Origin: Heterodontus francisci
Taxonomy: Eukaryota
Direction: 5' to 3'
Assembly (NCBI RefSeq): GCF_036365525.1
Contig: NC_090385.1
Location: 43,829,775 to 43,893,774, forward strand
DNA length: 64,000 nucleotides
Part shown: positions 1 to 64,000 of the stretch, in pieces
Layout of the letters: every line of letters starts with the position of its first letter
Position numbering within the stretch: the stretch's first letter is position 1
Position numbers and translations under genes: made by a program
The notes under the pieces: generated by a model
The model's database searches: none
Told to the model about the DNA's origin: nothing
Seen by the model: only the letters and a program-made list of their open reading frames with translations

Positions 1-393
1 CAATGGCTTCCCAACACCTTCCTACATTCAAATGAAAAATGCCTCACTCCACGGCTGCCGAATGCAGCAGTGACAACGACTGAAAGCCCGTTGCCGCCCT
101 TTAAAACCTGTCGAGACTCCGATTCTCCGTGTCCATGAGCTTACCATTAAATCTGGAGGGGCCTGTAAAATTGTGGTCTATTGCCTCATTAACTATTTTA
201 AATGGCTGTCAATTGCTCATTTGGAAAGTGCAAGTGGTGTTCCCACGCAGCTTTCCATCCGCTGCTCGTAAACTGCGGCTCTGGCGTGATGACACTAGAG
301 GGCTGACCCAAAGCCACCCCATGCAATTTTACACACCCCTCCCCCAACCCCGCCTCTATTGCAGTCCATTTTAGAGATGTAAGATCCCGGCCC
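1..393. mobile_element. Right end of a PIF/Harbinger-type MITE, cut by the window edge
   Basis: Ends in GTAAGATCCCGGCCC, resembling the AAAATYCVGCCC terminal inverted repeat (TIR) of the other MITEs in the window. Confidence 0.45.
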
Positions 394-519
394 AATAGTG
401 CAATTTGAAAATTTACAGACAACATCAAATGCGGGGTATAATTATTATAGAGGTGGACTGTTATAAGGTACAGGAAGAGATTAATAAACTTTCAGAATAG
501 GCGTGCACTCGGCAAATGA

Positions 520-775
520 CCTTCAACATATCTTATGTGTAGAAGTGTTTTCTAATTTAATTCCTGAAAGGTCTGGTTCTAGTTTTAGACAGTGCCCCCT
601 AGTCCTTGACCCCCCTAACCAGCTGAAATAGTTTTTCACTCTCTACCCTACTTGTTCCTCTTAACATCTTGAAAATTTGGATTAAATCACCTCTTAACCT
701 TCTAAATTCCAGAGAATACAACCCCAAATTGTGTAATCTTGCCTCATATTTTAACCCTTGGAGTTCAGATAAAAG
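520..775 (-). mobile_element. CR1 LINE ORF2 C-terminal fragment
   Basis: ORF 599..814 contains YEARLHNLGLYSLEFRRLRGDLIQIFK, the CR1 ORF2 C-terminal motif. Confidence 0.85.
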
Positions 776-1390
776 AACAGAAGTACATAAGAAATAGGAA
801 CAGGAGTAGGCCATTCAGCCTTTCGAACCTGCTCCACCATTCAATAGAACTATGGCTGATCTTCTACCTCAACGCCACCTTCCTGCACGATCTCCATATC
901 CCTTAATTCCCTTAGTACCCAAAAGTCTATTGATCTCTGTTGTGAATATACACATTGACTGAACATCCACAGCTCGTTGGGGTAAAAAATTCCAAAGATT
1001 CACAACCCTATGAGTGAAGAAATTTCTCCTCATCTAAGCCCTAAATGACCGACCCCTTAGTCTGACACTGTGACCCCTTAGTTCTGGACTCCCCAGCAGG
1101 GAAACATCCTTCTAGTATCAACCCTGTTATATTCCTCAAGAATTTTATATGTTTCAATGAGATCACCTCTCATTCTTCTAAATTCCAGGGAATAAAGGCC
1201 TAGTCTACTCAATCTTCCCTTATAGGACAGCCCTTTCATCCCAGAAATTGGCCAGTGAACCTTAGTTGCAAGAATATCCTTCCTTAGGTAAGGAGATCAA
1301 AACTGAACACAGTGCTCTCCGACCTAACTATGTCCCATCAGCAAATTTGGACACATTATATTCGGTCCCCTCATTTAAGTCATTGATATC

Positions 1391-2098
1391 GGGCTGGCTT
1401 TTAAGGAGCCCTCAACGTCAGGATCCATGGCAGGGGCGGCCTGAAGGTGGCCCCGGATGAGGCCCACCACAGACTTCGACATCGGCAGGGCCCAGCCCAA
1501 TCCTCCCGGCGGCGGCAGGGCACCGTGACGGCCTCCCCCGCCACTCGACGACGGGAGCACAATCACCAAGATAATTAATAGATTTTACTGTACTTACCAT
1601 TAATATTGATGTCCCGCTGCAATCTTCAGCCCTGCAGTGGGCACGCCCGTGCCTTTGACACCCGTCCAGGGAAACAAGGCGCAACACTGGTGGGGAGGGG
1701 GGAGAAGGTAAGTTTCTCAGTGCAGGGGGATGGACGGGACGGGTCAAATTAATGGCATAGGTATAGGGGATGGTGGGAAGTTTAAAGTTTATGCAGTTTG
1801 GCGGAGGGTAAAGATCAGATGGTAAAGGTAAGTATTTTGGTGGGGGCGAGAGACAATAATTAATTTATTTGTTATTGGAGGGGTGGGAGAGGGGATAAAG
1901 AGATGTATTTATTTATTTTCATTTAATCTTTCTTTAAATATTTAAATATGCCGGTAAGGCTAACAGCCCTTTAAAAATGGCGTCAGCTGTATCTGGGCGG
2001 GGAGGCCGCACCAGCTATTTAAATGAGTCTCCACGCTTCAAATTGCGGCAGCTCTTTGGTTTGTGGGCCGCCATTTTTTTGCCTGCTGCCTTCAGCCC
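1391..2098. mobile_element. Harbinger-type MITE inserted in CR1
   Basis: GGGCTGG...TTCAGCCC termini; flanks ATC/ATG; internal blocks (TTAAAAATGGCGTCAGC, GCTATTTAAATGAG) shared with 30240-31042. Confidence 0.7.
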
Positions 2099-3092
2099 AT
2101 GGATTATAAATAGCTGAGGCCCAAGCCCCGATCCTTGTGGTACTCCACTAGTTACAAACTGCCAACCTGAAAATCATATGTTTATTTCTACTATTTGTTT
2201 TCTGTCCATTAACCAATTCTCAATCCATGAAAATATATTACCCCCAATTCCATGAGCCTTAATTTTGTGTAATAACCTCTTGTGTGGCAGCTTATCGAAT
2301 GCTTTTTTAAAAATTCAAGTACAGTAGATCCACTGGATCTGTCTTATCTACCCTGCTAGTTACAACCTCAAAAAACTCTAATGGATTTGTCAAACACGAT
2401 TTCCCTTTCATAAATCCTTGTTGACTGCCTAATCATATTAGGATTTTCTAAGTACTCTGTTACCACATCCCTAATAACAGATTTGAGCTTTTACCCTCCT
2501 ACTGATGTCAGGCTTACTGGTCTATAGTTCCCTGTTTTCTCTGTCCCTCCTTTTTTAAATAGTTGCATTACTTTTGCTATCTTCCAATCCATAGGGACCA
2601 TTCTAGAATCTAGGAATTCTGGAAGGTCAAAATCATTGCATCCACTATCTCTGTAGTGACCTTTTTTAAAATCATAGGAGGCAGGCCATCAGGTCCGGGC
2701 GATTTGTCCTCCAGTACTATTTCTTTACGAATACTAATTTCATTAAGTTCCTCATGCTTGCTAGACCCTTGGTTCCCCATTACTTCGGGAATATTTTTTG
2801 TGTTTTTTTCCTTGAGGACAGAAACAAAGGGCGGAATTTTACTGTCTTTGTTTTCTTTCAGACATCAGGAGCATTTTCGAGTCGCAAACCGATCGCTGGA
2901 GTAACGAGCCTTCCAGTTGCTCTTTGCCATCGCAAATCAATTAAGAGCCTGCCTCTGGGCTTCTCAACCAAATAGGGAGGGTGGGTGGGATGACGTGGAC
3001 ATTTTGTCAGAGGAAGGATTTCTGCTTAAAGGGACCACAGCATGTTTCTGAGATGCTCACAAGGGCTTTTTCAGGCTACAGCACCCACAAGA

Positions 3093-3331
3093 ATGGCAAG
3101 GAGACCTGGGAAACTGGCAGCCGGGTCTCCAACTCTTACCCAGAGGTCCAATTGAAGGAGCTGAGGGACTGCAGTGAGGTGAGCTCTCGCAAGGACAAGA
3201 GGAAGAGGGCAGCTTCTTCGACCAAATAGGCATGGATGGAAGTGACTGAGGAAATGAGCAGTAGCACTGTGGGGCCTCTTACCTAGAGACCATGTACCAG
3301 GATGATCCAGGACATCAGGAGGGCATGGCTG
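3093..3331 (+). pseudogene. Myb/SANT-like domain exon of Harbinger ORF, degenerate
   Basis: SRVSNSYPEVQLKELRDCSEV...STK*AWMEVTEEMSSSTVGPLT*RPCTRMIQDIRR followed by a GTGAGT donor; exon-2-like EKQSHN near 3615. Confidence 0.6.
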
Positions 3332-4024
3332 GTGAGTGACATAACACTGTCAGGTGCCAAATCTCACACTATGACTTGCACAGCATTCTCCTGCACAGCA
3401 CACCTCAGGACAGTACACCTTGCAGCTTCATTCATCCCTCTCCCTGCTGGCACCTGACATCCCCAACTGAGCAGCCAACACTCAAAATGACCCTAATCCT
3501 ATTGCACTTGTACACCAATGCCTTACAGTCACCATACAAAAATGTTGTCCTTCACTCCTTTGAACACAAGCCATTCCTAACACTCCCCACCTTCCTGCTT
3601 TCTCTCCTTTCTGGAGAAGCAATCACACAACTTGGCAAGAGTCAAAGACATGGGACTGTGGGAGGCTGTAGAGAAGTGGACCTCTAGTGACCAACACCTT
3701 GTCGGTCACTGGCAATATGTGCCTGCCTGGTCCACTGGAAAGGCAGTCTTGCATCATGAGGGTGAAGATCTCATCAGCGACCTGCTGTGAGAGCCTCAGT
3801 CTCCTGAGACACTGGTGCTCACACGTCGGGATAGCTGGTCCTCTGCCTGTATACCTTCTGTTGGGGGTCTCGCCTCCTTCCACTTGTATCTCAGTGGGCA
3901 TCCCATGTACCCGAGGAAGGGCATGTGGCTGCAGAGATGACAGCTGGTGCTACTGTTGGTGTAGCTGGAGCACATTATAGTGGAAAGCCCCCTGCTCTAC
4001 ACCCTCAGCAGAGATGGACAGTAT

Positions 4025-5655
4025 GTAAGAACATAAAAACGCAAGAAATAGGAGCAGGAATAGGCCATTCGGCCCCTCGAGCCTGCCCCGACATTCAATA
4101 AGATCATGGCTGATCTGCCCCAGGCCTCAACTCCTCTTTCATGCCAGCTCCTCATAGCCCTCAACTCCCCGATATTTCAAAAATCTATCTACTTCCTCTT
4201 TAAATACTTTCAGTGATCTAGCCTCCACAACTCTCTGGAGTAGGGAATTCCATCATTCACTGCCCTCTGAGAGAAGAAATTCCTTCGCATCTCAGTTTTA
4301 AATGAGTGTCCCTTTACTCTGCAACTATGGCCCCTAGTTCGAGATTCCCCCACTAGTGGAAACATCTTCTCAACATCTAACCTGTCAAGCCCCCTCAGAA
4401 TCTTGTATATTTCAATAAGATCACCCCACATTCTTCTAAACTTGAATGAATAAAGGCCTAACCTGTTTAGCCGTTCTTAATAAGTCAACCCCTTCATCCC
4501 AGGAATCAGCTTCGTGAATCTCTTTTGAACTGCCTCCAATGCCAGTATATCCTTTCTTAAATACGGGGACCAAAACTGTACACAGCACTCCAGATGCGGC
4601 CTCACCAACACCCTGTACAGTTGTTGCAAGACTTCCCTATTTTTAAATTCCAACCCCCTAGCAATAAAGGCCAAAATTCCATTTACCTTCTTAATTACTT
4701 GCTGCACCTGCATGCTAACTTTTTGTGTATCATGCACAAGAACACCCAAATCCCTCTGTGCTGCACTTTTTTGAAGTGTCTCCCCATTTAAATAATAGTC
4801 TGCCTTTTGATTCTTCCTACCAAAGTGCATGACTTCACACTTTCCTACATTAAACTCCATCTGCCAAGTTTTTGCCCACTCACTCAAGCTATCTATATCC
4901 CCTTGCAGATTCCTTATGTCCTCATCACAACATGCCCTCCCACCTATTTTGTATCGTCAGCAAATTTGGATATATTACACTCTGCCCCCTCCTCCAAGTC
5001 ATTAATATAGATAGTAAATAATTGAGGCCCTAGGACTGATCCTTGTGGCACCCCACTATTTACATCTTTCCAACCTGAAAAAGACCCATTAATCCCAACT
5101 CTCTGTCTTCTGTGTGTTAACCAATCCTCAATCCATGGTAATACATTACCCCCAATACCGTGAGCTCCTATCTTGTGTAATAATCTTTTGTATGGCACCT
5201 TATCGAATGCCTTCTGGAAATCCAAACACACTACATCTACTGGTTCCCCTTTATCAACTCTGCTTGTTATATCCTCAAAGAACTCTAGCAAATTTGTCAA
5301 ACATGATTTCTCTTTCACAAAACCATGTTGACTCTGTTTGATTGCGTTATACTTTTCTAAATGTCCTGCTATTTCTTCCTTAATAATGGGTTCTAGCATT
5401 TTCCCAATGACCGATGTTAGGTTAATTGGCCTATAGTTTCCTGCTTTTTGTCTCCCTCCCTTCTTGAACAGGGGCGTCACATTAGCACTTTTCCAATCAG
5501 CTGGGACCCTCCCAGAATCCAGTGAGTTCTGGAATATTTCGACCAATGCCTCCACTATATCTGCAGCCATTTCCTTTAAAACCCTTGGATGTAGGCCATC
5601 AGGTCCTGCTGACTTGTCTGCCTTTAATCCCATTAGTTTGTCAAATACTTTGTCC
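4025..5655 (-). mobile_element. 5'-truncated CR1 LINE
   Basis: RT motifs [10 protein letters not shown] and FADD (4944..5660); C-terminal ORFs 4477..4887 and 4210..4431; CR1 3' tail. Confidence 0.95.
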
Positions 5656-5772
5656 TGCATAAGCTGCTCTCAAGCTGCTTTGAAGGCTGATAGCAGTGAA
5701 GTGCAGCTGAGGGTGGGTGAAGTGCTGGTCAAGTGAAGTGTCAAGCAGTTCAATGAAAGATCAGTGAAGATT

Positions 5773-8700
5773 CAATAAAGAGTGCAGGAGGACATACCAG
5801 GAGCAGCACCAGGCATACCTCAAAATGAGGTGTCAACCTGGTGAAGCTACGACCCAGGACTACTAGCATGCCAACCAGCGTAAGCAGCATGCGATAGACA
5901 GAGCTAAGTGATCCCATAACCAACGGATCAGATCTAAGCTCTGTAGTCCCGCCACATCCAGTCGTGAATGGTGGTGAACAATTAAACAACTAACTGGAGG
6001 AGATGACTCCACAAATATCCCCATCTTCAACGATGGGGGAGCCCAGCACATCAGTGCAAAAGATAAGGCAGAAGCATTTGCAACAATCTTCAGCCATAAG
6101 TGCCAAGTTGATGATCCACCTCAGCCTTCTCCTGAAGTCCCCAGCATCACAGCTGCCCGTCTTCATCCAATTCGATTCATTCCGCGTGATATCAAGAAAC
6201 GACTGAAGGCACTGGATACTGCAAGGCTACGGGCCCTGACAACATTCCGGCAATAGTACTGAAGACCTGTGCTCCAGAACTTGCCACGCCCCTAGCCAAG
6301 CTGTTCCAGAACAGCTACAACACTGGCATCTACCCGGCAATGTGGAAAATTGCCCAGGTATGTCCTGTACACAAAAAGCAGGACAAGTCCAACCAAGACA
6401 ATTACCTACCCATCAGTCTACTCTCAATCATAGAATCATAGAAAGTATAAGGCACAGAAAAAGGCCACTTGGCCCATCGTGTCTGTGCCGGCCGAAAAAT
6501 GATCCACCTATTCTAATCCCATCTTCCAGCATTTGGTCCATACCCCTGCAGAATACAGCACTTGAGGTGCATATCCAGACTCCTTTTGAATGAGTTGAGT
6601 GTTTCTGCCTCAACTACCCTTTCAGGCAATGAGTTCCAGACCCACACCACCCTCTAGGTGAAAAAGTTTTTCCTCATCTCCCCTCTAATTTTTTTTACCA
6701 ATCACTTTAAATCTATGCCCCCTCATCCCTGACCTCTCTGCTAAGGTGCATAGACCCTTCACCTCCGCTCTATCCAGGCCACTCAAAATTTGTACATTTC
6801 AATCAGATCTCCCCTCAGCCTTCTCTGTTCCAAGGAGAACAACCCCAGCCTATCCAACCTTTCCTCATAGCTGCATTTTTCCAGTCCTGGCAACATCCTC
6901 GTAAATCTCCTCTGTACCTTCTCTAGTGCAATTACATCCTTTCTGTAATGAGGTGACCAAAACTGCACACAGTTCTTAAGTTGTGGCCTAACCAATGATT
7001 TATACAGTTCCAGCATAATCTCCCTGATTTTATATTCTATACCTCGGCTAATAAAGGAAAGGATTCCCTATACCTTCTTAACCACCTTATCAACCTGTCC
7101 TGCTACCTTCAGGGATCTGTGGACATTCACTCCGAGGTCCCTCAGTTCCTCAACACCTCTCAGTATTTTCCCATTAATCATGTATTCCTTTGCCTTGTTT
7201 GACCTCCCCAAATGCATCACCTCACACTTCTCCAGGTTGAATTCCATTTGCCACTTTTCTGCCCATCTGACCAGACCATCAATATCTTCCTGCAGCCTAC
7301 AGCTGTCCTCCTCGCTATCTGCCACACGGCCAATCTTTGTGTCGTCTGCAAACTTCTTCATCATGACTCCTACATTTACATCCAAATCGTTAATATATAC
7401 CACAAAAAGCAAGGGACCCAGTACTAAGCCCTGCGGAACGCCACTGGAAACAGCCCTCCAGTCGCTAAAACACCCGTCAACTGAGTTTGTCTGCCACTGA
7501 GCCAATTTTGTATCCACCTTGTTGCATTTCCCTGGATCCCATGGGATTTTATTTTTTCAACCAGTCTGCCATGTGGGACCTTGTCAAACTCCTTGCTAAA
7601 ATCCATGTAGACCACATCAGCTGCACTACCCTTATCTATCTTCCTTGTTACTTCTTCAAAAGATTCAATCAAATTGGTCAAACAAGATCTTCCCTTAACA
7701 AATCCAGGCTGACTATCCTTGATTAACCTGTGCCTTTCTAAGTTACAGTTTATCTTTTCTCTCAGAATAGATTCCCATAACTTGCCCACCACTGAGGTGA
7801 GACTGACTGACCTGTAATTATTTGGTCTATCCTTCGCTCCCTTTTAAAACAGAGGTAAAACGTTTGCATTTCTCCATCCTTCGGCACCACACCTGTATCC
7901 AATGAGGACTGGAAAATGATGATCAGAGCTTCTGCTATTTCCTTTCTTGTTTCTTTTAACAGCCTAGGATACATTTAATCTGGCCCTGGTGATTTATCAA
8001 CTTTCAAGGATGCTAATCCCATTAATAATTCCTTTCTCCCTATGTTTATCTTCAGTAAAGTGAAGGAAGGTATCGTTGATGGTGCTATCCTGCAGCACTT
8101 GCTCAACAATAACCTGCTCAGTGATGCTCAGTTTGGGTTCCGTCAGGGACACGCAGTTCCTGATCTCAATACAGCCTTGGTTCAAACATTGACAAAAAAG
8201 CTGAACTGGAGAGGTGAAGTAAGAGTGATTGCCCTTGACATCAAGGCAGCATTTGACTGAGTATAGCATCAAGGAGTCCTGGCAAAATTGAATTCAATGA
8301 GAATCAGGGGGAAACTCTCCGCTGGTTGGAGTCATACCTAGCACAAATGAAGATGGTTGTGGCTGTTGGTGGTCAATCATCTCAGCTCCAGGACATTACT
8401 GCAGGAGTTTCTTAGGTTAGTGTCCTAGACCCGACCATCTTCAGCTGCTTCATCAATGACCTTCCTTCAATCATAAGGTCAGAAGAGGGAATGTTCACTG
8501 ATGATTACACAATGTTCAGCACCATTTGCGACTCCTCAGATATTGAAGCATTTCATGTAGAAACGCAGCAAGACCTGGACAATATCCAGACTTGGGCTGA
8601 TAAGTGGCAAGTAACATTCACGCCACACAAGTGCCAGGCAATGACCATCTCCAACAAGAGAGAATCTAATCATCTCCCCTTGCCATTCAATGACATTACC

Positions 8701-9390
8701 ATCATTGAATCCCCCACTTTCATCATCCTGGGGGCTACCATTGACCAGAAACTGAACTGGAGTATTCATATAAATTCCTTGGCTACAAGAGCAGGTCAGA
8801 GGCTAGGAATCCTGCGGCGAGTAACTCACCTCCTGACTCCCCAAAGCCTTTCCACCACCTACAAGGCACAAGTCAGGAGTGTGATGGAATACTCCCCACT
8901 TGCCTGGATGGCTGCAGCTGCAAGAACACTCAAGAAGCTCAACACCAACCAGGACAAAGCAGCCTGTTTGATAGGCACCCCATCCACAAACATTCACTCC
9001 CTCCACCACCGATGCACAGAGGCAGTGAGTACCATCTACAAGATGCACTGCAGCAACACACCAAGGCTCCTAAGACAGCACCTTCCAAACCCGCGACTTC
9101 TACCACCTAGAAGGACAAGGGCAGCAAAATGCATGGGAACACCACCACCTGCAAGTTCCCCTCCAAGCCATACACCATCCTGACTTGGAACTGTATCGCC
9201 ATTCCTTGACTGTCGCTGGTCAAAGTCCTGGAACTCCGTGCCTAACAGCACTGTGGGTGTACCTACCCCACATGGACTGCAACGGTTCAAGAATGCAGCT
9301 CACCACCACCTTCTCTAGGGAAATTAGGAATGGGCAATAAATGCTGGCCTGGCCAGCGATGCCCACATCTCGTGAACGAAAATAAAAAAT
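5773..9390 (+). mobile_element. CR1-clade (Zenon-like, 'family B') LINE split by a nested CR1
   Basis: VLKTCAPELA region near 6260, ALDIKAAFD (8042..8260), FTDD ORF 8491..9183, AATAAA and A-rich tail near 9390; homologous to 23122-25189. Confidence 0.9.
6428..8050 (-). mobile_element. 5'-truncated CR1 LINE nested in the family B LINE
   Basis: RT ORFs 7068..7517 and 7424..7792; ATCATAGAATCATAGAA tail; host resumes at about 8051. Confidence 0.92.
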
Positions 9391-9840
9391 AGTGATAGCA
9401 CTCTATGTGCTTTGGAGTGCATTGCAAAGTAACCTCTCTGTCTGGCTATGTCTGTAGCTCTTCAGTGTAACTGGTCAAAGCCTTCACAGCTTGTCAGTTT
9501 CACTGAAGTAGTCCCTGTTGCTGTGCTCTCACTTCCTCCAATCCAGCAGGTTGGAGTCACAGCATGGGACTCCTCTGTTGTTGGGAAATAAGGATTAGAC
9601 TGTGAAAATTCCTCTGACTGGCCTCCTTAATTCATTTATTTGCCTCTCCCCTCCACCATAGGGGTTCCCGACTTCTCCACCAACCTGCCATTGGGAAAGA
9701 TGGAAGCTGGCAGGAAAACGTTGAGATACTGGTCCGAGGGTATTTTATCCAATGTTCCCGTCCTGAAACCCACCTCCAAAGGCCTGGGAAAATTCCCCCC
9801 AAAGTATTTGTTTAATATTTCTGGCATTTCCTTCAAACCC

Positions 9841-12093
9841 TGTCGTGCAGGCCCCCACCTGCCTAGGATAAGGCATATTAATTTTGCCACATGGACATTA
9901 AATTTCAAACTGTTGTTGAAGTGAAGAAAGGAGTGTGGGATCACTTTACGTGACAAGGCTAGGAAGTCTGAACTCCTAAGGCTAGTGGCCAACCATTTTT
10001 TCCCTTGAATCTAAAGAAGCAGAAGCAGTGTTAGAAGTAGGCCCAGACAGGATACTGCTAGCAAAGATACAATTGGAACAAAGGAAACTTGAATTAGAAG
10101 ACAGGGAAAGAGAAAGAAAAGGCAGAGAAAGGAAAGCAGGAGATGCAGGGCGCCCTCCTCTAGCCAAGAAGGAAGGTGCTATGAGCAAGAGTGAGACCCG
10201 GAGACCTGTGTGCTTCCATTGTAATAAAGCAGAGCATTTAAAAGCTGACTGCTGGAAACTAAAGGGAAAACCTGTAGGGTTAATCAGATCACACCCACTC
10301 AGCGAAGAAGAGACCCTGATGGAAAGCACAGCTGAACAAGCTTCGGCTTTAACTGCAGCATTAGTAAGGCCCAGAAAACATACTCCTGCAGATGCAGGAA
10401 CATTTAATAGGATTTCTGAAGGTTATCAGGATTTTATGTCTGAAGAGAAAGTAACCTCATATCCCTCGAGTGGGGAAAGCAAGCCCGTAGTAATTTTCAG
10501 GGACACAGGGGCCACTAGATCTCTTTAACTGGGAAAAGGCCTGATCTTTCCCCCAGAGATTGCAGTGAACACCAGAATGGTGGTAAATTGTATTGGAGGG
10601 CAGCGTATGCCTGTACCTGCACACCGGGTGCGCCTGGAGTGTGACTTAGTTTCGAGACTGATGACTGTAGGGATTGTCCCTAGTTTGCCTGTGGACGGGG
10701 TTGACCTGCTCCTAGGTAATGGTGGGGGTGAAGGTGGTAGCTCCCCTAGTAGTGAAAGAAAGACCGCAGGAGAGACAGGGCAGTGGTGGGAGACGGAACC
10801 CTGCAGTTTCCCTGAATGTGTAGTGGATCAGGCCATGATCAAACCAGCTCCCCCAGAGGAGATTGCATTGGCACTGGAAAGTTCGGAGACCTAGGGAATG
10901 AATTAATTGGATTTTCCCGAGCTGAGTCTCAACGAGCCGACTCAGTATTCCAAGAGTTAGCACAGGCTGCCCCATCTGAAAGTGAAGCAGAGGGAGTCCC
11001 TGATTGCTACTATTTAAAGAATCAGGTCCTGACGAGGAAATGGAGTTGTCCTCACAGACCTGGGAGCAATGAGTGGACAGTAGTTCACCAGTTAGTGGCG
11101 CCACAGAGGTATAGGAGAGAAATATTAAGGGGCCACAAGACTACAGTGGCTGTACATGCCTGTATATGAAAGCATAAGACAGCAATTTGACTGGCCAAAA
11201 CTCCACAAAGATGTGGTGGAGTACTGTAGGAGTTACCACAAGTGCAGGTTGAGGGGAAACACCAACCTACAGTGAAATCTGCACCTCAAAGTCCTGTACC
11301 AGTATTAGGAGGACCCTTCAGCAGAGGGTTGGTGAACTGTAAGGGACTCCTGCCAAGAACAAAAGGGGACAACAGACAGGGACAAGGCTGGCAAAAGGTT
11401 AGACAGGGAAGGGGAAAATGTGATCAAGAGGGCAGGTTAAAGTAAGTCCGGATGAAAACTCCTACTGTCTGGTCAGCCAACACCAAAATATGTGAAAGGT
11501 TAGACCCCACATCATCCTATGTAAATGCAGACACAAGAAGCATTCCACAGAGTTGCTAACAGCATTTACAGGAACCTGCAGAGACAAAGAAAGACCTCTA
11601 GGGGACAGAGAAACCTTGAGGGTGATACCTCACCTAGTCAAAGTGCCACAGGGGAGTGCAGTAGAGTCTGTGCAAATACTTGCAGGCAGGAGTGTCCTCT
11701 GGGACAAAGGAGAGATCAGCAAAGAATCCTCCCTCAGTCAGAACCAAACAGAACCCACCCATCCCCCTTTACAGACCTCAACAGGACCAAAGACCCTAGG
11801 CAGCCATGGAAATGGGCAAATGGAAGAGAAGCTTCCAGAAAAAAAGAAGAACCACATGTTTATTGAGATGCCAAAAAGGGGGCAATTAATGCAGCACTGG
11901 CAACAAGAGAAGAAAGGCTATAATAACTTTTAGGATTTATGAATGAATGAGAATGAATGAGAGAAATGTATGTTTTTTTCTGTATCTTTCATTTTCCTCT
12001 CTACCCATTTAATGAAATGCGCTTTTCTCAAATTGCATTTCATTCCTCTGGGTGTGAAGATGTCATACAGGCCTTTCTCACCAGGTTGTAACA
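9841..12093 (+). mobile_element. Internally deleted Gypsy (Gmr1-like) LTR retrotransposon
   Basis: LTR start TGTCGTGCAGGCCCCCACCTGCC; gag knuckle CFHCNKAEHLKADC; protease IFRDTGA; integrase N-terminal zinc-binding remnant near 11130-11245; ends GTAACA; no RT seen. Confidence 0.8.
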
Positions 12094-12696
12094 CCCCATT
12101 ATAATTTCTCCTGTCTCTGCCTCTATGCGATCCACATTTACTTTCACTAATCTCTTCCTTTTTACATACCTATAGCAGCATTCACAATTTCCTTTCATGT
12201 CTCTTGTTAGTTTACTCCCATATTCTCTTTTATCCTCCTTTATCAATTTCTAGATCATCCTCTGCTGAATTCCAAAATCCTCCCAATCTTCGAGCTGACT
12301 ACTCTTTAATCTATTAATATCTTTAACTGCCCCTGTTAGTCATGGTTGGACCACCTTTCCTGTGGGGGTCTTATTCCTTAAGGCAATATATGTTTGTGGC
12401 AAATTACAAATTAATTATTTAAATGTTTGCCATTGCTTATCTACCATTATATATTTTAAACTAGTTTCCCAATCTACCTTAGCCAACTCACCCCTCATAC
12501 CTATGTAATTTACTTTGTTCAGATTTAAACCCTCATTTTGGACTTGACAAATCACTTTCAAACTCAACATAGAATTCTATCATATTATGATCACTTTCTT
12601 AGAGGTCCTTTTACCACAAGGTTACTAATTAACTTTTTCTGATTGCACAATACTCAATCTAAAATAGCCTGTTCCCCAGTTGCTTCCTTGACATAA

Positions 12697-14678
12697 TTGG
12701 AAGGCTTTTGTGCTGCCCTTGGAGAGAGGTACAGAGAAGTCAGCTGGGCCTCCTGCCATTTTGTCTGGGGCGGGGAAGGCTTTTTTTTTTATTTTGACAA
12801 ACAACGTCCCATGGCGGCTGTCCTCTGGGTTTTGAGCCCTTCAGGGCTCTGCCAAAGACAGCGCCACCTGCATCGATGCAGGGGGAGACTCGATCATCGG
12901 GACAGGTCGCAGAATGTGGGCCTGCATCTGAGAGGCGTTTGGGGGTGGCAGCAAAGGATGAGAAGTGGGAGCATCCTCAGAAGAGTCCCACTTCCATGTG
13001 CCCTTTCTCCAACCTCCCTCTAGTGGCCCACCTGCATTTCCCCTGCTAGCAGAGAGCAGGAGATCTTTGCTGCATTTCAGTGTGGTGTTTAACCATCAAG
13101 GCAAGGCTTTGTTTATCCTATATAAACTGGCAGCCATAGTGTGCAAACCATTGGTGTGGGCCATCATGCACTCGGTGGCCATTCTTCCGATGGAGGTGGT
13201 CATTGCGCAAATGCCTCAGAAATCATGGCAAGGGTATGCACTGCTTCTGGAAATGCTGACAGAAGGACACGGTTCCCATTGCTTCTCCATAAGTACTCTT
13301 TTTATTGACGAGCCCTGAGGCTCTGCATTTGTGTCCAGTTGAGCTGAGCTTAGAGTGTCCTGCATCCTCTGTCCCTGTCTCCAGCACCTGCTCCTTCTCA
13401 CATGTGATATGCTCCTCACCATGTACCACCCTATCTAGCGGAGAAACTAGAGCCACCGAGGTATGTGTGACTGCGCTGGTGGAGGGTGCGCTGGTGGAGG
13501 GTGCGCAGGAGTCAGGTGACGGTGCATCCTCAGAGTGCTGGTCCCCCTCGGAGGACTTTACTGCCTCCTCCCTCATCTCCTCCATCAGGACCTGCAATGC
13601 ACCTGTGGGAGACAAAAGCATGACTTTGTGCTGAAAGTAGGTGAAATTGGCTTCCAAGTTAGCATTGTGCAGATCGTGACATTTAATGTATTGGTGACAT
13701 CAATTCAAGTGCTAAATGGCAATGCTTCATCTAATACTGTCACCAGGTCTCAGGGCCACCCCCATCTCACCATTGCCAATCTCCATGGCTCCCTCTTCCA
13801 TCGCGGTCAGGGTGTCCATGGCTGCAGCTCCACCTCTGGTTCTCTGCATCTCCCTGTTGTGGGCTCTCTTCTCTTGCAATGAGAAAAGGCAGAGAGTTGT
13901 GAGTGTGAGAAGTGAACTGATTGCTGAAGATGGAGGGTAGACATTTGAAGAGGGTGACCATAAGGAATGGGAGTTAGAGGGCAATATGATGAGGGTGAGT
14001 TTGAGTGTTGTCTGCTGAGGTGGAAATTTGAGGGGGGGGCTGGAGGGAAAGGAATGTGTGTGACAGTAAGGTGTGTCAGTCAGAGAAGTGCTGTGCAGGA
14101 GACAGCTGGGGAGGTAAGAGAGTGATGGCTGCCAGCTGAGAGTTGCAGGACACTCATCTTGCTGGACCTCATGAGGTTATTAAGTCTTTTGCAGCACTGG
14201 ATCCAGATCCTGGACACCACAATCCTGTTGCTCACCACCTCTGCAACTCACAGCTATGCCTGCTTGCAGAGACTGCCTGACCTCCTCCTCCCGTCCTCAG
14301 GGAAAAGGACTTCTCTTCTTATTCTCAATGCATCAACAATCACCTCTGAGGACGAGTCTGAAAACCGGGAAGCAACCTTCCCACGTCTTGACTCCATTCT
14401 GCACCAGTGTCCTGATTCTCACTTATATCTTCAATATCTCACTCAGTGCTGCCATTGTGAGCCCTGCTCTGGTCCCTTTAAATGGAGATCTTTCATTCCT
14501 TGTTTAGACAGGTCATCCTGCCCGTCCTCCCTTATTGGTCCAGCACACCAGAGGTGGGATAATATTGCCATGACTCCGTGAAAGAATTTTGGCAAAGCCC
14601 ACTAATTAATCAAATGGGTTCCTGACCGGGAAATGGTCCCATTGTTTTGACACGGACTAAGTTGATAAAATTCCACCC
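12697..14678 (-). mobile_element. Harbinger element carrying a Myb gene, left end lost
   Basis: Right TIR TAAAATTCCACCC ends at 14678; interrupts CR1; encodes a Myb/SANT pseudogene. Confidence 0.7.
12820..14397 (-). pseudogene. Three-exon Myb/SANT-like gene of Harbinger
   Basis: Exon 1 (14397-14158) MESRRGKVASRFSDSSSEVIVDALRIRREVLFPEDGRRR...VAEVVSNRIVVSRIWIQCCKRLNNLMRSSK with 2 stops; exon 2 EKRAHNREMQRTRGG; exon 3 after a CCCACAG acceptor near 13606. Confidence 0.8.
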
Positions 14679-17524
14679 ATGTCTCCACAATGGCTGTTTA
14701 TTTCTGTCTGTGCTATTAATTCACCTATCTTGTTGCAAATGTTTTCAGCATTCAGATAAATTGCATTTAGCTTTAACATTTTTCTGTGTTTCCCTAATGT
14801 GATCTTAGTCATGACTGTCCCATTACCTTTGTTAAGCTTTCTGTCCCTTCCTGACCCACACTGCTTCTTTTTACCCAAATGTCTACTCCGCTCTACAGCC
14901 TCAACATTTCTCTAACTGCTTTTGAATTCATCCTTTCCTGAATTCTCCCACCATGACCCCCCACCACACCCCTACTTCATTAGTTTATAGCCTTGTCTAC
15001 TGCCCTAGTTACTCAATTCACCAGGACACTGGGCCCAGTCCAGTTTAAGTGGAGCCCAACCAAATGGTATAACACCCTCTTTCCCCAGTATTGTTGCCTG
15101 TGGCCCGTGAAACGAAATTCCTGCCATCCACACCACCTTTTCAGCCATGCATTTAATATTCTAATCTATTTATACCTATATAATTTGTGCATGGATTAGG
15201 TAGCAATCCAGAGATTACCTGTGAGGTTCTGTGTTTTAATTTAGAGCCTAGCTTCTCAAACTCTCTCAACAGAACTGCATTCCTAGTTCTACCTATGTCG
15301 TTGGTTCCTACATGGACCACAACAACTGGATCCTCCCCAGCACACACAAAGTTCTTCTCCAGATGTGAGGAGATGTTCTGAATCCTGGCACTAAGAAGGC
15401 AACACAACCTTTGGAACTCCTGGTCGTGGCCTCAGAGAACAGCATCTAACCCTCTGACTGTACCATCTCTTATCTCTACCACATTCTTTTTCACTCCCCC
15501 ACCACTTGAATGACCTCCTGTACCATAATGCCATGGTTAGTTTGCTCATCCACCTTGCAAGCTTTGGCCTCATCCACACAAACACCAGAACATCATACCT
15601 GTGGATAAGGGCAAAGGTCAAGGCTCCTCCAGCACTGCACCTGGAGCTCCCTTACCTGCCTGACTCTCAATCACACCTTCCTGTCCCTGACCACTAACCA
15701 GACCTATAACACCTCCTAACCTTAGGGGTGTGACTGCCTCCTGGATCAAAGTGCCCACCTCCCTGATGCCTCATTATGTCAGACTCCAGCTCGACAAATC
15801 TGAGCTAAAGTTCCTTAAGATGCAGACACTTACTGCAGATGTGGTTCTTTGGGATCACAATGCTCTCCACAAACTCCCCACATACTGCAGTTGCACACAC
15901 TAACTGCACTGCCATCCCCAGATAACCTGGTTTTATTTATTTAATTATTTAATGAAAATTAGTTTAAAATTAGGAGCTCTTTTTAAACTGCTCTAATTCC
16001 TGCTCTTTTACTCTGCTTCTTGTTTTTGTTTATCAGCTCCTTTATTTCATTATTTACTTCACTTATTATTTATATTTGTCAGATTTTAATTTATTGAAAT
16101 TTAGACACCCATAAATTTTAATATTCTCTATTTAGTTAATTGCAATTTTATCCCCCATTTCTGATTAAACACTAAACTTAATTATATAATAAATTATGCA
16201 CTTAGTTATAAGATAAGTGAATCACTTAACTGTAGTTCCACAGCCTCCACCACTCCTCTGACATCACTTTTACAGGTTTAAATTATTTTTTCAGATTCTT
16301 TGCATCACAGAGAGACTGCTCCTCACAGCCACTTTTCCTGTGCACTATGGCCTGTCCTCACAAGCCCTTCTCCCATGATTTATGCCAAATATTCCTTCAT
16401 TCGATTGAAACTGCCAATAATAGCATCTATGATAAGCAGATAAAGCTGAGGCAAAACATAATCAGAATCTGGAATTGGAAACTCTTCTGGCAATCCAAAT
16501 AGCACACAGAATTCTGTGCTCCATTTACCTACAGATGAATGCCCCTTTAAATACTCTTTCAGTCACTCTGATAGACCAATCCCGCTAGCTTTTACTGGCA
16601 AATTAGGCATTGGGTGGGTCTTCTGCAATTTTGTGTTAAAATGGCCTGGGGGACCTAATTGCATCATATGACCCCAATTTACATCTATTCATGGCACTCC
16701 AGTCTGCCTGTGATGGATGCCTCAGCCAACTCAGAAAACTACGTATTTAAGATGGCGGCAGGTGGGAGTGCAGCAGGAGCAGAGCGTTAAGTGCTTTTCT
16801 GTGAACTTTACCATCCGCCCACCCTCTTCCCATTAGGCATGGCGAGTTATGGCCATTGGCTGTCTATACTTGCAGTAACTTGATTTGGAGTCTCTTACTC
16901 ACGGTACTGGGGCTCTGTGCATTTCAGATAACCAGCTGACCAGAAAAAGAAATGCCTTGCTTTACCTGGCCATCTCCTAGTTATTTGTACAAAGAACAAT
17001 TTCCTCTGCCTTGTAAGATGCAGTAAATATTTACCGTGTTTAATAGGATTACTGTATTCAATGTCTCATAAATATGTACTCAGCATGGTGGAATCTTCCC
17101 TCCAGGACTCTTTTTGTTCTTCTTGAGTGGAGGGGGGTTAAAATATTCAATTGCTGAAACTTCAGAAGCTCTATATAAACAAGATGGTCCTGTTTGCTCA
17201 GATCAGACGGGTCAGAGTTGAATGCAGTCCTATGTTGTTTATAAATGTACTTCCTGCTTCTGAGTCAATTAGGCTGATTATACACAGATAACTGGATGTT
17301 GTTTCCAAGGCACAGAATGGAAGGATTTTGATTCAACGTTTCTATGATGATGTTGGCTTTTCTGGCAGAGATTGAGGATACCATATCTCTCATATTCAGT
17401 GAAAGTCTCTTCCATTTTGGCATTGCGATCTCGTGGCTTTGCTCTACCATTAACTCCTGACATTTCTCTTGCTACACAACAGCATTTGTATTCTCTATTT
17501 TAGTATCAACATTTACTGGTGGTG

Positions 17525-17872
17525 GGGCGGCACAGTGGCGCAGTGGTTAGCACCGCAGCCTCACAGCTCCAGCAACCCGGGTTCAATTCTGGGTACTGCC
17601 TGTGTGGAGTTTGCAAGTTCTCCCTGTGTCTGCGTGGGTTTCCTCCGGGTGCTCCGGTTTACTCCCACATGCCAAAGACTTGCAGGTTGGTAGGTAAATT
17701 GGCCATTATAAATTGCCCCTAGTATAGGTAGGTGGTAGGGAAATATAGGGACAGGTGGGGATGTGGTGAGAATATGGAATTAGTGTAGGATTAGTATAAA
17801 TGGGTGGTTGATGGTCAGCACAGACTCGGTGGGCCGAAGGGCCTGTTTCAGTGCTGTATCTCTAAAAAAAAA
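17525..17872 (+). mobile_element. HE1-type tRNA-derived SINE
   Basis: A box TGGCGCAGTGG, B box GGTTCAATTC, CR1-like 3' tail GGGCCGAAGGGCCTGTTTC, poly(A). Confidence 0.92.
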
Positions 17873-18199
17873 CATTCACAGTGCCAATGAAGAGCTTCTG
17901 TTGACACAATACTTGCACTATCAGATAAACCTGTCTCCAAAATGTTCTCTTGCTTCCTCAGGCTCTGCAGCTAGAAAGCAGGTTAGCACTAGTCACAAAT
18001 GTAATTATGTGGGTTTTGATGAGTGAAAAAGAGATAAAATGGAACTGTTTTTGGGTGAGGTGATGTTTCAGGTATGTGCCTGACTTACATCTGTAAATCA
18101 CACACCAAGTGTTTGGTCAATGTTGACAGCTTTGCCATTGAATAGCAGCCAAGTGGAGGAAGCAGTAACTAAAGGTTGAGCCACACCTTAACAACTTAA

Positions 18200-19690
18200 A
18201 AAATAGGAGCAGGAGTAGACCTTATGGCTGCTTGAGCCTGCTCCACCATTCAATACGATCATGGGGCTGATCTTCTGTCTCAAATCCACTTTTCTGCCTG
18301 CTCCCCAAATCCCTTAATTCCCTGAGAGATCAAAAATCTATCTACCACAGCCTTGAATATACTGAATGATGGAGCATCCACAACCCTCTGGGATAGACAA
18401 TTCCAAAGATTCACAAACCTTGAGTGAAAAATTTTCTCCTCAACTCAGTCCTAAATTGTTGACCCCTTATCCTGAGACTGTGCCCCTATGTTCTAGATTG
18501 CCCAGCCAGGGGAAACAACCTCTTATGCCTGCCCTGTTGAGCCCCTCCAGAAGCTTATATGTTTCAATGAAATCACGTCATTCTTTTAAACTCCAGAGAG
18601 TACAGGCCCAATTTACTGAGCCTCTCATCATAAGACAACCTTCTCCTCCCAGGAACCAACCTAGTGAACCTTCTCTGTACTGCCTCCAAGGCAAGTATAT
18701 CCTTCCTTAGCTATGAAGACCAAAACTGTACTCCAGGTCTTACAAAAGCCCTGTACAATTGTAGCAAAAACTTCTTTGTTCTTGTACCACAATCCTCTTG
18801 CGATAAAGGCCGACATGCCATTTGCTTTTCTACTTGCTTGCTGTACCTGCATGCTAACTTTCTGTGTTCCTTATATGAGTACACCCTAGTTCCTCTGAAC
18901 ATTTAAAAGTTTCACACCTTTTAAAAAATATTCTGTTTTACTAATCTGACTACCAAAATGGATAACCTCACATTTCTCCAAATTATACACCATCAGTCGC
19001 CTTGTTGTCCACTCACTTAACCTGTCTATATCTCTTTGTAGCCTTTTGTGTCCTCCTCACAGATTATGGTCCCACCTAGCTATGCATTGTCAGCAAACCT
19101 GGATAAAGTACTCTCTGTCTCTTCACCTAGGTCATTAATATAGATTGTAAATAGCTGAGGTCTCAGCACTTATCCTTGCGGCATTCCACTAGTTACAGCC
19201 TGCCAACTTGAAAATGCCCTGTTTATGCCTCCTCTCTGCATCCTGTTGGTTAACCAATCCTCCATCCAAGCTAATACATTACCTCCATTTTTATGAGCCC
19301 TTATCTTGCATATTAACCATTTGTGTGGCACCTTATCGAATACTTTTCGGAAATCCAAGTATACTACTTTTACCGATTCCCCTTTATCTACCTTACTAGT
19401 TACATCCTCAAAAAACTCTAATAAATTTGTCAAACACGACTTCTGTTTTGTAAAACCGTGTTGACTTTGACTGATCATATTATGATTTTCTAAGTGCATT
19501 TGCAAGACTTTTTTATTCCAGCAGTTTCCCATCACTGATGTCAGGCTACATGGCCGAGAGTTCCTTGTTTTCTCTCTCCCTCCTTTCTTGAATTGCAGTG
19601 TTACATTTGCTAATTTCCAATCCATTGGGACCATTTTAGAATCTAGGGAATTTTGAAAAATCATAACCAATGCATCCACTGTCTCTGCAG
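18200..19690 (-). mobile_element. 5'-truncated CR1 LINE
   Basis: RT ORF 19170..19679 ([17 protein letters not shown]) and CR1 3' tail. Confidence 0.92.
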
Positions 19691-19794
19691 TAGAGGCATT
19701 GCCATGGAGAATTCACCACTTTAGTCACTTTATGGTGACTGACAGTTAACTGCCAAACTTTGTTTTAAATTTAAACCAGGCAGCTTGGGTGGAG

Positions 19795-20250
19795 GTGGGT
19801 GTGAATGGGGTGCTGATCAAGTGGGTTGCTTTGTCTTTGATTGTGTCAAGCTTCTTGAGTGTTGTTGGAACTGCACTTATCCAGGCAAGTGGAGAGTATA
19901 TACAATCACCCTCCTGATTTTTGCCTTGTAGATGGTGGGCATGTTTTGGGGATTCAGGAGGTGAGTTGCTTGCTGCAGAATTCCCAGCCTCTGACTTGCT
20001 CTAGTATTTATATGGCTGATCCAGTTAATTTTCTGATCAATAGTAATCCCCCCCCCCCCCCCAGAATGTTGATGGTGGTGATGGTAATGCTGTTGAATGT
20101 CAAGGGGAGATGGTTAGATTCTCTCTTGTTGGAGATGGTCATTGCCTGGCACTTGTGTGATGCGAACGTTACTTGCCACTTATCCACCTAAGTCTGAATG
20201 TTGTCCATGTCTTGCTGCTTGTGTACATGGACTGCTTCAGTATCTGAGGA
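19795..20250 (-). mobile_element. Family B LINE fragment
   Basis: Colinear with 23540-23970. Confidence 0.85.
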
Positions 20251-20279
20251 AAAGCCTAAGTTTGAGGGCTCTTTGGATA

Positions 20280-20850
20280 TTATGGTTAGGTTCTTAGGTC
20301 GGATAGGTTGGAACTTTTTTCATTAGAGAAGTGTAGATTTTATGGTGGTATAATTGAGGTTCTTTAAATGATGAAGAAAACAATTTAGTTCAGCTGGATG
20401 GGTTATATGAGCTGAATAGCATGGTGATGGGACTTCACAATAAAATAGGAAAGCATAGAGTGAAATGAGATGACAGAAAGTTTCTCTTTTCACAGACAGT
20501 CAATGATGTTTGGAATATGTTGCCAGAATGTGCAGTATAGAATTGTGTCAGGTCTTCAAAAGGGAGTTGGATGGGTTCCTGAGAGTGGGTGAAATCTCAA
20601 GCTATAGAAGGCATGTTGTATAGCTGCATTTAGTGCTATCAATTACTGCAGTCTCCTGGGCCTTGATTGATTACATTTGGGGATGAAAGAGGAATTTCCC
20701 AGAATTATTTTGCTAATTTGGCCGAAGTCTTTTTCTCTTTTCTTGCCTCTCCTAGGAGATCTATGATTAGAGGGGTGGGGTATGCAAATAGTACATATAG
20801 GCTACAACATGTCTGATGAGAGGCTTAACGGACCAGTTGGTCTTTTCCTA
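20280..20850 (+). mobile_element. Highly decayed CR1-like 3' end
   Basis: Degenerate ORF2 C-terminal sequence (GGATAGGTTGGAACTTTTTTCATTAGAG; TTCAAAAGGGAGTTGGAT). Confidence 0.55.
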
Positions 20851-21295
20851 TCCTCTTTAATTTATTCGTTTGTTTGTTTATATTAAAGATCACTAACCTG
20901 CACTTTCCAGTGAACAGCTGGTTGTTCGTATTTACAAATTCCTCAAGCTAGGAATAATGCAAATGTGGTAAAAATTGAGAAGGAAGGAAGAAGCACAAAT
21001 AATCCAGAACATGCACATATCAGAGCTAGATAAATTAGTACTGAACATGAAAATGATATCTGGCAGTCAGTAAGACCTTAGAGGCTGAGATAGGTAATAA
21101 ATACTTGTTTATAGGGCAGGAAGGCTGTCAGCTGAAGACCTTCTAGTTGCTGTTCTTATAAGTCATATAATCTGAACTGGAAAAGATAGGCAGGTTCTCT
21201 CTCCATTTCTCTTTCTATCTTTCTTTCCCTCTGTCTATCTGAATAGGTTTGAAACTCGTGGCTTATTGTCAGTAAAAGGTTGCAGTGATGCTCAC

Positions 21296-21462
21296 ATTCT
21301 GCCTGAAAGGCCTGCTATGTCATCAATCAGTGTCTGTACTGAAGCCTGTGGCAGTGCCTGGCTGCTGTGTACAAATGCACGGTTCATGTTCTGACATTTG
21401 CTGTACTGTGCCCAAAGCCTTGCTTGTAAAAGACAGTCAGTGTGCAGACACCTCTTAAAGAC
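21296..21462 (-). CDS. Candidate host coding exon, unidentified
   Basis: CCCTTTCACCTTTAG acceptor, 167-nt open frame VFKRCLHTDCLLQARLWAQYSKCQNMNRAFVHSSQALPQASVQTLIDDIAGLSGR, GTGAGC donor; non-repeat context; no homology recognised. Confidence 0.25.
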
Positions 21463-21979
21463 CTAAAGGTGAAAGGGCAATATTCAAAAACTACCGCACC
21501 ACCCACCCTTCTCTGAGACAGAGAAAACTTTCATTGTATCAATCCGGGCTGAATTCAAGCCCAGTTCTCAGAGGTGAAAGGTGGTATAGACTTACTATCA
21601 AAAAAACAGAATTGTTCTAATAATAAACAGATCAATTTGGGGATTGTGCAAGAAATATTATACTAACTATTACTACTAAAATGTTTCCATGGAAACCAGA
21701 GAATCAATAGTTTTCAAAGACCATTGACAGCAGAAGGTACAAATTCTTATTTGTTCGGCATTAGTGAATTTTCATTGATGGTGTTAGCATATATTTCTGT
21801 TGCTACTATTTCTATTATTTTCCTCTTTTCAGTACAGTTAGTGCACTTAGTTATTTTATTATCTCTTCAGCAGAGTTTAACATCATTAGAACAGGCACAG
21901 GCTTACATAGAGAACCAAAAGCCATGTGTGTTTTTAATGTAGAAAAAATAAATAAAAATAACTTCCTCTAAACCAATGG

Positions 21980-22335
21980 AAAGGAAAGGACAGATTTATT
22001 TCGTGTCTTTCTCAACTACAGATTTATCCAATGTATTTAACAGCCAATAGATTATTTTTAAAGTGTAGTCACTGTTGTTATGGAAGTAAACACAGCAGCA
22101 AATTCCCATACACAGCAATGAGATGAATTACCTATTAATCTGGTTTGATGTTGTTAAAATGTGGCATAAGACCTATTATAATCTGAACAGCTATATGGGC
22201 ATCATTTTAACATCTCATTTCAAAGGAGCTCTGGTAGTTCACTATTTCCTCAGTACTGCACTGAAGTATTAACCTACAAGTTATGCTGGAAGAAAGCTTA
22301 AACGCATAAGCTAGAGTGCAGCGACTGGGTCAAAC
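21980..22335 (-). mobile_element. DeuSINE (SacSINE1/AmnSINE1-like) relic
   Basis: Minus strand reads CTTCAGTGCAGTACTGAGGAA...TTTGAAATGAGATGTTAAA, resembling the Deu domain. Confidence 0.6.
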
Positions 22336-22679
22336 GAATACTTGATTTATTGTTGTCAAAACATGACTCCTGATCCTGGCAAGAATGGGATTCTAGGCAA
22401 ATTGGAAAGTTGCAATATCATAGAAGGACCATAGCAGAAAGGATAACACTACAGAAAAGCTGTTTTGTCAGCTGTAAAATAATATAAATTTACATGCTGT
22501 CCAAATAATCCTGCCTCCTAGACCCTGTAACTCCACCAGTCCCTTTTTCAACCAATTCAATACCTATCTTCTATGAATGCTAATGTGAAGGGAAAGTCAA
22601 AAGCCTATTGGCAATTAGCAAGTTCACTTGGAGTTGTCTTAGAATGGCTGATGTGAGGAATGGAAAATTGTCACACTGT

Positions 22680-22799
22680 AGGGGCAAAATAACAGGAGTT
22701 TTTTTCCTGCATCCAACCTCTACTGTACACAAACTGGGAGTGCTTGATGGGGCAGTGCAGAGAACCTTTGTCTTGCATATCCATATTATACCTGACCTT
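22680..22799 (+). repeat. ~64-bp degenerate tandem repeat, left part
   Basis: Unit CTGGGAGTGCTTGATGGGGCAGTGCAGAGAACCTTTG...TATACCTGACC; continues after the Tx1 element. Confidence 0.65.
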
Positions 22800-23121
22800 G
22801 GCTTCTTGGTCTATGCGGGGCAGCCCAGACTTTGTCGGACCTGTGGCAAATCTGGTCCTGTGGTGGCCAACTGCAGAACAGTAGTCTGCAAGAACTGCAA
22901 GCAGGAAGCCATAACACTAAAATAAAAGCCATAACACTAAGGACTGTAAACAAAGTAAGTGCTGCAACCTGTGTGGTGGGGCAGGCCACCTCTACAAGAC
23001 CTGCCCCAAAGCTGCCTCAGTTATGCACAGGCGGCAAGGTCCAAGGAGAGGCTGGGGGAAGGAACGGTGAATGCCCCTTGTGCTGCAAACGAGACCAGCA
23101 ACCCTCCCCGCAGCGAGGACA

Positions 23122-25189
23122 TTTTTTTTTAATTCATTCATGGGATGTCGGCGTCACTGGCCAGGCCAGCATTTATTGCCCATCACTAATTGCCCTTGAG
23201 AAGGTGGTGGTGAGCTGCCTTCTTGAACCACTGCAGTCCATTTGGGGTAGCTATATCCACAGTGCTGTTAGGAAGGGAGTTCCAGGATTTTGACCCAGCG
23301 ACAGCGAAGGAACGGCGATATAGTTCCAAGTCAGGATGGTGTGTGACTTGGAGGGGAACATGCAGGTGGTGGTGTTCCCATGTATTTGCTGCCCTTGTCC
23401 TTCTCGTTGGTAGAGGTCGCGGGTTTGGAAGGTGCTGTCTAAGGAACCTTGGTGCATTGTTGCAGTGCATCTTGTAGATGCCACTGTGCGTCGGTGGTGG
23501 AGGGAGTAAATGTTTGTAGATGGTGTGCCACTCAAGCGGGCTGCTTTGTCCTGGATGGTGTCGACTTCTTGAGTGCTGTTGGAGCTGCACCCATCCAGGC
23601 AAGTGGAGAGTATTCCATCACACTCCTGACTTGTGCCTTGTAGTTGGTGGACAGGCTTTGGGGAGTCAGGAGGTGAGTTACCCGTCTCAGGATTCCTAGC
23701 CTCTGACCTGCTCTTGTAGCCATGGTATTTATATGGCTGCTCCAGTTCAGTTTCTGGTCAATGGTAGCCCCTAGGATGTTGATAGTGGGGGATTCAGCGA
23801 TGGTAAAGCCATTGAATGTCAAGGGGAGATGGTTAGATTCTCTCTTGTTGGAGATGGTCATTGCCTGGCACTTGTGTGACGCGAATGTTACTTGCCACTT
23901 ATCAGCCCAAGCCTGGATATTGTCCAGGTCTTGCTGCATTTCAACATGGACTGCTTCAGTATCTGAGGAGTCATGAATGGTGTTGAACATTGTGCAATCA
24001 TCAGCGAACATCCCCACTTCTGACCTTATGATTGAAGGAAGGTCATTGATGAAGCAGTTGAAGATGGTTGGGCCTAGGACACTACCCTGAGGAACGCCTG
24101 CAGTGACGTCCTGGAGCTCAGATGATTGACCTCCAACAACCACAACCATCTTCCTTTGCGCTAGGTATGACTCCAGCCAGCGGAGGGTTTTCCCCCTGAT
24201 TCCCGTTGACCTCAGTTTTGGTAGGGCTCCTTGATGCCATACTCGGTCAAATGCTGCCTTGATGTCAAGGGCAATCACTCTCACCTCACCTCTTGAGTTC
24301 AGCTCTTTTGTCCATGTTTGAACCAAGGCTGTAATGAGGTCAGGAGCTGAGTGGCCCTGGCAGAACCCAAACTGAGCGTCACTGAGCAGGTTATTGCTAA
24401 GCAAGTGCCACTTGATGGCACTGTTGATGACACCTTCCATGACTTTTTTGATGATTGAGAGTAGGCTAATGGGGTGGTAATTGGCCGGGTTGGACTTGTC
24501 CTGCTTTTTGTGTACAGGACATACCTGGGCAATTTTCCACATTGCAGGGTAGATGCCAGTGTTGTAGCTGTACTGGAACAGCTTGGCTTGGGGTGCGGCA
24601 AGTTCTGGAGCACAGGTCTTCAGTACTATTGCCAGAATATTGTCAGGGCCCATAGCTTTTGCAGTATCCAGTGCCTTCAGTCGTTTCTTGATATCACGCG
24701 GAGTGTATCGAATTGGCTGAAGTCTGGCATCTGTGATGCTGGGACTTCAGGAGGGGGCCGAGATGGATCATCAGCTTGGCACTTCTGGCTGAAGATTGTT
24801 GCAAATGCTTCTGCCTTATCTTTCGCACTGATATGCTGGGCTGCCCCATCATTGAGGATGGGGATATTTGTGGAGCCACCTCCTCCTGTTAGTTGTTTAA
24901 TTGTCCACCACCATTCACGGCTGGATGTGGTAGGACTGCAGAGCCTAGATCTGATCCGTTGGTTGTGGGATCACTTAGCTCTGTCTATCGCATGCTGCTT
25001 ACGCAGTTTGGCATGCAAGTAGTCCTGGGTTGTAGCTTCACCAGGTTGACACCTCATTTTGAGGTATGCCTGGTGCTGCTCCTGGAATGCCATCGTGCAC
25101 TCTTCATTGAACCAGGGTCAGTCTCCTGGCTTGATGGTAATGGTAGAGTGGGTGATATGCCAAGCCATGAGGTTACAGATTGTGGTTGA
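23122..25189 (-). mobile_element. Family B (Zenon-like CR1-clade) LINE nested in Tx1 ORF1
   Basis: 373-aa RT ORF 23532..24653 ([27 protein letters not shown]); poly(T) on + strand at 23122. Confidence 0.93.
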
Positions 25190-27919
25190 GAGGGATCCAT
25201 CTGAGAAGGAGAGGAACGGGGAGGCAGCTGCAACCAGCAACCCAACACCTACCCTGTGCCTGGAAACCCCTCCTCAACACACAGAATCCATGGAGGAGGA
25301 GGCAGCAGTGGGACAATCGGATGAGTGGCAAGTGGTCAAAAAGAAAAACCCCAAAGAAAAAGCCCCCAAAAAGGAACAGGTCACCACCCAAACCAGTGGC
25401 AAGATGAGGCTACCGTCTGAGACGTACTATGGTAGCTGCTCCTCATCAGACGAGGAAGGGCCGGAAAGAGGGCACATGCAAAAGAAGCAGCAGAACGCAA
25501 AGGAGCTGGAAGAGAAAGCCCCCTAGCTCCGTGGCACTGGAAGCAGCGATGGGCCCAGCGGGCCCCAACCCAAAAGCACTGAACCCAGTGAGATGCCCAG
25601 CACACCCCAGCTCCAGGAGACTGAGAGCAGCGAAGCGTCCAGCGCACTCCAGCTCTGGGAAGCCAAGAGCACAAACGTCCTCGAGGAGGAACAGAGGGGA
25701 AAGATACCACCAGCAGAGGACAGTCCAAGCCTTGCTGCCTACAAGATCCCGCCGATGTCACCCCAGGGGAAAGAAACCCCCGTGAGTAACCAGAAGGATT
25801 TTCTGAGCCTAACGCATGTGCAACAGCTTGTGCACTTTATGGGTATGCAGAAAAATATCCAAGGATTGGGACTAGTAAGAATACCTGGTGTGGTAAGCAA
25901 CATCCATTTTTAAATGGGTATAAAGATTGCTTCTATTAACGTGCATAGCATTAAATCCACTACGCGATGTGTTTCAACTTTGGGCTACCTCGCCAAGGTC
26001 AAAGCAGACCGACTGATTCTGCAGGAGTGTGGGATACCGCACTTCAGCACTTATAGACAATGGTCACAATGGTGGTCCCACGGGCGATCGATCTGGTCAG
26101 GTGGAAATGATTCCCGTTCCTCTGGCCTGGGTATTCTGCTGTGGGGAAGCAACTTCACCATCTCCAAAGTTAAGGAGGTGGTGGGCGGCCACCTCCTCAT
26201 AGCAGACGTAATGTACAACAATGCTCCGCTCTGTTTGATCAACTTGTACCCCCTGGTACAATACAGAAAGTGGCTTACCATCCTCCAGCAGCTCCCACTG
26301 CTGCTGGTGACATCCAGGCCAGTCATTCTAGGCGGTGACTTCAGCTGCATCATTGATGCAGCTGGATGATCCAGCAGTGACGACAGTAAACAGGACGCTA
26401 TGTCCAAATTCCTAACGGAAACAGTAAAAGATGCCAAGCTGCATGACGTCTTCAGCAACCCTACAGACGAAGCACAGCATAGATACACCTGTTCAAGAGT
26501 GGACGGGTCTGCCCGTTCCAGGATTGACTTCTTCTTTGTGTCCTGTGCTTTCACGGTCAGATCCACTGACATCAAGCCAGTGTTCTTCTCTGACCACTGC
26601 CTCCTACTGGTTGACTGTCACTTACAGGACGACCAGCGGGTTGGCAGGAGGACATGGAAGCTGAAGGTAACACTGCTGACCCCAGAGAACATTGAGGAAC
26701 TCAAAAAGGATTACAAAGATTGGAGAACCAGGAAACCTCTCTTTGAGACTCCGGTGCACTGGTGGGAAGTGATCAAGGTGCACATCACCAGGTTCTTTAT
26801 TCTCAAAGCTGTTCAGAGAGCAAGAGAGAGACAGAGGGAAATGTCCCAACTCCAGAAAAGAATGCAGAATTTGCTCCTGCTGCAGTCGATGGGGATGAAG
26901 GTCAAGGAGGACCTCCAAAATCATCTTCCAGTCCAGAGTCTGCTCTGTTGAGCAGGAAGAGACGTGCTCATGCTTCTTCTTCCAAAAGGTGGACAGAGAG
27001 AGCTCTGTGATCAGCAACCTGAAGGAAGAGGACAGCTCGGTGTCGTCATCGCAGTCTGACATACCAAGGATCAGCAAATCCTTTTAATGCCAGGCTGTAT
27101 GACATGAAGCCCACAGACAGCACAGCATCCCAGTCCTTCCTGTCAACTATCACAGAGGTCTTAGGTGACAGCATGCAGGAAAGTCTGGACAAACCACTAA
27201 CTCTGGATGAGCTGACAAAGGCTGTCAGGTCCTTCAAGACGAGTAAAACTCCCGGAAGGGATGGCTTACCAATTGAGTTGTATTCGACTCTGTGGGGCTG
27301 GATTGGCCCTGACCTGCTAGAAGTATACGAGAGTGTGCTTCTGGCCAGCAGCATGTCAAAATCCGTGAAGAAAGGCACCATCACCCTCATCTACAAGCGG
27401 AAGGGGGAGAGGGCGGAAATCAGAAATTGACTGCTCACTGCTTAATGTAAACTACACGATTCTGTCCAAAGTCATCGCCAGTTGGGTCAAGTCTGCTCTG
27501 GAGTTGGTGATTCACCCTGATCCCGACCTGTACTGTACCCGGAAGGAAGATCTCTGATAGTCTTGCGCTACTCAGGGATACGATTGCCTATGTACAGGAC
27601 TGGGGGTGGACACCTGCCTCATCAGTTTGGACCAGGAGAAGGCTTTTGACATGATATCACACACATGCATGATGGATGTGCTCTCCAAAATGGGGTTTGG
27701 GGAGGGAATCTGCAATTGAATCAAACTGCTCGACACAAACGTCAATAGCACAGTCTCAAACAATGGGTGGGAATCAGAACGTTTCTGATCAAATCTGGAT
27801 TCAGACAGGGCTGTCCTCTCTCCCCTGTCTTGTTTGTTTTCTGTATTGAACCTTTTGCTGAGTCCATTCAGAAGGATGTGGGTATAAGAGGGATGACATT
27901 CCCAGGCAGTAGAGCACTC

Positions 27920-28087
27920 CTTTGTTATCTCTTGCCCCACCCCCACCTCACCTACTTATAACCTGTGACTTTTCTAATATTTGTCAGTTCCGAAGAAGGG
28001 TCACTGACCCGAAATGTTAACTCTGCTTCTCTTTTCACAGATGCTGCCCGACCTGCTGAGTATTTCCAGCATTTCTTGTTTTTATTT
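27920..28087 (+). mobile_element. Penelope-like element 3' terminal repeat (pLTR) fragment
   Basis: 5-bp TSD CACTC (27915-19 and 28088-92); interrupts the Tx1 RT just before YMDD; near-identical to 28509-28647. Confidence 0.75.
27986..28022 (+). ncRNA. Minimal type I hammerhead ribozyme motif, variant core
   Basis: AGTT-CCGAAGA-A-GGGTC act GACCC-GAAATGTT-AACT; the core differs from consensus at U4 and in the stem III palindrome. Confidence 0.55.
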
Positions 28088-28506
28088 CACTCAGGTCAAA
28101 GCTTCTCTGTACATGGACGACGTCGCCGTCTTCTACTCAGATCCACTATCCGTTCTCAGGCTGATGAGCATCTGTGACCAGTTTGAACTGGCCTTGGGAG
28201 CCAAAGTAAATCGCAGCAAGAGTGAGGCCATGTTCTTTGGGAACTGGGCCGACCAATGCTTTGTTCCCTTCACCATCAGGTCAGACTACCTGAAGGTGCT
28301 GGGATATGGATCAGCGGGGCAGGGCCGTGCGCCAAAACCTGGAAGGAGCGAGTAGCCATGGTACACCATAAGCTGAGCATGTGGGAGCAGCGTTCTCTCT
28401 CCATTGTGGGTAAGAACCTGATCATTATGTGCGAGGCGCTCATGTTGTTGCTGTATGTGGTGCAGGTCTGGCCCATAACCCACTCCTGCGCCGTGGCGGT
28501 CAACCG

Positions 28507-28547
28507 AGAGTTCTGAAGAAGGGTCACTGACCTGAAACGTTAACTCT
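28507..28547 (+). ncRNA. Minimal type I hammerhead ribozyme motif, intact core
   Basis: Stem I AGAGTT/AACTCT, CTGAAGA plus an extra A, stem II GGGTC/GACCT, GAAA-CG-TT with palindrome AACGTT; predicted cut after 28541. Confidence 0.72.
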
Positions 28548-28647
28548 GCTTCTCTCTCCACAGATGCTGCCAGACCTGCTGAGTATTTCCAGCATTTCTT
28601 GTTTTTATTTCAGATTTCCAGCATCCACAGTATTTTGCTTTTATTTT
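28509..28647 (+). mobile_element. Second Penelope-like pLTR fragment
   Basis: Same sequence as 27986-28087 plus CAGATTTCCAGCATCCACAGTATTTTGC; no TSD seen. Confidence 0.75.
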
Positions 28648-29510
28648 AGTGGTCTGCACAGAATGTCCTCAAGGCCCTACGGGAAAAAGAGATGGTGGAT
28701 CCTCTCGGATGGTTCCCCGAGCAGACGGCCAAAGTCATTTGGCAGAATACCTCATCGCCAGAACTTTTAAATAAGCACCAAGACGTAGCTTGGCTGGTAG
28801 TGAGAAGGGCCCTCTCTATCAGATCCTTCCTGCATGCCCGGAATCTCACTGCCTCTGCACGCTACCCTCGAGGTGGCTGCAGTGGGGAAGAGACTGTTGC
28901 CCACCTCTTTCTGGAATGTGCTTTTGTAAAGCAAATGTTGAAAGCGATGCAGTGATTTCTGTCGAGATTCATCCGGAGCAGCTCGCTAACACAGGAGTCT
29001 GTGCTCTACGGTCTGTACCCAGGGACTTATACGGAGATAAACATCAACTGCTGCTGAAGGACCATCAACTCGGTGAAAGATGCTCTATGGTCTTCCCGAA
29101 ACTTGCTTGTCTTCCAGTGCAAAGAGTTGTCCACGACCGAGTGTTGCAGACTGGCACATTCCAAGGTCCAGGACTACATGCTGAGGGAGGCACTAAAGAT
29201 TGGAGCAGCCGCCACAAAGACTCAATGGGGAAAGGCTACTGTGTAAGGTCCTCCCGCCATAGTGAACTGAGGGGCTGGAAACTGTGTAAAACCCCTCCGG
29301 CTGTATGCACCAAAATATGGTTTTGTTGTGTAATGCAAATGTACATTGCATGTAAAATGGAATGGAAGGGTTGTGAGGCAACTTACGTTCTGTATTGAAG
29401 AAAACTGATCTCTTTTGCACTTTCAGGAATGTCAACTTGGAACAGTTTTGAACTATTTTGTAATATATTTTTTACAGATTTTTAAGAATAAAGCATATTT
29501 TTGGAAAAAA

Positions 29511-29600
29511 TAATCCTCGGAGTGCTTGCTGGGGCGTTGCACAGAGACCTTTGCTTTGTAGTTAACCCTCAGGCCTTAACTGGGAGTGCTAATGGACAGT
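29511..29600 (+). repeat. ~64-bp tandem repeat, right part
   Basis: CTCGGAGTGCTTGCTGGGGCG at 29516 and CTGGGAGTGCTAATGG at 29580. Confidence 0.65.
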
Positions 29601-30239
29601 TTCAAAGGAGCTGGTCTCTTCACCTAACCATGCTGAAAATGAATGCCTGAAGTGGTGAGTTATTCCATCCCCTGGACTGACACCTTTCACTTTGATGAAC
29701 AGAAAAATTTACACTAAAAAGCAATTAAAAAACCCACAAATAATCGTTGACAGGTGAATCTATTTAGTCCTACTGCTCATTCTCCAAACATTTCTATCTG
29801 GAATATCTAAGACTTTTTTGAATCAGATAATCCTTTGCAAAAGCACAATTCGGCTTACCATTTGTGATAAGTTTTGAGGGAACATTGCCTAATTTTCTCA
29901 AAAGGAACATCTAATTGAGCAGGGAATCAAACACCTCTGGTGCAAGCTCAAGAGGATCTAATTAAATGTCGCACTCACTAGCATGAGATAATATAGTTCT
30001 GGCCCTGTCAGTATTTGAGTTTTTGAACACTGCTTAGATGGCTGCTGTTCTTTTTGTGCCATTTGTGTATAAAGTGCAAGTAATTAAAATATGTGGGATT
30101 AACTCAATCTCTACTTATTTTATTTGTTTAACCTTTATTAACAACAACAATTTACATTTAAATAACACCTTTAATAAAACATCCCAAGGTGCATTACAGG
30201 AGAATTATAAAACAAAATATGACACTGAGCCACATAAGG

Positions 30240-31042
30240 AAGCTAAATTTTACAGACCCCCCGATGTCAGGGGTCATGGCTACGGGGGGAGGGGGGGGGC
30301 CAGAAAATTCCTCGGGAGAGGCCCGCCATAGACCTCAGCGCCGGGAAGGCCTGGCCCCATATTGCCGGTGGCGGCGAGGCCTCATGGCAGTCCCCTGTCA
30401 CTCATCGATGGGAGCCCAATTTCAATATGTAAATTAATTATAATTATCGCTGCACTCCCGCCATCTGACCTGGAGAGATATTGGTGCCGGTGGCCGGCAC
30501 TCCCATGCTTTCTGATCCCCATCCGGGGATCCGAGGTGGAACACTGGAGGGGTGAGCAGGTAAGTTTTCCAGTGCGGAGTTGGGGGGCGTGGGGTCAAAC
30601 CCATCTCATTGGTGTGGGGGATGGTGGGAAGGGTTACAGTGCACAGTTTATGAACTTTGGGAGGGTGAAGGTCAGGTGCACAAGGTTACATTTTGTGGGG
30701 GAGAGGGCAAGGAATTAATTCTATGGCTATTGGGGTGGGGTGAGAGGGTCAAGATCAATTTATTTAATTTTATTAAATCAATCTTAATACTTAAATTGAA
30801 ATGTAGGGCTCGAAGCACTTTAAAAATGGCGTCAGCACCTGTGCAAAGGCGGCTGACGCGATTGCTGGGGGCGGACAGCCCGCTCCCTCCACGTCATTGG
30901 GGTGGGGAGTCCGCCCCGGCTATTTAAATGAGCCCACCGAACTTAATATCGCAGCAGCTCTGCAACGTGTGGACCACGTGGGCAGACTCACCATTGTTTG
31001 CGTCCACCACCGACTGTGGAGGCGGAAGTATAAATGTCAGCC
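30240..31042. mobile_element. Harbinger-type MITE
   Basis: Degenerate TIRs AGCTAAATTTT...AAATGTCAGCC; homologous to 1391-2098. Confidence 0.65.
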
Positions 31043-31250
31043 ACGAGGTCAGATGGCCACAAGCTTGGTCAAAGCTTGTTTGCACGGAGTGAGGCTGTGG
31101 GTTGAGTGTGGGTATTTTCCTTGGCTGGGAGCGGTGGAACGTGCTCTTTGGTCTCTTTTTTTCTCAGTCTCAAAGGTACAGGGGATAAAAGCTGATTGTA
31201 AATAGCTGGTAAGTTATTACACTAGCAAAATTTCATTGTAAAGTTAAGTA

Positions 31251-32200
31251 ATGGCAGGGCAGTTTGGCCAAGTGGAATGTGTCTCCTGTGCAATGTGGGA
31301 AGTTGTGGACGTGCCATGTGACCTTGGCGAACACATCTGCAGGAAGTGTCTCCGGTTGCAGAAGCTTGAGCTTCGGGATTTGGAGCTCGAACGGCGGCTG
31401 GAGTCACTGTGGCGCATCCACAAGGTAGAGGACTACATGGATGGCACATTTCAGGAGGTGGTCAACCCGGTGCCGAGGCAAGCACAGACGGGGGGGAGGG
31501 GGGACTGGGTGGCTGCTGGATGGACAAAAAGGTCAGAGCAGGTAGTTCAGGAGTTCCCAGAGGACATCCCACTTTCTAACTGGTATTCAGTTGTGAGTAC
31601 CGATGGGAAAGAGGGTTCCTCTGAAGAGTGCACTGAGAGTCATAACCGAAACATCATGGGTGACTCAGCTATGCTGGGATGGAGAAAAAGGGACAAGAGG
31701 GCAATAGTGGTAGGGAATTCTATGGTTAGTGGAACAGATATGTGTTTCTGTGGTCACAGATGTGATTCCAGGGTGGCATGTTGCCTCCTTGATGCAAGGG
31801 TCATGGATATCACCGAACAGCTACAGAGTATTCTGGAGGGTGAGGGTGCACAGCCGGAGATTGTGGTCCACATTGGTACCAATGACATAGGTAGAAAGAG
31901 GGATGAGGTCCTGCAAAAAGAATTTAGGGAACTAAGTAGCAAATTAAAGAGTAGGACCTCAAAGGTTGTAATCTCTGGGTTTCTCCCAGTGCCAGGGGCT
32001 AGTGAGTGTAGGAATAGGAGGTTAGAGCAGATGAAGGCATGGCTGAAGACATGGTGTAGGAGGGAGGGCTTTAGTTTCCTGGATCACTGGGCTTGTTGAA
32101 GGTGAGATCTGTTCAAGTTGGACAGGTTCCACCTGAACTGGAGCAGGACCAACATCCTTGCTGGGATGTTTGCTAGTGCTGTTGTAGGGGGTGGGGTTGG
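31251..32200 (+). pseudogene. CR1 ORF1 (zinc finger plus SGNH esterase domain)
   Basis: CVSC...CRKC zinc finger, leucine-rich coiled coil, IVVGNSMV, VVHIGTNDIG, DRFHLN. Confidence 0.9.
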
Positions 32201-32349
32201 GGGGGTGGTGGTTAAACTAATTTGGCAGGGGGTTGGAATACAGAGTGGAGGTACAGTAGAGGGTGAGGTACAATCAAATATAGAAGAGAAACTAAGTCAG
32301 TCTGGAGGGCAGAGTAAATATAGACCTGTTAAGGCTCAAGCGAATAATG

Positions 32350-35053
32350 CAAGGCTGGATTGTATCTATTTTAACGCAAGGAGTCTTACTCGTAAGGCAG
32401 ATGAATTGAGGGCATTGATTAACACATGGAAACATGATATTATTGCTATTACTGAGACATGGTTGAGGGAAGGGCAGGACTGGCAGCTCAATGTCCCAGG
32501 GTATAGAATTGATTAAGGAGTCAATTACTGCAGTAATGAGGGATGATATCTTAGAAGGTTCCTCTAATGAGGTCATATGGGTAGAACTTAAAAACAAAAA
32601 GGGGGCAATCACTTGGCTGGGAGTGTACTGCAGGCCTCCAGGGAGAGATAGAGGAGCAGATATGTTGGCAAATCTCAGAGAGGTGCAAAAATAGTAGGGT
32701 AATAATAGTAGGGGATTTCAACTTACCCCATATTAGAGGAGATATTATTAGTGCAAAAGGCTTAAAGGGGGCAGAATTCTTAAAGTGCATTCAGGAGAGC
32801 TTTTTGAGCCAGCATGTACAGAGTCCTACAAGAGGAGGGGTGGTACGAGGCTTAATCCTAGGGAATGAAGCTGGACAAGTGGTAGAAGTGTCAGTGGGGG
32901 AGCATTTCGGGGATAGTGACCATAACTCTGTAAGATTTAAGGTAGTTGTGGAAAAGAACATAGAGGGACCGAAAATAAAAGTACTGAATTGGGAAGGCAG
33001 ATTTCAATAAGATAAAACAGGCTCTGGCCAAAGTGGACTGGAGCAGATTCTTGTTGGAAAGTCTACATCAGACCAGTGGGAGTCATTCAGAAAGGAAATA
33101 GTGAGAGTTCAGGTCCAACATGTTCCCATAAAGGTGAAGAGTAGGACCAAAAAGTCCAGGGAACCCTAGATGTTAAGGGATATAGAGGATTGGATAAGGA
33201 AAAAAAAGGAGGCTTATGGCAGATTCGGAGTGATGAAAACAGTGGAGGCCCCAGAGAAGTACAGAAAGTGCAGTGGGGTACTTAAAAAAGTAATTAGGAG
33301 AGCGAAGATGGGGCATGAAAAAACACTGGCAGACAAGATAAAGGAAAATCCCAAGGTTTTTATAAGTATATTAAGGGTAAGAGGATAACCAGGGAAAGAG
33401 TGAGGCCCATTAGGGACCAAAGTAACAATTTGTGTGTGGAGCCAGAGGACATAGGTGAGGTTTTGAATGATTCCTTTTCATCTGTGTTCACTATGGAGAA
33501 GGATGATGTAGGTGTAGAGATCAGGGAGGGGGATTGTGATATACTCAAACAAATCAGCTTGAAAAGGAGGAAGTATTTGCTGTTTTAGTGGGCTTAAAGG
33601 TGGATAAATCCCCAGGCCCAGTTGAGGTGTATCCCAGGGGCTGTGAGGTAAAGGAGGAGATAGCAGGGGCTCTGACACAAATTTTCAAATCCTCTCTGGC
33701 CACAGGAGAGGTACCAGATGACTGGAGGACAGTGAGTATGGTACCATTATTCAAGAAGGGTAGCAGGGATAAACCAGGTAATTACAGGCCAGTGAGTCTA
33801 ACGTCAGTGGTAGGGAAACTATTTGAAAAAATTCTGAGAGATAAGATTAATCTCCACTTGGAGAGGCAGGGATTAATCAAGGATAGTCAGCATGGCTTTG
33901 TCAGGGGGAGATCGTGTCTAACAAATTTGATAGAATTTTTCGAGGAAGTGACCAGATATGTAGATGAGGGTAGGGCAGTTCATGTGGTCTACATGGCCTT
34001 CAGTAAGGCTTTTGATAAGGTCCCGCATAGGAGATTGATTAAGAAGGTAAGAGCCCGTGGGATTCAAGGTAATTTGGCAAATTGGATCCAAAATTGGCTT
34101 TGTGGAAGGAGGCAGAGTGTGATAGTCCAGAGTTATTTTTGCGAATGGAGGCCTGTGACCAGTGGTGTACCTCAGGTGCTGGGACCCTTACTGTTTGTAG
34201 TGTACATTAATGATTTAGACGAGAATATAGGAGGTATGATCAGTAAGTTGGTAGATGACACGAAAATTGGTGGTGTTGTAAATAGTGAAGAGGAAAGCCT
34301 TAGATTACAGGACAATATAGATGGGCTGGTAAGATGGGCAGAGCAGTGACAGATGGAATTTAATCCTGAGAAGTGTGAGGTGATGTACTTTGGGAGAACT
34401 AACAACGCAAGGGAATATACAATAGAAGGTAGCACCTTAGGGAGTACAGAGGGTCAGAGGGACCTTGGTGTACTTGTCCATAGATCACTGAAGGCAGCAG
34501 CACAGGTAGATAAGATGGTTAGGAAGGCATGCAGGACACCAGCCTTTATTAGCCGAGGCATAGAATATAAGAGCAGGGAGGTTATGTTAGAGTTGTATAA
34601 AATGCTGGTTAAGCCACATCTGGAGTACTGTGTACAATTCTGGTCACCACATTATTGGAAGGATGTGATTGCACTGGAGAGGGTGCAGAGGAGATTCACC
34701 AGGATGTTGCCTGGGCTGGAGCATTTCAGCTATGAGGAGTGATTGGATAGGCTGGGTTGTTTTCCATGGAGCGGAGAAGGCTGAGGGGGTACCTGATCGA
34801 GGTGTACAAGATTATGAGGGGCATTGATAGGATAGATAGGAAGAAACTTTTTCCCTTAAAGGGGGGGTCAATAACCTGGGGGCATAGATTTAAGGTAAGG
34901 AGCAGGAGGTTTAGAGGGGAGTTGAGGAAAAAATCTTTCAATCAGAGGGTGGTTGGAATCTGGAACGCACTGCCTGAAGGGGTGGTAGAGGCAGGAACCC
35001 TCACAACATTTAAGAAGTATTTAGATGAGCACTTGAAACGCCATAGCATATAA
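32350..35053 (+). pseudogene. CR1 ORF2 (APE endonuclease plus RT), frameshifted
   Basis: YFNARS, ITETWL, DSDHNS, SCLTNLIEFFE, LVDDTK spread over several ORFs. Confidence 0.92.
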
Positions 35054-35405
35054 GGCGACGGGCCAAGTGCAGGAAAATGGGATTTGATTGGATGGGTGCT
35101 TGATGGTCGGCACAGGCATGGTGGGCCGAAGGGCCTGTTTCTGTGTTGTATAAATCTATGACTCTATAACTCTAAAGAGGTAGGTTTTAAGGATTGTCTT
35201 AAAGGAGGAAAGCAAGGTAGAGAGGTGGAGAGGTGTAGGGAGTGTATTCCAGAGCTTAGGCCTAGGCAACTGAAGATGTGGCCACCAATGGTGAAGCAAT
35301 TAATATATTAACTGTAACAATGCAGGATATTGCATTGAATACTATTACAAATTCCTTGAGTGTAATAGAAGGGTCACTGGAGATGGCCTTCCTGTTACAC
35401 TCAAG

Positions 35406-36492
35406 GGGCTGGATTTTACAAGCCCTCTGGTGACGGGCTGGGATGCCGGTAGGCATAAAATGGCAGGGAAAGGTGGGGGTTGGCATGTCGATTGTCTTCC
35501 GAAGGCATGGAATTTAACTTGGAGTGGTAAAGGTCGAGGATGACCTTCTCGCCCAGAGGCCAATTGAGACCTTTAAATGGTCAATTAAGGGTCACTTATG
35601 GGCTTCATCCCATCGCCACAGGCATTTTACCAGTGGTGGGGGGGGGGGCCGTCTGCTACATGGGGAGGCTGGCCAATTGAAATCATAGAATCATAGGAAG
35701 TTTAAGGCACAGAAAGAGGCCACTTGGCCCATCGTGTCTGTGCTGGCCGAAAAATGATCCACCTATTCTAATCCTACTTTCCAGCATTTGGTTTGTAGCC
35801 CTGCAGATTACAGCACTTGAGGTGCATATCCAGACTCCTTTTGAATGAGTTGAGAGTCCCAGCCTCAACTACCCTTTCAGGCAGTGAGTTCCAGAACCCC
35901 ACCACCATCTGGGTGAAACAATTTTTCCTCATCTCTGCCCTAATTTTTCTACCAATCACTTTAAATCATGCCCCCTAGTCACTGACCTTTCTGCTAAGGT
36001 GAATAGACCCTTCACCTCTACTCTATAGAGGCACCTCAACATTTTGTACAATCAAAGCTGGTGGCTTCCCTGTGGGAAGGATGAGGGGGTGGGAGGCCCT
36101 CCTGATTTGGTACCCTGTGGCCCACGGAGGGCACACCTGGCAGCAAGGGCTGGCCCCACTGAAAGACACCCCCTGCCCTCACTAATGACACTTCCCCCTT
36201 GTTGGGGGCCTGCTGACAGGTCCCAGTGAGCGCAAACACACTCACCTTAATTCCAGGGCCTCCTGCAGTACACCCAGTGGCATTGTTGGACCTGCTGAGC
36301 TGCCAGCTCTCTGACTGGAGGCTCTTGGAGTGGGATCTTGTCCCTTAAAGGGGACGGTATCCAAACAGTGGGCAGTTTATTGCCTACTTCACTTTGAATT
36401 CAGCCTGGGGTCTGACATATAGCTGAGACGGAGTTGACCCCTGCTTTCTGGCCCGTTGCTGGGACCCCCGATTCCAAAATAAAATTTAGCCC
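35406..36492. mobile_element. Harbinger-type MITE with a nested CR1 3' fragment (35683-36050, - strand)
   Basis: TIRs GGGCTGGATTTT and AAAATTTAGCCC; the nested CR1 is flanked by AATCA on both sides. Confidence 0.75.
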
Positions 36493-36616
36493 AAAGAATC
36501 TATAAAATGACAGCCAATCTTATATCCACACAGCCACAGTCCCTTTAATCCTAAGGGCTTCAATTTTTCCAATAAGTCTGTTATGAAATGCCTTTGAAAG
36601 TCTATATAAACAAAAT

Positions 36617-39600
36617 TGCCATGCTAGGCTCCCACCTGCCAAGAATGAGGCACATCAATTTTGTCATGAACATTGATATTAACTGTTACTGGAGTGAAGA
36701 AATAACTTGTTAAACAGATCAGCCGTGGCTGGAAAATACATTTGCATATTAACAGACAGTGTTTGGAAGGACAAAGCAGCCATTCCCTGACACATTCAAC
36801 CCACAATGGACTTTTGATCATGAGATACCTAAGGTGGGTGAGCTTGCATTCCAGGTGGACGGCTAAGATGGACGAATACACAAATGGACATGGTCAAACC
36901 AGCTAGTCACAAAGAACAAAGAACAGTATAGCACAGGAACAGACCATTTGGCCCCCCAAGCCTGCGCCGATCTTGATGCCTGTCTAAACTAAAACCTTCT
37001 GCACTTCCAGGGACTGTATCCCTCTATTCCCATCCTATTCATGTATTTGTCAAGATGCCTCTTAAATGTCGCTATCGTACCTGCTTCCACCACCACCCCC
37101 GGCAGCAAGTTCCAGGCACTCACCACCCTCTGTGTAAAGAACTTGCCTCGCACATCCCCTCTAAACTTTGCCCCTCGCACCTTAAACCTATGTCCCCGAG
37201 TAACTGACTCTTCCACCCTGGGAAAAAGCTTCTGACTATCCACTCTGTCCATGCCACTCATAACTTTGTAAACCTCTATCATGTCGCCCCTCCACCTCCA
37301 TCGTTCCAGTGAAAACAATCCGAGTTTTTCCAACCTCTCCTCAAGGCTAATGCCCTCTAGACCAGGCAACATCTGGTAAACCTCTTCTGTACCCTCTCCA
37401 AAGCCTCCATGTCCTTCTGGTAGTGTGGCGACCAGAATTGCACGCATTATTCTAAGTGTGGCCTAACTAAGGTTCTGTACAGCTGCAGCATGACTTGCCA
37501 AATTTTATATTCTATGCCCCGACCGATGAAGGCAAGCATGCTGTATGCCTTCTTGACTACCTTATCCACCTGCGTTGCCACTTTCAGTGACTTATGGACC
37601 TGTACGTCCATATCTCTCTGCCTGTCAATACTCCTAAATGTTCTGCCATTTACTGTATACTTACCACCTGCATTAGATCTTCCAAAATGCATTACTTCAC
37701 AATTTTCCGGATTAAACTCCATCTGCCATTTCTCCGCTCAAGTCTCCAACAAATCTAAATTCTGCTGTATCCTCTGACAATCCTCATCACTATCCGCAAC
37801 TCCACCAACCTTTGTGTTGTCTGCAAACGTACTAATCAGACCAGCTACATTTTCCTGCAAATCATTTATATCTAATACAAGCAGCAAAGGTCCTAGCACT
37901 GATCCCTGCCGAACACCACTAGTCACAGCCCTCCATTCAGAAAAGCACCCTTCCACTGCTACCCTCTGTCATCTATGACTGAGCCAGTTCTGTATCCATC
38001 TTGCCAGCTCACCTCTGATCCCGTGTGACTTCACCTTTTTACCAGTCTGCCATGAGGGACCTTGTCAAAGGCTTTACTGAAGTCCATATAGACAACATCC
38101 ACCGCCCTTCCTTCATCAATCATCTTCGTCACTTCCTCAAAAAACTCAATCAAATTAGTGAGACACGACCTCCCCTTCACAAAACCATGCTGCCTCTCGC
38201 TAATAAATTCATTTGTTTCCAAATGGGAGTAAATCCTGTCCCGAAGAATCCTCTCTAATAATTTCCCTACCACTGACGTAAGGCTCACCGGCCTATAATT
38301 TCCTGGATTATCCTTGCTACCCTTCTTAAACAAAGGAACAACATTGGCTATTCTCCAGTCCTCTGGGACCTCACCTGTAGCCAATGAGGATGCAAAGATT
38401 TCTGTCAAGGCCCCAGCAATTTCTTCCCTTGCCTCCCTCAGTAATCTGGGTTAGATCCCATCAGGCCCTGGGCACTTATCTACCTTAATGCTTTGCAAGA
38501 CGCCCAACACCTCCTCCTTTTTGATAACGACATGACCCAGACTATCTACACTCCCTTCCCTAGACTCATCATCCACCAAGTCCTTCTCTTTTGTGAATAC
38601 TGATGCAAAGTACTCATTTAGTACCTCACCCATTTCCTCTGGCTCCACACATAGATTCCCTCCTGTCCTTGAGTGGGTCAACCCTTTCCCAGGTTACCCT
38701 CTTGCTCTTTATATATGTATAAAAAGCCTTGGGATTCTCCATAATCCTGTTTTCCATGACTTTTCATGACCCCTTTTAGCCCTCCTGACTTCTTGTTTAA
38801 GTTCCTTCCTACTTTCTTTATATTCCTCAAGGGATTCGCCTGTTCCCAGCCTTCTAGCCCTTACGAATGCTTCCTTTTTCTTTTTGACTAGGCTCACACT
38901 ATCCCTCATTATCCAAGGTTCCCAAAACTTGCCAAACTTATCCTTCTTCCTCATAGGAACATGCCAGTCCTAGATTCTAATCAACTGACGTTTGAAAGAC
39001 TCCCACATGTCAGATGTTGATTTACCCTCAAACATCCGCCCCCAATCTAAATTCTTCAGTCCCTGCCTAATATTGTTGTAATTAGCCTTCCCCCAATTTA
39101 GCACCTTCACATGACTAACCTGCTGGGCAACCTGAGTTTTTTGAATTTGTACAAACAATTTGGGCAGAAAGCTGTTTGCTCCTGGACTGAGAAGATCTCT
39201 CCTCTCTGCTGCCATCTCTTTCTCACAAGCCTCTGAATCCACTGAAGACATATGAACCCCAAAAGAGAAAAGTTTTCTACAGCGAACAAGGTTTAAGAAA
39301 AATATTGGGCGGCAACAAAAAGCAAGATCTACCTACAATCAAGGACTCTACAGTACACTTGAAGAACCGTAACAAAAACTCTTCAGAGAGTGCCTCAAAC
39401 TTTTTCACTTTATTTTTCTTCCCCTCTTTTCTGTCTCTATTTGTATATGTGTATCGCATATGCATGCTAGTGTGGGCACGTCATAGGTGTTAACCAAATT
39501 AGGGGTCAAGTTTAAGTTTAAGAAATTTCAACTTTTCTTCTTTAAACCTAAGAAAGCCTGTTTGTGTTGGTTTCTTTGCCTTATACTTGGAAAGCAGTGA

Positions 39601-39719
39601 ACAAGAATTCACCAAGGGGGAGCTAAAAACACGGTGTGTTTAAAATTATACCCTGTTACCTTAAGACCAGGTGAAGGCTGAGAGGGATCCCTAGACACCT
39701 TTCTCACCTGGTCGTAACA
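36617..39719 (+). mobile_element. Solo Gypsy LTR split by a CR1
   Basis: TG...CCCACCTGCC start and CACCTGGTCGTAACA end; homologous to 54114-55085 and 9841. Confidence 0.8.
36912..39106 (-). mobile_element. 5'-truncated CR1 LINE in the LTR
   Basis: RT ORFs from 36989 to 38954; TCACA repeated at 36907-11 and 39107-11. Confidence 0.95.
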
Positions 39720-39769
39720 AGAGTAGCTACACTACACTCGTCCACTCTCTCCATTATTATAGGTAAGGA

Positions 39770-42343
39770 AATGCAATGAATGTGGTTTATATGGATTTTC
39801 AAAAAGCATTGGATAAAGTGTCACATAATAGGTGTGTGGCAATAATAATGGCATGTGGACTAAATGAGAATGTGGTGACTCGAAGGAGAGGTGGTTGCAC
39901 AGCAGAAAGTAAAGATTAGGAGTAAAGGGAAGTTTGTAGAATGGAAAGTTGTGGTGAGTTATGTTACGTACAGATCTGTATCAGAGTCACTATTATTATT
40001 AACCACATATATCATCTGGACTTAGAAACTGAGGGAACAATATTGATAGAGGAATAATTAATTACCTCATAGTTAAGGCACCGCTAGATAGCAGCAATCG
40101 TAATATGATTGAATTTTACATTCAGTTTGAAGGAAAGAGTGGGTCCAAGACTCGTATTTTAAACTTAAATAAGGGTAATTATGAGGGCATGAAAGCAAAG
40201 CTAGCTAAAATGATCTGGCAAATCAGGTTAAGAGATAGGTCAATAGAGATGCAGTGACAGACATTTAAGGAGATATTTCAGGATACACAGAATAGATACA
40301 TTTCAATGAGAAAGAAAACTTCCAAGGGTGGGACCCGCCATCCATGATTAACTAAAACAGTTAAAAGTAGTATCAAACTTAAAGGAAAAGCCTATAATTG
40401 CACAAAGATGGGAGGCTGGTCAGAAGATTGGACAGAATATAAAAAATAGCTAAGAATGACTAAAAGATTGATAAGGATGGTAAAATTAGAAAATGAGAGA
40501 AAACTAGCTAGAAATATAAAGACAGATAGTAAGAGTTTCTATAGATATTTAAAAAAGAAAAGTTAACAAAGTGAACGTTGGTCCTATAGAAAGTGAATCT
40601 GGGGAATTAATAATGGATAATAAGGAGATGGCAGATGAATTGAACAGATATTTTGCATTGGTCTTCACTATTGAGGATACAAGTAACATCCCAGTATTAG
40701 CTGTAGGTCAGGAAATGGAAGGGAGGGAGGAACGCAAGAAAATTAAAATCATCAGGGAAGTGGTACTGAGCAAATTGTTGGAGTTGCAGGCTGACAAGTC
40801 CCTGGGTCCTGATGGATTTCATCCTAGGGTGTTAGAAGAAGTAGCTAGTGAGATAGTTGATGCATTAGTTTTAATTTTCCAAAATTCCCTAGAGTCGGGG
40901 AAGGTTCCTTTGGATTGGAAAATAGCAATTGTATCTCCTTTATTCAAAAAGGGACGGAGACAGAAAGCAGGAAACTACAGGCCAATTAGCTTAACATCTG
41001 TCTTAGGGAAAATGTTAGAAGCTATTATTAAAGATGTTATAGCAGGGCATTTCGAAAAATTCAAGGTAATCAGGCAGAGTCAACATGGTTTTGTGAAAGG
41101 GAAATCATGTTTAACCAATTTATTGGAGTTCTTTGACAGAGTTACATGTGCTGTCGATAAAGGGGAATCGGTGGATGTATTGTACTTAGATTTCCAGAAG
41201 GCATTTGATAAGGTGCCACATCAAAGGTTATTGCAGAAAATAAAAGCTCATGGTGGAGGGGGTAACATATCGGCAGGAAACAGAGAGTAAGCATAAATGG
41301 GTCATTTTCTGGTTGGAACGATATAACAAGTGGTGTGCCACAGAGATCTGTGCTGGGGCCTCAACTTTTTACAATTTATATAAATGACTTAGATGAAGGG
41401 ACCGAAGACATGGTTGCTAAATTTGCTGATGGCACAAAGATAGGTAGGAAAGTAACTTGTGAAGAGGACATAAGGAGGCTACAAAGGGATATAGATAGGT
41501 TAAGTGAGTGGGTAAAGACCTGGCAAATGGAGTATAATGTGGGAAAGCGTGAAATTGTCCACTTTGGCAGGAAGAATAAAAAAGAAGCATATCATCTAAA
41601 TGGTGAGAGACTGCGGAGCTCTGAGATGCAGAGGGATCTGAGTATCTAGTACATGAATCGTAAAAGGTTAGTATGCAGGTACAGCACGTAATTAGGAAAG
41701 CTAATAAAATGTTATTGTGTATTGTGAGGGGAATTGAATACAAAAGTAGGGAGGTTATGCTTCAGCTATACAGGGCATTGGTGCGACCACATCTGGAATA
41801 TTGTGTACAGTACTGGTCTCCTTATTTAAGAAAGGATGTAAATGCGTTGGAGGCAATACAGAGAAGGTTTACTAGATCAATACCTGGAATGGACGGGCTG
41901 TCTTACGAGGAAAGATTGGACAGGCTAGGCTTGTATCTGCTGGAATTTAGAAGAGTAAGAGGCAACTTGATTGAAATGTGTAAGATCCTGAGGGGTCTTG
42001 ACAGGGTGGATGTGGAAAGGATGTTTCCCCTTGTGGGAGAATCTCAAACTAGGGGTCACTGTTTAAAAATAAGGGGTCGCCCATTTAAGACAGAAATGAG
42101 GAGAAATTTTTTCTCAGTGAGTTGTGAGTCTTTGGAATTCTCTTCCTCAAAAGGCAGTGGAAACAGAGTCATTGAACATTTTTAAGGCAGAGGTAGATAG
42201 ATTCTTGGTAAGCAAGGGGGTGGAAGGTTATTGGGGGTAGGTGGAAATCTGGAGTAATCAGTTCAGCTATGAACTTATTGAATGACGGAGCAGGCGTGAA
42301 GGGTCGAGTGGCCTACTCCTGCTCCTAATTCATATGTTCGTAT
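39770..42343 (+). mobile_element. Old CR1 relic (39770-40060) plus 5'-truncated CR1 (~40090-42343)
   Basis: RT ORFs 40571..41290, 41335..41649 and 41673..42185; tail GGCCTACTCCTGCTCCTA. Confidence 0.9.
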
Positions 42344-42392
42344 GACATACACTGAGGCCACCAGGTTGTGGAGAGTGTGCAAATTTTGATTA

Positions 42393-43033
42393 GGGCTAGA
42401 TTTTTCTGCAGGCTCGGACCCCGATGTCAGGACAAAATGCCAGCACTTGCTGGGAGCCAGACTAGCATGTCAATATTCCCGGAAGGGACTTCCAGTAGGC
42501 TGCCTCCGAGCTTTAGTCGAGCATCGATGGCAGACAGGTTGTAGATGCTGCCGGCACAGAGGGCCAGCAGCTCTGACGCCTCGGCAGTCTCACTGGGAGA
42601 GGTGGGCACTGCTGACTCAGGTAGGAGAATGTGAGGGCACCTCAAAATGGAGGCGCTCTCGGAGATGTCAGTATAATTTAAAACTATTGGATGCCCTGCG
42701 GAATGGAGGTGAAGCCCTCGGGGAGGGGGGGAATGGGAGTTGAGCTGTTGGGGCAGCCTTTCCTTCATGTAGCCCCTTCAATGGGTCATGAAACCTCTGG
42801 CTCCAATGGCACCCCTGGACTGCCACTGAGAGGCCACCTCCATGAAGCTGGTTGCCTGTGCATGCGGTGGGTGGTGGGGGGGAGGGGGTGGCAGGGGCAT
42901 TTCACTGCCGGTGAAATACTGGTGGGCCCTCTAAGTTACTCCTAATAGGGAGTATTTAAATTGGCTCCCCACTATTTTCCCAGCCCCCCTTCTGCCTCCC
43001 AGGCCACCACACTGGGCTGGGAAAATACTGCCC
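42393..43033. mobile_element. Harbinger-type MITE
   Basis: GGGCTAGATTTT...AAAATACTGCCC. Confidence 0.65.
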
Positions 43034-43065
43034 AAGGATTCTGAAAGACTGTAAGAGGACATGGA

Positions 43066-46000
43066 TAGCCACTGAATATGTTCAAAGTTGAGATAAACAA
43101 ATTCTTGAACTATAGGGAAGTCAAGGGTTAAGGGCAACAAGCAAGAAAGTGGAGTTGAGGCCAAGATCAGATCAACTATGATCTACTTCAAGCAGCTTCA
43201 AGGGATCATATGGCCTACTCCTGCTTCTATTTCTTTTTTCTTATGTTCTCATAGCCTAGCAGATAATTGTCAGCTGTGGTTCTATGCAGAAAAATGTGAA
43301 ATAGTACATTTTGGAAACACAAATAGATAAAAGGAAATGCACTTAGAATGGTAAAATTTTCAATGCATTTGAGGAGTAATGGTGCTTTGATAAATAGATA
43401 CACCAATCATTAAATTTGGTTGCATGTGTAGATAAGACCATAAATGGAATCTTCAATTTTGCTTCTAGAGGTATAGAACACAAAAGCAAGGAGGTATTTT
43501 TGAACTTGTACAGGTCTCAGTAATGCTACAGTTTGAATATTGTGTTCTGATTTTGTGCATCCTTCATAGGAATGATGTTCAAGCAATGGAAAAAGTACAG
43601 CATGGATTCACTGGGATGTTGCGAGGCATGAGGGGTTGCCATTAAGAGGAGAACGTTGAGAAGTTCGGACTTGTTTCACTAAGGCTGTTAGCAATCTTCA
43701 TGATGATGATGAGTAAATAATGAATAGGGAGCAAATAGTATTCGACATAGTTCACAAAAAGAATACACTACTTTGATTGCAAATGGTCAGTATGGTCAGT
43801 TTCTGCACTGTAAATTCTATGATTCTCTGATTCTAAGTTGTAGAGTGAGCAGAAAAGGTACCTATTAAGAGACTGAGAGAGTCCCACAGTAAAAATGTAA
43901 GAGTAAAATCCCCCAGTAGGTCTGTCAGGATGGTGTGTGACTTGAAGGGAGAATTGGAGGGGAAATAATGTCAGGACTCCATGATAACAATCCTACAAAT
44001 TAAGCCATTACATTGTTAGAGTACTATATGATGTTAGGAAGCAGGTTCATAGCCTTGATCTTCTACGTGTTGAGTTCACAGTTTTACAAATGCTATTGTG
44101 GGGAGGTATTGATAAAGGCTAAGGTCTCCTATTAGAGGTTTGTAACTAGAAGGGTAGATAAGGGAGAGTTAGTGGATGTAGCGTTTTTAGATTTTAAAAT
44201 CCAAGAGGTTAGTACACAAAATTAGGGCTCATGGGATTGGGGATAACATATTAACATGGATTAAAGATTGGTAAACGAACAGAAAACTGAGAGTAGGGTT
44301 GCCAGATTGTAACTAGTGGGGTACCACAAGGATCAGTGTTTGGGCCTCAGCTATTTACATAGCATATCAGTGACTTAGATAACGAGACCAAAATGTAATG
44401 TGTCCAAATTTGCTGACAGTACCAAGTTTGGTGGGAAAGTAAGGTTGCAAAACTGCTGCAAAGGGATATGGACAGGTTGAGTGAGTGGGTAAGAACACGG
44501 CAAATGGAATATAATGTGGAGAAATGTTGGAAGGAAAAATAGAAAAGCAGACATTTTTTAAATGGTGAGAGACTGGGAAATGTGAATATTCAAAGTGTCC
44601 TGGGTGTCCTTGTACAAAAAGTAAAGAAAGTTAACATGCAGCTACTGCAAGGAATTAGGAAGGCACATCGTATATTAGCCTTTATTAGAAAGGGATTGGA
44701 GTATAAGATTAAAGAAGTCTTCTTACAATTATATACGGCCTTTGTCAAATCACACCTGGAGGACTGTGTACAGCTTTGATCTCCTTACCTAAGGAAGGAA
44801 ATACTTCTGGAGGAAGTGCAACAAAGATTGAGTAGGCTGGTTCCTGGGATAAGGAAATTGTCCTATGAGTAGACTATGCTTATATTTCTTAGAATGTAGA
44901 AAAATGAGAGGTGATCTCATGTAAGCATAAAATTCATAAGGAGCTTGACAGGATAGATGCTGGGAAGATGTTTCTCTGGCTGGGAAGTCTAGAACTAGGT
45001 GTCAAAGTCTCAGGATAAGGGGCCATCCATTTAGGATTGAGAGAAGGGAAAATACCTTCACTCAGAGGGTTGTAGATCTTTGGAATTTTCTACCTGAGAG
45101 AGCTGTCATTGAGGATATTCAAAGCAGAGATCAATTGTGTTTGACAAATTTATTAGAGTTTTTTGAGGATGTAACTAGTAGGGTAGATAAAGGGGAACCA
45201 GTAGATGTAGTTTACTTGGATTTCAAAAAGGCATTCAATAAGGTGCCACACAAAAGGTTAATAATACGCAAGATAAGGGCTCATGGAGTTGAGGGTAATA
45301 TATTAGTGTGGATGAAGGATTGGTTAACGGACAGGAAGCAGAGAGTAGACATAAACAGGGCATTTTCAAGTTGACAGGCTGTAACTAGTGGAGTGCTGCA
45401 AGGATAAGTGCTGGGTGTCAGCTATTTACAATCTATATTAATGACTTAGAAGAAGAAGAAACTGAGAGTAATGTATCCAAGTTTTCTGACAATACATAGC
45501 TAGGAGGGAATGTATGCAGTGAGAAGGACACAAAGAGGCTGCAAAGAGATATAGGTAGATTAAGCGAGTACGCAACAAGGTTTCAGATGGAGTATAATGT
45601 GGGAAAGTGTTATTTATTTAGTTTGGTAATAAGAATAAAAAAGCAAAATTTTTTTAAAAGGCGTGAAACTTTTAAATATTGACGTTCAGAGAGACTTGGG
45701 TGTACTCACATAAGGAACACAGAATGTTAGCATGCAGGTAGAGCAAGCAATTAGGAAAGCAAATGGCATGTTGGCCTTTATTGCAAGGGGACTGGATTAA
45801 AAGAATAAAGAAGTTTTTGCATTGTATAGGGCTTTGGTGATACCGTACCCGGTGTATTGTGTGCAGTTTTGGTCTCCATATCTAAGGAAGGACTTGCCTT
45901 GGAGGCGATACAGCAAAGATTCACTAGATTAATTCCTGAGATGAGAGGGCTGAGCAAATTGGGATTCTACGCGCTGGAGTTTTGAAGAATTAAATATGAT

Positions 46001-46752
46001 TTCACTGAAAAGTACAAGATTTGAAGGGGTTTGACAGGGTAGACACTGAGAAGTTGTTTCCCCTGGCTATGGAATCTAGAACACAAGGGGCACAGCCTCA
46101 GGAAAAGGGGTCGATTATTTAGGACTGAGATGAGGAAACATTTCTTCATTCAGAGGGTTGTGAATCTTTAGAATTGTGTACCCAAGAGGGTTGTGTATGC
46201 TCCATCATTGAGTATATTTAAGGCTGTGATATGTTGTGTATTGTAGCGTAGATCGGGTGTTGTCTAAAGAAGTCTCAGGTTCTTTGTAGGGATAAAGAAT
46301 GTTATTTATTATACACAGATATAACTATTTACATTCTCCACAAGCCTGTCTAGCTAGCACACCTCGGGCTGCTGCTAACTTCTTCCCAGCCTAATACCCA
46401 TGTGACTATTACATCATCACTACAGTGGGAAGGGTTTACTCTGACTGTCTCAAACAATAACCCTTTCAGACCCTATCCTACATGATAGACCGATTTTTGA
46501 TCTCTCAGGGAATCAATTGATATGGAGAGCAGGTGAGAAAGTGGAGTTGAGGTAGAAGAACAGCCATTATTGTATTGATTGGCGGAGCAGCCTCGAGGGG
46601 TTATATGGTCTATTCCTGCTCCTATTTCTTATGTCTTATAGATTTAAGGGATATGGTGATGATGTGGCAGGTTGGGTTGAGGTAGAAGACCAACCGTGAT
46701 TTTATTGAAGGGCTGAATGACCTACTCCTGCTCCTATTTCTTCTGTTCTTAT
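43066..46752 (+). mobile_element. Cluster of CR1 fragments, including CR1 45135-46638 nested in CR1 44140-46752
   Basis: Repeated RT and C-terminal motifs and three CR1 3' tails (~43250, ~46638, ~46752). Confidence 0.8.
46232..46482 (-). mobile_element. 251-bp solo LTR
   Basis: TG...CA ends, 5-bp TSD TGATA; reverse complement resembles the LTR at ~61203 (AAAGGGTTA...GATGTAA...CATG). Confidence 0.75.
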
Positions 46753-47462
46753 CATTAAAGCATGGGCGGAAAGTCCCAAGAAAGCAGCAGCAGGAAAAAT
46801 AACATTCAAAAGATCAAGGAAAAAAATTAACTGTTCTTCATAAGAATATTATTAAAGTGGCTGCCTCAACCAATGTTATTCTAGCGTGAAAATGTCAAGC
46901 GCCAACGAGCAAGGTAAGATAATTCCTGAAAAGTTTGCACTTTCAGCCTTCTCCTCCTTTCCTTTCTGCGACATAATTAGGTCTTGTCAGCTTATCACAG
47001 GCAGCAATTGTCAGTGTTTCATATAAAAGCGAAATGGGCTATGTTTTAATTAGTCTGGATTCAGCACCTGTCTTCCACCACTTGAAGCTAATTGATGTCT
47101 GGCGAGCTATTTTGAGGTGCATTCCTGGAAACCATTTTAACTGACAGTTCATAATTGTAATCATGTCACCGCATAATTTAGAAAAAACAAAATTGTATAA
47201 AAGATTGATGCAGAACTGAATGATGCAATTGAATCTTGTTTAATCAGAGATACACCACCAAATTTTATAACAGGCTCATGTGACTCTCAGATCTGAGGTT
47301 GTACCAGTATCAGTGCCTTTTTATCAAGAGAAGCCAGGAAGATAGGATTCAAAAATAAAGTTAAATATTTTGGAAGACTAATGGGAAAAATAGAAACAGG
47401 AGAATGATGAAAAGTGAGAAATACTGTACCTAGAATACAGGGCAAAAAAATCAGTAAGGTAG

Positions 47463-48520
47463 TGTTACGATCAAGGTGGGAGAAATGCATTTTTAATTCA
47501 GTCCCACTACTCCACAGGTCATAGCATATCAATAAAGTTTCCCACCTACTGAAGAATAGCTAAATTAGACACTCTATTTGTCCCCCAGAATAAAGCACAC
47601 CAAACCAGGTTTCTTTAAACAACAACAACATTAACTATTTATTAGAAAATAAATAATAAGTCTTAACTACTAATGATATAAATCGATATCTATGACAAGT
47701 TTCTTATTTCCTTAGTCCTCATGCACAGCCACATACATTTTAAAAACTGGTTAACGGGGGAAAAGGATTTTGGTTTACAGCTGTTTCTTAGGAATAGAAG
47801 GAATAATAAAAATAAATCAGTTCGTCATGTTCTGGTAGGATTTTTAGGTATGGTGAGGTGTCCCAGAATCGAATAGTCAGATGCCACTCAAAGTGTCTCC
47901 AGGCGAGGTTGATGAACAGTCTTTGAAGGGTAGGCATTAAAGGCAATTCGGCTACAGCAGGCATCACACGTGTCTTTCAGCAGGGGTGCAGCAACTGGTC
48001 TGCTCAGGATTCACAGCAGCAACACAACAGTAGAAGCTTTGTTCAGGTTCCAAAATTCCCAAAACACAGGAGGCAACAAGAACCACAATGAATGCAGGAA
48101 TTCTTCAGAGACAGGAGGCAATAGGAAGCTGCCACCTTTCAAATGCAGGATTTCTTTTCAAGAGATGAAAGTCTCCTTTACAGAGAGGGGTCTTTTTCTC
48201 CAGTCTCCAGGCAGGTCAGGTCTAAGTTTCAAATGCCTGCTCTTTGTCCAACTCACTGGTTTTTAAAAGTCCAAAGTGAAAGCAAAAAGCCTTCCTAAGC
48301 CGATTACGTGACCAGACAGAGAGTGCCCCCTGTCAAGTGTTGCTCTTAGGAGGTCAAAACTTGCTGTTTCCTTGAAACTGCTTGCTTTTCCTATTCTTGT
48401 ATACAGAGTCAACATCCAAAAGTTTCAGCTATTTGCAGGTGTCCACGTCTACCAAAAATCCTTTTTTCAGTTTTTAAAGCACACAGAATTTTTTAGTACA
48501 AAAAAAACCCTTTTCTAACA
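47463..48520 (-). mobile_element. Solo LTR
   Basis: TGTTAC...CTAACA ends, 4-bp TSD GTAG; minus-strand end GATCGTAACA resembles the other LTRs. Confidence 0.75.
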
Positions 48521-48586
48521 GTAGAAATAAAGGGGAAATGAAAGTATGAAGGAATATAAGGATTCAATTTTTATACCAGCTTATTT

Positions 48587-49299
48587 GGGTAGAACTTTAC
48601 CAATCCCACGGAGATGGGCTGGAAGGCGGGACTGGGAGCAAGAATGGAAATATTGGCATTGGGTCGGTGGGCCACGCATTCCCGCCTCCAGAAGCAGGTC
48701 ATCAATGGTAGCAAGAACCCGCCCAGCAGCGGCGGGTAGCCAACAATTAGCTATTAGGAGGCTAATGAGGTGAATGGGGAGGACTTTGCTGGGACCTTCC
48801 CGGTATCAGCACAGCCTCCTGCTGAGTCCGGCAGTTCCATGAAGGTGGCTTCCCAGCAGCAGGCCAGTGGGGGAAGGGGAGGGTGGTGGGGGGAGGTGCA
48901 TCGGAGCCAGAGGCTCCAAGCCCCAATGATGGGGCTATGGGCAGGAAAGGCCCCACCCGTAGTCCAGACAATTCCTCTTCAGCCCTCATCAGTTTTGACT
49001 TTTATGGATGCTTCCATGGGCGCCTCCATTTTGAGATGCCCTCCCGCTCCCCTTGCTGCCTGAGAAGCACCCACCTCTCCCAGTGAGGCTGCTGGCTCCC
49101 AAAGCTGCAGGCCCTCTGATCAGACCTACAGGCCTAGCAACTTGCCCACTGTCCTCCATTTACAGGGCTCCTGGAGGCGGCTTCTTAATTGACTACCTCC
49201 AGGAAGATCACGGAGTGGACAGGACTCACAGACTGTCTGGGATGGGACCATATTTGTCCCTGATGGAAGAATATTTTGAAAGGCGGTAAGATTCTGTCC
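48587..49299. mobile_element. Harbinger-type MITE
   Basis: GGGTAGAACTTTAC...GTAAGATTCTGTCC imperfect TIR. Confidence 0.55.
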
Positions 49300-49353
49300 A
49301 GTGCAATGCTGTTTTGGGTATGATTCAATATAAAATTCCCTATACAACTCTTT

Positions 49354-50558
49354 GGCCGGGATTTTTTCAGCAGGCGGTAAGTCTCGACGTTGGGACCAAA
49401 TGTGGGTCCCAAACCCACACAGGTGGTTAGCAGGACCGTGTCAGCAATCTTCCTGGCAGCTTTTTAATTAGCCGCTGCCAGGCCCGCCATCCAGTTAAGG
49501 ACGGTTGGCTGGCTGTCCATGCTGCTGGACCAATCTGAGGGCCAGCTGCACTGTAGTTTCGGCAGCTCCACCAACAGAAGTGGTGCTGCTGAGGCTGCAA
49601 AGAGAATGAGAGAGCATCTCCATTTTGAGGCTCACTCACAGGGGAGTTAGAAAATGATTTTCTCTGCTGGGGCCAGATTGGAGGAATAACCTCTCAGTGC
49701 TACTGTGTGCAATTTTGGTCTCCATATTTAAGGAAGGATATACTTGCATTGGAGGCCATACAGTGAAGGTTCATTAGATTGGTCTCTGGGATGAGGGGGT
49801 TGTCCTATGATGAGAAGGTGCGTAAATTGGTCCTATACTCTCTGGAGTTTAGAAGAATGAGAGGTGATCCATTGAAACATACAAGATTCCGAAGGGGCTG
49901 GATAGGGTAGACACTGAGAGATTGTTTCCGCTGGTCAAGGTATCTAAAGCACGGGGGCACAGTCTCAGGATAAGAAGCCAATCATTTAGGACTGAGATGA
50001 GGAGAAATTACTTCACTCAAAGGGTTGTGGATCTTTGGAATTTCCTATCCCAGAGGGTTGTGGATGCTCCATTGTTGAATATATTCAAGGCTGGGATAGA
50101 CAGATTTTTAGTCTCTCAGGGAATCAAGGGATATGGCGAGCGGGCAGGAAAATGGAGCTGAAACCAAAAATCAGCCATGATCTTATTGAATGGCAGAGCA
50201 AGCTCGATGGGCCATATGGTCTCCTCCTGCTCCTATTTCTTGTGCTCAGTGGTGACGTTGGGTCGCTGGGGAGGGAGTACCCTCCTTGGCTCATGGAGCA
50301 TCTGGTTGCGATGGCCCTCCTGGGAGGCTGCCTCGAGGCAGCTGGGTGGCCTCCCCAAGCGACAGGGGAGGTGGGAGTTCTGGTGCCAGCAAAATGCTAG
50401 CAGCCCAGGAAAATGGACTTTAATTGGCACAACTGGCCACCTGCCTCCAGTTGGCGGGCAGCCAAGCCATTGCCGTTCCCACCACTGGTAAAATGGCATG
50501 GCGTTGGGGAGTCTCCCGTCCCCTAGCCCACCATCTGGGGGCTGGTAAAATGTCGGCC
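49354..50558. mobile_element. Harbinger-type MITE with a nested CR1 3' fragment (~49701-50242, + strand)
   Basis: GGCCGGGATTTT and AAAATGTCGGCC, TSD TTT. Confidence 0.75.
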
Positions 50559-51234
50559 TTTAATTCTATTTCCAACTAACTCTAGAATGCTGTAAAATCA
50601 ACGAGTGTGAGACTTCTCCTACCTTAATTACTTCATATCATTTTATCTGGTTGGAGTATAAGTCCAGCCTGCATCAGTAGCTGTTTTAAATTACGCTCAG
50701 TTTTATTCTTTGAACATCTTGTTTCTTTGTTCTCAATCTTTAAGATTCTATTTTCCTAACTGTTTACAATTGCAATATGTGAGTGCTGCCAATGTCTAAA
50801 TTAAGGTCACAGCAGGAGTGCTGCTTTAGAGCAGGTACATGAATTTCTTTCCATTATTTAGTTGCCCTATCCTCACTGAGACTTCAACTTGAAGCAAAAT
50901 GAGTGGGTGCTATCTGCTTCAAGTACATGCCAGCTATCATCTCACTCTCATCTCCGCGTCCTCCACTCATTTTTCCCTGATCTGAGGATCACATATGTAC
51001 GAATGTTGGCATTTAGCCTCATCTATCCTTTCATTGTATTAAAGAAAATCATTCCAGTTTTCTTGTGTCATCTTTCAAAAGCATTGATTAAAACTGAATA
51101 TGATTACACAGGCACCGGCAGCTTTCTGCCCTTTTGTCTCTGTCGTTCCTGATCCCGTCCTCACGAAATACTCCCCGAGTATTTGTGGGAGATGTTTTTG
51201 GGAGTATTCATGTTGATCAGCAGCAGATACACTC

Positions 51235-53099
51235 TGTCACAGACTGGTGAGCGATGATAGGGATGGCTGCCCTTTTTTCCCCTCTCGACTGACCAGAGAC
51301 AGCACACTTTAAAATAAAATGTTTTAACCCTTGAGTGCTTTAATTTTCATGAACAGACAAATGACAGGTTTTCTCATAAATTTTATAAGATAAATGTTTA
51401 TTTTTCAACACCCAAAATATATGCAACGACACCAACTTTCACACTCATACAGTTACACACAAACACAGACCCAGATCTTATTCTCCTCCCAATGGCGGGT
51501 TTGGTGGTGGGGCTGGGCTGGAGAATTGGAGCAGCAGCAGCTGCCACGGAACCCAAAGCCGGGATTGCCGGTTCCGATTCTGCCGTGGGCGGGATAGGCT
51601 GATAACGGCCTTCCCACTCAGAGGTGAGTTGAGGCCCTTAAGTGGCCTATGAACAGCTGCTTAAGGGCCTCTTTGCACCACCGCTCGGATCTTTCCAGCG
51701 GCGGGGGTGGGGGGGGGTGGGGGGGGGCTCCACTGTGTTGAGAGGACATCTTGAAAAACAAGGTGCCCTTCTTGTGGGCTTGGGGGGGGGCCTCCTCCAT
51801 GGGGCCTCCTTCACGGCCCACAGAGGTCATCCACTGGGAACCAATTCACCCCCCGGGACCCCCCTCCCCCTGGACCGAATGCCCATCCCCACTCCCTCCA
51901 CCTCGCTGGGGCTCACCTACCTCTTCTCCGGGGTTCCAGCGCTGGGCCTGGGTCCAAAGCCTCTACAGTACCGGCAGTGGCCACTGCTCCAGGTGGTGCT
52001 GCTGATACTGCTGAGCTGCCAGGTCTGTGGTTGGCCAGCAGCTTTTGAGGGTGGGATTCCCATCCCTATTAAGTGTTTAAAGGGATGGGGATCCCTCCTC
52101 CTTAAAATTTCACCCCAAAAGACTAGAGGATCGCTTCGGGGAGCTGAAAAGTTGCAGAGGCAGGGTTCCCCTCGCCTTTTCGGCCTGGCGCCGGGACCCC
52201 GTTTCCTGCACAAAATCCAGCCCACACTCAAGAAGAGATAGAGATTATAAAGTAACATGTATTTAGCTCTTATGAATTTTTAAGAGTTCTCTGTTGCACT
52301 TGCTTTTCCCTGGGGTGAAGACTTGAAACGGTACAGGCCTGTAAACTTTTCTCTGTTCACTGAAGAAGAACTTGGGAGGTTTAGGAGAACGGATGCACTG
52401 TTGCAGATTTCTGTTGTTATTTTCCAGTCAAAGTTTCATGGTGAAATTCTGATATGATTTCTCAGGTGGGAGTTCAACGCCAACTCCAGTCTCTGCCTAC
52501 ATGTAGCTTAAAAGCTGGTGGTGTGAGGCAGGATCCTTTCTCTTTGATGGCACAGCTGTTTCTCTCTTTGTCTTTTGTCTGCCCAGAGTATACCTTTATT
52601 AAAACTTCTTATCAGAAACCTGGTTTCTGTCTGTGACCAGAGTTTCTCTTCTATTGAATTCATAAATAGTTTCTGATGGTTAGACCATTGTCAGAGAATG
52701 GAGTTCGTGTGTCACTCAATAACATACCATCTTGATAAAGTAGAGCTTTTCACACCCATTCTCTGGAGTTCAAGCTTACAGTCAAAAAGTCTACAACAAT
52801 ATTGTTAACCCAATCAGCTGGAGAATTGCAGCCATTACCATAAAAAGGAATGTTTGCATTTTAATGACTTCTCAAAGACTTGTCCAGACATGAAGATTAG
52901 CTCAGGGTTCTTGCAGTTCTTTGTGTATTGGCAGGAAAGAAAAGGTTGCCTGACATCTCAACTCCATTTTGATTTACAGGAAAAATGTTCATTTCGGGTT
53001 TATTTCATAAGTTCATTTTATAGTTTATATTGCTTGACTGTCCACCTCACAGATTTTGTCCCTCTCACTAGCTCGTGGATGCTAAGCTTAATTGTAACA
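51235..53099 (-). mobile_element. Possible solo LTR split by a MITE
   Basis: TGTCACA...TGTAACA ends and composition like 47463-48520; no TSD found. Confidence 0.35.
51468..52223. mobile_element. Harbinger-type MITE
   Basis: Right TIR AAAATCCAGCCC, degenerate left TIR, TSD ACA. Confidence 0.65.
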
Positions 53100-54113
53100 T
53101 TCCTACAGCAACCCAGGGTAAGATCAGATATCTCAGTACATGCCAGATATCAAACCTACAGGGGGAATTTTATGGGGCCTGCCAGAGCGGGAGACGTGGC
53201 GGAAGGGGTGATTTAATAAGGTGGGAGTCGAAATTTTTTTCCCTATGGCAGGTTGAGAAACTGAGATGAAATCAGTGGCATCTTTGTGGCAGGTCATTCT
53301 TCATACCATCCTGTGGTGGGTTCCAACTATAAATATATTTGCATGCAATAAATACTCATTTGCTTATAATTAATTGACTGAGGGGCATACAGGAATCTCA
53401 GGCAGCCACTTCACGGTTGTTTCAAAGTGGCGTTCAACAGTCGGCTTTGCGCGGTTGTATCTGAGGTCAGCAGTTTGGTTTGTTGAACTCGGTGGCACAA
53501 GGAAGGGATACAGGAGAATGGTAGCTTGGCTGGGGGCATGGGAATGGTAAGGGTGAAAGAGGGGTGAGGGGGTTGGGTGCAGGTGAACACAGGAGTGGCA
53601 GAGGGATCCAAGGGAGGACAGAGGATGGGTGAAGGGAAGAGTGAAGTGGGAAGGGCATGGTGTCTTGGATGTGGTGTGGAGCAAGGGGGACAGTCAATCA
53701 AGGTAAGGGAAAGAAGGGGCCTAAACGGAGGGGTCAGTACTGTCCACATAGGGGTCCTTGCTGGGAGATGGAACGATCACAGTCACAAGAGGGAGTTCAA
53801 TTCGGTAGGCGGGCAGGTCCAGCCTGAGTTTAGGGTATTCAAAGGTCTCAAAGGGCAGGTCAGGGGATCAAACAAGTACTCTAAGGATAATACGGGGTGG
53901 GTCTAGGATCAGAGGCGGCATGTCGATGGGGACAGGTGTAGGCTCAGGGGGGAGAGAGGACATGACCAATTGGATGGTGACAGGATCCAGGGTAATGGGG
54001 TTTGGTTGAAGGGTTAAAGAGGGAAGTTGCAAAGTGATGTTGGGAGGGTCAAGAGTGATGGGGACAGGAGGAGGGTGGAGGGTTATAGCCTCGAGATAGA
54101 AGCTCAAATGCAC

Positions 54114-55085
54114 TGTCATGAAGACCCCACCTGCCATGAAATATTAATTTCGTCATATGAAACATTAATTTTAAACTGTTGCTGGACTAAAGAGATGAAT
54201 TATTTAAAGAGATCAGCAGTGGTTGGAAAAATTTGCATTTTGGAGACAGCTACCGAGGAAAAGACAATGGAACTGCTCCCTGATCCAAATAACCCAAATG
54301 GATTTTGATCACCAGACATTGAAGGTAGAGCAAGACAGCATTCCATTCCTCCCCGACCCACCACCCCCTCCCCCACCCCCCCCCCCCCACCCCCCCCCAC
54401 TTCGGCTGTCTGCTATGATGAAAGGAATCCACAAAAATGCAGGAGTGTTTGTTGAAAGAAAAACTAGTCACATGACTAACCTGCTGGTCCAGGGTTTTTG
54501 AATTGTGCTCACAGGACAGGTTGAGAACGGAGACTACTTTGAAGACAACAGAGAAGGAAGGTCTCTCTCCCTGGCCCTCACTCTGTCTCATAAATTTCCA
54601 GATCCACTGATGCCACTTAAACCTCAAGAGAAAAGACTCCTACATCGAAACAAGTTTGAAAGCATGCACTGGGCCCCAACGAAATGGCAAAATTTAATTG
54701 CAATCAAAGACTCTACATCGAACTCAAAGGACAGTAAATGAACCCCAGCTATTGCTTCAAACTTTTCCCCTTTATTCTTACCCCCTTTTCTGTCTCTATC
54801 TGCGTGTGTGTTTATCACGTGTGCATGCTAGTGTGGTCGTGTCACATATTCGTAGCATTTTTAACTGAATTAGAGTTTTAAGGTTAATAAACTTACACCT
54901 TTCTTGTTTAAATCTAAGAAAACCTGTCTGGTTGATTTCTTTGCCTTACAATTGGAAAGCAGTGAACAAGGATTCACAGAGGTGGAGCTAAAAACACAGT
55001 GTTTTGAAAATTAAACCCTGTTACAGTCAAACTAGGCAAAGGCCGAGAGGGAACCCCTCGACCCCTTTCTTAGCTGATCGTAACA
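54114..55085 (+). mobile_element. Solo Gypsy LTR
   Basis: TGTCATG...GTAACA with a perfect 5-bp TSD TGCAC. Confidence 0.88.
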
Positions 55086-55774
55086 TGCACCATATTCTCA
55101 CAGTATCTCAAGACGCATGTGGGGCTGCAAGGATTGCAGATCAAAGTGGGAGGGAGCCAGAGTGGGGTGGGTGTAGTTTAGCAACTCACTGCTTATCAAT
55201 TCTAGGGATGAAATCAATGGACAAAGATGTTTTCATTTCCCTGTCTGCCTTATGAACACAGTTATATAATTAGAATAACCTGGGTCTCATATACCCAATT
55301 TTTAATGAAGCAGGTGGAGAGGATGCTGCTAAGGAGGGCCCCTGCGACATAACAACTGAATCTGCAATGCCAGTAGCAGGCAGCACGACAGTGTACAAAT
55401 GGGAGGGCCAGCACAGCCTGCAGCTGCAGCCATGTCCCACAGACTGTCAAGTGCAAAACTGCATAGTCAAGTGAACATTCATTGAAGTTTGATCGATGAA
55501 ACTCAATATTGTGACTTTCACATTAAATGCAATATCCATACCTCCTCTGTAAGCATCAGAGTGTGCCAACCATGAGTCATAGTATTACATTTAGCTCTCC
55601 GACTAAGCTCATCCAAACAAGATGAAGTTAATGCATACATGAGCAATTTTAAACAGATATATTGTGAAATATTTACACGTGAGAAAAATAGTTAATGAAT
55701 TCCCGTGCCACTTTCGTGCTCTCAGTAACTCTTATGTTTACATATGATCACTACGTCTTGGTGCAAGCTCGACA

Positions 55775-57385
55775 TCAGCAGCTGAGATGGAGGCCTTCTG
55801 CTCTATGCTGCCCCGTTGCTTTTGATGACCATGGTGGGCATCCTCTGGAGGTCCAAGGCCTTGAGGGCTCTGGCCTTATGGAGGTCTCCTGCACTGGTGC
55901 AGGGGCATCCTCCGTGGCCTCACCTACTAGATGTAATGGGATCAATGTCAGAGGGGATGAGGAGTGGATGCTCACCCCCGGGATGTCCTGAGCCGACGGC
56001 CCCAGCGCAGTTGGCAAGCACTCCTCATCCATCTGGGCACGCAATGACACCTGCCTGTCTCCCTGAGGAGTAGGGGCACCTAGTGGGAGGTCCATATGCC
56101 TCGTCTCCCTCTCGCTTAGCCACTGTTGCACTGAGCCCGTGTCTAGAGCGATGGAATGCGGGTCGCAGCGGTGTGGGTCGAGTGATCTATCTGGCTCTCC
56201 ATGGCTTGACTGGACTTCTCCATCACTTGCGTAAGGCTGTGCATGACCTCTGGCATCTCCGAGATATGTTCTTTTGCTGCATGTCCAGCAGGCTTATTGT
56301 GGCCGCTACCAGATGCCTGTAATCAGTGGGGGTCTCAGCAGTGGCCTGGTCCCCAGCAGTCATCCGAGTGTCAGGGGACCAAGCTGTCACAGTCTCCATC
56401 TGCTCCTGTAATGTGTACATGTTGTGTTCACCAGAGTGTGACCCTGATTCTAAATGAGACCCCTCCACGACCTATGTGGGTGTAACTGTGCTGGCAGAGG
56501 TTGATGAAGAGGCAAGTGATGGTGCATCCTCTGGGACAGTGGAGTGATGGTGCATCCTCTGGGACAGTGGTGCCATTGTCGCAGAGGTGGAGTCTTTAGG
56601 TTCTTTTCGCAGTTGAGGCCTGGACCTGGGATTGCAATGAACTGCAGTGGAGAACAAACAGAACCACATTAAGGCTCATCACAATATGAGAGCTACACAA
56701 TTCCTCACGTTCCACCTGTGTGCCTATATGCCATCGCCAGATTGAATGCATTTCTGTGCATTCCAGCCTTGCCGTCTGCTACTGCTCTTCCTCCCTTCCC
56801 TTCTGTGAGCTGCAGGGCCTCTTCCTCAGCAGGGTTGAGACGCCTCAGGTCAGGGACACCATCTCCAGCCTTAGTTCTTTCTTGAGCATTACGACTGTGA
56901 TTGTCCTGCATGACAAAGTGCAGAGTTATTTACATCTCAAGTGACACCTAACCCCGTTGACTGTAGGCATCCCTATCACACATGCTGTCTTGTCAATCGC
57001 AAGTTACATCCAAGTGCTCATATCTGCCAAGCTTTCACTCGATTTGGCCTCAGTTATAATGTGATACTGAGGCTGACCTACCCACTCACAAATTTACATT
57101 GTTGTCAACCCCACAAGAAATCCTTTGGTACGATGTGACCATCACACCTACCCTGGAAGATCAGAGCAGGTCGTTGACCCTTTTCCTACACTGCAGCTAT
57201 GTTCTCCGATGGATTCCATGGTTGCTCACCTCCTCTGCTACCTCTGTCCAGGCCATCTTGGTCAGGTGAAAGGGTTTCTTGGTGCCATCTTGGAGAAATA
57301 GCACTTCCTGCCTTTCCCTAATGGTCTGGAGGAGAACCTGCAGGGAGGCATCACTTAACTGTGGGGTCAGTCTATGCCTACTCAT
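55775..57385 (-). pseudogene. Three-exon Myb/SANT-like gene of Harbinger
   Basis: Exon 1 (57385-57152) MSRHRLTPQLSDASLQVLLQTIRERQEVLF...AWTEVAEEVS...RT*LQCRKRVNDLL with GTAGGT donor; exon 2 DNHSRNAQERTKAGDG from 56905; last exon similar to 12820-12860. Confidence 0.8.
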
Positions 57386-58450
57386 AGAAATTGGATGTGA
57401 TTGAGGAAGATCAAATACAATAAAGACCAATGGAAAGATGAATGATGGGGGAGAAGTTTGAATGGGGGTCAAGGGCAAGAACTGCTGGTCTGAAAAAAAT
57501 AGATACTTTACTAAGGTTTAGAAACTAGCCAGTTACGTTGTGGCCGTGATGCCGAGCATCACTGTTTGTCCAGAGGGCTGTTTTATAGCCCTGCTGTAAC
57601 TTGTGCATTGTTAAATGATGCCAACTTTCACCATCGAAAAGCTTCCTCCGACGTGTGATCCCACGGTTCTCTCATGCCCACCGCTGGCCCTTGATATTTT
57701 AATTTTAAATCGGGTGGGAACTGGATCCTGACACAAAGGCAGAAGTGCCGCCCACTTCCACTTCTACCGTTGAGAACGGCGTGCCATTAATAAAATACCA
57801 CCCACAATGTGGGACCTTCTTAGTCTACATGGTTCAGTTCCATTGCAGCTTGAAGAACAGTTTTTTGCGACTAAATTTGCGACTTATTCCTTCAGTGGTA
57901 CTGCCGTGTCTTGTCTCCTATAGCAACACCACCGCTATTTGTGACATATTGTGGAAATTCTGAAATGGTTTGAATGCTCTGGGGAAGAAGGCGAGAATGA
58001 ATCAGGAAGATGAGCAGATAAAGAGAGCTGCGTCTGTGAACAAAATTATATCATTATTGTAGGAGATTTCAAGGGTCATATTGTTTGGATAGTGTGCTTT
58101 AAAGGGCCAATGCTGCTGTGGATGTGACACTTTCAGGTGATATGCTTATGTTATGGCCTAGAAATTCAGTCATGCTGTACCCATTTTCCAGGTGTGAGCA
58201 ATCAACTCAGCATCGAGCAGGGATAGAACATGTGATCTTTCTGGTTTGCATGGTTCAGTGCCAAAGTGGGAGGTGTACTTTCTCAACAAAACTACTGGGG
58301 GAGCCTCTTATAGCATTTTAATACATTTCCATATTACTTTGGCATGGTGATAAAATCAGTTCCAGTTATCTTGTTAGTTGCTCCCAGCAGGGGCTAATAT
58401 CCTTTGAGATGCTCACAGACCATCTCTCCTTCAATCTACAGAAAGAACAA

Positions 58451-61031
58451 TTAGAATTAGAATTAGAACATTACAGCGCAGTACAGGCCCTTCGGCCCTC
58501 GATGTTGCGCCGACCTGTGAAACCATCTGACCTACACTATTCCATTTTCATCCATATGTCTATCCAATGACCACTTAAATGCCCTTAAAGTTGGCAAGTC
58601 TACCACTGTTGCAGGCAGGGCGTTCCACGCCCCTACTACTCTTTGAGTAAAGAAAGTACCTCTAACATCTGTCCTATATCTATCACCCCTCAACTTAAAG
58701 CTATGTCCCCTCGTGTTTGCCATCACCATCTGAGGAAAAAGACTCTCACTATCCACCCTATCTAACCCTCTGATTATCAGATATGTCTCTATTAAGTCAC
58801 CTCTCCTCCTCCTTCTCTCCAACGAAAACAACCTCAAGTCCCTCAGCCTTTCCTCGTAAGACCTTCCCTCCATACCAGGCAACATCCTAGTAAATCTCCT
58901 CTGCACCCTTTCCAAAGCTTCCACATCCTTCCTATAATGCGGTGACCAGAACTGCACGCAATACTCCAGGTGCGGTCTCACCAGAGTTTTGTACAGCTGC
59001 AGCATGACCTCGTGGCTCCGAAACTCGATCCCCCTACTAATAAAAGCTAACACACCATATGCCTTCTTAACAGCCCTGTTAACCTGGGTAGCAACTTTCA
59101 GGGATTTATGTACCTGGACACCAAGATCTCTCTGTTCATCTACACTACCAAGAATCTTCCCATTAGCCCAGTACTCTGCATTCCTGTTACTCCTTCCAAA
59201 GTGAATCACCTCACACTTTTCCGCATTAAACTCTATTTGCCATCTCTCAGCCCAGCTCTGCAGCCTATGTATGTCCCTCTGTACCCTACAACATCCTTCG
59301 GCACTATCCACAACTCCACCGACCTTCGTGTCATCCGCAAATTTACTAACCCACCCTTTTACACCCTCTTCCAGGTCATTTATAAAAATGACAAACAGCA
59401 GTGGCCCCAAAACAGATCCTTGCGGTACACCACTAGTAACTAAACTCCAGGATGAACATTTGCCATCAACCACCACCCTCTGTCTTCTTTCAGCTAGCCA
59501 ATTTCTGATCCAAAGCTCTAAATCACCTTCAACCCCATACTTCCGTATTTTCTACAATAGCCTACCGTGGGGAACCTTATCAAATGCCTTACTGAAATCC
59601 ATATACACCACATCCACTGCTTTGCCCTCATCCACCTGTTTGGTCACCTTCTCGAAAAACTCAATAAGGTTTGTGAGGCACGACCTACCCTTCACAAAAC
59701 CATGCTGACTATCGCTAATGAACTTATTCTGTTCAAGATGATTATAAATCCTGTCTCTTATAACCTTTTCCAACATTTTACCCACAACCGAAGTAAGGCG
59801 CACAGGTCTATAATTACCAGGGCTGTCTCTACTCCCCTTCTTGAACAAGGGGACAACATTTGCTATCCTCCACTCTTCCGGCACTATTCCTGTCGACAAT
59901 GACGACACAAAGAACAAGGACAAAGGCTCTGCAATCTCCTCCCTGGCTTCCCAGAGAATCCTAGGATAAATCCCATCTGGCCCAGGGGACTTATCTATTT
60001 TCACACTTTCCAAAATTGCTAACACCTCCTCCTTGTGAACCTCAATCCCATCTAGCCTAGTAGTCTGAATCTCAGTATTCTCCTCAACAACATTTTCTTT
60101 CTCTACTGTAAATACTGACGAAAAATATTCATTTAACGCTTCCCCTATCTCCTCTGATTCCACACACAACTTCCCACTACTATCCTTGATTGGCCCTAAT
60201 CTAACTCTAGTCATTCTTTTATTCCTGATATACCTATAGAAAGCCTTAGGGTTTTCCTTGATCCGATCCGCCAATGACTTCTCGTGTCCTCTCCTTGCTC
60301 TTCTTAGCTCTCCCTTTAGATCCTTCCTGGCTAGCTTGTAACTCTCAAGCGCCCTAACTGAGCCTTCACGTCTCATCCTAACATAAGCCTTCTTCTTCCT
60401 CTTGACAAGCGCTTCAACTTCTTTAGTAAACCACGGCTCCCTCGCTCGACAACTTCCTCCCTGCCTGACAGGTACATACTTATCAAGGACACGCAGTAGC
60501 TGCTCCTTGAATAAGCTCCACATTTCGATTGTGTCCATCCCCTGCAGTTTCCTTCCCCATCCTACGCATCCTAAATCTTGCCTAATCGCATCATAATTTC
60601 CTTTCCCCCAGCTATAATTCTTGCCCTGCGGTATATACCTGTCCCTGCCCATCGCTAAGGTAAACCTAACCGAATTGTGATCACTATCACCAAAGTGCTC
60701 ACCTACATCTAAATCTAACACCTGGCCGGGTTCATTACCCAGTACCAAATCCAATGTGGCATCGCCCCTGGTTGGCCAGTCTACATATTGTGTCAGAAAA
60801 CCCTCCTGCACACACTGGACAAAAACTGACCCATCTAAAGTACTCGAACTATAGTATTTCCAGTCAATATTTGGAAAGTTAAAGTCCCCCATAACAACTA
60901 CCCTGTTACTCTCGCCCCTGTTGAGAATCATCTTCGCTATCCTTTCCTCTACATCTCTGGAACTATTCGGAGGTCTATGGAAGACTCCCAACAGGGTGAC
61001 CTCTCCTCTCCTGTTTCTAACCTCGGCCCAT
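58451..61031 (-). mobile_element. Relatively young 5'-truncated CR1 LINE
   Basis: Long ORF2 pieces of 479 aa and 314 aa (EN C-terminus plus RT); (TTCTAA)n tail. Confidence 0.96.
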
Positions 61032-61202
61032 TGAAGCTACTATTGTGTGCTATTTGACACTATAAATGCCATGCATCTCATCTCCCGTTAGAGGTTATGG
61101 ATGAGAATTTGGGTGCTTTGAGTGCCCTAGGAACTTCAAAATGACATCCGCAGCATGCATACACACTTGTGGGGTGAATTGCACCAAATGCCATATTGGT
61201 CA

Positions 61203-63655
61203 GTATAGTACAAGGGTATCAAAGGGTTAATCTTGACAGAATGTAAAGATTACCACCCACCATGGTGATGTAAGAGATCATGTAGGAGAGACTCGAGAAT
61301 AGGTACAGCATGGCTTTGGAATGAAACCCACAGGCTAGTGTGAAGTGTATATAGTTACAGAATCACAGAATTGTTACAGAGGAACAGGAGGTCATTCGGC
61401 CCATGAAGAGAAAAAAAACCACATACCGTAGAAGGCGGAAAAAAGCTCCATAGAACAGAAGCGTGGCTGAAAAGCAAATGATTGGGTGAGTCATTGTGCC
61501 AACAATCGAGAAATCCTGGTTAAAAAAAAGCCTTAGAAGAGCTTTAAAAATTAATTTTCTGCAGGATCCCTGTGACCGAGAGAGAGAGGAAAAAGGGATA
61601 AACCCAATCCCTCACTCGGGCTGAACGTGAGGGCGGAAAACAGGAAAACCCTGAAAAGCGCGCAAACTGCAAAAGAAGTCCCATCGTGAAAAAAGCACAG
61701 GAAACCCCTGAGCACAGCAGAATTTCCATTAATGCAGCTAAGCTGAAGAGAAAAGAAAAAAAAATTATTATAACAGTCAAGCTTGAATAAAGCTCTGGCT
61801 AAAAAAAAAGCAACTGGAACTGTATCGAACAGCTCTGTCAAGTCCATTTTGTAGTTGTGTCAACATTTCTGTGAACTGATGAAAGAAAGGAGAAGTCCCT
61901 ACCAGGTGTCTAAAACAAACAGGGAACACTGTCAAGCACCTGCTACACTGCTACCTTCCATCAAAGCAAGCTAGCCTGAAAAAAAAAATCCTTAACGGGG
62001 AACACTCTTAAAAAGTCGATCAAAATTTTTAAAAATGGATCAAAATGTGGGAATGCCAGAGAGTTTCAAATGTCATGAAGGATCCAATCAGACTCAAAAC
62101 TGGGTACTATGGAGGAAAAGGTTCCTCTGATACAGAATCACATCGAAATTGGACAGCAGGTCTGAAACAGGGCAAGTGAATACATTATTATATTTAATTG
62201 ATGCAGTAGCTGATGTAATAGTAAGACAACGTATTGATGAAATATCAGCCAAATTTGACGAAGTCTTAAATGCTTGCGATTCCTACTTCAATTTGCGCAG
62301 CAATCACAGACCAATCCTGCAAGGTGAGAAAAGACCTTGGTGCAGGAAACCTGCTGTAATTGTTTAGTTCCTTCACTATAGGGCTGAACAAGAAGCATCA
62401 GGAAAAAGGTACATGGGGGAAGAATGAAAAGCGCCTTTAAACCCTGCCAGCGCTATGGTGCAAAATATCCCACCAGCATGAAAAATGTCCTGCCAGCAAA
62501 ATGCTTCAGTGCAGAAAAATAGGGCACTTCAGTAAGATGTCTGAAATAAATCTCGACTACCTCAACCTCTGAAGGAAAAGTAGTTAAGAATAGAGAGGTA
62601 ATTAAAGATACACAACCTCCTGCAGCAGACAAATCAAAATACTTTATGGGCAAAAACAATGATCCAAAACAGCATTTTGGTAAGCAGAGGTATATGTGAA
62701 CGGACGTTATCACTAATTTCAAACTTGACACCGGAGCAAGTGGGACGGTCCTGTCAGATAAAGAGCCGTGGCTATCCACACACATTCTGCAACCTACAGA
62801 AACTCAGTTACATGGCCCAGGAGGTGTTGTACTTGAAGTAAGGGGGAAGTTACAGCGACACTTCAATATAAGGGAAAGCAGATATTAGAAACACTGTATG
62901 TCCGAAACTGTGGGCGGCACAGTGGCGCAGTGGTTAGCACCGCAGCCTCACAGCTCCAGGGACCCAGGTTCGATTCCGGGTACTGCCTGTGTGGAGTTTG
63001 CAAGTTCTCCCTGTGTCTGCGTGGGTTTTCTCCGGGTGCTCCGGTTTCCTCCCACAAGCCAAAAGACTTGTAGGTTGATAGGTAAATTGGCCATTATAAA
63101 TTGTCACTAGTATAGGTAGGTGGTAGGGAAATATAGGGACAGGTGGGGATGTTTGGTAGGAATATGGGATTAGTGTAGGATTAGTATAAATGGGTGGTTG
63201 ATGTTCGGCACAGACTCGGTGGGCCGAAGGGCCTGTTTCAGTGCTGTATCTCTAATCTAATCTAATCAATCAGGAGTTCTTACTCTTAAGTTGAAGAGCT
63301 TGTATTGTCCTTCATCTTATAAAGAAAGTTGAAGAAGATAAACAAGAAGAATCCAGGAACCAGGACAGAGGGAGAGCCCCCCCCCACCCACCCCCACCAC
63401 CAACATGACCCGAGCACTGCAGAGTCCGGATTCTGCCAGAGAGCCCGCAAAATGCGGAGAGAACCGATACAACACAGCACAGCCCGCCATGCCACTCAAA
63501 GAGTACAAGAGCGAGAAAGAGAAAGTACGAGACAAAAAAAAATTGTATTGAAACCAACAGACCCATAATTAGAACAGAAGATACTGTACAAGAAACCTAC
63601 CAAAGTTATCAGAAGGGCAAAAAGTATGGGTACAAGACCAAAATAGAGAAGGGCA
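61203..63655 (+). mobile_element. Decayed Gypsy LTR retrotransposon (LTR, gag, protease)
   Basis: gag-like WRKRFL*YRITSKLD...QVNTLLY; knuckle remnant CRKIGHF near 62510; protease FKLDTGA near 62720. Confidence 0.75.
62912..63267 (+). mobile_element. HE1-type SINE
   Basis: A and B boxes (GGTTCGATTCC), near-identical to 17525, (TCTAA)n tail. Confidence 0.93.
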
Positions 63656-63980
63656 ATAGAGTCATACAGCACTGAAACAGGCCCTTTTGCCCACCGAGTC
63701 TGTGCTGACCATCAACCACCCATTTATACTAATCCTACATTAATCCCATATTCCCTACCACATTCCCTCAATTCCCCTACCACCTACCTACACTAAGGGC
63801 AATTTATAATGGCCAATTTATCTATCAATCTGCAAGTCTTTGGCTGTGGGAGGAAACCAGAGCACCCAGCAGAAACCCACACTGTCACAGGGAGAACTTG
63901 CAAACTCCGCACAGGCAGTACCCAGAACCGAACCTGGGTTATTGGAGCTGTGAGGCTATGGTGCTAACTGCTGCACCACC
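63656..63980 (-). mobile_element. HE1-type SINE, older copy
   Basis: Reverse complement of the 62912 copy with more substitutions. Confidence 0.9.
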
Positions 63981-64000
63981 TCATCTTTCTCCAGAAAGAT

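Follow-up and report, generated by a model that had tools for sequence, protein, structure and literature searches.

Do two hammerhead-bearing ends of a Penelope-like element, which lie on the same strand and bracket the YMDD-bearing segment of a LINE reverse transcriptase (RT), form a unit with a life of its own, or are they the remains of separate insertions? The question is raised by a locus of Heterodontus francisci, found in a stretch of 64,000 nt (assembly GCF_036365525.1, contig NC_090385.1, positions 43,829,775 to 43,893,774 of the forward strand), the whole of which we call the window. A first-pass annotation, made from the letters of the sequence, had proposed that a + strand transcript could form a double hammerhead and release a 523-nt RNA containing LINE sequence, either as a retrozyme-like arrangement or as a unit mobilisable in trans by the Penelope enzyme. 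Based on a comparison of this locus with the rest of the genome, we consider it highly probable (roughly 0.85) that two separate Penelope stubs landed successively in a dead LINE copy, and that their 523-nt spacing is due to chance.

The features of the locus are collected in Table 1. The host ORF2 matches both RVT_1 and zf-RVT (a C-terminal zinc motif), which identifies it as an L1-group ORF2; its YMDD motif lies at 28110-28121, the RVT_1 match has an E value of 4.5e-6 (below the Pfam cut-off) and the 3' UTR of the LINE extends to an A-tract near 29510. For a near-intact relative of this LINE (L096), the closest match among solved structures is human LINE-1 ORF2p (E 2e-64). The host is a putative Tx1 LINE, a label suggested by its CCHC-like ORF1 pieces. 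Many Tx1 families have a fixed insertion target; among the copies compared here, the 3' flanks contain no common sequence. The idea of a Tx1 LINE aimed at Penelope tails was rejected, since the stubs lie inside the LINE and the 3' flanks of the LINE vary. This LINE family is often met in head-to-tail partial tandems, without a fixed target (L008, L011, L096, L107, L215, L218, L219), and it has young copies, with a 725-codon open stretch at L096:7131-9305 (- strand) and copies that are 98.5-99.1% identical to this stretch (L101, L232). Additionally, the window contains another LINE (23131-25111, - strand; RT frame of 404 codons), inserted in opposite orientation in the ORF1 region of the host, and a GDSL-lipase-like frame (31248-32099, + strand; PF13472, E 3.3e-8), which is likely the esterase ORF1 of the next LINE.

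Table 1. Features of the locus, with positions in the window.
Feature	Position	Strand	Remarks
Broken ORF2 of an L1-group (Tx1-like) LINE, host of both stubs	25914..29245	+	Several stops and frameshifts; RT and zf-RVT matches
Left CACTC, target duplication of insertion 1	27915..27919	+	CTC also matches the pLTR; pLTR match from 27917
Penelope pLTR stub 1	27920..28087	+	Includes about 66 nt ahead of the hammerhead; 93.1% to the intact A element L212
Hammerhead 1, minimal type I	27986..28022	+	U4C core, AUGU for ACGU; predicted cut after 28018
Inner segment of resident LINE	28088..28508	+	Opens with the right CACTC; 86.7-90.5% to LINE relatives
Hammerhead 2, minimal type I	28507..28547	+	Canonical CUGAAGA/GAAA, ACGU palindrome, GUU triplet; predicted cut after 28541
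Penelope pLTR stub 2	28509..28647	+	Subfamily B; starts at the stem I 5' arm (AGTT); longer 3' tail

The two same-strand hammerhead motifs that had been noticed in this ORF2 are borne out by the sequence read-out and by a 27-nt motif search of the window, which returned 2 matches, compared with an average of 0.00 for 100 shuffled sequences. Both are minimal type I motifs, with predicted cut sites 523 nt apart. Copy 1 is made up of AGTT (27986-27989), CCGAAGA (27990-27996), an extra A, stem II GGGTC/GACCC, GAAA, TG, TT and AACT, and copy 2 of AGAGTT (28507-28512), CTGAAGA (28513-28519), A, GGGTC/GACCT, GAAA, CG, TT and AACTCT. The conserved core, the extra nucleotide before stem II and the palindromic helix III are all present in copy 2, whereas copy 1 deviates at U4 and in the palindrome. 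The hammerhead motif described for copy 2 stands, but not its 6-bp stem I, of which the outer two pairs (AG, 28507-28508) align with the LINE flank; the continuous stem I belonging to the Penelope element itself is therefore AGUU/AACU. The proposed Infernal-type check, run through Rfam over positions 24000-33000 with E up to 10, gave no hammerhead family match. In folding predictions, copy 2 alone forms stems I and II, with a fold no better than that of shuffles (z -0.48), and copy 1 with its own upstream sequence is folded shut, like the intact elements of subfamily A (see below).

The repeat corresponds to the terminal repeat (pLTR) plus tail of an EN+ Penelope-like element, so the first-pass annotation was right about hammerhead-bearing Penelope ends in an L1-group host. 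One locus (L094) contains two pLTRs 3.2 kb apart flanking a broken RT frame, and of the 150 places scored in a protein search, many have an open frame of 924 codons, arranged in tandems of ~3,296 nt, beside the pLTR of the stubs. This frame matches RVT_1 (E 1.2e-5) and, in its C-terminal part, GIY-YIG (E 0.0018), both below the Pfam cut-offs; a PDB search with the intact 924-codon frame, and Pfam and PDB searches with broken Penelope frames, gave no match. A single ORF, 5' truncation, inverted 5' copies and an optional tail of 30-40 bp are all seen in the parent element, a putative Neptune. Many stubs start a few bases from the 5' arm of stem I, after a stretch resembling a branch point plus AG (L063-L092, L156-L175, and position 28509 of the window).

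The comparisons with known systems made here refer to the accessible parts of the papers cited. The single ORF with RT and C-terminal GIY-YIG, the CNRRRCNTC linker that precedes GIY-YIG in the frame of L212 (of the CX2-5CxxC type, a feature of Neptune and Nematis elements; PMC8557442), the head-to-tail tandems, the 5' truncation and the inverted 5' copies are shared with the EN+ elements of Craig et al. 2021 (PMC8557442) and Frangieh et al. 2024 (PMC11167929), whereas the window has stubs only. Two 3' ends ~35 nt apart likewise recall the two-start 'tail' of the anole element (PMC11167929), whose hammerhead overlaps the start codon and does not lie, as here, ~140 nt upstream of the open frame. 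In the minimal hammerheads of Penelope-like elements reported by Cervera and De la Pena 2014 (PMC4209133), stem II has 7-8 bp (5 bp here), and the accessible text neither describes the CCGAAGA (U4C) core, which is the majority here, nor names a shark family. We found no literature on this Penelope family or on U4C in Penelope hammerheads, although supplementary data to PMC4209133 and to the preprint bioRxiv 10.64898/2026.07.22.740005 may list it.

The CCGAAGA of copy 1, noted from the beginning as a variant, is indeed present, but it is the majority core of the hammerhead family and not a private decay. Genome-wide, exact 33-nt motifs number 36,236 with CCGAAGA (by a pattern that also admitted the AUGU loop) versus 7,608 with CUGAAGA, the controls giving 0, and all 9 motifs seen at four loci with intact 924-codon frames (L199, L212, L213, L214) are CCGAAGA. 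The sole feature of copy 1 that looks like private CpG decay is its AUGU loop; where CUGA is accompanied by other A-type marks, it has likely come about from CCGA by CpG decay. Five linked sites define two subfamilies, A and B, among 110 distinct copies. Stub 2 has B-type marks along its whole length (identity of 96.5-97.0% with two B copies and of 94.4% with intact A), and stub 1 combines an A-type 5' part (gtcag, CCGA, GACCCG, TTT) with one B-type site downstream, GAGTAT, its identity being 93.1% to the intact A element L212 and 90.1-90.2% to two B copies. A/B mosaics of the stub 1 type give 1,646 exact matches genome-wide, with U4C in 12 of the 17 that are readable. Mosaic pLTRs are seen in both switch directions (B 5'/A 3' at L094, A 5'/B 3' at 27920-28087), which suggests template switching or conversion between the subfamilies; in stub 1, whose 3' part is B-like as in stub 2, local conversion or a shared template may have been at work. 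The 3' ends of the stubs, the shorter usual one in stub 1 and the longer one in stub 2, coincide with the two ends that are common in a sample of 30 stubs.

The two stubs differ in the way they join the LINE. Stub 1 has a 5-bp target duplication, CACTC, partly overlapping microhomology: empty sites read ...GGAGG-CACTCAGG once, and the window has CACTC on both sides of the stub. Stub 2, by contrast, did not insert cleanly: it replaces ~334 nt of the LINE, with AGTG at 28648-28651 common to tail and target (a 4-nt microhomology). Around the pair as a whole no target duplication was found, and the inner 421 nt are colinear with the LINE on both flanks, with one frameshift near 28301-28319 and 35 differences from the majority letter; the flanks contain no diagnostic sites, and their subfamily match to the inner segment is uninformative. 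In a survey of LINE matches, for which 40 of 10,185 candidates were scored, the stub at junction 1 is absent in 28 of the 29 best other matches and that at junction 2 in all 29. A crude test of insertion outcome, for which 36 of 150 insertions were evaluable, gave 23 that look like duplications and 7 with apparent gaps of more than 100 nt (stub 2 of the window included), so that a deletion is not the usual outcome; the same test took stub 1 to be blunt (+1), since its 5-bp duplication is hidden within the pLTR match. At stubs of L064, L085, L099, L157, L161 and L167, several hundred nt of the target are apparently lost; some of these cases may be artefacts.

Junctions specific to this locus had been foreseen as the mark of two independent dead insertions, and largely specific they are. 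Using pattern searches (which miss strongly diverged daughters), a single occurrence was found of junction 2 (6.0 Gb, allowing up to 2 mismatches) and of junction 3 (exact match), and junction 1 is shared, to the nucleotide, with one other locus (L002/L099, G000:C24:67054971). The latter has no second stub, and its A-type GAGTG stub lies in a differently placed LINE copy; ~660 nt of LINE are lost upstream of that stub, and a short inverted piece is found at its 5' end. In a tree of 31 segments, a weak one with 1 of 28 inner branches starred, L002 does not group with the window, and the two have in common one rare substitution near junction 2. Common ancestry was rejected: 3 other copies have at least as many rare sites in common with the window as L002, which has one, and the tree is weak; the junction-1 stub of L002/L099 apparently arose independently. 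From 7,480 empty sites, 0.19 second stubs would be expected at junction 1. An insertion hotspot was also considered there and rejected, 2 of 17 matches with a stub not being distinguishable from 0 of 18 at a control site.

How often should such pairs arise by chance? Core-bearing ends, as detected by BLAST, number 10 in 20 arbitrary stretches totalling 200 kb, 14 in the 264 kb around the locus and 29 in 570 kb, corresponding to ~50 hammerhead-bearing ends per Mb and ~300,000 in all (144,000-553,000 from the 200-kb sample). Assuming uniform insertion after LINE arrival, and with a pair frequency that rests on sampled stretches, a Poisson calculation predicts ~4,500 same-strand pairs within 600 nt genome-wide, and 0.7 copies of the host-LINE family with the YMDD bracketed in this way (7,480 empty sites). 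In the 570 kb sampled there are 2 same-strand pairs less than 1 kb apart (216 and 531 nt), the 531-nt one consisting of a young and an old stub in an arbitrary 10-kb stretch (L120), and in 2 of 30 stub-centred loci a neighbour on the same strand lies no more than 1.5 kb away.

Since the subfamily marks of the two stubs differ and the pair is found nowhere else in the genome, two separate chance insertions are their most likely origin. By analogy with the anole element (PMC11167929), the Penelope enzyme would nick the DNA, reverse transcription would start at either of two internal RNA sites (which would account for the two 3' ends, one per stub), and the cDNA, copied from uncut RNA through the hammerhead and halting early, would leave a stub; the stub pair would then be an inert footprint, without a replication cycle of its own. 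The recurrence of junction 1, the substitution shared with L002, the unusual deletion at stub 2 and the B-like 3' part of stub 1 speak against this reading.

One other possibility is that the stubs have a linked origin, either both of them or stub 2 and its deletion resulting from one repair event, or from recombination of stub 2 with a third stub 334 nt downstream. The 334-nt loss with its microhomology and the B-type 3' part common to both stubs would fit such an event, and so would the apparent gaps at 7 of 36 evaluable insertions in the crude test and the ability of the anole enzyme to cut and extend both strands in vitro (PMC11167929). We nevertheless judge it improbable, given that two-armed insertions in the stub sample consist of adjacent, inverted copies and not of direct ones separated by 421 nt, and that stub 1 has its own duplication and an A-type 5' part.

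A second possibility is that the pair, whatever its origin, works as an accidental double hammerhead, the + transcript forming a dimer that cuts twice and frees a 523-nt RNA, which may circularise. The pairing of the motifs is geometrically nested, AUGU with ACGU still gives 4 pairs (one of them a wobble), and minimal hammerhead dimers have some low activity in vitro (PMC4209133), but helix III loses 1.8 kcal/mol (from -1.7 to +0.1) through the loop change of copy 1, and U4C lowers activity in vitro considerably, leaving enough for viroid infectivity (PMC3088659). When the dimer is imposed on the fold of three transcript windows, the cost is 13.0-19.7 kcal/mol, with a helix III pairing probability of 0.000; this cost is a weak argument, because the control (L080) has damaged stems and scored worse. 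Opening copy 1 costs 5.5-6.1 kcal/mol, versus 5.4-7.9 in intact A elements (upstream sequence included), and since intact elements have similar costs, folding does not decide on cleavage. As for RNA, the Penelope family is overall abundant in RNA-like contig sets; among RNA contigs from 24 runs, maybe of other species, the best run contains 0.21 of the sampled words, and in 6 distinct runs, where the locus is poorly represented and the species possibly different, no contig among those listed spans a junction, which speaks neither for nor against cleavage. The anole motif was cut only with the protein of the element and had no RNA-seq ends at the cut site (PMC11167929). Release of the 523-nt RNA seems unlikely to us, and very unlikely is the broader picture in which thousands of chance same-strand pairs would act as accidental double hammerheads, cutting host or LINE transcripts and seeding retrozymes, with the window locus as a proto-retrozyme that releases its RNA with the LINE RT active-site segment, the Penelope protein aiding the folding.

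Non-LTR retrozymes (PMC7229834; Li et al., bioRxiv 10.64898/2026.07.22.740005, a preprint that sampled one cartilaginous fish) likewise have two type I hammerheads on one strand, separated by a few hundred nt that encode no intact protein; they are dispersed head-to-tail tandems of one unit, expressed as linear and circular monomer RNA. In contrast to them, the window pair is a single copy and not a tandem, its motifs are minimal and not canonical, and it encloses GC-rich LINE sequence. It is no head-to-tail tandem of one unit, as only ~100 nt are repeated (94%) and the spacer is a single LINE sequence; dispersed copies of the pair were not found either, junctions 2 and 3 being unique and junction 1 recurring at one unrelated locus. 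The likeness of the pair to a retrozyme is thus confined to its layout. A more natural derivative of the retrozyme kind is found at L080:1500-2140, a Penelope copy with an internal deletion, whose two pLTRs are separated by 500 nt and whose ORF start is joined to the 3' end of the element, yet both of its stems I are damaged.

Hardly credible, and close to refuted, is a captured unit in which pLTR-LINE-pLTR was copied whole by the Penelope enzyme, or left daughters, the reported precedent being rotifer genes flanked by pLTRs (PMC3846280): the genome has intact enzyme-coding copies and the longer tail of stub 2 would contain RT start sites, but the pair has no outer duplication, the inner piece is continuous with the LINE on both sides, junction 2 is unique, a second stub is missing at the other junction-1 locus, which lies elsewhere in a weakly resolved tree, and the 5' marks of the stubs differ. 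In the captures of Adineta vaga (Arkhipova et al. 2013, PMC3846280), unrelated sequence likewise lies between direct pLTRs, but one target duplication frames the whole, with a known empty site, whereas here the junctions are separate and the inner sequence is resident. With such pairs expected in thousands, the retrozyme-like or trans-mobilised unit of the first-pass annotation finds no support.

As it stands, this locus, probably of two successive Penelope insertions, is an ordinary nested insertion, of little significance in itself. If the pair cleaved, it would show how unrelated DNA enclosed by two Penelope ends can give rise to retrozymes. The subfamily with intact frames bears U4C, a change that is reportedly weakening, and this fits the in vitro result that Penelope insertion needs no cleavage, the anole hammerhead being dispensable for insertion (PMC11167929). 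Subfamilies A and B offer a natural pair for testing the role of the hammerhead motif.
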